Shown here: in pieces, positions 1 to 64,000 of the stretch | Layout of the letters: every line of letters starts with the position of its first letter | How positions within the stretch are numbered: the stretch's first letter is position 1 | Assembly: GCF_001447785.1 (NCBI RefSeq) | Contig: NW_015161948.1 | Location: forward strand, 856,367-920,366 | Direction: 5' to 3' | Source: Gekko japonicus | Lineage: Eukaryota | DNA length: 64,000 nt | Made by a program: the position numbers and the translations under genes | Notes under the pieces: model-generated | Database searches by the model: none | Told to the model about the DNA's origin: nothing | The model's input: the letters and a program-made list of their open reading frames with translations, nothing else

Positions 1-452
1 AGACCACCAAGCCCAGCGACTATCCCATATCAAATATACTCACACCAGGAATTCATCCTAGGAACATATCCTAGAATACTGTTTCTTAGCAGCCTACTTG
101 ATATGGAAGACATTCTAGAAGTCAATGTTTGAAACTTTAGTACACTTAAGCTTGAGAATTTTGCAATGTAAGTACCTCCATTTGGAGTGTGAACCTGCAA
201 AACCAGGGAGAAAAAATTATCTGGTAAAAGCTATAGCTGCCTCTTTACTACAAGTAATATGCTGATATTATTCCCAACTCTTTCAAATACATGTTTTAAA
301 AGGCTCATTTTAAAAACACATTTTAAAAGATTTGTTAGCAAACACAAGAAAACACAGACTTCTTTTTCAGTACTAGAAAGATGTCATTAAACATGAACAT
401 GATGCCTGTATAGGAGAGCAGAAAGAAAATCAAGTTTTTGAAAACTGAATAT

Positions 453-805
453 ATGCCCCGATCACACGGGCTGGATATCGTGCCGGGGGGGGGGGGGCTA
501 ATTGCCCCGGCGCAGTTTGATCTGCAATTACCCAATCAAACTGGCACACCACGGGTCCTTCCCTCGGTGCCGGCAGGTAAACGAGGGACATGCCACGCGC
601 CGGCGCGATCACACCATGGGAGTCTGGAGGCAGCCCGTGGCAAACGTTTACTAGTACTTTGGAGGTACTAGTTTTTTAACACGCATTTTCGGCGGTAAGC
701 CACGGGTGTGCTCCATTTCCCAGATGTTGGGGTGTGATCGTGCCCGGATAATCCGCCCACCATCCGTGCTTCTCCCGTGGCAACTTTGCTGTGTGACCGG
801 AGCCC
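453..805. mobile_element. CpG-rich MITE, PIF/Harbinger-like
   Basis: Imperfect terminal inverted repeats GCCCCGATCACAC / GTGTGACCGGAGC, internal echoes of the same motif, sharp CpG-rich island in an AT-rich intron. Confidence 0.45.
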
Positions 806-899
806 TAGTCTAGCAACAAATACAAAGCTTGAATAATTGTGTGGTTACTACTCTAGACCAACTGCTACCAAGTTCTCATGTCATAGTTTTTATAGGACT

Positions 900-1280
900 A
901 TGGAGGAAAATGGTACAGAAACTGAGAAGCTGCTGAAGAGGGTTCAGGAGCTGGAAGATACTGTGCAAAGTTTGCAAGAAAAACTCCTAGAGAGGACGGA
1001 GACCACAGGCACAGGAAGAGCCCCTCCAACAGCTGGAAAAACTAAGAAGCGCCAGCAGCGGCCATTTGATTTTAGTGCTTCTGGCCGGAGACATGTAGCT
1101 CTGAAGATAGCCTACCTGGGCTGGGAATACCAGGGCTTTGCTAGCCAGGAGAACACCACCAATACTATTGAAGAGAAACTGTTTGAGTCTCTAATCAAAA
1201 CCCGGCTGGTGGAGAGCAGGCAATCTTCTAATTATCATCGCTGTGGGCGCACAGACAAAGGAGTCAGTGCCTTTGGACAG
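900..1280 (+). CDS. PUS3: PUS3 coding exon 1
   Basis: ATG 900, MEENG...RTDKGVSAFGQ, donor GTAAGC at 1281. Confidence 0.95.
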
Positions 1281-4200
1281 GTAAGCACTACCTTTGTTAG
1301 ACCTCTATGTGGGATTGTTGGCTTGGGTGTGAAGTTTAAGACGGCCACTCTCTTCTTTCATTTTTCCCTCCTTTCTTAATGCATCCTCTCCTGTTCTCTG
1401 ATTAGATCTATGAGCAGGGAGTGGATTGACTAACAGCAAGCATTTGTATTGCATTATCAAAGTTACAGTCAACGTTAAATTAAAAGATTGAAATTTAAAT
1501 ATATCGACACTTGGGTCTCTGTTGTTCAACAGACTTGAGCTAGTAGTATATAGGGATTAAAAAAGTTATGTGTTTAGTTCCAAGAAATAAATACTAAATA
1601 AAACACATTTGTAAGGCATTAAGGCAGCACAGTAACTTGTACCTTTATTGACCAAAACCCTTTTTCTACAGTAACTTGTACCTTTATTGACCAAAAACCT
1701 TTGTCATATTTTGCTAATCAACTGATAATTAAGAGACATTTAGAATTTTAATTTCAGGATTACTATTGTTATGTTGGGTTAGTTCCAGATGAAATTTTCA
1801 TCAGCAGAACAGAAAGTTTCCTGGCTCTCCCCCTCCTAGTGCAATCTACCAACCTCCACAAAATTCTGTTGCTGGAGGATTGGGGACCCTGAGGATCAAT
1901 GTGAGGAAGTCCTGTTATGGGATGGGGGAATCAGTGGAAACTTCCAATGTAGCCAACCTAACCCACTGACACCCTTGTTTTCCACCGCATGCAGGCAGCT
2001 CAGGAAACTTAACTGGATAAACACTTCCTTAGTACCCAGAAGTAATTTAATAAGGAGCCAAAGGTATTTGCTGTCAGTATCTGTTTGAGGAACTGTATTG
2101 TAACTTATTAAAAACTGGTATTTTTGTTGAGTTAAAGGGGATGAATTTATCAGGACATCATGAGAAGGGTCGCAAGTTACATTCTATCATCAGCTTCCAA
2201 ATAGAGTTTCAAAGTGGAATTTCTAAAAATTATTATGTGTACCAATTTATTTGTTCTTGTTTTACACATGTAACTGTAGAATATAATACTTCTCTCCAAT
2301 GCTTCAGGTGATCTCCCTGGATCTCCGCTCAAACTTTTCAGAGAAGACAGTAGATGAACCTGGGATTACCACAAAAGACAAAGCTAGCAGTACATCTGAG
2401 GAGATCCGCTACACCCATATTTTAAATCGGGTGCTCCCTCCTGACATACGAGTACTGGCCTGGGCCCCAGTAGATTCCAACTTCAGTGCGAGATTCAATT
2501 GCCTGAAGAGGACATATCGCTACTTTTTCCCTCATGGTGACTTGGATGTAGCTCTCATGAATACTGCAGCACAGAGATTTGTGGGAACTCACGACTTTCG
2601 TAATCTATGCAAAATGGATGTAGCTAATGGTGTGACCAATTTTCAAAGAACAATTCTCAATGCAGAGGTGCAGCCTGTGGATAGAGAGATAACCAAGCAA
2701 CAAGACCCTTTCCGAATGTACCAGTTTGAAGTGACAGGCCAGGCGTTCCTCTATCATCAAGTCCGTTGTATGATGGCTATCCTCTTCCTGATTGGACAAA
2801 GGATGGAGAAGCCAGAAATCATTGACGAGTTACTGGATATAGAGAACAATCCTAGAAAACCACAATACAGGTAATACTTGGCTAAAAAAACCTTAAGCGT
2901 ACTCATGTTAATCTGTTACAGCAAAAATTAAGAAGAGAAGAGATTGGATTTATACCCCGCCCTTCACTACCCAAAGGAATCTCAGAGCATCTTACAAACT
3001 CCTTTCCCTTCCCCTCCCCACAACAGACACCCTGTGAGCAATGTTCCCTCTAAGCTGTGGAGTCTTGTGAGCAAACATTCTACTTTGTGAGCTACTGGCG
3101 TTAAAGTTGTGAGTGAGTGATTTGGCTGCTGCATAAATTAGTTTGCTCTGGAGCCCTCCTTCCTGAAATAAGGCAAAAATGTGTGAGCCGGAGGCTAAAA
3201 ACTGTGAGCTAGCTCACACTAACTCAGCTTAGAGGGAACACTGCCTGCGAGGTAGGTGGTGCTGAGACAGCTCTGACAGAAACGGCTCTTTTTCCAGAAC
3301 AGCTCTTATCAGAACTACGGCTTGCCCAAGGTCATCCAGCAGCTGCAAGTGGAGGAGTGGGGAATCAAACCCGGTTCTCCCAGATTAGAGTCCGCACACT
3401 TAACCACTACACCATACTGCAGTCATAGTGGTCTTATTGTGTTGGCTATGGGTTTATGTAGCCCAGTGTGGGTGTTTCCCAGCCCTGTTCTCTGAAATCT
3501 CTTTAACTGGACATTGAACCTGGGTGCTTTTGTAGCAATGCATATATTCTACTATTACCTCCTGACCTGGATGGCCCAGGCTAGCCTGATCTCAGAAGTT
3601 AAGTAGGGCTAGCCCTGGTTAGTGCTTTGGATGGGAGACCACCAAGGAAGTCCAGGGTTGCCACACAGAGGCAGACAATGGCAAACCACCTCTGAACATC
3701 CCTTGTCTTGAAAACCCTATGGAGTCACCATAAGTTGGCTGCACTTTCCACCATCTCCATTAGCTAGGGGTCTTTCCTTCTGTCCCACAGTACCTTAAGG
3801 ACTGACATTATTGCACATCCGAGGAGACAGCCTTGTCTTTACAAGCTTGTGCAATAGATTGCCTTAGAATGTCTCAAGATTCTGCATTCTCTGTTAAATT
3901 AACATGTGAAAATTGGGGTGTGTGGAGAGGAGTCAGACTTAGTCTAGGTGGCACAAGTGGCACTTGTCCATTGCTGAACTCTAGTGTGCTCTCAAGTGTT
4001 TTGAACTGGGGACAAACAAATTATGCGGAGAGGAGACCTGTAGAAATACAAACAGTAAATACACACCAGAATTGGACTTCCACACAAATTCTGTCTGTAG
4101 CACACTTGGCCCCAAAGGTAAGGTAGTACTGCCTTGATTTATTGGAATCTAAAACTATATGGATTCATGATTATTCATATTGCATCTGATTAGTCTGATG

Positions 4201-6289
4201 TCAGTCAGGCTAATATAGTTTAGGGGAAAATAATTTCCTGTGGCCTTTGGCACTTAAAAGAATGCTCCTTCTCCCATCACATTTAGAGTTTGTAGTTTAA
4301 GATCAAGGATACCCAACGTCACATACTTCCAGGGGTCATTTCTAGAAAAAGAGGTGCAGGAGCTCATTAGCATAACTTATTTGCATATGCCACACCCCTG
4401 CCATCAACGAAAGTATGTCAGAAGGTGGGAGAGCTCGTACCTGAATAAACCTTGGTCTTAAAGGTGCCACTGGACTCTTTTGACTTGCTATCGGTCTACC
4501 TGAACAAGCCTTGGGCTTAAAGGTGCCACAGGACTGTTTTGGATTGCTAGCTATGGGGGGAGAAATGCACCGATCTAGGAAGGAAGGAAGGAAGGAAAGA
4601 AAGAAAGAAAGGGAGGGCAAAGAGATGGGGGAGAGGCTCCCCACCACCAAGCCCCCGCTACCCACCCACCCCGATCAAGCCCCTGACACCACCCTGCACC
4701 AGCCAGGTGCTGGGAAAGGTGGGGGGCCCCCGCTCTGTAGGCCTTTCCTGGGCCGTTCACCAAGGCAAGCAGGCCAGGAAAGGCAGGCGAGGGGGGGGGC
4801 TCTGTAGGCACTCTGGAGGAGTGGCACTGGGGGCCCCGTGCAGCTGCACGGGCCTGGAGAGACAACACTGGGGGGGTTGGGAAGGGCTCTCTCGGGCCCA
4901 CAGGGGCCTGAAGAGACAATGCTGGGGGGTTGGGGAGGCCTTTACAGGGCCTGGAAAGGCAGGGGGTGAGATACATAACTTACCTTGCTTCTTCCTTGTC
5001 TTCCCTGGCTGACTGAGGGGAGGGCTGCTGGGAGCAGGGGGCAGGGCTTGCTACATGTCCCCACCCCCTGGCCTCTCTGCCGGAGGATTGCTCCGGCTCG
5101 AAATGAGGCCTGCATACTTCCAATTCTGTTTTGACAGTTCACAAACATCTGGTTTTACCAAAACAGTATACTGTATCTGAAAACCAGTTTTCCTAAAATT
5201 AGCATCTTTTTATGGAAACGAGAATGTGTAGGTCCAAACTATTATGAATTACCATTTGTTTATTTTGCTTTTTGCAAATAATTAACTGGTGAGGGCTCCT
5301 AAAGACTGTTCCTCTGATCCACCTCTGTGTTCATGCAACGTGTAGCACAAGACCAGTGGTCTCAAATAAAAGTGCCTCTCCCTGTGTGCATCAACAGAAT
5401 ATCCAGATCATTTAGTGGGGTCCAGATCAGCATTATGATGCAGTTGTTCAACTGCATTCACATCAAGTGTTGTATACGATTCTAAGCGCAGCAAGGGATC
5501 TTCACATGGATGCCAGCTTCCACACATGCTTAACTGCTGCACTGAAATATCAAGTCTACTTTTTAGTTTTCATTTCAAAAAAAAATTTTTTTTGTTTTTG
5601 CAGCATGGCAGTGGAATTTCCTCTGGTCCTCTATGACTGCGAGTTTGAAAACCTCCAATGGATCTATGACCGTGAAGTCCAGGAGTTTAACGTTACTCAT
5701 TTACAGCAGCTATGGGCTAACCATGCTGTTAAATCTCATATGCTGCACAGCATGTTACAGGGACTAGATTTTGTTGGAATACCCACAGGTAGGATTCTAT
5801 GCATTTATTGTATCTGGGTCAGTGGATGATACCAGCATGCCCCTTTCATTATTCCACACTTGTGCTTACAGCAATCCAAAAGGGGCAGAGGAACCAGGGG
5901 AAGGTTATCCATAGTGCTCTAGGTATTCCTCTGACAGTGTTACGAGCACCATCTTCTATATATTTACAGGTTTAAGCAATGACACTACAATTCCTTGGAA
6001 AGAAATAAAACCTCCAGTTCACAACCAAATCAGTGCTTTGATCGAGGGAGTAAAAGCCCGCAACTACAAACCGTTAATGGATCGCCCCAAATGTGAAGGT
6101 TTGGAGTCTCGCATCAGTCACTTTGTGCGTCGAGGACGCATTGAACTTCCACACTGCAAGAAAATAAAGCACACTGAAACAGAAGCAAATGAACAGGTGA
6201 AAATTAAGAGCAGTTTCCATGATATTGGAGAGAAGGACCATGAAGTTTTAGAAAAAGCTGCAAAGAGGATTTGTGTGAGTGCAGACTGA
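900..6289 (+). CDS. PUS3: tRNA pseudouridine(38/39) synthase PUS3 (TruA family), 4 coding exons, ~482 aa
   Basis: Exons 900-1280, 2308-2870, 5604-5788, 5970-6289; all GT-AG with matching phases (0,2,1). Motifs RHVALKIAYLGWEYQGFASQE, catalytic RCGRTDKGVSA, GTHDFRNLCKMD, GQAFLYHQVRCM, YKPLMDRPKCEGLESRI. An acceptor AG at 894-895 implies an upstream non-coding exon outside the window. Confidence 0.96.
2308..2870 (+). CDS. PUS3: PUS3 coding exon 2
   Basis: CAG acceptor 2305-2307; VISLDLRS...NPRKPQY; donor GTAATA at 2871. Confidence 0.95.
2930..3418 (-). mobile_element. tRNA-derived SINE with L2-type tail, interrupted by a hAT MITE
   Basis: Near-identical to 12037-12316; split by the MITE at 3039-3243. 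Confidence 0.75.
3039..3243 (+). mobile_element. ~205-bp non-autonomous hAT MITE (family A)
   Basis: TIRs CAATGTTCCCTCTAAGCTG / CAGCTTAGAGGGAACACTG; 8-bp TSD CCTGTGAG/CCTGCGAG. Confidence 0.9.
3564..3752 (+). mobile_element. 5S rRNA-derived SINE
   Basis: Head resembles the 5S internal control region (CCTGGTTAGT..TTGGATGGGAGACC); similar to 21163-21372. Confidence 0.7.
4330..5112. mobile_element. 783-bp non-autonomous hAT element (family B) with GC-rich repetitive interior
   Basis: TIRs CAGGGGTCATTTC / GAAATGAGGCCTG; perfect 8-bp TSD CATACTTC (4322-4329, 5113-5120); shares terminal sequence with 24449-24678. Confidence 0.85.
5604..5788 (+). CDS. PUS3: PUS3 coding exon 3
   Basis: T-tract + CAG 5601-5603; (S)MAVEFPLVLYDCEF...GIPT; donor GTAGGA at 5789. 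Confidence 0.92.
5970..6289 (+). CDS. PUS3: PUS3 terminal coding exon
   Basis: TTTACAG acceptor; in frame with IEGVKARNYKPLMDRPKC...; TGA 6287-6289; AATAAA near 6409 and 6504. Confidence 0.9.
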
Positions 6290-6671
6290 TGTTTCTATTT
6301 CTGGGACTACCTCTTTATACATATCTATGCATGTATTGATACAACACTCTTCATTTGTGGAGATACTCCTCCAAGACTAAGAGATGTCAGTGTTTTGCTA
6401 CTTTGAGAAATAAACTTTTTATGTTGACTTCGAGGTATTTAAAGAGAGATTGGGAAACCACCATACTGGCTCTGCGGTTTCTTTCAAGATGTGCTAGTAG
6501 AAAAATAAACAAATGGTATTGATGTTTTAACCAATTGCCTAGTAAACAATAAAAGATGTTGGGTACAAAAAGACTGCAGAGAACAAATCCAAGATTAACT
6601 AAATCCACTGCTTAGGCTATGCTAGGGAAGAAAAAGGAAAGTAAGTAGTTTTCTATTATAGACACACTATT

Positions 6672-8455
6672 TTCTTTTCGTTTTTTTAAATCCCCGTAGG
6701 GATATTTTTTATTTTGCATATACTACAAACTACAAAGAAATATAGGGGAGGGACTACAACTAGGGATAAAGAAAAGCAAACCACACTAGACTAAAACCCC
6801 AAGAGAAGGAGATCTTTTCACTGTTAGTAAATATGTTAGTACCATTAGTTTTATTATCACAATATACTTGTTGAGTTCTTGCTTATAACAATTCGCTTCT
6901 TGTATGTTATTTTGTTAGTTGTTATGAGAGAAGTCTCTGATCATCTTCTTATTCTTTGCTTCAAAAGGCCATTTTCCAAGTCCTTCTGCCTTTACTTCGG
7001 CTTTCTGTCTCTAAAATCGTATACCACTCTGGCAGGTCCTGCACCCTTTTCTGCCGCAGAATCCTCTTCCGTTCCCGAGGTAGCAGAGTCACTCGACTTC
7101 GATTCTCCCTCTTTAGACTCATCATCTGTCCCCAGCAGACATTTCAAAAATTCTTTAGCTTTAAAAGTGGAGTCTATTTTCTCCCTTCTATCGTTGATCT
7201 TAAAGATCTTCCGGAACCACCCATCTGTACGATATTCCATTCGTTTGAAGAAAATAAATTAATTCCTTGTAATTTTTCCTCTTTTGTCTAATTTCAAATG
7301 GAATGTCCTTTAAAATTTTAATGGTTACATTTCCCATTTTCAGTGGAGTTGCTGATGTTGCTTTAAAATGGCATCTCTGGTTTGTCTTCTTGAAAACTTG
7401 ACCACTATTTCTCCAGGTAGGCTATTTTTTTAATATAGCCCTATAGGCTGTCTCCATTTCGTTTACCAGTTCATCCGCTGTTAAACCTACTACTGGAGCG
7501 ATGATCTCACTGAGCACCCTCTTAAAGTCTTCCCGATCCGTTTCAGGAACCCCCTGAAACCTGAGAATCATGTTAGCTTTTTCCATCTGAAGCTGCAAGA
7601 CTCGATTCTCTTGGCAATTCTGCTTCATTTCCACCTCTCCCATCCTTTTCTTCAACTTCTTACTTGTGGTGTCAATCTCTTTAATTTTCTCGTTTGCCTG
7701 CTCCACTTTTTTCTCCGTCTCGTTCAGCTGAAGCTGCTGTGCCGCAAAGTTTTTATTCATCACAGTCAATTGCTGGTTAATACCATCGAGTTGTTCCATC
7801 ACCGGCTTGAGCATATCCGCCAGGAGTTTGAGGACATCTGCTCCCTCTTCTGATCTCGGACTCTGCCCGCCCGGCTTCGTTTTAAACTTTCTCTGCTGTG
7901 CTGCCATCTTTCCCGTTTTGTTTACAGTTTCTGCCGCTTCCCCACGACTCGGAAAACTCGCCAAACGACTTCGCAATTCAGATAAGTCTCTCAAAACACT
8001 TTCGGTTTACTTCCTCCCCTCTCCCTTCGTGTCTTAACTGCTCATTCACAAAAGAGGCGTCCCTCTTTGCAATCTGTTTCCAATCGCGAGGGGGGGAAAT
8101 CACTTTTCAAACTAATCTGTTTTTATTCAGAACTCACGTTCATTGTTGGCCAGTTTATCTGACCATGCTCGGTTTTACGCCATTCCGCTTGATCTCTGGC
8201 GCTTGTCCCGGTCAGTCCAGCTTATGCCCGAAGGCCACTCAGCAACTGGACCGTCGGGGCGGAGGGGAGCCTCAATTCTCCGGCATTACGCCATTGAAGA
8301 GGCTACCCCTCAAAAGCCCCCTGGCCTGGAGCCTATCGCAAAGGCTCCACGGGGGTGTCACTTGAGGTGGCACCCCTCCAGGCCGCTGGTGTGCGATTCA
8401 CCCTCCTCCGTTGTGAGGAGAGCATCCGCCATTGCTGTTCCGTCGACCGGAAGTC
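6672..8455 (-). mobile_element. Full-length ORF1-only L1-clade retroelement (HAL1-like)
   Basis: 16-bp TSD TTATAGACACACTATT (6656-6671, 8456-8471); 5' end GACTTCCGG...CAATGGCGG; ~550-nt CpG-rich 5'UTR; frameshifted ORF1 7907-6992; AATAAA plus A-rich tail; no ORF2. Confidence 0.85.
6992..7907 (-). pseudogene. L1-type ORF1p (coiled coil + RRM + CTD) broken by ~3 frameshifts
   Basis: MAAQQRK...heptad coiled coil...ANMILRFQGVPE; shifted frames continue LPGEIVVKFSRRQTRDAIL, TIKILKDIPFEIRQKRKNYKELIYFLQTNGISYRWVVP, then INDRREKIDSTFKAKEFL and an acidic tail. Confidence 0.8.
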
Positions 8456-8801
8456 TTATAGACACACTATTGATAAAGAGAGAAGCAATAGAACCAAGCA
8501 TATTCTAATATGGAATAATTCTAATAATGGAATAAACACAGAATAGACATTCAAAATTCACTTTTGTAAACGTTCACTCTAATAATTACATCACAAAAAC
8601 AGTGTGGCCTGTGTTTAAAATTCAAGTTCATATTATTTGTGGTACCACAGTCATCACCTCTTTCTCCCTCTGCTCAAGTGTAGCACACTACAGTATATTA
8701 CTCTTGTTCAGTTCCCAAACAGATTTTGCATTATGGTAGTTACCCACCTATACTCCTATTGTATTCACTAGGCATCCTTTACAGATGTGCATGCATGTAT
8801 A

Positions 8802-9363
8802 CTGTCCATGGGGTTTTAAATTAAAAGACGCCTGCTCCTTGGGAGGAAAGCGATGGCGAACCTAAACAGCATGATAAAAAGTAGAGACATCACCCTGCCA
8901 ACAAAAGTCCGCATGGTCAAAGCAATGGTATTCCCAGTAGTCATGTATGGCTGCGAGAGTTGGACTATAAGGAAGGCCGAGCGCCGAAGAATAGATTCTT
9001 TTGAACTATGGTGCTGGAGAAGACTCTTGAGAGTCCCTTGGACTGCAAGAAGATCAAATCAGTCAATCCTAAAAGAAATCAACCCTGACTGTTCCCTGGA
9101 AGGCCAGATAATGAAACTGAAGCTCAAATAGTTTGGCCACCAAATGAGAAGGGAGCACTCACTGGAGAAAACCCTGATGCTGGGAAAGATTGAAGGTCAA
9201 AGAAGACGGGGACGGCAAAGGATGAGATGGTTAGACAGTGTCGTAGATGCAACGAACATGAAGTTGAGCAAACTTCAGAGGACGGCAGAAGACAGGAAGG
9301 CCTGGCGTGATCTGGTCCATGGGGTTGCGAAGAGTCGGACTCGACCGTGCGACTGAACAACAA
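8802..9363 (+). mobile_element. 5'-truncated BovB (RTE) LINE
   Basis: RT C-terminus SRDITLPTKVRMVKAMVFPVVMYGCESWTIRKAERRRIDSFELWCWRRLLRVPW...EKTLMLGKIEG; one in-frame TAG (9129-9131); CTGAACAACAA tail; 11-bp TSD ATGCATGTATA (8791-8801, 9364-9374). Confidence 0.93.
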
Positions 9364-9532
9364 ATGCATGTATAACTAATTTAGCATTAACTCCCACTAA
9401 ATTTACTTGTGAGTAATTAGGTTTGCTGCTGTGTGGCTAATACTGCAACATAAAACCATTGCTTTTTTTGCCCTAACTTCGTGGGACAAGCAGCATGAAC
9501 ATTTACTCAGAAATAAGTTTGAGTTCATAGGA

Positions 9533-9888
9533 GTGACAGAGACGGAGACATAGGAGGACGTGGTGACGTGCGCAGGCGCAGCGGAGCCGGATCGGATGTT
9601 AGCTGGGCTGTAAGTCTACATGTACCATGCACTAGAGGAGCCCGCCTAGAAAGAAAGCCGCCGGACACCGGAGACACCAGGAACATAGGAACACCGACGC
9701 CCGAAAAAAAGACTGCCCGGGAACAAGCCGAGAACAGCGAGCCCTGCCACCTGGGTGCCGATAGGTAGCCCCGACCCCTGTAAACATGTGGCCTTAGTTA
9801 GGGATAATTCGGAACTGTGTAAACCGCTCCGAGACCCTTCGGGGTTTGGAGCGGTATAGAAATCTAAAGTATAAATAAATAAATATAT
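9533..9888 (+). mobile_element. CpG-rich retroposon with L2-type 3' stem-loop and (TAAA)n tail
   Basis: 3' end TGTAAACCGCTCCGAGACCCTTCGGGGTTTGGAGCGGTATAGAAAT...(TAAA)n; possible 6-bp TSD ATAGGA. Confidence 0.55.
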
Positions 9889-11099
9889 ATAGGAACACTG
9901 CATGCTATTATTTGTACGAGACTATTGCTGCCTTAAAGCATAATACAGGCAGTACTGATCAATCTCTGACTGTAAGTTGCTTACACAACTTAAAACTGTT
10001 GTGTGTGGGGAACAATAGAGTATGGTCTGAAGGTGTGGGATGTGACAACTTTACTGGCTTGGATGGCAGACCTTACAGAAATCCTACGTATACGGACTTG
10101 AATCTTGTAATGGAAGAAAGATGAGACATAAATGAGAACTGCCAACACCAGAGGAAGAAGATAAGAGAAGCACCCATCCAAGACTTCAAAGATCATATTT
10201 TTTAACTGATGCCTGATTTAATTTAGTTGCCATAAACCACCAAGCAGGAGAAAATTCAGTAAATAAACAGGGCAGATGGCACAGATGTGACCAAACACCA
10301 TTAACCATGGTAAAGAAGCTTAGGATTTGGAGCCTTAATGAACCGTTTAACCTCTTCTCTGTCACTTAGCTTACATAGGATGCAGAATTCTATACACAGA
10401 CTAGAGAGAAAAGACAAAGAAACAGTATGGTTTGTCCAAACCTATACCCTAGGCCTTTCCCTCCAGAAACGCATACATTCTGATAGTTGAATGCTTAAAA
10501 CTAAATTCCTATTCTGATATTGACTGTGGATTTCATCATTGTAAATTGTGCTTTAATTTTGTGAGCTTTGTCATTTTATAATTACAGCTGTGCTGTTAAC
10601 CCTACACCACCTCAAGCAACTCTTTAAAGGAGTCAGGCAGCATATAAATAATCTAACTAACAATAAATATGCATCTGGACGTTTCATTTTCTGTTATTTA
10701 GCTGAATACATTCACTAGCACAATAGTACTATACAGAGTAACCCTGTCAGTGAGCTTAAATTGAAGTAATTTTTGCAAAAGACCGCACTATAGATCTCAC
10801 AGCCAATGCTTAGGTTATCAGACAAGGTCTGGGCAAAGACTTGAGTTCGAATCCTCACTCAGTTATAAAACCGGTGGGAGGGACCTTGGGCCATGAATTT
10901 TCATTCAGCCTAACCTACCTCATAGGGCTGTTGTGAAATTAAAAGTAAAGATTGTCGTGTAGACGACAACAGACACCGGGGGTAAGAAACAGCATAGAGA
11001 AACAATTTCATAAACAAATATATGGAACAGCAATTTATAAATGAGGGAGGGAAGGAGATGCGATAAAAGCCTTTGTGGTAATCCCTTACTGGGGAGCTT

Positions 11100-11830
11100 G
11101 AAAGGGAACCCTGACACGAAACGGCTGCTCAAAGCAAGGACAAGAAACGACTCCATACGACACTCACTCACGCCGCTCTTACGTTCCGTGCTCTCCTGCC
11201 CCAACTGTTGTCTCTCCGCTCAACGGCCGTTTAAACCGAAAAATGCCACGGCCTATCGCTAGCTCCGCCCCCTCTGGGAATACGCCTTTCCTATTGTACA
11301 GGCTCCCGCCCTAGCATTATCATTGGCTTTTAATACTTTTGTCCCGCCTACCGCTTTGAACCGGCGTTCTTCGATCAATACAAGACGACGCTATGTCTTG
11401 TGCCACAATCTCATTAGAGGAGCACAAACTGATTGTAAAACCACCTCCTCATGTTTTGAGGAGTTCATTGGCCACGTTTCTTCCAATTGCCCGCCTACTT
11501 CTTTTCTGATTTGCCGCGCTGGTAACCCGCGAGCGAACGAGCACAGGGGAAGCTAGCGTGGCCACGCCCTCCCAACGTCTCCTTGTTCCCGGCCTCAAAG
11601 ATCCCTAAACAAGATGGCGGCTCGGGGGAGCGTCGCGTGGCGCGTCGGGGGCTTTGCGGTGAAGCCGGGAGGACGGCTTTTCTCTCACAGCCAAAGCGCG
11701 GCTGCCCCTCTCACCGCGGAACAGCTGGCGGAGAAAATACGTGCACAGAAGCGGGAGCAGGAAAAAAAGCCAGCTCGGGAAGTGAGTCTGTTAGTAACTG
11801 ACTGTTGGTCGGCAGCGAATCTGATTTTCC
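11100..11830. promoter_or_regulatory. CpG-island promoter of RPUSD4, probably bidirectional
   Basis: CpG-dense; GC boxes (~11263, ~11305); ATTGG/CCAAT at 11322, 11467, 11483; YY1-type CAAGATGGCGG (11610-11620) overlapping the ATG. Confidence 0.8.
11614..11781 (+). CDS. RPUSD4: RPUSD4 exon 1
   Basis: MAARG...[14 protein letters not shown]; donor GTGAGT at 11782. Confidence 0.9.
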
Positions 11831-14800
11831 CGGCATGCATTAGAAACCAACTAATTGAGCTAAATAGGGATTAAATTTCCCACCATGCACTCTGCCGTAG
11901 AAACACTGCTGCTTCCATCCATGGGATTTCTAAAGTTTGTAAAACTGCAATCCCAAAGCAGAGGTGTACCCTATAAAATCACGAGGGTGGAGCTGTGCCT
12001 AGGATTTCATAGCAAGTGCTACTGTTGTGGCTAGAGGGAAGAAGAGGAGGAGATTGGATTTATACCCCGCCCTTCACTACCTAAAGGTGTCTCAGAGCGG
12101 CTTACAAACACCTTTCCCTTCCCCTCCCCACAACAGACACCCTGTGAGGTAGGTGGGGCTGAGAGCGCTATTTTGAGGACTGCTCGTGAGAGAACAACTC
12201 TGAGGGAAGTTGTGACTGACCCGAGGTCACTCCAGCATCTGCATCTGGAGGAGTGAGGAATCAAACCTGGTTCTCCCAGATTAGGGTCCACACTGTTAAC
12301 CACTACGCCAAACAGCCAAAGTTTTTATGTCTCTGTTCTTATACCAAGGGTCATTGTCTCCACTTCTTCCCCATTACATGTTTCTTAAAACTCATCTGTA
12401 TTCATTTGCGCTGCAATTGATGGTCTACAGATTATATCACCATGGAAGTATTTATTTACATCCTGCTTTTGGGAGACTACTAAAGTAAACCGGGGTTGCT
12501 ACATTTTATCGTAACAACTGTTAGTAGTAGGTTTGCTGCCATCCAGGTGGGGCCTGGAGATCTCCTGCTTTTACAACTGATCTTCATCTGACAGAGATAG
12601 GTTCTCCTGGAGAAAATGGCTGCTTTGAAGGGTGGACTCTATGGCATTGTACCATGCTGAGGCCCCTCCCTTCCCCAAACCCTGCCCTCTCCTGGATCCA
12701 CCTCCAAAGTCTCCAGGTATTTTCCAACCCAGACCTGGCAACCCAAATAAGTAGGGAAGGCTGAATGACTGGCTGAAGCTCACCCAATGAACTTCCCTGG
12801 TAGAGTAGGGATTTGAACCTGGGTCTTGCACATCCAACACTCGTAACTGTTGTGAGAACAGGTTTGGTGTAGTGGTTAGGACTAATCTAGGAGAACTGAG
12901 TTTGATTCCCCACTCCTCTGTATGCAGCTGCTGGTGTGACCTTGGGCCAGTTACAAGTTCATACAAAGCAGTTCTCGAAAGAGTTCTCTCAGCCCCACCT
13001 ACCTCTCTTCTTCTTTACTTAAATCTTCCCTTTTGTTTGGGTAAAGACATCCTAGGGGAGGAAAAGAGAGTTGTCCAAAAATAGGATATTGCAGTGTTGT
13101 GTTTGTACTATCAAACTATGACTGAGAAGTTGGCAGTTCAAATACTCGGCTGTGAAGCTTACTAGGTGATATTGGGATAGTCACACTGTCAGCCTAACCT
13201 ACTTCACAGGTTTGTTCTAAGGATCAAACTGAAGAGAGAATCCTGAATGTTGCAGTGAAGTCCTTGAAGAAAGCCAGGATAGAACTCTGATTATTAGCAC
13301 TTCAAATATACCTCTGTATATGCAAAGTCATTGGTTGTGTGCCAGATAGTGCTTTTCAGTGTGTTTTCATGGTGGGGGGAGGTGAAGAGACTGGCATGCT
13401 TTTGCCATGTAGCGTTGAACTAGAAATTTTACAGTGCAAGTCTGAACTCATTAAAATTAAGGAACTGCATAGGGTTGCACTGTGAATTGACTTGTCCAGC
13501 TCTGGTGCAAGAATGGTATAATCTGAAACCATGTTTCCATGCTGCAGTTCTGATACCCTGTTTATGGATTCACTAGTTTACAGTTTTCAAGCAGAGTTCT
13601 TTTAGGTTATCACTTACTTGTATATGCTTGTTTTCTGTCTTGTATATAAAATATCATGAAAAGGTAACTAAGAATTTATTTAATTATGTATCCTTTTCTC
13701 ACTGGTTATTCACAGGTTCCAAAAGATCCACTTCTGAGACGCGTGCATGAACTTGTTCAGCTCAGCCAACAGCTACAGCGGGTTCATCCTAATGTGTTGG
13801 CCAAAGCACTCAAAAATGGGATCCTGTACCAGAATAAAGAGATTGTGGTAATTAATAAGCCATATGGCCTTCCTGTACATGGTGAGAAAAATACAATGTT
13901 TATTTCAGTAGCCCTATTTATTTGAGCATTTAATATCTTTTCTTCACTAGAAGCTGGGGAAGGAGAGCCTACACCTACAGTAACAAAGAAACATGAAATT
14001 TGCAAAACACAGCACAACTGCTACCCATCAGAGTGTGTAGGGGGGGAGGGGAAACGGATAGCGAGAGGTCTGCCTTGATAAAACCAGTCCTTTCTCCAGG
14101 CAGATACTCCCTTCCAGCAGACAGTTTCCTGGAAGGTGGAGGGAGAGGCAGAGCAGGTCGCCATAGTCAGCCCTTAATTGAAACCATCTTTCCCCAGGGA
14201 GATAGGCACTCCCCATTATCGTGCCAATCAAAGCTGTCTTCAGCAAGCTGGTTATTCTGAAGGGTCACCCTAACCATCCACATGTTTATCTCTGTGCTGC
14301 TTGAGCATCAGGCCTTTGATGGTTTGATAAGAGCTCATGCATGAATCTGCTCCTTGCCTGTTTCAGAGATCTGCACTGGCTGTTCTACACATTAAATACA
14401 GATTCATTCTGTGGAGTGGGATCACAGTGATATAGCTGCTGGTGTTGTGCAGAGAGCTCCAGTTATCAGACTGGGAAATACAACAGGAGATGCTCTGTAT
14501 TGTTGGGTGGGCCTGTGGCTCAGTGCTTCACATGCTGAAGGTCCTGGGATCAATCCCTGGTGTCTCCAGGTAAAAAGATCAGGTAGTAGGCAATGAGGAA
14601 GACCTTTTTTGAGAGCAGTTGCCCATCAGAGTAGATTAGTTCTCTCCTTACTTTTTGGGGTGCTGCTAGACCAGTGGTCTTAAGTATTTTTGGGGTGCTG
14701 CTAGACCAGTGGTCTAAGTTATTATGTTGTTCAGTCACACAGTCGAGTCTGACTCTTCGCAACCCCATGGGCCACATCACACCAGGCCGTCCTGTCTTCT

Positions 14801-17800
14801 GCCATCCTCTGAACTTATTATAGGGCAGTAAATATGCATAAGAACAGACACTTTCTGGTTACTGGGCTTGGGAAAGCACTTCAGTAATACGTCTATTTCA
14901 GTGTTTTTAAAAGAACCATTATCTACCCTTACCTAACTGAAAACTGGGGACAAAATCAGGCACTCCTCCTTGTCAGCACTCGCTTCCTCCTTGACCACTG
15001 TTGCAGCATGTTTCAGCAACCAGAACAAGCAAAGCCACACATGCTAGGAAGCAACAGTGGGAAACCAGAGACAGGTGACTCCATTAGCTGTGCATTGCTG
15101 ACAGGAAGCTGAACTGGAAGTATGTCCTGGCTCCATCAACCGTACAGTGCTGATAGGGGGAACTCTATCCCTTCAGCTGATGGAGTCAGGGGCACACCTG
15201 GCTAGTTCTCCATCAGTACTTGAGGAGCACCACAGACTGCTCTTGGGAAGCTGGCAAGTTACAAGCAGATCACAATTAACAGGTTAGCAACCTTGTTGCA
15301 CCAACAGTCTGGCTCTGAATAAGGCAGCTTCATATAAGGGTGCCTGGCAGATCACTGCTAGAGGGTAGACAGCCTGTTGGTTTAATCCAACACAGATAGT
15401 TCTTCCATTCATACCACTGAGATCGCATAATGTAGATTAAACATTCTCTAAGCAATGACTGCCTCATATCTATGTTCTCTATGCCACCCAGATTGGTTTT
15501 CCAGATAATTCAGAAGGTGTTGACTGACACCTGCTTCATTTGTTTTAGCTCTTCCTCTTCTTTGGCTACAAAAATTGGTCAATGTGATCACCTTGGATGC
15601 TGTAACCTTAGCTTGCTGTTGTCTCCGCAGTGAAGAAACAGCCACTTCCTGGCCTTTTATATCTTCCCTACCAGACAAGAAACAAAAGGGAGACACAACA
15701 CAAGGCCCCCTGTTGTATTTCCCCAGATATCACTATTGTTTTCTGAACTATCTGTCTTGGCATTGGAACCACAACGGGTTTATCTTTAAATAGCCACAAG
15801 ACTCCTGTTTGTTTTTGCTGCATCAGACTTACATAGCTACCTGTCTGGAATCTCTCCATAGAGCTTAATTGAACTGTAAGAGAATCCATGTTCTGGGGGG
15901 GGGGGGACCCAAACATTCCCCCCACACACACACACTGATAAACAATTTCTGTCATGTGGTGATCAGCTATAATTCTGGAATATCTCCAGGCCCCACCTGG
16001 AGGTTGTAGCAACCCGAGCTGCAGTGTTAGGAGAGTCAAGTAACTAATAAATATACACTGCAAGAACCTTTTGTAAATTAACATGTACTGTTCATAACTA
16101 TTATTCTATAAAGTCCATGTGTTCTACTATAACTGTCTGAAAATGCCGAACAGGGAGGAGAGTAGTTAAGTCATTTACATCTAGCTGGGTGATCTGTCTA
16201 TGCAAATAGTCTCGCTGGGAGTTACCTTCCAGTGACCCTTGATCCTCGGCTCATAGGTTGAGTGGTATTCCCATCACTGCAGTCACCGGGCGCTTGGACC
16301 TGAGCACTTTCTGGTAGTGGGGAGCAAGTTTCCTGCAGCCACTGATTCAAAATCTCTTTTGAAAAGTACGTGACAAGGACAGTTTCTGTTTTTCCCTCCC
16401 AGGTGGTCCTGGGGTTAAAAGCTGTATCACAGATGTGCTGCCAATCCTGGCAAAGATGTTGGATGGCATGAAAGCCGAACCCCTGCATCTTTGCCACCGG
16501 CTGGACAAAGAAACAACGGGTGTGATGGTGCTGGCACGGGACCAGGAAACTGCACATAGAATCCAGGAGCTATTCAGAACCCGACAAGTGGAAAAGAAAT
16601 ACTGGTATGGGAAATCCTAGCGCAGTTCAGCTAGTTTTGTACTTGAGAAGCTCCGATATTCTGTTTTGTATGAGAAAGGTCCCAGGTTCATTCCCCGGCA
16701 TCTCCAGTTAAAAGGAACTAGGTAGTAGGTGATGTGAAAGACATCCACCTGAGACCCTGGAGAGCTGCCGTCAGCCTGAGTGGATAATACTGACTGTGAT
16801 CGCCTGATGGTCTGATTCAGTATAAGGCAGTTTCATGTGTGTATTCAGTCAACCATGAGTTTGTGTGTTTTAAAATAAATGTTGCAATTATAACTTGATT
16901 TTTAATTGTGTAAATGTTTTTATGTTCACAACCTGATTGGGTGGAGAGGTGGCATAAAAGTATCTTAAACACATTAATAATAAATAAATAAGATGGCACA
17001 GTGCCTACTGAGAGCGAAATCCTAGATCACTTGTTCCTCTTACGAGGAGAGCCTGACATCACAGCAGCGGACTAAGGAATTTCACTGTCTTGTTATCTTG
17101 GCAGGGCGATCTGCGTTGGAGCCCCAGAGCAAACAGACGGGGTGGTGGAGATTCCCATTATTGAGAAAGAGGTGGAGAGCCACCAGCCACACTTCAAAGT
17201 GAGTTGGGTTCCCGTCAGCAACCTCTTGCTCGTTTTAGCCAGGATTTCCAATACATCCCTTTTGTTCCTAAGCACTTCAGCATACATGTGTTGCTCCAGT
17301 GAATCTCAACACAGTCAATATTGCAGCAGCTTTCCCAGATCCAGAAAACACTGTATCACTCTTGAGTGCTTTTCAGTCCATGTCAGTTTCTGGTTGGACT
17401 ACCAGAACTGTGCCAGTGGTGGACGGTGTTATCCTTGATGTCGCATGGGGGAGCAGGTGTTTCCAAGGTGAGACTGGGCACCAATCAGGATGTCCTACAG
17501 CACCATACTGTCAAGTCGAGGGCATCAGTTTCATTGCGCAAAGTCACAAGGTCTGTTAACAAGTTCCGCCCAAGTCACTTGATGCAAGGGAAGCGAGGAT
17601 GGGACTGTATATGCCGGCTGATAAACTCCCCATTCTTTTCCTCTTGTCTGCAGTCTCTGCTTTCCATCTGCTGTGACCATGCTTAACTGTCAAATGTTAT
17701 TGGCTGTGGGGGGCAGTTTCTGAGTGATGAGCAGTTGCACTCTGATTAATCTAGTTCTCTTTCTTCGCCCTAGATGACACTTGCTCCAAACTATCGCATT

Positions 17801-20517
17801 TCCCACGAGCATGGGAAAACATTCAAAGTACGGCAGCATAGAGATGCCCACGTGGCAGTGACCCGCTACCGAGTTCTGAGTAGCGCTTCTTCTTGTTCCC
17901 TCCTTAAACTCCAGCCAGTCACAGGTAAAGCCGTGTGTTGATCACTCTTTGGTGGGTGACTTCTGTACTGTTTCTGTAAAAGGCACCCAAAAATTCAGTA
18001 ACTGCTCTGGGTCAAGTGGCTTTGGGTACATTCTGCTGATTTACTGGGTGTCTGGGAGCCTGATGATTTTGCTTCTTCTGCTGTGTTACTAGTACAGAAA
18101 TGCAGTCAACTTGAAACTTTCTGGTTGATTTTGGAGTGTGTGTGTTTTGCTCCAGTAGGTATATTGTGCCTTTTTGATTACCCACTTTCCTCTGTTAGGA
18201 TTGACAGCTGACCCAGCCTTCTCTCTAGAGGAGGCCCCCAATGTCGCGGCATCATGGCACCCATTGGCACCTTCCCTGGTGCCCACCAAATGTTCTTCGA
18301 AAGTGGGCAGGACCAGATAGGGCTTTTGCCCAGCAGAGCTGCTGATTCACCATCAGAGATCTCATTAGCTGTGCAGATATTTTAGGTGTTGCTTCAGCAA
18401 CAGCTGCTGCAACAGCACCAGAAGCTTCACTGTATTACTCTGTGTGTATGGAAGAGAATGTTTTTAAACATTATGTTAATTTTAAAAGGCTTTTAAAATA
18501 TGTTTTATTGTGTTAATTTTAAAAGGCTTTTAAAAGAGCCTCTTCCTGAAATATTGCTACTGTTTAAGTTATGCATAACCTAATTCCTTGACATTTAGTA
18601 GTTGGCCATGCCTCCTGCGGCAGCCCTTTTGTAATTGCATGCACCACCCTGTGTCAGAATTCCAAAGGCTCCTGCAGGCTCGGGACACCTCCTCTAGAGG
18701 TAGTCAGTATATGGAGCCAGTTGCTAAGAAATGACCATCTATGGAGCCAGTTGCCAAGAAATGATAAGGCAGATATGCTTTCCTGTTATACCTAAGATGT
18801 GGCTTTCTGAAAATGATTTCCCTCACTTTTCCCTTTTGCTCTGTACACAGGAGTGAAACACCAGCTCAGAGTCCACTTAGCATATGGCTTGGGCTGTCCA
18901 GTCCTTGGAGACCACAAGTACTCACACTGGAGCAAGTTGGCACCACAGGTAAGAGATGAATGATGAGAAGAGCCATTGATGGTGGGATAAAACATCAGTG
19001 TATCTCAGCTGTGGGTAATTCATGGCCTGGCATAGTCAGATTCTAGAATGTTGGCTGGCATGGTCACATCCTGCTGTTCTGTTCCATTCAAAGATCTGTT
19101 TGGCCCCATACGAAGAGCATAATGTCAGTAATTCCCTAAACTTACGGACTCTGAGCCAAGAGTCCATTGTGATCCATTTCAAAACATGTTCTGTCTTAAC
19201 TATGAAGTTTGTATCTAGAGGTGCATCTGTAAAACTGCTCATGGCTTCCTCAGTTTCCCATCTATAGCCACATGAGGATCACAACATCTGCAGCATTTGA
19301 GATTTTTGGCTTCTCTGATTTCCCCCCTAATTTCTTGGCAGTCCAACATAACTGAAAAGTAACCTTTTTATTGAATGAAACATAACTGGAGATCCAACGT
19401 GAAAAGGCTTGCTGCCTGGCAGAGGTAGCCCAGGATAAGGTTTTGATTATTTAAATTTTTTAATATATTTCGCAAGGTGCTTTGGGTCCTCATTGGAGAG
19501 AAAAGTGGGATGAAAATATTTGAATAAGTAAATATACTCAGTTAACCTTACTTCATAGCAATATCACTATCTGGACAACTTTTAAGAGACTAGACAAATT
19601 CATGGAGGACAGTGGCTGTTAGCAATGATGGCAAAAGGAAACTTCCCCATTCAGAGGCAGGATACTAGGGAAGCAGCCATGGGGAAAGCTGTTGCTGTCA
19701 TACCTCACTTGGGGGCTTCCCATCAGTATCTGCATGGCCATTGTGGGAAACATAACAGTGGACAGTTGGGTCAGATCCAGCAAGGCTCTTCTCATATCTT
19801 CAAAAGAGACTCTAATGATGGCTATTCAGTTAATTCACCACTCTCTTTTGCTTCATATTATTAAACAGAAGCTTCCCGGTAAGGCACTGAAGAGACTGGG
19901 TCTGGAACAGGTCAAAGTCCGTTACCTCCCCCTTCACCTACATGCCTGTGAACTGAGAAAATATTTGAATAAGTAAATATACTCAATTAGCCTTCATAGC
20001 AGTATTACTATCTGGATAACTTTTAAGAGACTAGACAAAATTCATGGAGGACAGTGGCTATTAGCAATGATGGCAAAAGGAAACTTCCCCATTCAGAGGC
20101 AGGATACTACGGAAGCAGCCATGGGGAAAGCTGTTGCTGTCATACCTCACTTGGGGGCTTCCCATCAGTATCTGCATGGCCATTGTGGGAAACATAACAG
20201 TGGACAGTTGGGTCAGATCCAGCAAGGCTCTTCTCATATCTTCAAAAGAGACTCTAATGATGATGGCTATTCAGTTAATTCACCACTCTCTTTTCCTTCA
20301 TATTATTAAACAGAAGCTTCCCGGTAAGGCACTGAAGAGACTGGGTCTGGAACAGGTCAAAGTCCGTTACCTCCCCCTTCACCTGCATGCCTGTGAACTG
20401 ACCCTGCCTGAGGGAGAGGAGGAGAAGAAAATCCATTTAGTCTGCAGACCCCCCCGATTCTTCTCTCGCTCCTTAAAACGCTTGAACCTGGAGTTTCCGG
20501 AGGCGGAGGATAAGTGA
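11614..20517 (+). CDS. RPUSD4: Mitochondrial RNA pseudouridine synthase RPUSD4 (RluA family), 7 coding exons, ~360 aa
   Basis: Exons 11614-11781, 13716-13881, 16403-16604, 17105-17198, 17774-17924, 18851-18948, 20314-20517; phases 0,1,2,0,1,0. RluA motifs [12 protein letters not shown], catalytic [44 protein letters not shown]; Arg/Ala-rich targeting-like N-terminus. Confidence 0.95.
12037..12316 (-). mobile_element. tRNA-derived SINE with L2-type tail
   Basis: Paralogue of 2930-3418; further partial copies near 12860-13003, 36780-36965, 61480-61640. Confidence 0.75.
12528..12745. mobile_element. ~220-bp older hAT-type MITE (TAGGGTTGCCA ends, family C)
   Basis: Ends TAGGTTTGC...TGGCAACCC; homologous copies at ~30262-30479, ~31330-31575, ~34634-34857 and partial ~15880-16015. 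Confidence 0.65.
13716..13881 (+). CDS. RPUSD4: RPUSD4 exon 2
   Basis: [10 protein letters not shown]...[10 protein letters not shown]; CACAG acceptor, GTGAGA donor. Confidence 0.93.
16403..16604 (+). CDS. RPUSD4: RPUSD4 exon 3
   Basis: Contains HRLDKETTG; CCCAG acceptor, GTATGG donor. Confidence 0.94.
16670..16842 (+). mobile_element. tRNA-derived SINE (second family)
   Basis: GGTCCCAGGTTCA..CCCCGGCATCTCCA head and CAGTATAAGGCAG tail; copies near 14510-14640, 38290-38495 (-), 39611-39790. Confidence 0.6.
17105..17198 (+). CDS. RPUSD4: RPUSD4 exon 4
   Basis: [31 protein letters not shown]; GTGAGT donor. Confidence 0.92.
17774..17924 (+). CDS. RPUSD4: RPUSD4 exon 5
   Basis: MTLAPNYR...AVTRYRVL...LQPVT; CCTAG acceptor, GTAAAG donor (not in the ORF track). 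Confidence 0.92.
18231..18691. mobile_element. Charlie-like hAT non-autonomous element
   Basis: 8-bp TSD CTCTAGAG (18223-18230, 18692-18699) matching the NTCTAGAN preference; related to 21412-21684. Confidence 0.65.
18851..18948 (+). CDS. RPUSD4: RPUSD4 exon 6
   Basis: [33 protein letters not shown]; GTAAGA donor. Confidence 0.93.
19512..20401. repeat. ~445-bp direct tandem duplication spanning RPUSD4 intron 6 / exon 7 start
   Basis: 19512-19956 vs 19957-20401; about a dozen substitutions/indels. Confidence 0.95.
19869..19976 (+). other. RPUSD4: Duplicated, truncated copy of the RPUSD4 terminal exon
   Basis: Same AAACAG acceptor as 20314; reads [29 protein letters not shown] then RKYLNK*. 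Confidence 0.8.
20314..20517 (+). CDS. RPUSD4: RPUSD4 terminal exon (complete copy)
   Basis: [14 protein letters not shown]...[10 protein letters not shown]...[19 protein letters not shown]; AATAAA ~20833. Confidence 0.9.
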   Translation, partial: KLPGKALKRLGLEQVKVRYLPLHLHACELTLPEGEEEKKIHLVCRPPRFFSRSLKRLNLEFPEAEDK

Positions 20518-20634
20518 GCAAAGCCTTTACTGGGAAAATGGCTTTGCTGGACATTCTCGTAATACTGGTAAAACAAGCTGCAAAGCGGTTGAGACCCCTG
20601 CAGTGGCCAGATGTGGAGCAGGAGAGAGTCTCCT

Positions 20635-21156
20635 CTTTCAAAGCGGGCAGCCAGCTGGAGAATCTTGGTACCCAGCTTGAGGAGACCAGAGGTGTGGAGT
20701 TTGGACGGTCAACAAGGCTAACTTATTTGAAGATTCATGTGCTTCTGGTATCAAAACGACTGTCAGATGCATTACGCGTGCAAGTCAGGAGGCATATGAA
20801 TCCCAATCCAATTCAAACTGATTATTCTTTGGAATAAATAACCTGGCATGTGCTGAGTGGGTGTAATCTAATCGAGGTAGAGAGAGAGAGTCTGGAATCC
20901 CATATCGTTTCTGAAAGGATTCCCAAGCTTACTTCCATCCTTTCCCCCAAGCCTTAAGTTAACTGTCTTTCCTATGTGCAATCTCTTCTTTCAAAGCGGG
21001 CAGCCAGCTGGAGAATCTTGGTACCCAGCTTGAGGAGACCAGAAGTGGCAATTCCAAGGTCTGGAGTTTGGACGGTCAGCAAGGCTAACTTATTTGAAGA
21101 TTCATGGGCTTCTGGTATCAAAATGACTGTCAGATGCATTACGCGTACAAGTCAGG
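20635..21156. repeat. ~155-170-bp dispersed direct repeat in the RPUSD4 3' region
   Basis: 20635-20789 vs 20988-21156 (CTTTCAAAGCGGGCAGCCAGCTGGAGAATC...CAAGTCAGGA). Confidence 0.9.
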
Positions 21157-21162
21157 AATCCC

Positions 21163-21372
21163 AGTCAGATGGCCCAGCCTGAAGAGCCCGATCTCGTCAG
21201 ATCTCGAGTGCTAAGCAGGGTCAGCCCTGGTTAGTACTTGGATGAGAGACCGCCAAGGAAGAACACAGACGTTATGCAGGGGCAGGCAATGCACCTCTGT
21301 TCGTCTCTTGCCTTGAAAATCCTGCAGGCTTGCTGCAAGTCAGCTGCAGCTTGAGGGCACTTTGCACCACCA
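21163..21372 (+). mobile_element. 5S rRNA-derived SINE
   Basis: GCCCGATCTCGTCAGATCTCG..GCTAAGCAGGGTCAGCCCTGGTTAGTACTTGGATGAGAGACCGCC closely matches the vertebrate 5S core, followed by a non-5S tail; copies at 27829-28033 (-), 28665-28877, 52875-53088 (-), 63073-63210. Confidence 0.8.
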
Positions 21373-21411
21373 ATGCTCCTAATGCAGCACAACTTGTGAG
21401 ACCCTCCAAGC

Positions 21412-21684
21412 CAGGGGTCCTCAGCACGGTGTCTATGGGTGCCATGGTGCCTGTCAACACCTTTTCTGGCATCCGCTAAGTGTTTTGAGAAAGCAGGTGG
21501 GCCTAGTATGGCTTTTGCCTAGCAAGACTTCTGATTTGTTTGGCTGTGCAATGTTGCTTTGGCAGCTGCTGCTACCACACTGTTTTACTGAAGTTAAGCT
21601 GGGGCAATCATTTCGTGGCTAGCTCCGCCTCCTGTGGCAGCCATTTTGGCCTGCAGACACATTCCAAATGTTTGGGGACCCCTG
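21412..21684. mobile_element. Charlie-like hAT MITE
   Basis: TIRs CAGGGGTCC / GGACCCCTG; degenerate TSD CTCCAAGC/CTGTAAGC. Confidence 0.65.
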
Positions 21685-22219
21685 CTGTAAGCCAATAAGT
21701 CTATTAGCTGTGAGACTTAATAAACATTCTGTCCTGCTAGCGAAGAGGGAAGGTTTCAGGCAGCCATGCAACACTTGATTCAGATAGAGCTGGGGTGCTA
21801 GCAAGGAGGGGCTTAACCCCTTTGCCAAAACCATTTTTCTGATTCAGATTCCCCCTCCGTGCTGCTATTTGCCATTGGTGGGAAATGCATAGCAGTTCCA
21901 AGTAGTGGGTTTGCATTGGAATACTACTTTCCCCCAGTACCAGTCCTCCCCCTCCTCCACAAGGCCGCTGGTTACTCCAAAGAACTGAAGGGTTCAGTCA
22001 TGGGTCTCCTGCTGTCTTATCTAAATGCAACCTGAGCTATTACTTTTTAAAAAATTGACGCTGTTTTATACCTCTGTCGTGTGCCAACAATATTGCTTGT
22101 AGTGTGCAAAAGGATTTTGCTTTTGTGACTGCATTACTGTGGACAAGCACAGTTGGCTGTGGATCCTTAAAATATATACATGTGGTCTTGGTGGGGGGAG
22201 TGTGGCTCTCCCGTATTGA

Positions 22220-23290
22220 AAGTACAGTGTACAGCCGTATCTGCTGATTTGCTCTATACGTGGAGTAACTCAGTTAAACCTGGGACGAATGGACTTTTTC
22301 TCTTAATGCAGCAGGGCCCTGGACTGACAACTCTGCCATCTCCCACCATTATGTCATTATTGCATTTCCCCACAAACTTGGTGCCATAAAACATCAAGCA
22401 TTGCAAAAATAAAATTCCACACTGCACACATTCTCTTAAGTCCCAGTCCTGTTTGTCATTGCTAAACAGGAGTAACAAAGATGAAATGCAGCACCACTGT
22501 AATATTACACTTACAGCCATGTTGTGTGTGCTTTGCAAGCACCTTTCTGCAAATCTGCATTGCTTTTGTCCTATGGTGGTATGAATTGTAGCGAGGCCCA
22601 TATAGGTGGAACTGTCACAAGACGGTTTTGTGGTTGGACCAGGTGGTTTATAGGTTTCTTTGTGGCCTGTATTGTGTGGAAGACAAGTTGTTCAGTGAAA
22701 GTCTTATTGAATGAAAAGGTACCTTAGATGGAAAAAATATTTCTGACCAAGCAAGCAGGATAGAAGTACAGTGTACAGCCGTATCTGCTGATTTGCTCTA
22801 TACGTGGAGTAACTCAGTTAAACCTGGGACGAATGGACTTTTAATGCAGCAGGGCCCTGGACTGACAACTCTGCCATCTCCCACCATTATGTCATTATTG
22901 CATTTCCCCACAAACTTGGTGCCATAAAACATCAAGCATTGCAAAAATAAAATTCCACACTGCACACATTCTCTTAAGTCCCAGTCCTGTTTGTCATTGC
23001 TAAACAGGAGTAACAAAGATGAAATGCAGCACCACTGTAATATTACACTTACAGCCATGTTGTGTGTGCTTTGCAAGCACCTTTCTGCAAATCTGCATTG
23101 CTTTTGTCCTATGGTGGTATGAATTGTAGCGAGGCACATATAGGTGGGACTGTCACAAGACGGTTGGAGCAGGTGGTCTATAGGTTTCTTTGTGGCCTGT
23201 ATTGTGTGGAAAAGTTGTTCAGTGAAAGTCTTATTGAATGAAAAGGTACCTTAGATGGAAAAAATATTTCTGACCAAGCAAGCAGGATAG
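22220..23290. repeat. ~540-bp direct tandem duplication
   Basis: 22220-22763 vs 22764-23290; differ by a few SNPs and short indels. Confidence 0.95.
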
Positions 23291-23569
23291 TGGAGAGGCT
23301 ATTTGCCGCTCCCAAATTTACAAATAATTGCAAGCAGGCAAGACAGATTTGAAGAATCCAGATAAATTATTGGATCCAAATTAAATGGCACACAGCTCTG
23401 ATCTTGTTTTGCTACAAACTAGGCAAATCTCTTTGGCGCAGACAATGCAGCTGAATCACTGGCAGAGTGAAAACATTTAGTACTAGGAAGCATGAGCCAC
23501 CTTCCTCATGACAGTTTCCAGAATTTTGGCTGCTAATAGAAATAGCCAAGGATATGTACGTATGTTTAT

Positions 23570-23770
23570 CAATGTTCCCTCTAAGCTGTGGAGTCTTGTG
23601 AGCAAAAATTCTACTTTGTGAGCTACTGGCATTAAAGTGAGTGAGGCATTTGGCTACTGCATAAATTAATTTGTTCTGGAGCCATCCTTCCTGAGCAAAG
23701 ACAAAAATGTGAGCTGGAGGCTAAAAAATTGTGAGCTAGCTCACACTAACTCAGCTTAGAGGGAACACTG
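23570..23770 (+). mobile_element. hAT MITE family A
   Basis: Both TIRs; perfect TSD ATGTTTAT. Confidence 0.92.
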
Positions 23771-24448
23771 ATGTTTATCTAGAAAAAGAGCTGTACAGGA
23801 CCTTGGGGCGTTAGCTGTTGGTATGATACTGAACAAAGACTTCCGCATCTTAAGAAGCCTCACCTTTCACCTGTACAAATTAGACACGATCCAGTTCAAG
23901 CCTTAAAAAATGCTCCATATTCCCACGTGCAGGAAAGAGATCAACGGGACTGAATTCCATCTGGGAGAGAAGGATTCAGAGGGGCACTAGGACGAATGGC
24001 AAAGATTGCCTTAGAAGTCAAGGTTTGTGCAGATCTCCAGAGAAGGGGTTTTTGAATGGTTTTGGTGCTTTCCAGTTTCACTTTGCAGTACAGAGCAGGA
24101 ATCACCCCAGGATGTGCTCACTGTGTTGCCAGGAGGCAGCTGTACAGACTGATCGGTCTGTGCTAGCCATCGATCTGCCTCTTGGTCGTACGGGCCGTTA
24201 CAGACGAGAACGCCCGACTGTGGGGACTGCAAGTGCTGAGCTGATGCATCTTTTAATTGGAGGCATCTGTATGCAGCTGCAGAGGTCACATGGGGTGATA
24301 CTTTTGATGCCAAAGAGAGAAGCTTAAGATGCTGCTTGCTTTGGTGGAATGCCATTGCAACCTCAAGCAATATTACAGGAGTGGGGTGCAACTGGGGATT
24401 CGTAAATTCTTTGCTATTTTATACAACATTTGACATGTGAGGCTGACC

Positions 24449-24678
24449 CAGAGGTCATTTCGGGGGGGGAACGTGCGGGAACGCAGTTCCCCCGGTGAGG
24501 TACGGGGGGGGGGCACATGGCAAAGGGGCCCCTCATGGGGTTCGGCAGTAGAGCTGCAAGGGCGGCGGCGGCGGCCGGGACCGTTGGGGGTGGGGTGTGT
24601 GGCCTTATGAAACACTTCTGGTGGGTGTGGCATATGCTAATGAGTTCCCCTAGCTCTTTTTCTACGAAATGACCCCCG
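24449..24678. mobile_element. hAT non-autonomous element family B (short form)
   Basis: TIRs CAGAGGTCATTTC / GAAATGACCCCCG; perfect TSD GGCTGACC. Confidence 0.85.
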
Positions 24679-25380
24679 GGCTGACCAGACATTACAGCCA
24701 TACACTGTTCCCAGCAATATGTATTGGGATAGTTTGCTTCAATCTGTAAATGAAATGAGGGAAGTAAAACATACATACAGTCTTGCCTGTTTGACTGTGT
24801 CATGCTTGTGAATAGACGAATCAAATTCAGCGGAGAAATAACAGCAGTAGAGAACTTTGTGTCAGGGCTGGCCCAAAGGTTTTTGGTACACTAGGCAGTC
24901 TATGATACACTAGACAGACTTGCCCTCCTTCCATTCAATATAGAGAAAAATGAGGAGTCTAGAATGAACTTTTTGGGATCCCAGCTTGTCATGTGGCAAG
25001 TACTACAGACTCAGCTGTATGACTGGCCGGCACTGGGCCTCTGAGTATGACACTGCTGCCAAACCACATTCCCATTCCTTTGAAACTATGCAGCAACACC
25101 TTTTCACTGTATTTGCATATGCTGCCACATTCTACAATGTGAATACTGTGTATAGTGCCACATTGTACAATTACAAGGTAACATGCACTGTTTTATAATT
25201 TGTACATATTAATTTTTTAATTATTAAAATTATAAATAAACATATTAATAAGATATCTTTAATACAGAAATCCACTTCTGTCTGCTTTGACATCTAGGCA
25301 GCCACCTAGTTCAACTATACGGTTGGGCCAGCCCCGGTTTATGAGTGTCCTCTGAATTGTTTCCTGCCAACCTTCATTAG

Positions 25381-25728
25381 GGTGGGGCTGTGGTGGCTCA
25401 GTGGTTAAGACGCTGAACTGCAGACCGGAAGGTCGGTAATGCAGCAGTTCAAGACCCAAGTGCCGTGTGATGGAGTGAGCTCCCATCTCTGACCCCAGCT
25501 CCTGCCAACCTAGCAGTTCGAAAGCAAGAAATTGCAAGTAGATAAATAGGTACCACATCGGTGGGAAGGTAACAGCGTTCCGTGCGCTTTGGCGTTTAGT
25601 CATGCCGGCCACATGACCACAGAAACGTCTTCGGCCAGTGCTGGCTCTTCAGCTTGGAAACGGAGATGAGCACCACCCCCTAGAGTTGGATTCGACTGGC
25701 TTTCGAGCAAGGGAAACCTTTACCTCAT
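25381..25728 (+). mobile_element. Sauria SINE, full length
   Basis: tRNA head GTGGCTCAGTGGTTAAGAC, core CCTGCCAACCTAGCAGTTCGAAAGC, ACCTTT tail; 10-bp TSD CCTTCATTAG. Confidence 0.88.
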
Positions 25729-26218
25729 CCTTCATTAGATTTTCTAGTAAAGAGCTAGAGCAGATGAAACATGTCTTGATTAAAGTCCAGTAGTGTCCCA
25801 GAAACCAACAAAATTTTGAGGGTGTGATCTTTTGAGAGCCAAAGTTCCCTATCTGAGAAAAGAAGCTTGTTGGGCTCTGAAGATGCTACTAGACGCAAAT
25901 CTAGCTCTTCTACTGCAGACCAGCACGGCCATCCTCCTGAAACTGAAACATGTCTTGATAACCAAGTATGGAAAAAGCTTTGCCAATCCCACCACAAGCA
26001 GCAGGGGGGGAAACCATCTGGCTAAAAATATTCTCTGCATCCCTGTGTCAGGTTCCGAGTGTGCCCCTCCCTCTGTATATGAGAGCTAGGCCGATGATGC
26101 CCCATTTTACCAGCTCTTCCCCCAAGCCCGCTCTCCTGTATTCCTGGAGGTACCAACAAAACCGCACCCCTTACAACGGGCTGCTTGAAATACATCTGCT
26201 TATGAAAGAGGGATGTAA

Positions 26219-26225
26219 AACCACA
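26219..26225 (+). promoter_or_regulatory. Candidate RUNX (OSE2) site in the PANX3 promoter
   Basis: AACCACA ~345 bp upstream of the ATG; Panx3 is a known RUNX2 target in mammals, but the motif is short. Confidence 0.35.
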
Positions 26226-26568
26226 AAGGCCCAGCCTCGCCTCACTATGCCTGTGGCAGGCCAAGGAACACGGTGTGCCCAGCGATCACAGTGCCGCTCT
26301 GCATGCTGCTCTATTTCTGGGACCAATGGCAATGATTGTCTTGCAGGGGAAAGGCTGCCTTGTAATTATAATTTGGTTTAGCAAACAGCCAGAGCTGTTA
26401 TTTTGCTGCTAAAGCTGTTATTTTACAACTGTCCAGTACTTAATGCCCTACAAATGAAGCTTTCAGTTCGACAAGCAAGATCAAACTGTTGCTTAGGTGC
26501 TGGTTGAGAGCAAACTGCAGTAGCATTTCCCTCTTCACTTCTCGGAGCTCAAGCCGTCCCAAGCAATC

Positions 26569-26749
26569 ATGTCTATCGCACACACCGCTGGCGAGTACAT
26601 GCTCTCAGATGCTTTGCTTCCGGACCCTAAAGGTTCCAGGGCAAAAGGACTTCGCTTGGAGTTATCGTGTGACCGTATTGTGAAGTTTGTCACAGTGGGC
26701 TTACCTCTCTTCTTGGTGTCCCTGGCGTTTGCACGGGAATTTTCCAGTG
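26569..26749 (+). CDS. PANX3: PANX3 exon 1
   Basis: ATG 26569; GTATGT donor at 26750. Confidence 0.95.
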
Positions 26750-29700
26750 GTATGTTAGTTTGTTCCTTTTTTAAAAATCTCTTCATTTGTACTGAGTTGC
26801 TAGATAAACTGCCCGGTTTTTAACCTGTCTTCCCCGTCTTTTGATAAAAAATTGAGAACATCTGATCCACCCAGCTCTATTGCCATGTCTAAAGTCAAGA
26901 ATAATTCATGGCGCATTATGCTGTCGACTTTCGCAATGTTCTCTGAATACTCAAATACTTGCTGGATATCTATCAAATATTTGATACCCATATGTGTATG
27001 TAACATCCTATGATGATTGATTTCAGTGTTTGTAAAGTAATGGCATTTGATGGATGACATGCAAAAGTATTTTTTATTGGCAGCTTGTGTGATTTCATAT
27101 CTGATGCCTGCCAAAAACTACCAAGAGATGCCAGCAAGCCCAAAGCATTCAAATTTCCAACTTGAAACTATTCAAAAATTAGAATTTCATTCAAATGTGA
27201 AATTTTTGCACTCCATATTTGAGATGAAATAGCAAACTTAGCAAAATGTGTAAAATGTATTTGTTTCTGCTCTGGTAAATTATAATGTATGTTATGTTAA
27301 TGTTCAGCCTACCTCATTTCTAGGACACAAGATATAGTAGGACCAATGTTCCCTCTAAGCTGTAGAGTCTTGTGAGCAAAAATTCTACTTTGTGAGCTAC
27401 GGGCCTTAAAGTTGTGAGCGAGGGATTTGGGGACTGCATAAATCAGTTTGCTCGGGAGCCGTCCTTCCTGAGCTAAGACAAAAATCTGTGAGCTGGAAGC
27501 TAAAAAACTGTGAGCTAGCTCACACTAACTCAGCTTAGAGGGAACACTGAGTAGGACCCCAGGACAATCAGAGCCAGCTCAGCAATACAGTCTTACTGAT
27601 GTTAAGCACTGTTAAGTCCCATGGAGTTCACTGTGGGGACAGTTTACAGCTCAATCCTGTGAATGCAGAGTTGGAAACAAGTGCCACTGTGTTAAGTGGG
27701 GTTTACTCTCCAGCAAGTACTGTATCACATGAATCACATGCTTGACTCTACCACTGCAGTCAATGGGTTCTTAAGTGCGGCATTTTGGTAGGATTGTGAT
27801 GTTCACAGAAAATCTGTAAGTATATATTGGGTGGAAAGTTCCATCAAGTCGCAATCCACTTATGGCAACCCCATAGTATTTTCAAGGCGAGAAACCCACG
27901 GCAGTGGTTTGTCAAGGCCTTCCTCTCTGTAACAATCCTGGACTTCCTTGGTGGTCTCCCATCCAAATATGAACCAGGGCTGACACTGCTTAGCTTCTGA
28001 GATCTGATGAGATCAAGCTAGCCTGGGCCATCCGACTGGAAATATCTGCAACATCAACACTTAGAGCATTCCAAATAGCCTGCACGATGAGGTGTGGTGT
28101 TTCTCTTAGTCCCTTTGATGCAGCCTACACAGCATGATGGGTGAAAATGAGAGAACACCAAGATGGGGCAGCAGCAACTATGTCTATTAATATCTGTAAC
28201 AACCAAACGAGTTTGTGTCAATGGGGGCCGATGTGTCTGTGGCTTTGCTAGTTTCTGTCTGAACTGAGCTAAGGCCGAGTGGATGCCGTTACCGGCCTGC
28301 CTCAGGAATTTTTTTTGTTAGGAGACAGAATGCCTGCATGATGTTGGGGTGGATCCAGAGGGAATAAACAAAACATTTGCTCCGGCTTGTCCCGATTCAG
28401 AAGGTAACTTTGGGGTTCCTTAAGGGTTTTAGTTTGAGTACACAGCTAAAACTGTGCACAGTGGTTAGTGACTAGTATTTTTGTGGCACTGAGAGTAAAG
28501 GGATGGCGCTTTGTCAACTATGATGGAGGGGGAAGAAAAAGTAATGAAAATGTAGAGGGGAATGAGTTTTAAGCGCAGTTAGAAACAGACCTGAAAAAAA
28601 AAGGTAGAGCTCAATGTGTTCAAAGATTTCCAGTTAGAGCACTGGTATTATTCTGTTAAGCCATGACCTAGATAGCCAAGCTAGCCCAGTCTCATCAGAT
28701 CTGAGAAGCTAAGCATGGTCAGCCCTGGTTAGTATGATGGGAGACCACCAAGAAGTCCAGAGTTGTTGTGCAGAGGCAGGCAATAGCAAATCAGCCCTGT
28801 ACACTGGTGGACTCAAAGACCCTATGAGATGTCACCATAAGGCAGCTGTGACTTGACGGCACTTTACACACACACACNNNNNNNNNNNNNNNNNNNNNNN
28901 NNNNNNNNNNNNNNNNNNNNNNNNNNNNNNNNNNNNNNNNNNNNNNNNNNNNNNNNNNNNNNNNNNNNNNNNNNNNNNNNNNNNNNNNNNNNNNNNNNNN
29001 NNNNNNNNNNNNNNNNNNNNNNNNNNNNNNNNNNNNNNNNNNNNNNNNNNNNNNNNNNNNNNNNNNNNNNNNNNNNNNNNNNNNNNNNNNNNNNNNNNNN
29101 NNNNNNNNNNNNNNNNNNNNNNNNNNNNNNNNNNNNNNNNNNNNNNNNNNNNNNNNNNNNNNNNNNNNNNNNNNNNNNNNNNNNNNNNNNNNNNNNNNNN
29201 NNNNNNNNNNNNNNNNNNNNNNNNNNNNNNNNNNNNNNNNNNNNNNNNNNNNNNNNNNNNNNNNNNNNNNNNNNNNNNNNNNNNNNNNNNNNNNNNNNNN
29301 NNNNNNNNNNNNNNNNNNNNNNNNNNNNNNNNNNNNNNNNNNNNNNNNNNNNNNNNNNNNNNNNNNNNNNNNNNNNNNNNNNNNNNNNNNNNNNNNNNNN
29401 NNNNNNNNNNNNNNNNNNNNNNNNNNNNNNNNNNNNNNNNNNNNNNNNNNNNNNNNNNNNNNNNNNNNNNNNNNNNNNNNNNNNNNNNNNNNNNNNNNNN
29501 NNNNNNNNNNNNNNNNNNNNNNNNNNNNNNNNNNNNNNNNNNNNNNNNNNNNNNNNNNNNNNNNNNNNNNNNNNNNNNNNNNNNNNNNNNNNNNNNNNNN
29601 NNNNNNNNNNNNNNNNNNNNNNNNNNNNNNNNNNCGAACAGTAGGTGGAGCCAGAGCCTATTAATTCTGCTTTTGTCCCCATTCTACCTGCAATTATACT

Positions 29701-32700
29701 AAAACATTTAAGCACCGCCGTAGTTTCTTAAAGCTTAACTCATGTGGCAGGACAAGGATTCCCAGCCTGTCATGTTTAAAAAGCTCTCCGCCTACAAATG
29801 GAGCACAGGGGACGGAGAGGCTTCAAACTTCCCTCCCAAGCGTTTTCACCACCTGAAACAGCACCAGGGCCCCCGTTTGACCCTATCTCTGTGACCACAT
29901 GTCCATCCCCTGTGAAGCCAGAAGAAGGGGCCAACGGGCCACCGTACTGCTGTTTCCCGTGCTGAAAATGTCTCAGGGTGGAAGCTCAAAGCCTGTCCCT
30001 CCCAGATGGCTCCTTCGTAGCTAAATGGGGAGTTTTTAAAAAGATGAGTCTGTGCTAGAACATATAATAGTGAGTCAGGTTATGAATGGATAAATTGAAA
30101 TGTTTATTCTCTGTTTTGTATTTCACATTGTATTTAATTTTATTGTTTTTTTTAAAAAAGGTCAGGAGCCCATGTCCTAAAGCCAAGGATTTTGTATTGT
30201 GTATTTTTTTTGCTGTTTCTAATGCAGGGATACCCAATATAGGGCGGGATACCCCGCCCCTTAGGCTTGCCTGCTCTCAGTTGGGAAATACCTGCTGATT
30301 TTGTGGGTGGAGCCTGGGGAGGATGGGGTATAGGAAGGGGAGGGACCTTGGGAGGGTATAATGAGACAGAGACCACCCTCCAAAGCAGCCATTTTCTCCA
30401 GGGGACTGATCTTTGTTGTCTGTAGATCAGGTATAAAAGTGGAAGATCTCCAGGAGCTACCTGGAGACTGGCAACCCTACCCTCCTCCTCCTCAAACTCT
30501 CCGAACAGAAAGGGAGGGTTTCTGAGACTAAGAAGGATATGTGCACAGCAGGTCTCACTCCGATTCATAATTCGCCAAAAACTCTAGCTCAATCATTAAT
30601 TTTCTATGTTGTAAAATAAAACAAAGCAAAGAGGTCTTTGGGTACATGTGAAATTGAAGCCGTTCCCTTATCACCAAGCAATCCCTTACAACCAGCCCAA
30701 ACCAGAATAACCCGAGTTCTAGAAAAGGGACTTTCAGGAACTGCAGCCTCTTTGCTTTCAAGTCTTAACATTTTCAAGTCTTAATAGGATAGATGGACTC
30801 CCATTCTAGCTGTATCTCAAGAAGTGAGCCGTGACTCACGAAAGCTCATCCCCTGCCACAGATTTTGTTAGTCTTTAAGGTGCTACTGGACTCTTGCTCT
30901 TTTCTACTGCTACGGAGAGACTAACACAGCTACCCATCTTGATCATTTTGAGAACGTTTGGGAAAGAAAATGACTGAGAGCATGGGCAGAGTGCCACTAA
31001 GTTACCACTAATGCTACAATCCTATGTATGTTTAACTAGAAGCAAGTCATTCTGTATTCAGGAGGATTCACTCTCATGCAAGTGAAGTGCATATGGGACT
31101 GCGGCCTCAAAGAGGTGTGGGTGGGCAAGTAAGTCTGTATCGGAAGGCTCCAGCCTTCTCCCTTAAATAGGTATTAGGTTCAACAACTGAGTTACTAAAG
31201 AACTTACCCTCCATAACCTGTCTGCTTCAAGTACCAGGGAGAAGGCTGAAAGCCAATATTCCCCCACCCCCTTACACTAAAAAAGAAGCTTCCAGAGTTC
31301 ATTGTGACACACGTACCTCTGAATGCTGGCAGGGTTGCCATCCTCCAGGTGGGAGCTGGGGGTCCCCCAGAATTGCAGCTGATCTCAAGGCAACAGAGAT
31401 CAGTTCCTCTGGAGAACATGGCTGCTTTGGAGAGTTGGCTCTACAGAGAGTTGTACCCCACTGAGGTCCCAGTCCTCTCCAGGCTCCGTCCTCAAATCCC
31501 CAGGAGTTTCCCAGCCTGGATCCAGTAAGCCTACCCCCCCTCATCCCACGCTGGTGGACAGGGGAGACCTGGCAGCCATATGCTTCTTTTCAGGCTTTCC
31601 CTTCTTACTAAAGAAAATGGCTGCCTTCTGGGTTTAGAGAGAGAGATGGGCTGAAAATGCATTTGTCTTTCCCACCGGTGTCCCAGCCTTTTGACTCCGT
31701 CTTCAAAAAAGCTGTCTACATTTGGTGTCGTTTTCACGCCTCAAGAGTGCTAGTATACTTTTGCACATCCACATATGTTTATCGTCCTTTCGGGGTGGCT
31801 CCACTGTCAGTGCACCTCTGCACTGCTTTAAAAGAATCTTCTCCAAACAACATTCAAACAAGCATAGAGAAAGACAGCGTCACAGCCGCATGAAACTAAT
31901 TTAAAAATGCAAATGCAGATTCGACCATGGAGTAAAAGGAGCACCAGTTTCTTTTTAAAATCCTGGACGGATTTATTCCGTTGTATAGGCCTGATTCCAA
32001 AGGGAGGTAAGGTGATGGAGGTGTTAAAGAGACAGTACACCTTTTCACTGGGGCTTTGGTAGCCATAACATTTCTCCATCTTGGAGAGTATTTGGTCAGG
32101 TTTTTTTACGTCCCCTCCCTCCTCTCTGGGAAAGAAATAAGATGGACAGTGCTGGTCAATGGATCCATTTACCAGTCAGGAATTCAAGAGGGAACAGCAG
32201 GGATGACTCCCTGCCCAACGAACTAATGTACTGGCGTGGGTGGACCTGGCTTAATGTTGAATAAAATCCCCTCTGCCTTTGTAGGGTGGGACTTGCTTTC
32301 TTAGAGGACTGAGTTAAGCAAGGATGAGGCAGGGTCCAGGGACTGACTCAGCTGACAGGCTGCAACCACCACCCCGACTCTAAGGGCAGCCTGAGTGGGG
32401 CACGACCCCATTTCCCTAGTGGACTGCCCCCCTAGAAAGATATGCATGCACCACTCTTATTGGGGTTGGGGACTATTGGAGGGCATCGAGCAGTCCTCTT
32501 CCTCCAATCTTAGAGTCTGTAGCAGGATGAGAAAAACAACTGTTTGCTCTGCCACCATTAGTAACATCTAAAGCTGACTTCCTGTACACTTGCCTTTGCA
32601 CTGCCTCAGAGCATTTTTTTTCTGTAAGGTTCCAATGGACAGAGCAGATGGGGACTAATGGGGATCATGCTTAAGGTTAACGACTGCATGTCCATCTTGC

Positions 32701-35543
32701 CTTCCATTTCAGGCTCCCAAATCAGCTGCTTTTCTCCTGGCAACTTCACAGGGAAGCAGTCTGCCTACGTTGACGCTGTGTGCTGGGATTCTTTGCTTCT
32801 CTATGAATCAGATGCTACAGGAGACTCAAGATCCAACTTCCTCTGGGTCCTCAAGGTACTTTTTTTTGCTTCAGAGGAAAAGGTTTTGGAGAACAACGGC
32901 TGATAGACTAGACCCAGACCCACTGTGTAATGTGTGCCCCAAGGGCCTTACATTTAGGAGACCTTGAAACCCCGATGTAGGTCAATATTCAGGAGGGAAC
33001 TCACTTGCACACCCCTCTCTCTCTTGCAACGTGATGCCTGAACTCTGCGAGCATGTTTCCCTCATAGGGAGAGGCAGTCTCATGAGTCATGAAAGAAAAG
33101 AGAGTTCTGTTTCTGAAATACTGATAGAAAAACATTGGTAGGCCAAATCAAAAGAAAACTGCATCCCAAACTGGGCTCCTCGGGACCTCTGGTTCCCTGT
33201 AAAGTGTATTCTATTTCCCACCCATTCACCCATGTCATGGTCCTGCCATCCTGTATACCTTTCCTAACACATTCTCCTTAAGTTGTCTGAGTTTCCATCA
33301 TTTATATGCACAGTCCTTCTTTACTCATATAGAGTATGTTTGTGTCAATCAGGGCGAATTGATAGCTTGGAACATTGCCTTTTGGAATGTGTGCTTTACT
33401 CAGATACAAGAGAATGATAGATTTCCCCACTTCTTCAAGGGAGGGCAAATATACCCGGCTGTCGGAGAGAAACAGAGTGCTCCTAGCAGGTATTGAACAC
33501 AAGGCCACTTGGGGGCTATTGCAAACATTCCCCCCCCCTCCCCAGGCTATTGCAAGATATAATATGAATACATAAATGAGTCCAAGAATGGAAGGTTATT
33601 AGGATTGTTTTTAACTTTATTAGTGTGATACTGTTCAAGGCCATTGGGTCAAATGAGTAGTTTCATTTAAGTATATATGCACTGAAGGGACATGTTAGAT
33701 CGCCGCTAACAAAGATCCGGAGAGTGTTTTCAGCAAAGTGAATCAGCTTTATTGTAAGGAACGAACAAGCGCTTAAAGCATTCATAACCAGAACAGATCT
33801 CCGGATCTTTGTTAGCGGCGATCTAACAATTGGCAACGAAGCTTAACATGGGAGGTGAATGAGGCGATTCATGTAAGACTTTCAATACATTACAGGACAG
33901 ATTCTCATTCTCTGGGACTGATCTTGCACAGCTCTTATTTGGGCTGACTCAGAAGACAACAGTCGCTTCAACAATCCCTTCCATGTTTTACCTCCCCCCT
34001 CAGGTCTTTCCATATTCCTTGCTGGTTATTGCCGTTGCCATGTATCTCCCTTACCTGCTCTGGAGATACGCTGCTGCCCCGTCGCTCAACTGTGACCTGT
34101 TCTTCATCATCGATGAACTGGATAAATCATACAACCGTTCCATTCGCTTGGTGCAGCACATGGTGAAACTGCAGCAGACCGGCACTGATCCCGAAGAATT
34201 ATGGGAAGAATATGACAAGTAAGCTTGACCTGGATTTCGAGAGCTTCCCTGATAGTCAGTTGCTCATTTGATGAGTGATTTTTTGTTCCATGCTTACAAA
34301 CCTGCATACAAACCAATTCCTGTTTGTTTCAAACTGTCTGAAGTATCTGCCTCCCCATGTCATGTCGTGCAGATTCCTTGGATGTCCTGTACACTGTCCC
34401 TTTAGCCCACGCGGAACTTGCGGAACTTAAACCAGTGGCATTATTACGTAACCTTCTGCAAATCCTGCTGATTCTTTTTGTAATCAGCATCCCCACTCTG
34501 CCCCCATTTCATCATCAATGGAGGCCTAGTTCTCTTTGGTAAACTTGTATTACTTCAGACTGGCTCAGATGAGTGAACGCTCATCCATATAAAACAATTC
34601 CCTCCCCCTAGAAATCTATGTCAGGGCAAGGCCGAGGGCTGCCAGGCTCCTGGTGGCACCTGAAGATCTCCCACTATTACAATTGATCTCCAGTCTCCAA
34701 AACAAAGATTACTTCCCCTGGAGAAAAAGGCTGTTTTGGAAGGTCGATTCAATGGCGTTATACCCTGCTGAGGTCCCTCCCCTCCCCAAACCCCACCCTC
34801 CCTAGGCCGCGCCCCCCAAATCTCCGGGTATTTCCCAACCCAGAGCTGGCAACCCTAAGGCTGGAACCTTTCTCCCTTGCATTTAGCTGTCTGTAGGCCC
34901 AGATGTTCCTGATTAGAAGAGAATCCAGTCACATGAAATCCCATGTCCAGTCTGAAATGATACATCCCAGATGTGAGTTTAAGAACTAGACCTTGTTCTC
35001 CACGGTAGCATGTATAAAACAGATGCTAGCTGTTGTAGAGCCGCTTAGCAGAATAGCAGTCTTTCAGTTTGTCTTGGCAACTGGGACATGGAATCACCAC
35101 ACCCATGCAGCTCCATGACACTGTGGTTTGTACATGCACACTGGAGTGGGAGGATGCGGGCGTGATTTAGCACATTTGCATCTCACTCTTCTTCTAAGGC
35201 GCTCAGGGCAGCAGTCATGGCTTCCCCTTCTGTTTTGTCCTGTGAGTTAGCTTAGGATGAGAAAGACTAGTGTAAGGTCATCGCATGCAGTTCTGCAGGG
35301 CCTGCAAGACAGAGCTGTTCGGCCAGGCCTTTGGCTGAGGCAGCGGGCGTCCACATATGGCCCCCCTGAGGTTGCCGTCTCCCACCTACTGATAACCGGC
35401 CCTACCTAGTTACATCAATGGGCCAGATTCTCGGCAAGGATGACTACTGATTATGTTTTCATGTGTTTTAAATTTTTATTGTATTTATTAAAATGCTGTA
35501 ACCTGCCCTGAGCCTGTTTACGGGATGGGCAGGATATAAATGC

Positions 35544-35580
<37 letters not shown>

Positions 35581-36707
35581 CATCATCATCATCATCCAAG
35601 GATTTTTAGGGCAAGCCAGGATTTGAACCTGGTCTCTGCAGGTCTAGTACTGCCCTTTAACCACTACACCATACTCACTGTCGATATGATTCTATTCCTG
35701 TGGGAAATAAATAAAGTAGGCATGATGATAGTCTAATGTTGGCTGTGAAAGCAGCATGGGGGTTGGCTGCGTGAGGGTGTCATACAGACACGATCAGCAG
35801 ATGGTATATCACTATGCATCCACAGTTCTCCCCTCCCTTGTTTTATTCTCCCAGCAATTCAGTTAAGATGGTTAAACTGAGACTAGTTTAAGGTCAAACC
35901 AGTGAGCTTCATAAGGACTTGAATCCATGTCTTCCAGGTCCTAGTCTAACCCATACCTCACACTGACTCTCATTATCCGTTAAAAGTTGATGCACTACTA
36001 GTCTACCACTGAGCCGTCCTGTTGCTTTCCTCCCCAGGGCTCGCAGTGAACGTTATTTCGAGTTCCCTCTGTTGGAGAGGTACCTCACGTGCAAGCAGCG
36101 CTCCTACTACCTTGTTGGCATCTATGTGCTGAGGAACCTCCTCCTCCTGTTTCTCCTGGCTGCCACCTGTCTCTACTTGGGATACTGCCACGCGGTGGTG
36201 TTTTTCAAAGACGAGTTCAGCTGTTCAATAAAGACGGGGCTCCTAAAAGATGAGCCTCACGTCCCAGACTTTGTTCCTTGCAAACTGGTTTTCTTCTCCG
36301 TCTTCCAGCTGACCAGCATCTGCATTGGAGTGGTGTATGTCCTCCTGGGGCCAGTCATAATCTACCACTTGCTCCAGCTGTGTCAGTGGGACAAGCGGCT
36401 CTTGGCCATTTACGAGATGCTGCCGGCTTTCGACCTGCTCAGCAGAACCTGCCCTCTGAATGACCTAAACATCATCTTGCTGTTCCTGCGAGCCAATATC
36501 TCCGAAGTCAAGTCCTTCAGCAGGCTGAGCGTTCTCTGCACCCTGAGGGATGTCACAGCAGACAAGGAGAATATTGACACTGTGGTAGATTTCATGACCC
36601 TCCTTGCTGGCCTGGAGATGTCCAAGCCTAAACACAACTTCTGCTCATCAGGCACGGATGGAAACCCACCTCATTTGAACAGTGAAGCCGTGGGTAAGTG
36701 GCGTTAG
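26569..36707 (+). CDS. PANX3: Pannexin-3
   Basis: Exons 26569-26749 (181 nt), 32713-32855 (143), 34004-34218 (215), 36038-36693/36707; phases 1,0,2. MSIAHTAGEYMLSDALL, GSQISCFSPGNFT (N-glycosylation sequon), ELDKSYNRSIRLVQH, YFEFPLLERYL, NIDTVVDFMTLLAGLE..KPKH. Probably spliced to a fifth exon at 38841-38905. Confidence 0.96.
27344..27549 (+). mobile_element. hAT MITE family A
   Basis: Both TIRs; perfect TSD AGTAGGAC. Confidence 0.92.
28878..29634. other. Assembly gap
   Basis: Run of N after a (CA)n tract; further gaps at 39547-39610 and 55950-56010. Confidence 0.99.
32713..32855 (+). CDS. PANX3: PANX3 exon 2
   Basis: SQISCFSPGNFTGKQSAYVDAVCWDSLL; GTACTT donor. Confidence 0.94.
33693..33828. 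repeat. Perfect 31-bp inverted repeat with 74-bp spacer, LTR-end-like
   Basis: TGTTAGATCGCCGCTAACAAAGATCCGGAGA (33693-33723) and its exact reverse complement (33798-33828). Confidence 0.85.
34004..34218 (+). CDS. PANX3: PANX3 exon 3
   Basis: VFPYSLLVIAVAMYLPYLLW...; GTAAGC donor. Confidence 0.95.
35295..35596 (+). mobile_element. L2-type LINE 3' fragment ending in an (AAT)n(CAT)n microsatellite
   Basis: ORF-end remnant ACKTELF.QAFG*, TGTAACC..GCCCTGAGCC stem-loop, simple-repeat tail 35545-35596. Confidence 0.6.
36038..36693 (+). CDS. PANX3: PANX3 exon 4
   Basis: ARSERYFEFPLLERYL...; consensus donor G|GTAAGT at 36694, otherwise read-through stop at 36707. Confidence 0.93.
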
Positions 36708-36915
36708 GGCAGAGAGTCCAGTGTTCCCCACTTTCGAGGATGATGGCCAGAATCCAACACCAAACCCTTCTATTACATTTTTAATCTCATCCCTCTGAGG
36801 GTCATCATACCTGGCTCTCCTCTTGGTCTTCTCAACAATCCTGTGAGGTAGGTTAGGCCTAGGGTCAGAGACTGGCCCAAGGTCATCTGGCAAGGTTCAT
36901 GACTGAGCAAGGATT

Positions 36916-37152
36916 TGAACTGTGTCTCCCCAGTTCTAGACTGAAACTCCAACCATTACACCACTCCAGCCCACAATTGTCATCCACACCTCCAACCACC
37001 ACCATCTTTTTTCTCCTCTTACTTTGTTTCCCCTCTGAACTGTGTCTCCCCAGTTCTAGACTGACACGCCAGCCATTACACCACTCCAGCTCACAATTGT
37101 CATCCACACCTCCCCCCCCCCATCTTTTTTCTCCTCTTACTGTGTTTCCCCT
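36916..37152. repeat. 120-bp tandem duplication
   Basis: TGAACTGTGTCTCCCCAGTTCTAGACTGA... starts at 36916 and 37036. Confidence 0.9.
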
Positions 37153-38840
37153 GTTAAAATTTGGATGGTCCCTCCACTTTGTTGCTGGAAAGATATCTGC
37201 ATTAAAGCTGCACCAAACTGCAGACCCTGATTTTTAAACCAGTAGGGGGATATGCATACACACACTGTTCCATTTTTGGGTTGCACATTTCCTAACTCTA
37301 CCGTCCATTAATATATACATGTCCTAGCTTTGATTTGCCCATTCTTGTCCCAGTTAGAAGCAGAAACATCTTTACACTCTGGGCCCAGGTCGATCTGATG
37401 ACAAGGGTTAGAATGGAAAAGGAGTCTCAGCATCCAGTTTGAGAAGATGACATTGATACTGCAGTCTTAGGCATACTTTTAGGGTGTAAATCCCATTTAA
37501 CATACTTGACTTGCTTCTGAGTAAAGATGCTTAGGATCATACTATACATGTGTGGAGAAAATCAAGCTGTGGGTTCCATGACTTTTCAGTGTTTGGGGTG
37601 TGAACAGCATTTGTCATTCACAAGAAGCCACTTAGGAAGTTAGAGAAAGCGATGGGAGGCAACATTACATAACCCTTTCCCCTTATGTTAGGAATGTATT
37701 TTAAGCAAGTATAGAACTTGACACAAACTCTTGCAGCCAGAGAATATTCACGTTTTCTGCAAGTAGCTTTTAGCGGGAGAGAGCTGATGTGGCTGTGAAT
37801 AGTACGAGTTGGACAACACAGAGCTTAAAGCTCAAGCCCCAAAATATTTATTTGTTGCGGAGAGGCTGCCACCAGCACAGCAAATGTTAGCTGAGGAGAC
37901 ATTTTACTTGAGGAGGTTGTCCTTCGTAGGGCAGCGATGAAAGTAATGCCTGTGCTGAGACCCCTGTCCATGGCACAATGTGCAGTCCAGACGGGCCTTA
38001 GCCCAGAAGAGAGGCATTTTGAGGGTACGGCTGGCTGCCTGTTTTGCTACTGAAAGGGCACTAAAAGCTGTTTATGCCATTAAAATGACTAAAAACAGCA
38101 AATACTGTAAACAAAACAAAACCAATAATCAGCAGCAGCTTAAAAATAATTTTTAAACACTGTGAGCTGGAAAACATACGATAAAGGCAGCAGCAACAAA
38201 ATCCACCATCAGCGACAGAAAGGCCGACAGTCCAGATTACACAAAGAAGGAGGGGATACAGAAAGCCCCCTGGAACAGAACAGTTAACAAGGAAGCTGCC
38301 TTGTACTGAATCAGACCATTGGTCCATCGTGGTCAGGATTGTCCATTCAGACTGGCAGCAGCTCTTCAGGGTCTCAGGTGGAGGTCTTTCACAGCAGCTC
38401 CAACCTGATCTTTTCAACTGGAGATGCCAGGGATTGAACCTGGGACCTTCTGCATATGAAGCCAAGGCTTTCCTACTGAGCCACAGTCCCTCCCCAAGCC
38501 ACAGCTTCTCTCCCAGTTCCCATGAGTCTCTGGAAAGCTAGAAGTCAGAAGGTATGACAAGTCTCCTGTGGCAGGGAATTCTGCAGGGGGGGGGGCACAC
38601 AGTCCTGGAGCCCTGCCCACCTTTCTTCTGTTGGAGCTGGCACACCAGCAGGGCACCAGTGGCTGATCTCAGAGCACTGTCTCTGTGCCACAGGCTAGGT
38701 CAGAGGGCTTTCCTGCTTCTCCCTTGGTACACTACAAACACTCCCCCTCCCTTTTCTGTGCTATTTGAAGCACCCACAGAATGGCCATCTACAAGACACA
38801 GCATCATTTTAACATCTCAAACTTTCTTCCTTGTACCTAG

Positions 38841-38905
38841 ACATGAAGCCCACCCATGAAGCTAAAGAAAATTGCAACAACGTGCCATCCTTGACCCTTG
38901 CTTGA
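38841..38905 (+). CDS. PANX3: Probable PANX3 exon 5
   Basis: Strong acceptor CTTTCTTCCTTGTACCTAG; phase 1 matches; encodes DMKPTHEAKENCNNVPSLTLA*. Confidence 0.55.
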
Positions 38906-41089
38906 CTCGAAGGAGCAGCAGTCAGCAAAGCCATCGGGACAGATTAATAGTGCTGGAATGCAGAAGAGGACAGCCAAACATCTCACTCTTAAATACTGGC
39001 AATGGTAAACTGCTGTGTGCTATAAGTCATACTGGCCCCAATGGACTGGTGCAGCAATCTGAAAGCACTATCCAAATTGCTTGTTTACTGGCTACCAAGC
39101 CCATAGCATTTAATATGTTACCAATTTTTTTTGAGACAATGGCAAGTGCCTTTATGTTGTTTTTCTGTTTGTGATTTAATGTTCTCACAATATTAGGGCT
39201 GTCACTTTATTATTATTACTTTGGTATGGTCTTGTATCTTTAATAGCTACCTGCAAAAAGATATTCAACAGGTACAGGCTTCCTTACATGGAGGAGTCAT
39301 GCCAAACATGATTTCCCTGTTCCCAGTATATTATTTTATTCAACAGGTACAGGCTTCCTTACATGATTTCCCTGTTCCCAGTATATTATCTTGACTGTTG
39401 CATGGAAGGCTGGGGAAATGGCAACCCTAAATTGTGGGCAAAAGTAATCTTCTCTCTTTATCTTAATTCTCTCAGGATCTATCAAATTTCATATTCACCA
39501 GGTAAAAACGTGTCCCTTTATGTGTTTTAGACATGTGAACCGTGTTNNNNNNNNNNNNNNNNNNNNNNNNNNNNNNNNNNNNNNNNNNNNNNNNNNNNNN
39601 NNNNNNNNNNACCTCCTGTGCATAAGGCAGTCCTGGGTTCAAATTCTGGCATCTCCAAATAAAGGATCTCAGGTAATAGGTGTTAGGGAAAGCCTTTCTC
39701 TGCCCAAGACTCTGGAGTGCTGCTGCCAGGCAGAGTAAACAATACTGAGCTAAATGGACCAATTCTACAGCAGCTTCATTTATGTTCTACCCTGAGCTCT
39801 ACTCTGCAGCTGGTTTATACATCAAGACTTACTGTTGAATACATCCAAAAATGTTTTTTATAAACTTTTTGCTAATAGCTTTTAACAACATGCAAGACAT
39901 TGTTTTAAACGTCTCAAAAGATCATTTTATTCCTTTAATATCAAGGGGGAGATCATCAAGTTTGGCTACCCAGAAACTCTCAACTGGCAATTCTTGAAGA
40001 AATTATTTATAGACAACAGCTCTTAACTTACACAACTGAAATAAATTATGCAAACTCACGCAACTTGCAGAGCAGCTCTTACTGTGGTTTTTAAGGGTGT
40101 TTTGTTTCTCCGCTCACTTGTTTGTATGAGAGGATGGTGTAGGTAATGCTGAGCTACCTTCACGCCAATCACTTGGATTTTCTGTACTGACCTTTTTATA
40201 CTTTGTATGTGAAGTGACCTTAAATCCACATTGTGAGTTCTCAGCTGTGCAGAATTTCAGAAAGGATGGATAAGATTTAAATCCACAATTTGAGCCAAGT
40301 TTCTAATACATATGTTTTCCAATCAAGCAATCCAACTGGCTGCTTTTAAGAATGAAAACATTTTTTCTTTAATTAGAGCTTTTATACTATTCCAAAATCT
40401 CTGGGCATACAGCACAGCTGCCTTTTCACAATACAGAATTTATATTTGCTTAAGACAGGGGAGCAATTAGGAAATTAAGGATTTCTGCCTTGTGCTCTCT
40501 CTGTACTTATAAGGACACCAAGCAAGAGAAGTTATGAAAAGGCTAAGTACCCCGTACTTTTTGGAAGCACAGGATGGTATTTTCTGGGTGGAATAGTCTT
40601 TCAGAAGGACAGTTTTGAAAAAGAGAATGTGTAGATTAACATGTTTATTTTAAAATGAACTCTACATTGAATGCAGTTGTAAGGGACATTTAATGGAACC
40701 AACAAGTTTTTAAAAAGCTAAAATCCAATTTAAATGACAAAGCAGATAAAACACAGGTTCGTTTTTTTTCTGAAGCCCCTCTTTTGACAGCACCTTTGGT
40801 TTTTCACTCTCTGTCTTTGACCAGCCTTTGGCTGCAGATGAGTCACTATCTGGCACATTTTGAATTTAAGAAGTATAAATGCCCTCAAACACAATTTCAC
40901 ATATATCCATCACTGAAGAGCATGAGAGCTGTGAACTACTGTACCCTGTACTACCTATATTTATTTCTGACATTTGAAAAGCAATGAAAAAAGAAAAACC
41001 ATGAAGCATTTTAGAAAACAAAAAGCAATGAAAAAAGAAAAACCATGAAGCGTTTTAGAAAACAAAACATGGTTTATTTAGTGGGTCTT

Positions 41090-41268
41090 GGATTCAGGTA
41101 GTTAGTTGTGTTGGTCTGAGGCAACAGAACAAAGTTTGAGTCCAGTGGCACCTTTAAGACCAACAAATTTTAATTCTGGGTATAAGCTTTCATGTGCATC
41201 ACGAAAGCTTATACCCAGAATTAAACTTTGTTAGTTTTAAAGATGCCACTGGACTCAAACTTTGTTCT
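41090..41268. mobile_element. Penelope-derived fold-back palindrome
   Basis: AGAACAAAGTTTGAGTCCAGTGGCACCTTTAAGACCAACAAA...AAGCTTT and its inverse; related pieces at ~58378-58582, ~30815-30945, ~60640-60720. Confidence 0.65.
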
Positions 41269-43531
41269 TTTTATTAAGTCTTAGAAACAGTCTTTGTACT
41301 ACAAGCAGATTTTGATATTGAGTTAAATTACTAAAGCTACCAACTTCTTCAGTAGTGCATTATTATACTCATGCTACGTTATTAATTATGGACAAAATTA
41401 GTTTTCTGTAAAACTAGAAGCCTATGTTCAAGGATAGGTTATCTGCCCACAGAATAGAGGAGTCACACAAGACATACTGAACAGTTCTGAGAAAGCATTT
41501 CAGTGAGTAAATATCTGGAATGAATGAAATGCTGTATAGCAATTTTTCCCCAACCCAGAATTCAGTTTTTCAATTGGGAAAAAATTAATAATAATTTACC
41601 TGGGCCTTCACATCTTTTCTGAAGCTATTAATGATCAGTTTCATGATCAATTGAAGGCTACGATACTCAAAATATCAGATTTCCTTCACTTAATATAGCC
41701 TTTACAGCCCCCTGAAGAAAGGTTTTTCATTTTTAAAGGCTAAATATGACCTCAGGAGCAGACTGCAGAAAGGAAACCACATCATCCTTAAACTGTAGCT
41801 CTGGTCCTGAAAAGCCTCTTAACACCTTACTCATCTTGCCTCCTGTGCATTCACTAAAATCCAGTGAACTTAGCAACAGGAGCAAGCTGTTCCTCCTTTC
41901 TGCTCTGGTTAGCATGACAGGAACAATCACAGCTGAGTGCAAAAGGCTGGCTTGTCGCTCCTCTAAAACAGACGCGCAATCACTTCCACTTGGGTGGCGG
42001 AGCCAGGGCAACCAAGGTCCACTGCTGGAGAAACTGTCTCAGCTCCAGGTCAGGATTTTGGTGGCGCCAGCTACAAAGCAATGCACTTGTCTTTGTAAAG
42101 CAGACAACACAGTGACACAAATTGGGCTTTTAAAATAGAACTTAGTCCAAGTGGAACCAAGTTGTTCTCAGCATTTAATGTTCTTAAAAGACTTAGGCGT
42201 GGAGAGGTTGCAGGTAGCTGTGGTGATCGAAAGCAAAATCCAAAATTAAACACTGCACAATACCTTTTATTAAAACCAACCAAAATGACACAGAACAGTA
42301 TGGGTTGGATTCAGTAAAATTTTCCAGCAGCAGAAGTTTTCTGCAGAATCCCCCCCCCCCTCCAGTCCAGCGATTATGAAATGATAATACTGGGGAGGGT
42401 AGTAACTGCAGAGGGAAAGGTAAATTGTTCGGAGTCATTTTGATAAAAGGTATTAATGTGACTTTTGTTGTTTGGCAGTCAGACATGAAGCTCACTAGGA
42501 GACTTTGGACCAGTTTCTCAGCAGAATGCTACCTCACAGTGTTGTCGTGAAGACATAACAGAATAATATATACCATGTATTTTGCCCTGAGTTCCCTGGT
42601 GGAGGGACCAGAATAGAGGTGTGCTTTTTTCCAATAAGCCAGGGCCATTTCTTGTTTTAAGGGGGATCAATTTATTGCAGTCCTTTTTATCACCTATGTA
42701 TATGGACCAAAAACTACAACTGAAAACACAAGGATTGCCTAAAGAGCTAACACAGTCAAAGGAATTATATTAGACTAGATTTTTTGAAAATTTTGTATCC
42801 CAACTTTATTTTAAAAAGCAGCTTGAAGTACAAAAGAATAAAAGATGTTCTATTTCACAGTTTATTTCACAGGCCATCTAGTCCAACCCCCTGCTCAATG
42901 CAGGATCAGCCTGGCTATTTTTAGCTATTCTGTAAAAACAGTAATAAAAGCAGTCCATAAAACATCAGCCAATAAGATTTTTTAAAAATCAGTCAATAAA
43001 AATCATAGAAGTGATACCAACAAACCCCCTAGAATGGATTAAACAGGTCAAAAGATAAAAAACCATCAAATGTCCTCCCAAACAAAGGTGACTTGGATCA
43101 GAACTCCAAAAGCAAAGGGGTGAACATTTTGAGACAGGAGTTCCATAGTCTGGGGGCACCACATGAAAGGCCTTGCTCCACAAGTGTGCCAATAATTTCT
43201 TCTTACAGTGTGTGCCATGGGAGTACCAGCAGATCCTAGCTCACTTGGCATGCAGGCTTTATTAAAATTAGGCCTACTCCTTTCACATTGAAGAGAAAGA
43301 ATTTTAGCAGGGTAGTCTTCTTTCATTATGATGTTGTACCTGCTCACAGATAAAAGCAGGCATGGGAGAAGGCAGCCAGCCAGCTAGGTTCAAGCATCAT
43401 GATGACCCAATAATTATAAGTGTCCAATTTCTTTTTGCTATTTCTAGTATGCCTTTTGTAAGTACAGTGCGGGGGTGCATGCGATGGGCTGGCACAAGGC
43501 ATGCCTGATCTCTGGTGTAGTTTCTCTAAAG

Positions 43532-43956
43532 CAGGGATGTCGAACTCATTTGTTATGAGGGCTGGATCTGACATAAATGAGACCTTGTTGGGCCGGGCCA
43601 TGTGTGTCATAAATTGTAATGCCAGGTAGCGGAGATATAAACTTTATAAAGGACACAAACACAAAGGGTTTTTTTTACTTAAAATAAAAACATGCTTAAA
43701 ACATTAGCTCTGTAAGCTGCAAACCTACTTTTGATTTATTGACATTCATCACAGAAATCTCATGCTCAGAGTTCTGAGTCTAGGACCCAGGTTAAAACAT
43801 GAAATGGCTGAGTGATTAAGAGAGTCTGGCAAAGCAAGCTATGATGCAGCAGCAGCAGAAGAACTGGAAGCAGGAGACGGCCAGTTCCACTGCGGGCCTG
43901 GTGGAAGCTCTCCGGGGACCTGATCTGCCCGCTGGGCCGCATGTTTGACACCCCTG
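43532..43956. mobile_element. Charlie-like hAT non-autonomous element
   Basis: TIRs CAGGGATGTCGAAC / GTTTGACACCCCTG; perfect TSD CTCTAAAG. Confidence 0.88.
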
Positions 43957-44158
43957 CTCTAAAGTGTTTGTTTTAATGTGTCTTGTTGATTGGCACAAGG
44001 TGGTACAGGTAATATAGCAAGCACTAATTCTTAGCAGCCACCACCTGTAGGTCTAGTGATTCTGCATGGATTGATTAGCCTTTTTGTTAATTTATTTATT
44101 TATAGTGGTGGATGGGAACAAAACAGGAGCTCATCGGTCTGACACCACCCACTCCCAC

Positions 44159-44395
44159 TCATGACACAACCCAACTAGGGTTATTGTGAGAAAATGAAAT
44201 GAATGGAGGGGCAGGCAATGACTGCAAGTTGTAAAGGGGACACTGTTTGTAGTCACAAGGCCACTCAGTCCATGCATAGCGCAGGCCAGTCACTGTTTCA
44301 GGGCAAGCTATGTTCTGTAGAGAAACTGTGCGGAAGGAGGCAGTTCTGATAGCTATTGTGTTCCACTCACACAGAGCTGGGTCAGAGCAGCATAC
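44159..44395 (-). CDS. SIAE: SIAE terminal exon
   Basis: VCCSD...LRYAWTEWPCDYKQCPLYN..LPAPPF; stop at 44159-44161; minus-strand AATAAA ~44091-44100. Confidence 0.9.
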   Translation of the reverse strand, partial: VCCSDPALCEWNTIAIRTASFRTVSLQNIACPETVTGLRYAWTEWPCDYKQCPLYNLQSLPAPPFISFSHNNPSWVVS

Positions 44396-47300
44396 CTGCC
44401 AGAGAGAGAGAGACAGAACACTCACTCAAACCTGGTTGGTGTCTGGAGCATTGAAATTAACAACATGGAACAGCCAAGTCACTCCACTAGTGTGGCAACT
44501 TCTCAATGTCTGGCAGGTGCCTGGCCTATGACTGAATCTCTAGATGTTTTAGTTTTTATTGAAAAGGCGTGTAGGAAATTCCGTTGGATTGAACAATAAC
44601 AGTGGGAAGGGAGTGCTTAACCCTTTTCACAGTCCAACACTCCTCCCCTCCATAATCTGCTCTCAGACCTATATTTTTCACCAGCAGGGCTAACAGAAGC
44701 CGAGGAGAGGAGTTAGAGTAGGACAATAATGCCAGGGAGGAGTTATGGAACATATGAAGGCCTGGGTATATTAAAGACCTATAAAACTGCTCTATATTGA
44801 GTCCAACCATTGGCTTGTCTATCTGTGTATTTTATTTATTTATTTAAAACATTGGTTGCCTTTCTACCTTGCAAACTTCATTTAGCAGCACAGTGGGCTT
44901 GCAATGTAAATAAAACAATTATTATTTTAAAAACACGTAAAAAATCACAATACGTGTATTCTCAGGGCTCTCCAGGATCTCAGGCTGGGAAAGATCTTCC
45001 CCCAACATCTACTAGAGATGCTATAGACTGTAGTTTGAACCCTTATGTGGAACCTAAGCATGTGGTCACAGCAACCTTGTGAGGTTTGCCATAGGCCAAA
45101 GCTTTCTGACTCACCAGGGATCTGTACCTAGCCCTTCAGATCCACACATGCCATTTCCAGCATTATGAACTTTATCAGCTTTATACCAATATAGCTGCCA
45201 GTGCATCCACCAAAGTCCCTTGGGAACTGTAGAATGGTTGTGAGCAATGCTCCCTCTAAGCTGTGGAGTCTTGTGAGCAAAAATTCTACTTTGTGAGCTA
45301 CTGGCATTAAAGTTGTGAGCGAGCAATTTGGCTACTGCATAAATTAGTTTGCTCTGGAGCCATCCTTCCTGAGCTAAGACAAAAATGTGTGAACTGGAGG
45401 CTAAAAAACTGTGAGCTAGCTCAAACTAATCCCTTGGGAACTGTAGAATGGTTGTGAGTGTGGAATACAATCCGCCTTACTGTTTCTCACAGGACCAGAG
45501 GTCCTTGAATAGCAACCAGTGTGACTGTGTGCCATTCCCATGAAGTACAGGATATAAACAGCACTTCCCTGCTAACTCTTACCTCAAATACCTTGCTGTC
45601 CATGTGGTGGAGATGGATATTTTGATTGTAGGTAACATTCAGAATCTTAAGGGCTGCATCCACTAGCACCTGTTCAGGGTATGGGCCTTGGAAGGTCACG
45701 TTCTCTTTACCATAAGCCACTGCCAGAGCCCCAAGGTGCAATCTATAGGCCACGCTCTGTTTATCACGGGGGTGGATACTATAAAGCAAGAAAAAAAACA
45801 TATATTTTGGTTCTCACTTGAAACACTCCATTTCCAGTCCTCACAGCTACAAAGAAGTGTGTGAGTGTGCATGCACAGAGACAGACAGACAGTGTGTATG
45901 TTTCTCATGGAGGCTTGGAACCTACCAGAATTTACTACTTGAGTAAACCTGCTTTTTTTCTACTAGCAGTCATCCAGATGCAACTTCCAGGGCTAGATCA
46001 TGTCTGTCTCCTCCTCCCTTTGCCATTCCATTATCCCCCAATAAGGAGGCCAATGGATGGGGATGAAGCTGGAAACTGCCGTCGGATTAGGTTCTTATAT
46101 TTAGAAGGGATCAGGGTGCCCTTTGATGGTCCCCATTCTTCTGTACATCTTTCCACACGTGTATTATAAGCTATTAGACTGTCTCTCTCTTACACCAATC
46201 CTTAATGGAATAGACAGCAGCTGCTCTAGAACCGTTACAGCTGCTTGGGAGGGCCTGGACGACCTAAAACAAGGGGAGCTTCCTTACCTGCCATAGGGAG
46301 ATGAACCGTCACAGAGGTCTAAGGCAACAGCCATAAAAGTATTGGGCATTTTCGTATTAGGGACATAGCCGTAGTCTGCTGTTTGATGCCATCGGATACG
46401 TGGAAAGCTGTCATCAATCTCTACTAGACGATCTGTAGATAACTGCAAAACAGGAACAGCTGAAACCTACCTGAAGTTGGAGATCACATAATCCTTCTAG
46501 GCTATAATCCCATTATTCCTGCTGCCATGAAAGGATGGCTCAGTGAAAGTCATGAAAGACATGCCACACATCCATTCTGGGGTTACAACTGTGACCCTGG
46601 AGGCAGAGGTCATGTTAGGGTGTTGATGCCGAGAAGGTTGCACAACTGTCCGCCTTCCAATAAATGTCAAAGCCTAGTCCAGAATGTCAAGAGGGCACAG
46701 CTTTCCCAACGACCTAGCAAACAGGTCCTAGAGTACAGCTGGAAGGCACATGATACAGCATCCTCAATGAAGCTGAGCGGGCATAAGCCTCACTTGGATG
46801 GGAGACCTCCTGGGAATGTTTGCATTAGTGCAAGTTATAAATGCAACAAACTATTAATGTAGCCTTCCTAGACAGAAATATCACCGTCTGCATCATTTGC
46901 ATTGTATAGTTAAGGAACAATATTGGCTTCATAAAGCTACCAATATATTAGGAAGCTGCTATTGTGAATGGAACTACATGTTTCATAGGTCTCAACGCTG
47001 CCAGTGAAAATGGCACCCACATGTTGAATCCCACTAGCCTCATCACATATTAGCAGCAGCAAATAATGCTAGTTAGGAGTGAGGACAGGGACAAAATGGA
47101 AGGTATCAGGACATAGAATAAGTGGTTTTATACTATACTGAGGAAATATACGGGGATCTCTTCTTTTATTGGTTAGTATTAGTCATGTACGGAAAGTGAC
47201 ACACAGTCCTATCCCTCATTCTGCTGACCATCCTCAGGCATGAGAAGAGTCAGTCTTTGTTGTGTGCAAGCACTCACCAAGGTTAAAGATGCAGGAAATC

Positions 47301-50300
47301 AGTGCGAATATAGAAAGAGGCTGAAACCCATTGGTTTGGTTTTTAAAAATGCTGTATTCCTGCATTCCTTCCCTCATGTCTGCCAGTACGAAATAGCCAT
47401 CCCAATGTTTACACCTTCATGCCCCTGCCCATTACCTGGACAAAGCCAAAGGGGAAGCTCCGCTCTGTTTGCCCGACAGACCCTTCATGGAAAGTTTCTC
47501 GCCAGTCTTCAATGAGTGCTGGGAATGTGCAGTTGTACAGATCGGTGTTCATTGCAGTGTTTGCTTCACCTGGGAGAAGCACACAGAGAATGAGACAGGC
47601 CAAATGCAGTAGTGATGGTGCTGCCATACCAGCTCAGTCCTTTCGCTGGCTTTACGTACCTTGATACCAAACAACGCCTTGGAAGGTCATGTTGAGAAGA
47701 GGGTGGATCATTGCATTCCAGAGCACTGAATACTCTTTAGGGCCAGAATCCAGAGAGACAGGGAAGCTACAACATGAGAAATCCATTAAGTGGGGGACTT
47801 ATTTATACTGCTTAATCACTGGTGCCTGGGCCCTCTCTAAAACCAGAGCTCAGAAATCACAGAGTACTGTACTAATGTTTGCTATACAAAAGAGGAGATC
47901 TGCCTTGAGCCAACAAGTGCAAAGAGCAGGTCTACATGCCATAAGCTATATTACTGCCTTCTGATGCCACAGGGCTAGCCAAGCATTTCTTTGGTGTTCT
48001 AAGACTTGGCAGATATGCCTAAATCTGACCCACATTTAATTTTTTCCACTGTCTCTAGCACCTCTAGAGATATGCTTTAGTAAGAGTGAAGACAGATCGT
48101 AATATTTATAGAGCAGTGGGAGTGATTTGAAACCAGTCTCGCCACATTTAATAAAAATAAATCTTCCACGGACAAGTTCTGAAAAGCTAGTTTCACAAGA
48201 CTGCAGCGTTGTTTAACAAAAATTGGTTATGGAGGCCATCAGTTAGCAAATGTCCATGACATCACCAACACATCTCCTCCTTTCAACCCCCAGAGTAGTT
48301 TTCCACTGTTCTTAAAACAGGGTGTTCTTGGGGAGAGATTATAAGGTGAAAGACTGACATATGAACAACATACATACTAATAAATATACATTTACCACCT
48401 GTATATAAAAAAAATTTAAAGTAAAATACTCCACCTAATACACAAAGGAAAGTGTGAGGACTTATCCAGCATCTGGCTACTGAAATATATTCCTGCAACG
48501 TGATACAAACCTGCCATTGCAATCTGGGAGTGAAGAGATCATGCCAGTGTCAAGGGTCAACATGATGGTTATTTGCCAAGCTCCACAGCTTGGCATAGGG
48601 GCTTGCCCATTGCTAACCAGAAATACCTGGTTCAACTACTTCCACTAGGAACAGAAGATTATCCAAATACCCTTGTGATGCCCAGCCAAGCTCCACAGCT
48701 TGGCATAGGGGCTTACCCATTGCTAACCAGAAATACCTGGTTCATCTACTTCCACTAGGAACAGAAGATTACCCAAATACCCTTGTGATGCCCGGAGCAA
48801 TCTCCCAATCCATGTTTAGAGCCCAGACTTTGGGACTTGTTAGCCATGGTAGCACTGCACAAATGGAGCTTATAGGAGGAGTTACACTCCTCTCCCTCCT
48901 CCAGGTTATGCGAGGGTGAAGTATACCTAATGAGAAAGGCACTGGAGAACATCTATCCCATGTTTGTGAACCCTGTGAAAAGCCCACTGTGACTCTCTTA
49001 AAAACTGAACTGAGTGGGCAGCCTATGATTATCTGCCTCTTTAATAACTACATTTGTTTACCTATCTCTTTAATAATTATTTTTGAGAATAACTTGAAAA
49101 ATGTGCAGCGTTGTGCATCTCCACCATACTAAGATGCCATGGGGAAAGGGATGAGGGCCAGGTTGAGAGCTAACAAGAGATTTCAGTCCACCCTCCTTCT
49201 TGCACTGCTCTAAGCTGAAGTAGGGAAGTCTACCCTTCTTCAAAGTAGTACAGTTTGAACTTCACTAATGCATTATTGTACTACATCTACACTGATTCTC
49301 AAATGTTTTTGGCATAGACCCTACATCAGCTATACATTAAATCAATAATCAACCTGAAGATTAACAGATGCTTGTATCGGATTTGCTTGATTATTTGCTA
49401 TTCCTTAATAAACTGGTTTCATTTGTAAATCTAACCAGTAGTGTGTGTGTGGTGCGTCTTGAGGCCACTGGAATCCCAAAAAGAGCCTGGGCACTAAGCA
49501 TTACTCTGAGGATCGTAGAACACGGTGTAACATTAAGTCTTTATATGTTTGTTGCTGAGGAGACACTTCATGCATCAGATGAAATGGACTCTAGCCCACA
49601 AAAGCTTCTACCACAATAAATCTGAAACTCATTTTTGTTCCTCCTGCAACAGACTTGCATAGAATTTTAAACCAGATGCAGCTCAGGGAAGTTGTTATCC
49701 TGGTTCTAAATGCAGCTGCGGGCTTACAGGTTTCCTGCCACTGTAAACAGTGAGGCAGGTCGTGTAAGGCAACCACAGAGAGAGAGTGCCAGAGAACGGG
49801 CTGCACACAGCACTCAGCGAGAATGGAAAGGGATCCAGTCTATCGAAAAAGGACTATAAGACTATAAGAAAGGAGCAGGGTCTGTTGTCATCAGCTCTTC
49901 TTACCTTCTATGGTCCTCTGAGAGTCCACATTTACGCAGCGCCCTTCGGGAGGACCAGGCCTCAACTGGTGTCCCTCCCCAGGAGGACTCTACCAGCCCT
50001 ATGGGGTACTGGAGCGTCTCATACAGATAGCGTCCAAACAGCCAGCACACAGCAGAGAAGTAACCGAAGTCCCCATGGCCCAAGTTTTCTTTTCAGAAAA
50101 ATGTTTAAAAAAGCAATAAGAATATTTAAAAGTCTGGAAAGGAATATGGCTGCGTTAAATACACAACTGGTTTCTTCTGCCACACTTTCAGCTAGGAGCC
50201 ACAGTACAGCTGCGTGAAGTACTGGGGCATATCCTGGTCCACAATCTTGCTCATCCTGGTGAGGGATGCTTGGTCGGACTCACTGTTCCCACTGTAAAAA

Positions 50301-53300
50301 CCCTGTCTTGTTCTCACTCCTCCCTTGTGAAAGCTGAACCTGCATGTCTCTATTGTCATACCAGCTTCTGTCTACTTGTGCTAAATTTCTTGATAAATGC
50401 CTGCAATCTAGCATCATTTTTCATATAGCATAGTAAATGCATAAAGAGGTTATACAATAGCATTAAAAGGAACAAATGAATTGGGAACATCAGCAATGAA
50501 AATCGGCAAAACAGGCTCACAATGACAATATATACCTCTGTAATTCTGATATGCTTAAACACCACAGACTACTCCATCTTCCATTTTCCCTTGAGCAAGT
50601 TGCTAGACTTCAGTTTCTGCTCTGCAATCCTTATCTATCTCCTTGATACATTTGTCCATTGCCAAGTTTGCTAACCCACAAATTCTGCCAGAGCAATATT
50701 AATAAAACATTTAATTGGACTTCTAGTAAATAGAGGTTGCAGCCACAAATGGCTGGATATTATTGTGCTACTGTTGATCTACACAGCAATTGTTTGCCAC
50801 TGGATTTTCTTATCCACAGAAAAACATCCAGTCATAAATGACTGCTATAGCACAATGATACTGTAATATCCAACAATACATAGATGCAGCCAGAGTTAAG
50901 GAAGATTCAAAAACCAAGAGGAGACGGGGGGGGGGGGGGGGGGGGGATGGATTTCTGCTCTCATGTTTACAAATCTGATAATTGAGGTTTCTCACTATGA
51001 AATACTATGCTAAAGGGCAGCATCTCTTTCCATGTAAATAGAACACAAATCCAGTGGCTCAATTACTAAAAAAAAAAATATTCCAACACTAGCTTTCATA
51101 AGTCACTAGCTTTCATCAGATGGATGAAACATACATTTGTTAGGCAGCTGGTGGTCACTGATCTAACGTCAACAGTGACCTACAGCCACCCCACATATCT
51201 CTCTCGCACATATGTCTTCCGTTCTATACAGCAGTCCCCTAACATAAAACAACTTCTCATCTACAACAATGGATCACCTAATAGAGACACAAACTCAGGA
51301 ACCAGACTCTGCAACAAACTTAGATGCCAGCTTTGTGCTTTGTCCACACTCAAGCAAAGTGATCAACTATACCACTGCAATTTAGCATACAAAACCTTTT
51401 TCCCCAACCAGGTGACCCTATCTGGGTCCATCTTTGGGATGGATCTTATATAAATTAGGGGGAAATCCCTTGGTGCCTGGCAGTGTAATCCTATGCAGTG
51501 TAACTGCAGTCTAAATCCACTGAAATGAGTCAATTTAAGCTGGAGTAAATCTCCATAGGATTTCACTGTGAAACATGCAATGAAATCTGAGTCAGTGCCA
51601 GACAAGGTAATTAGCATAACACAAAAGAGAAGAGAAGGGGTGTAGTCCTAAAACAACTTATTTTAGGTGCTGGACACTTTGGGTGGTGTTGGCATATATG
51701 CTGTGACCATATGAGGCAGGCTAGCCTCCAGGAATTAGAAAGACCTTTAAATCTGTTGTGTTTAAAAAAGGCAGCACTTGGGTCAACAATGCTCTTAAGG
51801 AAGAACTCTATTCTCTCAGAAGGTGCTTTTCTCCACAAGTGGTGACAGATCAGATATTTGGCATGGAATATTCCAGCAGTACTCTTGTACCAGCTACTGA
51901 TTAGAAGTGGATAATGGGTTACATGGATCAATGCTCCCTCTAAGCTGTGGAGTCTTGTGAGCAAAAATTCTACTTTGTGAGCTACTGGTTTTAAAGTTAT
52001 GAGCAAGCAGTTTGGCTGCTGCATAAATTAGTATGCTCTGGAGCCATCCTTCCTGAGCCAAGACAAAAATGTGTGAGCTGGAGGCTAAAAAACTGTGAGC
52101 TACCTCACACTAACTCAGCTTAGAGGGAACACTGCTTGTGGTGCTGCCCAAAGGAAACTATCCTATGATGTATGTACATAGAACATAAGTCTCAGTGAGA
52201 AAGTAAATAAATGAAGCAAATAAATCAGTAAATAGAATGACTAGATATAGAAGAGAGCATTCAGAATCTTTCACAAAGCACCCTTTTTACCAAAGCTGCA
52301 ATATTTAATTTAAAACAATTAGATTTAATCAGTAAATAGATTCTTTTTAAAAAATGTTGGTTTTCATGCTACTTAAAGTATGGAAAAATGTTAAGAGGGG
52401 GCACTCATTCATTTAATTTAAAACAATTAGATTTAATCAAAATGTTGGTTTTCATGCTACTTACAATATGGAAAAATGATAAAAATCATCCCTCTCTCTC
52501 ACAAAGGAGGGAATATATCTTCTAAACTGTTCCTGTTACAACATATGTGTGCATCTAAAAACCCTTCAGAACAATAGTTATTATTCATATGCAAACTAAT
52601 AAATGATTCATCAATTAATGCCCATGAGATTAACCAACTACAGTGCTTTTTTAAAGTCTGGGAAACAGCCCTGCTTTCACCGTAGGACCAAAACAAATTA
52701 TAACTCATCCTATGCCAACAAAAACATCTCTCTCCCAAGACGGTAGCTCTTTCATTCCCTTCAACCTTGCCAGATATTTGGGTGCTTAAAACACACACAC
52801 AAGTGAGGGGTAAATCCAAAGATGTAAAAAAATTAGAAACAAAAAGTCCTAGAAGACACAAGGGCTCTTCTATTGCTTGTGATCTCATGGAAACTTGGTG
52901 GTGGTGGAAAGTGTGACCCCCCCCCCAAAGGATTTTCAAGGCAGAAGAGGTTCAGAGGCAGCTTGCCATTACCTGCCTCTGCATAGCAACCCTGGTCTTC
53001 CTTGGTGGTCTTCCATCCAAGTACTAACCAGGGCAAACCCTGATGAGCTTCTGAGATCTGATGAGATCAGACTAGCCTGAGCCATCCATGTAATATACCA
53101 TGTAAATAACACCGATTCAGTATGTGAAGTGGTCAGAAATGGCAAGTGGGAACTTACAGGACCATTCTAAGCAGAGTGACACCCTTGTAAGTACCTTGAA
53201 GGCTATTATTTTAGAAGGGTACAGCTCATCTTAGGATGGCGTTGACAATGCCTTTCTGCTATAGGAAACATGCACATATAATCTCCTGTCCCAACTAATT

Positions 53301-56300
53301 TTTCCTGTGCATGAACAGACCAGAGGCGAGGCTAACTAAAACTCGCAAGAAAAACCTGAAAAAGAACATCAGATAAACTAGCTGTAAAAACAGCACATGC
53401 TGTTATAATGGTACTCAGTTTCCAGCTAAGATACAAACTCGACAGGAGTTGTGGACACCACACCACCAAGTTCTCCAAAAAGACTTTTTTAAAGCGTTCA
53501 TTTTTTAAAGTTCTGCAGACTCTTACCGGCTGTGGGCACAGACCACTGCAAATCAATATCGGGAAGGTCCAGCAGTTCCTCTTCCGACTGAGCAAGAGAA
53601 GCTGTGAACACACGCACATACGGAAAGTGCGAAGCCTGTGCGAGCTCCTTGCTGGCATTGAATATCTAGGAAACAGGGCAGATTCCACTGAAACCATAAC
53701 TTTAAAAGTTGAAAACAAATGAATTTTCTTCTTTGGTGCTAAGTCTTGAACAATGATTTACAGGTGGAGAACCAAACAGCTGCCAAAATCTGTTTCACCA
53801 GACAATGAAATCAACTGCCAAGTTTCCCTCTTCATTCCTGGCAAAGAAATGTAGGAGTCTCTGAGATCTGATAAGCCCAGTGGTAACTACCACATGGCTA
53901 CCCGTCTGGAATTATCTGCATGGGCTGTGGGATTCAGGAGGCACTCTTCCCCAGCATTTTTCAGCCCTTAAGTCTAATAAACATGCCATGTGCCTTCTTT
54001 TGATCTATTCATCTTTAGATTGGCAGCTGCCAAGCAATACATTTGGAGAGGTTGAAACAGTTATTTTCTTGCTTTTCTAATTTTAGGTGTGTGATGATCT
54101 CCCTGCTCCAGAAGGATTTCTTCTGGCATTGTTTCTAGTGTGAAACAGACATTTTATCATTTTGTCAGGCCAGTAAATGTAGATGAAAGGCTAAGGTGTA
54201 GAGTACAAATTATAGAACAGGGTTTACCAGTTTACTCTGTCACAACTGTGCCGTATGCGGGCATAGTTTTGCAGTCTAGTGAAAAAAGGAGTGACAGCCA
54301 CCAAAAGCTGAGAACCCTGTGAGAATTTTGGGCCACCATATTCACAGAATATACAGAAGCATGCCGGCAGTGTCTACAAAAACTTCAGACACCAGGTGTT
54401 ACAGGAGAATTTCCAATACATCATTAAGAGTACTGTGCACCACTAAAAATGCATGGTCCTCTACCTGTATATTGACACACACCTGATAAAATGGACTCCA
54501 GCCCAATATTATGTTGGAATAAAAACTTATTAGTCTTTGAAGATGACATAAGGCTCCTTTTACTTTTTGCTGCAAGAGATTCTGAGCTTTTAAGTGCAAA
54601 AATTCTCTCACGCACCAGCTGCAGTTGTGCTGCAATAACATACAAGGGCACACATAGGGATGGCACACATAGTAGAACAAGTACTCCACATAGGGATGGC
54701 ACACATAGTTGAACAAGTATTCCAACTGTTTAACAAGTATTCCACTGCCTCCATTGCACTCTAAGGAAGTACGGCTCACCTGAGAAACTGTCATCTCCAT
54801 GTTACTTTGCCCACTGCAAAGCCAGACATCTCCAAAGTAGACATCTCGCAGCATAATGCTGGAAACCTCATCTTCATAGAACTGACGTACCACTATGGAA
54901 TAAGGACCACCCTGCGGCATGGCAGTCAGGACTACCTTCCAGATCCTAAAGACTTCAGAAAAAACATTGGAAAATAAAGTTTCAGGCTTCTTTATCAGTC
55001 TGAAAAAATTCCTAGGCAATATTCAGCTGCTAGAAGGAAATGAAGAGACACCAAAGCCTTCTCCACTGGCCCTGCTAAGAACAGTTGCCATTTGCGCTCC
55101 CCCCCCCCCGAAGAGTCACTGTCAATGGAGATTCAACCTCCTATGAGTCTGTCTGTTGTAATTACAGGGTCAGATTTCCACATCCAGTATCGTGTCTGCT
55201 GGGGAGACTAGCTTACTCGTCATGAACTTACTTTGCTTCCACCCTCTTCCCTGCCACCATCGTTAAAAGTGAGACATAATACGCAAATAATTTTCATTTC
55301 GAGATGCATCTTTTCCTCCTTTTATGGACCTTACAAATCCACTAACTATCAGCCTTGGCCAAAAGTCATTCTAGCGAAGGAAACAGATAAAGACAGGGAT
55401 GGCAAAACCAGCAGTTCCCTTTCTACACAGCTCCTTTTCATTCCCACATTGTCACCTCCAGTCAAACAAGTTTTAGAAACAATTCACAAATATATAAGAC
55501 CTGTAAGAAATGAAAGTGAATCAGTGTACACACTATATGAGACAATCCCTCTTTCAAACTGCCTCCCTCTCCCTAAACCCCCCCCCTCCAACAACTACTG
55601 CTCATTGACAGGTGAAATCTCCAAGTCTGATTCCCAGCACCTCCAGAATAAAAGAAAGACAGGCTAGGAAGGTTTTTTTGTCTGAGACTCACGAATATGA
55701 AAACTGAACCATAGGGGCCACAGCTTAGTCTCCATATATTTATTCAAAAATTAATATGCTGTTTCTTCAGAGAACTGCACAAGGTAGCTCATAAAACAGC
55801 ACAAAATCATTAAAATTAACAGGCTAAGCACCAGTTAAACCCCAAGGGGATAGGTATTCCACAGGTGAGGTGTTCCCACTGAAAAAGCTCTGTCTCTGAC
55901 TGCTACTTGCCAAAGCTCTGAGGCTGGGGGGGGGGGGGGGGGGAGAGAGNNNNNNNNNNNNNNNNNNNNNNNNNNNNNNNNNNNNNNNNNNNNNNNNNNN
56001 NNNNNNNNNNGGGGGGGGAGAAGAGAGCAGGGCACCTGAGGAGAATCTCAAATGGCATGCCAGACAGTACAGGAGGCCGTCTTTTAAGTGCTCTGGCCCC
56101 AACCACAGGTATGGTACTGCTAAGCAAGGACTATAGTACCTTTCCCAAAGACAACAATATATCTTGCCCGAAGTTTAACATAGCACAAGCAATAAAAAAA
56201 CTGTTGCTATGTCTTTTGAGTGGAAAACTGTATTGAGTGTTGTTGATAATGAAACAGATCAACACCCTCAGATATATGCAGCTTAGACAGAGGAAGCCAC

Positions 56301-59300
56301 AAGTGAGCCATGCCTTTCTGGGGACAAGTGTTAGGTGGAGAACACGTTCACATCATTTGATAATTTATTACCTTCAGCCTGTACCATTTTTTTCATAACA
56401 ATATTGTCACTCTGGTAAACCATCACTGTTACATTGGCACTAGATTCTCCATAGCCCCATAAAACTGCACAAGCTGGACCTTTCTGCAATACCATGTGGT
56501 CAGCAAAATAGGAGGCAAAACGAAGTTCAGCACCTGGAACACACAAAATATCATAACATTTCTGTTAGTGTCTGTGGCCTCTTTGGAATCCTCCTGCAGT
56601 ATATTGGCTGTGGTGAAGCCACCCCAATATCAGACCTTTCTCACTGCAAAAATATCTACCAGTTTATAAGGGGATACTTAGGAAGCATGACACTGAGAAG
56701 AGGAACACACATTTGGATACTTCTGTTTGGCTCTTGCTTACAGTTTTTAAAAAAATCAAGAAACCAGATCACATACCAGCTTTTACTGCAGGGGAAACAC
56801 AAGCACACCCATACACACACACACCAAAGGAAAAGTCAACTAAACAATAATGATTTGACACAAAAATAAGATTCTATATATTTTAAAATGCCTGAAATGT
56901 GAATGTTGACAGTTGCATGCGAATATTGGTAATCCTACAAAAATTTGGCAAATATCAAAAAATAAATATTTCTTTCCCTCATTTGTTGACAAACCCTGAT
57001 GGATATCTATAATTCAGTTTAGGTGAGTGTCAACAGTCATCATTCTGTCTCTGGGATTTTAGAAATCTGCAAAAAGGGATTGTCAACATTCATATGTGAA
57101 TAGCAACATTCATCACATTTTGAAAACTTATTGCTGGCTGAACATTCCTTTGTTAGGTTGACATTCCAGTATGATCAGCAGATGTTTTCTCAATGTGAGC
57201 TATTATAGTTTGAACTCCTGCTGTCTTTCTCATCAAAGGATACATCAGAGCTTGGAGAAGGTGTCACCCCCAGAGCTCAAGGAAGAGGACAGGTACGCAA
57301 TGGACGGGAATCAGAAACATGGAAGAAACATAGAAGAAATGGAGAGAGACTCAGCTCAGAACTGGCTGCTGATATTTGTCATTTATGGATGTAAAAATAT
57401 TGGAAGTTCCATCTATAATGTTCCCACGGACCACACAACTGGTCATTTGTGCCCGACGGGGGATATGGACTTGTATTTCTTGAACAGCAGCCCATGAGAC
57501 ACACGATAAACCACTTTTGAAACTAAGTGGAGTTTCAAAAGTAGTTAGCAATCTGGCATGGAGATCAGAGGAAGAAAGGGGGGAAATCGAAAAACTCCCA
57601 TTAGGCATGAATAAGACCTAATGTAGGACTCTGGATACCAGTCCACAACTCACCCACAAAAATCCAGAGAATATAAGCCATCTATCAGTCACTACTACAA
57701 GATTTTTCCCGGAAAAAGCTGCAAAGGATTATACTCCAAAGAGGTACATTCAACTAAAGGGGGTTAAATGTTGAAACTAAGGTGGGCATTCATTCAAATA
57801 AGCTAAAACTTGTAAACTATTTTTTTGCATAAACAGGTGATTTGATACATGGCAGAGCAATGATTCCCCCCATTGCCTAAGGAGCATTTAAAGGGATAAA
57901 ATAATAATGAATTTACATAAGAGACTGCATGAGCAATCAAGGGATGCTAACAAAATAGTATACACAGACACAACATTATAAAAAAGCATCTCAATGCTGA
58001 AGCAAATTCTTTATCATGTCAACATAAGTGCAGTAAAACATATTAAAATGTTCCCTAGAATAACACTGAAATTGGTTAAAATGGGACTGCCATCTTTTTA
58101 TGGGACCTGGCCTCATGCTTTGCACATCACCCTGATGCTGAGTAGGTAAAACTTCTCCTGTTGTAATAAGGGTTGGGAAAAGCTTCACATACTACATGTC
58201 AGCATACCAGGCTACTGCTAAAAGTCCAAGAGAAGGGCCAACAGAAAAAGAGGCAACATTCTCACTTTCTGAGCCACATTAATTTAACATTTGCACATAC
58301 CCAATAAAATTAGTAGGTGTTAAGAAACTTTACTTTCTCCCTCTGGAACTGAAACATCTCTATCCACAGCTACATAAAACAAAAGTTTGAGTCCAATGGA
58401 ACCTTTAAAACCAACAAAGTTTAATTTTGGGTATAACCTTTCATGTGCATGCACAGCTGTATCGGAAGAAGTGTGCATACATATGAAAGGTTATACCCAG
58501 AATTAAACTTTGCTGGTCTTAAAGGTGCCACTGGACTCAATCTCTGTTCTATGCTTGAGACCAACACGGCTACCCATTTGAATCACAGCTAGATAAAGTT
58601 AAGGAAAGTTAAATATTTTCCTCAGCATTTACTCCACTCAGGTACAAAGTCTAAAAGGGTAATTCTAAGCAGAGAGTTCTCTCCAGCATGACTATTTTGT
58701 ATGTACTTATTTTGAAAAGTCCCACACATGTGAATAGATTTTACTTCAGAATAAGTATTGCACCACTAATATTAAACTATGGATTCTTAAATCCCCTACT
58801 GATCTCAATAACACATCCTTAACAGTATCATTATTTCACTGTGTTCATTAACAATTCAATCGCCAATCACTTTGGCTGTAAGCTGCCAACAATAGCTTTT
58901 CTAAGGGAAAGAAAACCTTCAGCATGTCCAAAACCCAGATATATAAAATAATGGCAATGTGTTCTTTCTGACTTCTGCAATGTAAATACAGGCTAACAAA
59001 AGAACCCACATGCACATAAAAATGAAGGAAACAATACATTTCAATGTTTTTTAAAAATCCCAAACAGAATGGGTAAGTACCTCCACTAATGGCAGCAGTC
59101 GTTTTAACATTCAGCTTAATAACTGTCTCTCCCTTCTGTTTAAATCCCCTACTGATCTCAATAACACATCCTTAACAGTATCATTATTTCACTGTGTTCA
59201 TTAACAATTCAATCACCGATCACTTTGGCTGTAAACTGCCAAAAATAGCTTTTCTAAGGGAAAGAAAGCCTTCAGCATGTCCAAAACCCAGATTATTTCC

Positions 59301-60091
59301 TCATATAAAATAATGGCAATGTGTTCTTTCTGACTTCTGCAATGTAAATACAGGCTAACAAAAGAACCCACATGCACATAAAAATGAAGGAAACAATACA
59401 TTTCAATGTTTTTTAAAAATCCCAAACAGAATGGGTAAGTACCTCCACTAATGGCAGCAGTCGTTTTAACATTCAGCTTAATAACTGTCTCTCCCTTCTG
59501 TTTAAAGTCAGACCCTATGAAAATTCCAGCCAGCTGAATAACTGAACTTACATGACAGGTATAAAAAGTAAACAACAGAAATAAAAAGAGATAAAAGGAA
59601 AAGAAGGTGGAAAAGCCCCTTTACAAAATGAAGTGGGGGGAACCAGCTACTGCAAAGCAAGTCAGATACTTATTGGAATGCAGAACAAAGGAAAAGAGGA
59701 AGCAAAACTTACAGGGGTGAAAAACTGATTAAATAAAATTTGTACTAATTACTGAAGTTATAAGATTACAACTCTCAAAGATCAATGAAAACATTCTCAT
59801 CAGACAGAAAATGCTCCCAAACCCAGTCCCCAAGAAAACTGTGTTCTAGTTTAATTTTTGTACCCCCCATAAGAAACACCGTCCCATCAGAGAGATTCAA
59901 GTGGCATATACAGGTAAGTAAACATGAACTGCAAGTTGCTAAGCATTATGGAGGTAAGCCATTCTGGAAGGCTTCCAGGTCCCTCTTCCTCTACACATAT
60001 GCCCCTCAACAAATAATTTGTGCAACTGCATCCCCCACTCACCTGCCATAAAGGCCCACGAGAGCATACATAACAGACAAATCGCCATCAT
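44159..60091 (-). CDS. SIAE: Sialate O-acetylesterase (SGNH family), 10 coding exons, ~511 aa
   Basis: Exons 60091-60043, 56533-56372, 54952-54780, 53665-53527, 50088-49905, 47766-47660, 47569-47436, 46442-46288, 45778-45583, 44395-44159; phases 1,1,0,1,2,1,0,2,0. Catalytic GDVWLCSGQSNM, SWGGTPVEAWS, VVWYQGEAN, SIHPRDKQ, LRYAWTEWPC, LPAPPF. Confidence 0.95.
45245..45429 (+). mobile_element. hAT MITE family A lacking its right TIR
   Basis: Left TIR present; flanked by a 29-bp direct repeat (45216-45244, 45430-45458). Confidence 0.88.
45583..45778 (-). CDS. SIAE: SIAE exon 9
   Basis: SIHPRDKQSVAYRLHLGALAVAYGKE...VFE. Confidence 0.94.
46288..46442 (-). CDS. SIAE: SIAE exon 8
   Basis: LST...FPRIRWHQTADYGYVPNTKMPNTFMAVALDLCDGSSPYG (not in the ORF track). 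Confidence 0.93.
47436..47569 (-). CDS. SIAE: SIAE exon 7
   Basis: GEANTAMNTDLYNCTFPALIEDWRETF...FPFGFVQ. Confidence 0.94.
47660..47766 (-). CDS. SIAE: SIAE exon 6
   Basis: GPKEYSVLWNAMIHPLLNMTFQGVVWYQ. Confidence 0.92.
48575..48793. repeat. 110-bp tandem duplication
   Basis: GCCAAGCTCCACAGCTTGGC... starts at 48575 and 48685. Confidence 0.93.
49905..50088 (-). CDS. SIAE: SIAE exon 5
   Basis: ENLGHGDFGYFSAVCWLFGRYLY...SWGGTPVEAWSS. Confidence 0.93.
51929..52134 (+). mobile_element. hAT MITE family A
   Basis: Both TIRs; no recognisable TSD. Confidence 0.88.
53527..53665 (-). CDS. SIAE: SIAE exon 4
   Basis: IFNASKELAQASHFPYVRVF...DLQWSVPTA. Confidence 0.92.
54780..54952 (-). CDS. SIAE: SIAE exon 3
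   Basis: IWKVVL...GGPY...GDVWLCSGQSNMEMTVSQ; GTGAGC donor; acceptor inferred from phase. Confidence 0.88.
56372..56533 (-). CDS. SIAE: SIAE exon 2
   Basis: AELRFASYFADHMVLQKGPACAVLWGYG. Confidence 0.93.
58787..59506. repeat. ~355-bp direct tandem duplication
   Basis: 58787-59139 vs 59140-59501; 9-bp indel and a few SNPs; TTAAA junction microhomology. Confidence 0.95.
60043..60091 (-). CDS. SIAE: SIAE signal-peptide exon
   Basis: MMAICLLCMLSWAFMA(G); GTGAGT donor; phase 1 fits the next exon; acceptor TTTTTAG 4 nt upstream of the ATG. Confidence 0.7.
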
Positions 60092-60486
60092 CTCACTAAA
60101 AACAGGAAGACGAAAGGACAGGAAGTAAAATAAGAACCTAAACATCCAGCATCTTAAAGAGACAAACTTCCTTATGATCTCATACAAGGCTGGTCCAAAC
60201 CTGGAAGAAAAGTGTAGTTTAAAAAATGCTTATCATATATCTCAAGTGTATTTAAAAGGAATGCCCTCAACCTAAGGTGTTTTGTTGTTACGCAACTTGT
60301 GACAAGAGTTATTTCCTAAGAGATTGTGTCTATGAAAGGCCTGTGACTATTTGGCCCTTGGGACATGCCTTGCTAATTTTTTCAGTGAGTTACCAGACTT
60401 GATATACTTACTTGTCAGACTTACTTCTGAGTAAACATGCATCTTCTCACCTTGACACAGAGAGTACTCCACCTTTCTGTGTTATA

Positions 60487-60605
60487 CCTCTGAGGATGCC
60501 AGTACTGGGGAAACGTCAGGTCCTACAATGCCAAGACCGCGGCCATACAACCCGTAAAATCTACAGCAGCTAATGAACTCCGGCCATGAAAGCCTTTGGC
60601 AACAT
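60487..60605 (+). mobile_element. Penelope-type terminal repeat fragment
   Basis: CTCTGAGGATGCC...GAAACGTCAGG...CGGCCATAC...TCCGGCCATGAAAGCCTT pattern. Confidence 0.55.
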
Positions 60606-61230
60606 ATGCATAGAATGACATTGTAAATTGTGAAAATAAACAAGAGTCCAATGGCTCCTTAAACAAGAGCAACGTTTATTCCAGCATAAGCTTTCTTGAC
60701 TCAGAGTGCATTTCATCAGATGTACAAAGTACACATTCATTAGGTAGATATATATATTAAAAACTGCAAATATGAAGTAGGGGGGTTATGTCACAACAGG
60801 AGATGTTTTAAAAGATCTAAGCAAAATATTGATCAATGCAGAGTAAACTGGGTTTCAGCTCCCTCACAGCCTTCAGAATCTAAATCCTTGCACCTTGCAT
60901 GAACATATCTCAAGGGCATACCCAAGTAAATACATAGATGTGAATACGAAGACATTAGTCCAGACATAGCCTGCCTTCAGACACACAGCAACTACTAAGG
61001 TATGTTTTGAACTGACTAGGATCCAGAAGATCCTCTCGATTCCCCTCTCTGCCATGGAACCTCACTTCCAGTCACTCTTTCATAGACTAACCCATCTGAC
61101 ACAGTTGTTGTCATAAAGATAAAATGGATGGGAGACTGATGCACAAAACTTTAAGTCTCCATCGGAGAGAAAAGTGGGATACAAACATCTATTCTTGGTG
61201 CTTGGGGGGGGGGGGCGCAACGGTGGGAGT

Positions 61231-61400
61231 CAGTGTTCCCTCTAAGCCGAGTTAGTGTGAGGTAGCTCACACATTTTTCTCTTCGCTCAGAAAGGACGGC
61301 TTCAGAGCAAACTAATTTATGCAGTAGCCAAATCGCTTGCTCACAACTTTAATGCCAGTAGCTCACAAAGTAGAATTTTTGCTCACAAGACTCCACAGCT
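61231..61400 (-). mobile_element. hAT MITE family A, partial
   Basis: Starts CAGTGTTCCCTCTAAGC; other end truncated. Confidence 0.85.
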
Positions 61401-61739
61401 CCAACTCCACACCCCCCAGCCTAAAATATGGCTGCCGGTCAACAAGGCAGCCTTAAGTAATGTGCAGGCTGGCTCCCACAACTTATATTCCACCTGTTTC
61501 CCCAACAGGGACCCAAAGTCACTTACATCGTTTCCTTCTCTTCCATTTTAACTTCACAACAGCCCTATGAGGTAGGTGAGGCTGAGAGTGTGTGACTGGC
61601 CCAGAGGTCACCCGGAGTGGGGATCCGAACTTGGGTCTCCCAGATGCAACTATACAAGAAGCTTCCTCCTCTGCGAAATTCTTCAGGAACTGCCTTAACT
61701 ACCTACCAACCGGGCCATATAACTCCCTATTCAAGGCTG

Positions 61740-62470
61740 GGATGTCGGCCTGAGGCCTAGTCCGTGATGTCACCGCGGCCCTTTATGACCGGCCGGCCAC
61801 CCTAAAACAGCCGTTTTCTCGAGCGCTCCCCGTCAGAGGGTGAAGCCAATGGGCCCTAACAAGCCATGCGGAGAGCGCCAAAGCGCCCCTGCTCGAATCT
61901 AAGGGCTCGGCTTTGCCACCTTTTCCTCCACCGCGGAGACGCACATACCGAAAATAAACGGGCGAGACTGAGGTAATTTAGTAACGAGTCGAGTCGAGTA
62001 AACGGGGCTCTTGGGGGGGGGGGGACCTTCGGGCAACAGAGAGCGGTCAAAAGGCGCGGGTGGGCGGGGTTTGACTGACCGGAAGAATTCCGGGACAGCT
62101 TTCTGAACGGCGCTGCGTATGTCCCTTCCCGCCTGCCGTCGCATTCGAGTTGCCAGGGCAACTGATAACCGTGGAGCTCTAGTTGAGGACTGGCACCACG
62201 GGACTGGTCGGGCTTTTTGATCTCTCCCGCATCCTCCCAGCCAAAGAAGCGGGGAGTTCAGGAAAACGCGGTGAGCGGTCTGCGACGTAGCGCTTCTTGG
62301 GCCCCCTAAGCCGCGGATCCTGTTTTCGCGATCGAGTTTACAATTGTAGGATCTGGGGAAGACTGTTAAAGCCAGAGTGCCGTTGAGCATGGGCAGAGTG
62401 ACCCACAGGGAGGAGTACCTACCGCGGCCGTCTCCTCTCTGATCTGGAAGGAGAGGCGGGGCTTCGTGAC
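61740..62470. promoter_or_regulatory. CpG island, likely SIAE promoter / non-coding first exon, possibly bidirectional
   Basis: CpG-dense with GC boxes, CCAAT (~61846) and CCGGAAG; donor-like sites on both strands (GTAGGT on minus near 61706 and 62422; GTAATT 61972 and GTGAGC 62271 on plus); 1.7 kb upstream of the SIAE ATG exon. Confidence 0.75.
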
Positions 62471-63211
62471 AGCTGAGAATCTCTCTGCTTAGATATCTTT
62501 TTTAAAAAACAGTCTTCCCTGATTTACATATGAAGCAGAGTGAGGTGGTAATATACTGGCTTGAAAAAAAGCAGGCGATGAATTGCATGTTTAAATGTCC
62601 TCTACATTTTAAGAAAAAAACCTCTTTGCGATTAAAAAAATAGCACAGCTGGGAGTGAACCTTTCTCCCTTTGTGGCTAGCCTTTGACTTGCAGGGAGTC
62701 CCTTATGTGGGGAAGCATTCCAGGGTAGCATATCCCACCTTGAAGAGGTACACTCTCCGTTCTGCCTGCTTAGGGTTCTGCCACATCCCACTGCATATGT
62801 AAACCAAGTGGTGGCATAAGCTTTCTTGTGCCTATGGATGATGTGTGTTTTTCTTGAATGGGGTTTGTGTTGTATATGACTTCTAACAAGCCATAAGGAA
62901 AGTTTCTTGTATGTTCTCATAACAACCAGTATGTTGGCTGTACTAGTAATAGCATTTGTCTTTGATGGTATACCATTCCAGTCAATCATCCTGGACACAG
63001 GTAATGGGATCTAGATATGAGCAGCACTTTTTCTCTGCAGGGAAATGTCCTTTTACTAGTCATTTATTGCCTTGACCTGGATGGCCCAGGTTAACCTGAT
63101 CTTGTCAGCATTTGGAAGCTAAGTACTGGTTATTGGATCGCCAAGGAAGTGCAGGGTCAGTTTGCAGAGGCAGGCAATGGCAAACCACTTCTGAACATCT
63201 CTTGCCTTGCC

Positions 63212-64000
63212 AAGTCCTATGAGGAAAGGCTGAAGGAGCTGGGTATGTTTAGCTTGGAGAGGAGATGACTGAGAGGTGATATAAGCATCTTCAAGTACTT
63301 GAGGGGATGTCATATAGAGGATGGTGCGGAGTTGTTTTCTGTTGCCCCAGAAGGTCGGACCAGAACCAATGGGTTGAAATTAAACCAAAAGAGTTTTCGG
63401 CTAAACATTAGGAAGAACTTCCAGGCACTTAGAACAGGCTTCCTCGGGAGGTGGTGGGCTCTCCTTCTTTGGATGTTTTCAAACAGAGGCTAGATGGCCA
63501 TCTGACAGCAATGCTGATTCTGTGAACTTAGGCAGATAACAAAAAGAGAGGGCAGCAGTGTTCCCTCTAAGCTGAGTTAGTGTGAGCTAGCTCTCAGTTT
63601 TTTAGCTTCCCGCTCACATATTTTTGACTTAGCTCAGGAAGGATGGCTGCAGAGCAAACTGATTTATGCAGTCGCCAAATGGCTCGCTCACAACTTTCAT
63701 GCCAGTAGCTCACAAAGTACAGTTTTTGCTCACAAGACTCTACAGCTTAGAGGGAACATTGGAGGGCAGGCAGGGTTGCCTCAGCACTTAGTTCTCGTGG
63801 CCCTTTCTTACACACCCAGGGAAATGCAGATCACCACTTTGGGGTCAGGAAGCAATTTTTCTCCAGGCCAGGTTGCCTGGGGATCCTGGGAGGTTTTTTG
63901 CTATCTTCTGGGCATGGAACAGGGGTCACTGGGGTTTGGGTGGATATTTGTGAATTTCCTGCATTGTGCAGGGGGTTGGGCTAGATGACCCTGGAGATCC
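63212..64000 (+). mobile_element. CR1 LINE 3' fragment
   Basis: YEERLKELGMFSLERR.LRGD...FKYLRGCHIEDGAELFSVAPEGRTRTNGLKL...FRLNIRKNF; CTAGATGACCC near the window end. Confidence 0.88.
63556..63761 (-). mobile_element. hAT MITE family A nested in CR1
   Basis: Both TIRs; perfect TSD GAGGGCAG. Confidence 0.92.

Follow-up and report, generated by a model that had tools for sequence, protein, structure and literature searches.

A many-copy ORF1-only retrotransposon family in a gecko, likely HAL1-type and of separate squamate origin

Is a short unit that begins like an L1, carries ORF1 without ORF2 and ends in an A-rich tail one damaged L1 copy, or does it belong to a family that is copied by the machinery of another element? 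The question is raised by a unit in the stretch of gecko DNA analysed here, which is 64,000 nt long and is called the window below.

The window unit and its copies

A perfect 16-bp direct repeat (6656-6671 and 8456-8471, 100% identical) is the sole perfect long repeat within 6400-8800. As a target-site duplication (TSD) it encloses a 1,784-bp unit on the minus strand (6672-8455), with the boundaries that had been given in an earlier note on this DNA. The features of the unit, from its 5' to its 3' end, are the following:

8456..8471, minus strand: 5' target-site duplication, 16 bp, same letters as 6656-6671
7908..8455, minus strand: 5'UTR, 548 nt, CpG-rich, with a lizard clade-1 L1-type terminus; putative internal promoter
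8206..8455, minus strand: predicted multibranch RNA structure, ~250 nt, with a topology common to lineages A, B/C and D
6992..7907, minus strand: ORF1 (coiled coil, RRM, CTD, acidic tail), dead by four deletions
7010..7021, minus strand: codons for the C-terminal Y-D-F-R, a predicted nucleosome acidic-patch anchor, untranslated in the window copy
6688..6991, minus strand: 3'UTR, ~300 nt, unlike the UTRs and spacers of the sampled L1s
6708..6713, minus strand: AATAAA polyadenylation signal
6690..6703, minus strand: terminal hairpin with a 5-bp stem and a UNCG-type loop, between AATAAA and tail
6672..6687, minus strand: A-rich tail
6656..6671, minus strand: 3' target-site duplication, 16 bp

The unit begins GACTTCCGG...CAATGGCGG, and this terminus, described earlier as L1-style, matches the start of lizard clade-1 L1 in the consulted part of its published description (PMC5381506). 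The 5'UTR, put at ~550 nt and called CpG-rich, was measured at 548 nt, with 54% GC and a CpG observed/expected ratio of 0.85 against 0.30 across the window. An ORF1 is present as proposed (ATG at 7907, TAA at 6992-6994), but the figures of ~305 codons and ~3 frameshifts were revised: ORF1 of the intact sibling L009 has 310 codons counted from the matching ATG, and relative to it the window copy has lost 10, 1, 1 and 5 nt near 7439, 7432, 7365 and 7208. Because of these four small deletions its first frame ends after 161 codons. The proposed 3' layout was upheld, with ~300 nt of 3'UTR followed by AATAAA, a short hairpin and the A-rich tail, and a tblastn search of the 64-kb window, with the ORF2 proteins of two L1s as queries, detected no ORF2 homology (E<=1e-5). 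Both junctions between flank and element are spanned by contigs from a public DNA run; the unit ends are therefore no assembly artefact, unless that run is the source of the assembly. Open frames at 837-2871 (plus strand), ~4 kb from the insertion, may be exons of a tRNA pseudouridine synthase gene.

The window unit is a decayed full-length member of a many-copy 1.8-kb ORF1-only family, which rules out the single-copy origin that the earlier note had set against its own reading. A DNA search of the same genome returned at least 36 further near-full-length copies at 88-95% identity among the best 40 of 7,582 first-look candidates (37 of the 40 scored matches, window included, cover nearly the whole unit). 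When the protein of L009 was used as the query, all of the 127 scored matches (the best 127 of 32,850) were near full length at 76-100%. Among 30 loci selected by ORF1, 27 continue into the common 3' end, two run into N gaps and one is cut off. An exact 29-nt pattern from the 3' end of the window subfamily occurred 85 times and a 25-nt pattern from a young subfamily 78 times, with no occurrence of either reversed control; all copy counts are lower bounds. Sixty loci with an exact 3' pattern were inspected, and ORF2 was joined to the family 3' end in none of them: 21 are unbroken over at least 1.5 kb, 34 are truncated or interrupted (several are 5'-truncated and flanked by TSDs), and five lie at gaps.

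Some copies are rearranged. Internal deletions with both ends kept were observed in L215, L225, L238 and L258; the junctions in L225 and L258 have AG before them and GC or CC after them, and neither shows a clear canonical splice signal. L258 adjoins unrelated ORF2 pieces. ORF1-only copies sit within L1 ORF2 sequence at L062/L142 and at L158.

TSDs of 14-21 bp flank 34 of the 42 full-length copies with recognisable ends (15/19 in lineage A, 10/14 in B/C and 9/9 in D). The insertion sites are pyrimidine/A-rich, and an additional 5' G was found in 10 of the 34. Long TSDs, target sites of this kind, poly(A) and the extra G are what L1-type target-primed reverse transcription leaves behind when it copies a capped RNA.

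ORF1, its lineages and its selection

The family encodes an L1-type ORF1p. The L009 protein, ~20% identical to human ORF1p, was matched by phmmer to human L1 ORF1p (2ykp, E 1e-4). In its structural model a long helix (residues 23-111) is accompanied by an RRM and a CTD, and the tail is disordered; human L1 ORF1p accounted for all of the top 11 Foldseek matches to this model (best E 1.5e-9). The proposed profile check with Pfam Transposase_22 was positive for six of 11 members at E<=0.1 and negative for L009, which stayed under the cut-off; ORF1s of this kind slip below Pfam cut-offs. The acidic tail is also present in related ORF1 proteins, so it is nothing peculiar to the window element.

ORF1-only elements of the genome fall into three deep lineages, and one of these is very young. 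Lineage A is that of the window unit. A database protein at 50% identity, P0002, led to lineage B/C (129 scored matches), and the 30 loci fetched have the 1.8-kb ORF1-only layout wherever they are readable. Lineage D, reached through P0011, is likewise ORF1-only and has TSDs. Lineages A, B/C and D have homologous 5' ends and a 1.6-1.9-kb layout at ~40-50% protein identity. Eleven of the B/C loci fetched (L071-L080 and L082) belong to a young subfamily with 98-100% DNA identity and a common 308-aa ORF that is identical in 10 of them; the subfamily is a candidate for current activity and insertion polymorphism. In three RNA runs a young copy was covered at a mean depth of up to ~25, 14 and 39 per strand class, and the window subfamily was covered by reads in two RNA runs; the reads lie on both strands, and own transcripts are inseparable from read-through.

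In a 64-protein tree, which has flagged long-branch rows, no AU test and no mammalian rows, a single clade (100/97) unites P0002 with the three ORF1-only lineages; it lies within the clade-1 group, apart from the autonomous clade-1 ORF1s of the same genome. The gecko proteins P0005 and P0010, L1 clade-1 ORF1 proteins labelled 'apolipoprotein A-IV-like' at source, group with these autonomous ORF1s; this grouping and the clade-1 5' end fit the squamate host named in the earlier note. Word-indexed protein searches gave a single protein each; a full HMM protein search gave 651 matches, and of the 20 placed in the tree only P0002 fell in the ORF1-only clade. P0002 is at most 67% identical to any match scored in the gecko genome analysed here, so the lineage is likely present in another species. 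The ORF1-only lineage likely has a single, ancient origin in a clade-1 L1, either extinct by now or unsampled.

ORF1 is under purifying selection in the copy-making lines. In 29 copies picked by DNA similarity only and compared with L009 as reference, changes private to one copy gave a pN/pS of 0.92 and included 19 stops. The ratio was 0.45 for changes in two or three copies and 0.35 (0.16 without CpG sites) for changes common to at least four, a class that takes in L009's own mutations. We calculated dN/dS on 58 of 64 copies, leaving out six with compensating frameshifts. Between subfamilies inside lineage A or B/C it was about 0.15-0.33, mostly 0.15-0.25, and five between-subfamily pairs at 0.15-0.23 had upper 95% bootstrap limits of 0.22-0.34. 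Lineage A against B/C gave 0.30-0.40 at a dS >1.1, near saturation. Values within subfamilies of protein-selected copies were 0.27-0.57 in most groups rather than 1, owing to the selection of intact copies and to substructure. Neutral private changes together with purified divergence between subfamilies indicate that inserted copies decay freely and that the source lines kept ORF1. What the earlier note had predicted of a family, namely many copies alike at both ends with TSDs of their own, intact ORF1 copies and a dN/dS <1, was thus found.

Mobilisation and the structured RNA ends

The parent was searched for among 60 L1 loci (40 long-spacer and 20 clade-1). The long-spacer L1s were rejected, with ORF1 20-32% identical and no UTR in common; the clade-1 L1s are closer (ORF1 24-45%), and they were rejected with no UTR in common either. 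The parental L1 that was to be identified was therefore not among the 60 loci; a lizard clade-1 L1 is suggested by the 5' end and by ORF1. An L1 inter-ORF spacer had been named as a possible source of the 3'UTR, but the window 3'UTR was unmatched in the inter-ORF and 3' regions of these loci.

One locus, L105, was considered as the autonomous partner and rejected. At L105:3409-6800 an L1 ORF2 is followed by ~220 nt from the 3' end of an ORF1-only element, with a poly(A) tail. It is a chimera: the ORF2 reaches only to residue 988 of 1,257, and another ORF1-only subfamily is the source of the 3' piece. Twenty-nine other matches to this piece were found, 27 of them preceded by ORF1 and none by the corresponding ORF2. 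L105 may have arisen by template switch or by insertion with deletion. The genome also contains groups of L1 copies that score equally, and more than one young autonomous L1 family in it has kept ORF2 intact (L163-L165, L098, L102, L104 and L153). The L163-L165 family, a young intact clade-1 family at >99.7% identity, is a candidate helper for the young ORF1-only subfamily.

In the strongly favoured reading, the 1.8-kb ORF1-only element is likely copied in trans by the ORF2p of an autonomous L1, to which TSD length, target sites and tails point. A source copy would be transcribed from the CpG-rich 5'UTR, giving a capped, polyadenylated RNA. This RNA is probably coated by its own ORF1p, preferentially in cis, and such coating would account for the selection that keeps ORF1. 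An L1 ORF2p, most likely of clade 1, would then be captured at the poly(A) tail and insert the RNA by target-primed reverse transcription.

It is very improbable that the 1.8-kb units are instead recurrent by-products (of premature polyadenylation, splicing or deletion) of autonomous L1s hidden by the fragmented assembly. The assembly does consist of 191,500 contigs, the searches score the best 40-150 candidates, and L105 has ORF2 joined to a similar 3' end. However, the 3' piece of this chimera follows ORF1 elsewhere, the three lineages have kept homologous 5' ends and one layout despite their protein divergence, and among those clade-1 L1s of the genome in which both frames can be read, most have ORFs that overlap or lie a short spacer apart.

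The ends of the element are predicted to form conserved RNA structures. Folding of the first 256 nt gave z scores against dinucleotide shuffles of -4.9 for the window unit, -7.2 for a young copy and -6.9 for lineage D. The three folds were computed independently, and of the 89 pairs in the window unit 87 recur within two columns in the young copy and 77 in lineage D, at sequence identities of 72% and 55%, respectively. When the sequences were aligned with no regard to structure, 82% of the cells pair, against 40-54% in slid controls. Two-sided changes were found in 66 cells versus 34 after shuffling (0/500) and pairs with a two-sided change numbered 27 versus 23 (39/500), in a test that takes its structure from one of the sequences and is inflated by their relatedness. 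The antisense strand of the region folds about equally well (z -4.4 and -5.1).

No Rfam family came near its gathering score on the 5' region. A covariance model with default filters gave no match at the 5' ends of autonomous L1s; with the filters off, two of them were matched where the fold would be expected, L170 (E 0.045, best of 13) and L161 (E 1.7), whereas L164, L165, L168 and L178 were not. Matches as poor as these argue only weakly for a fold common to autonomous L1s.

The same covariance model found a 1.3-kb element (E 1e-4; E 4e-9 with a sequence-only model) that belongs to a further family, with 31 near-full matches among the best 40 scored and a TSD in 24 of 25 copies. Over 111 nt its 3' end is 77% like that of lineage D, and hmmsearch --max detected no ORF1 in the family. 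A 121-codon ORF is under no clear selection and is frameshifted in 15 of 24 copies. The minimum-energy fold of the 1.3-kb element is weaker (z -2.8) and partly different. Members of the family (L291:8010-9308 on the minus strand, and L292-L316) share the 5' domain with the ORF1-only elements and have a 3' hairpin of the D type. The 1.3-kb family has the look of a non-coding satellite that accompanies these elements. Its spread indicates that such ends can move without strictly requiring ORF1 in cis, and weighs toward the ends being mobilisation signals. We consider it somewhat favoured that the conserved 5' fold works as RNA, where it would aid ORF2p capture or translation. Nothing relevant to a conserved 5' RNA domain on a LINE was found in the literature searched, and such a domain, if true, would be new.

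The terminal 3' hairpin is kept in all lineages with a varying stem length, as might be expected if the helper were another LINE (CR1, L2 or BovB/RTE) that recognises this hairpin, as in stringent LINE-SINE pairs. Squamates carry CR1, L2 and BovB in large, active populations, according to a published survey (PMC6050309). Judged by insertion signatures, a helper of this kind is nevertheless highly improbable, since the 14-21 bp TSDs, poly(A) and A-rich sites fit the L1 pattern. Least credible is an origin from domesticated host ORF1 genes in the manner of L1TD1 or Lyosin, with one or a few such genes giving rise to the copies as processed pseudogenes; this would agree with purifying selection, with a canonical AATAAA ~20 nt ahead of the tail and with the domestication of reptile L1 ORF1 reported in PMC12129022, but not with several lineages that grew in parallel as subfamily ladders, a youngest lineage of dozens of near-identical TSD-flanked copies, and an L1 terminus at the start of every full-length copy with no introns or fixed flanking exons seen.

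Known counterparts and the ORF1p C-terminus

The HAL1 (half-L1) elements of mammals reportedly go back to Smit in 1999 and to Bao and Jurka in 2010. In the consulted parts of later papers, HAL1s are mammalian ORF1-only L1 derivatives of several origins (PMC5753468, PMC5322556, PMC13756887, PMC8535693, PMC5786205). From these parts, they resemble the gecko element in having ORF1 only, a poly(A) tail and TSDs, in being derived from L1 and, probably, in requiring the RT/EN of another element; they differ in that the literature places them in mammals, whereas the gecko lineage likely descends from lizard clade-1 L1. The gecko element also differs from mammalian HAL1 in its three lineages with 40-50% protein identity, its very young subfamily, its ORF1-less relative, a 3'UTR unmatched in the sampled L1s, the conserved 5' fold and the 3' hairpin. 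The sequences place the family outside mammalian HAL1 by descent, at ~20% identity to human ORF1p and nested among squamate-type ORF1s in the tree, which has no mammalian rows.

Lizard clade-1 L1, described by Boissinot and Sookdeo in 2016 (PMC5381506), shares with the gecko element the 5' terminus, a long CpG-rich 5'UTR, the ORF1 clade and the acidic tail. The gecko element differs in being without ORF2, in a 5'UTR of ~550-610 nt and in a 3'UTR of ~300 nt versus 48-113 nt in six autonomous copies. Among insects, HeT-A (Jockey clade) and Ag-Sponge (CR1 clade) are described in the portion of PMC5786205 consulted as ORF1-only non-autonomous LINEs that are bipartite. Their way of life is alike, but they belong to different LINE clades and insect hosts, and no L1 3' part was recognised in the gecko element.

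No reptile HAL1 was found in the literature searched, although supplementary repeat libraries of squamate genome papers may list the family, and HAL1 is unmentioned in the consulted parts of PMC5203782, PMC5381506, PMC6050309 and PMC12129022. The suggestion of an independent reptile HAL1 family has gained ground from ORF1-only lineages in one squamate clade that combine a clade-1 5' end with HAL1-like features. Judged against published papers, the family is likely of the HAL1 type and arose separately in squamates. Squamates thereby join the hosts of ORF1-only elements, and in them this way of life can persist as a radiating lineage. The earlier reader had overlooked the three deep lineages (one of them young), the fold at the 5' end, the hairpin at the 3' end and the C-terminal motif described below. 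For mammalian HAL1, ORF1 retention and ORF2p capture are known by inference from sequence, as far as the consulted parts of the literature go. Identical intact young copies beside identical intact L1s, together with an ORF1-less relative, make the HAL1 question testable with natural sequences.

The motif Y-(D/N)-(F/L)-R closes all 11 aligned ORF1 proteins, after an acidic tail that is otherwise variable. A complex predicted for the last 34 residues of ORF1p with H2A and H2B of the same genome scored 0.75 versus 0.00 for the best control, by a measure whose calibration set leaves peptides and disordered chains outside, with controls that included no scrambled or basic peptide. The mark for this score is reached by 51 of 78 solved microbial pairs versus 2 of 108 mismatched ones, and by 39 of 65 solved eukaryotic pairs versus 2 of 126. 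Contact agreement between runs was at least 32%, and partner pLDDT was at least 46. In the prediction, the Tyr, Phe and Arg of the tail contact H2A residues 58, 61, 62, 65 and 93 (Met counted; Y57, A60, E61, E64 and E92 in mature numbering) and the adjacent H2B helices. Similar complexes have already been solved, so the score may reflect memory of them. As a lead from modelling, the conserved Y-x-(L/F)-R may dock on the nucleosome acidic patch.

The chromatin-binding site of prototype foamy virus Gag comprises Y537, L539 and R540 in the consulted part of PMC9040877. Its Y-x-L-R spacing is alike, and the contacts predicted for ORF1p fall on the same H2A residues as given there (PMC9040877); the likeness is one of four residues in an unrelated protein, and for ORF1p the binding is predicted only. 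Arginine-anchor binders of the acidic patch place Arg at H2A E61/D90/E92 with measured binding, whereas the ORF1p tail is a model only. We regard it as a tentative idea, with the odds somewhat against it, that the tail would tether the particle to nucleosomes. Nothing relevant to a chromatin anchor on a LINE ORF1p was found in the literature searched; if true, it would be new.

A more far-reaching proposal, which we hold to be doubtful, is that geckos harbour a long-lived system of parasites in three tiers (clade-1 L1s, jumping ORF1-only elements that have outlived their parent, and a non-coding satellite), with a shared 5' RNA domain for ORF2p capture and a nucleosome anchor on ORF1p. If this were true, the 250-nt 5' RNA domain of the non-autonomous tiers would capture ORF2p in trans, in a role that corresponds to that of the Alu domain, and a lizard ORF1p would bear a foamy-virus-like arginine anchor that ties its particle to nucleosomes.

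Autonomous ORF1s of the genome end in an x-x-T-R type motif in six of eight cases, versus Y-x-(L/F)-R in the ORF1-only elements, and anchoring to nucleosomes may be a general trait of clade-1 ORF1p in lizards. The H/Q-x-x-T-R type C-terminal motif was observed in the autonomous clade-1 ORF1s L162, L164, L167, L172, L177 and L180, and the chromatin tether of cytomegalovirus IE1, with residues taken from the consulted part of PMC9040877, resembles these ends.
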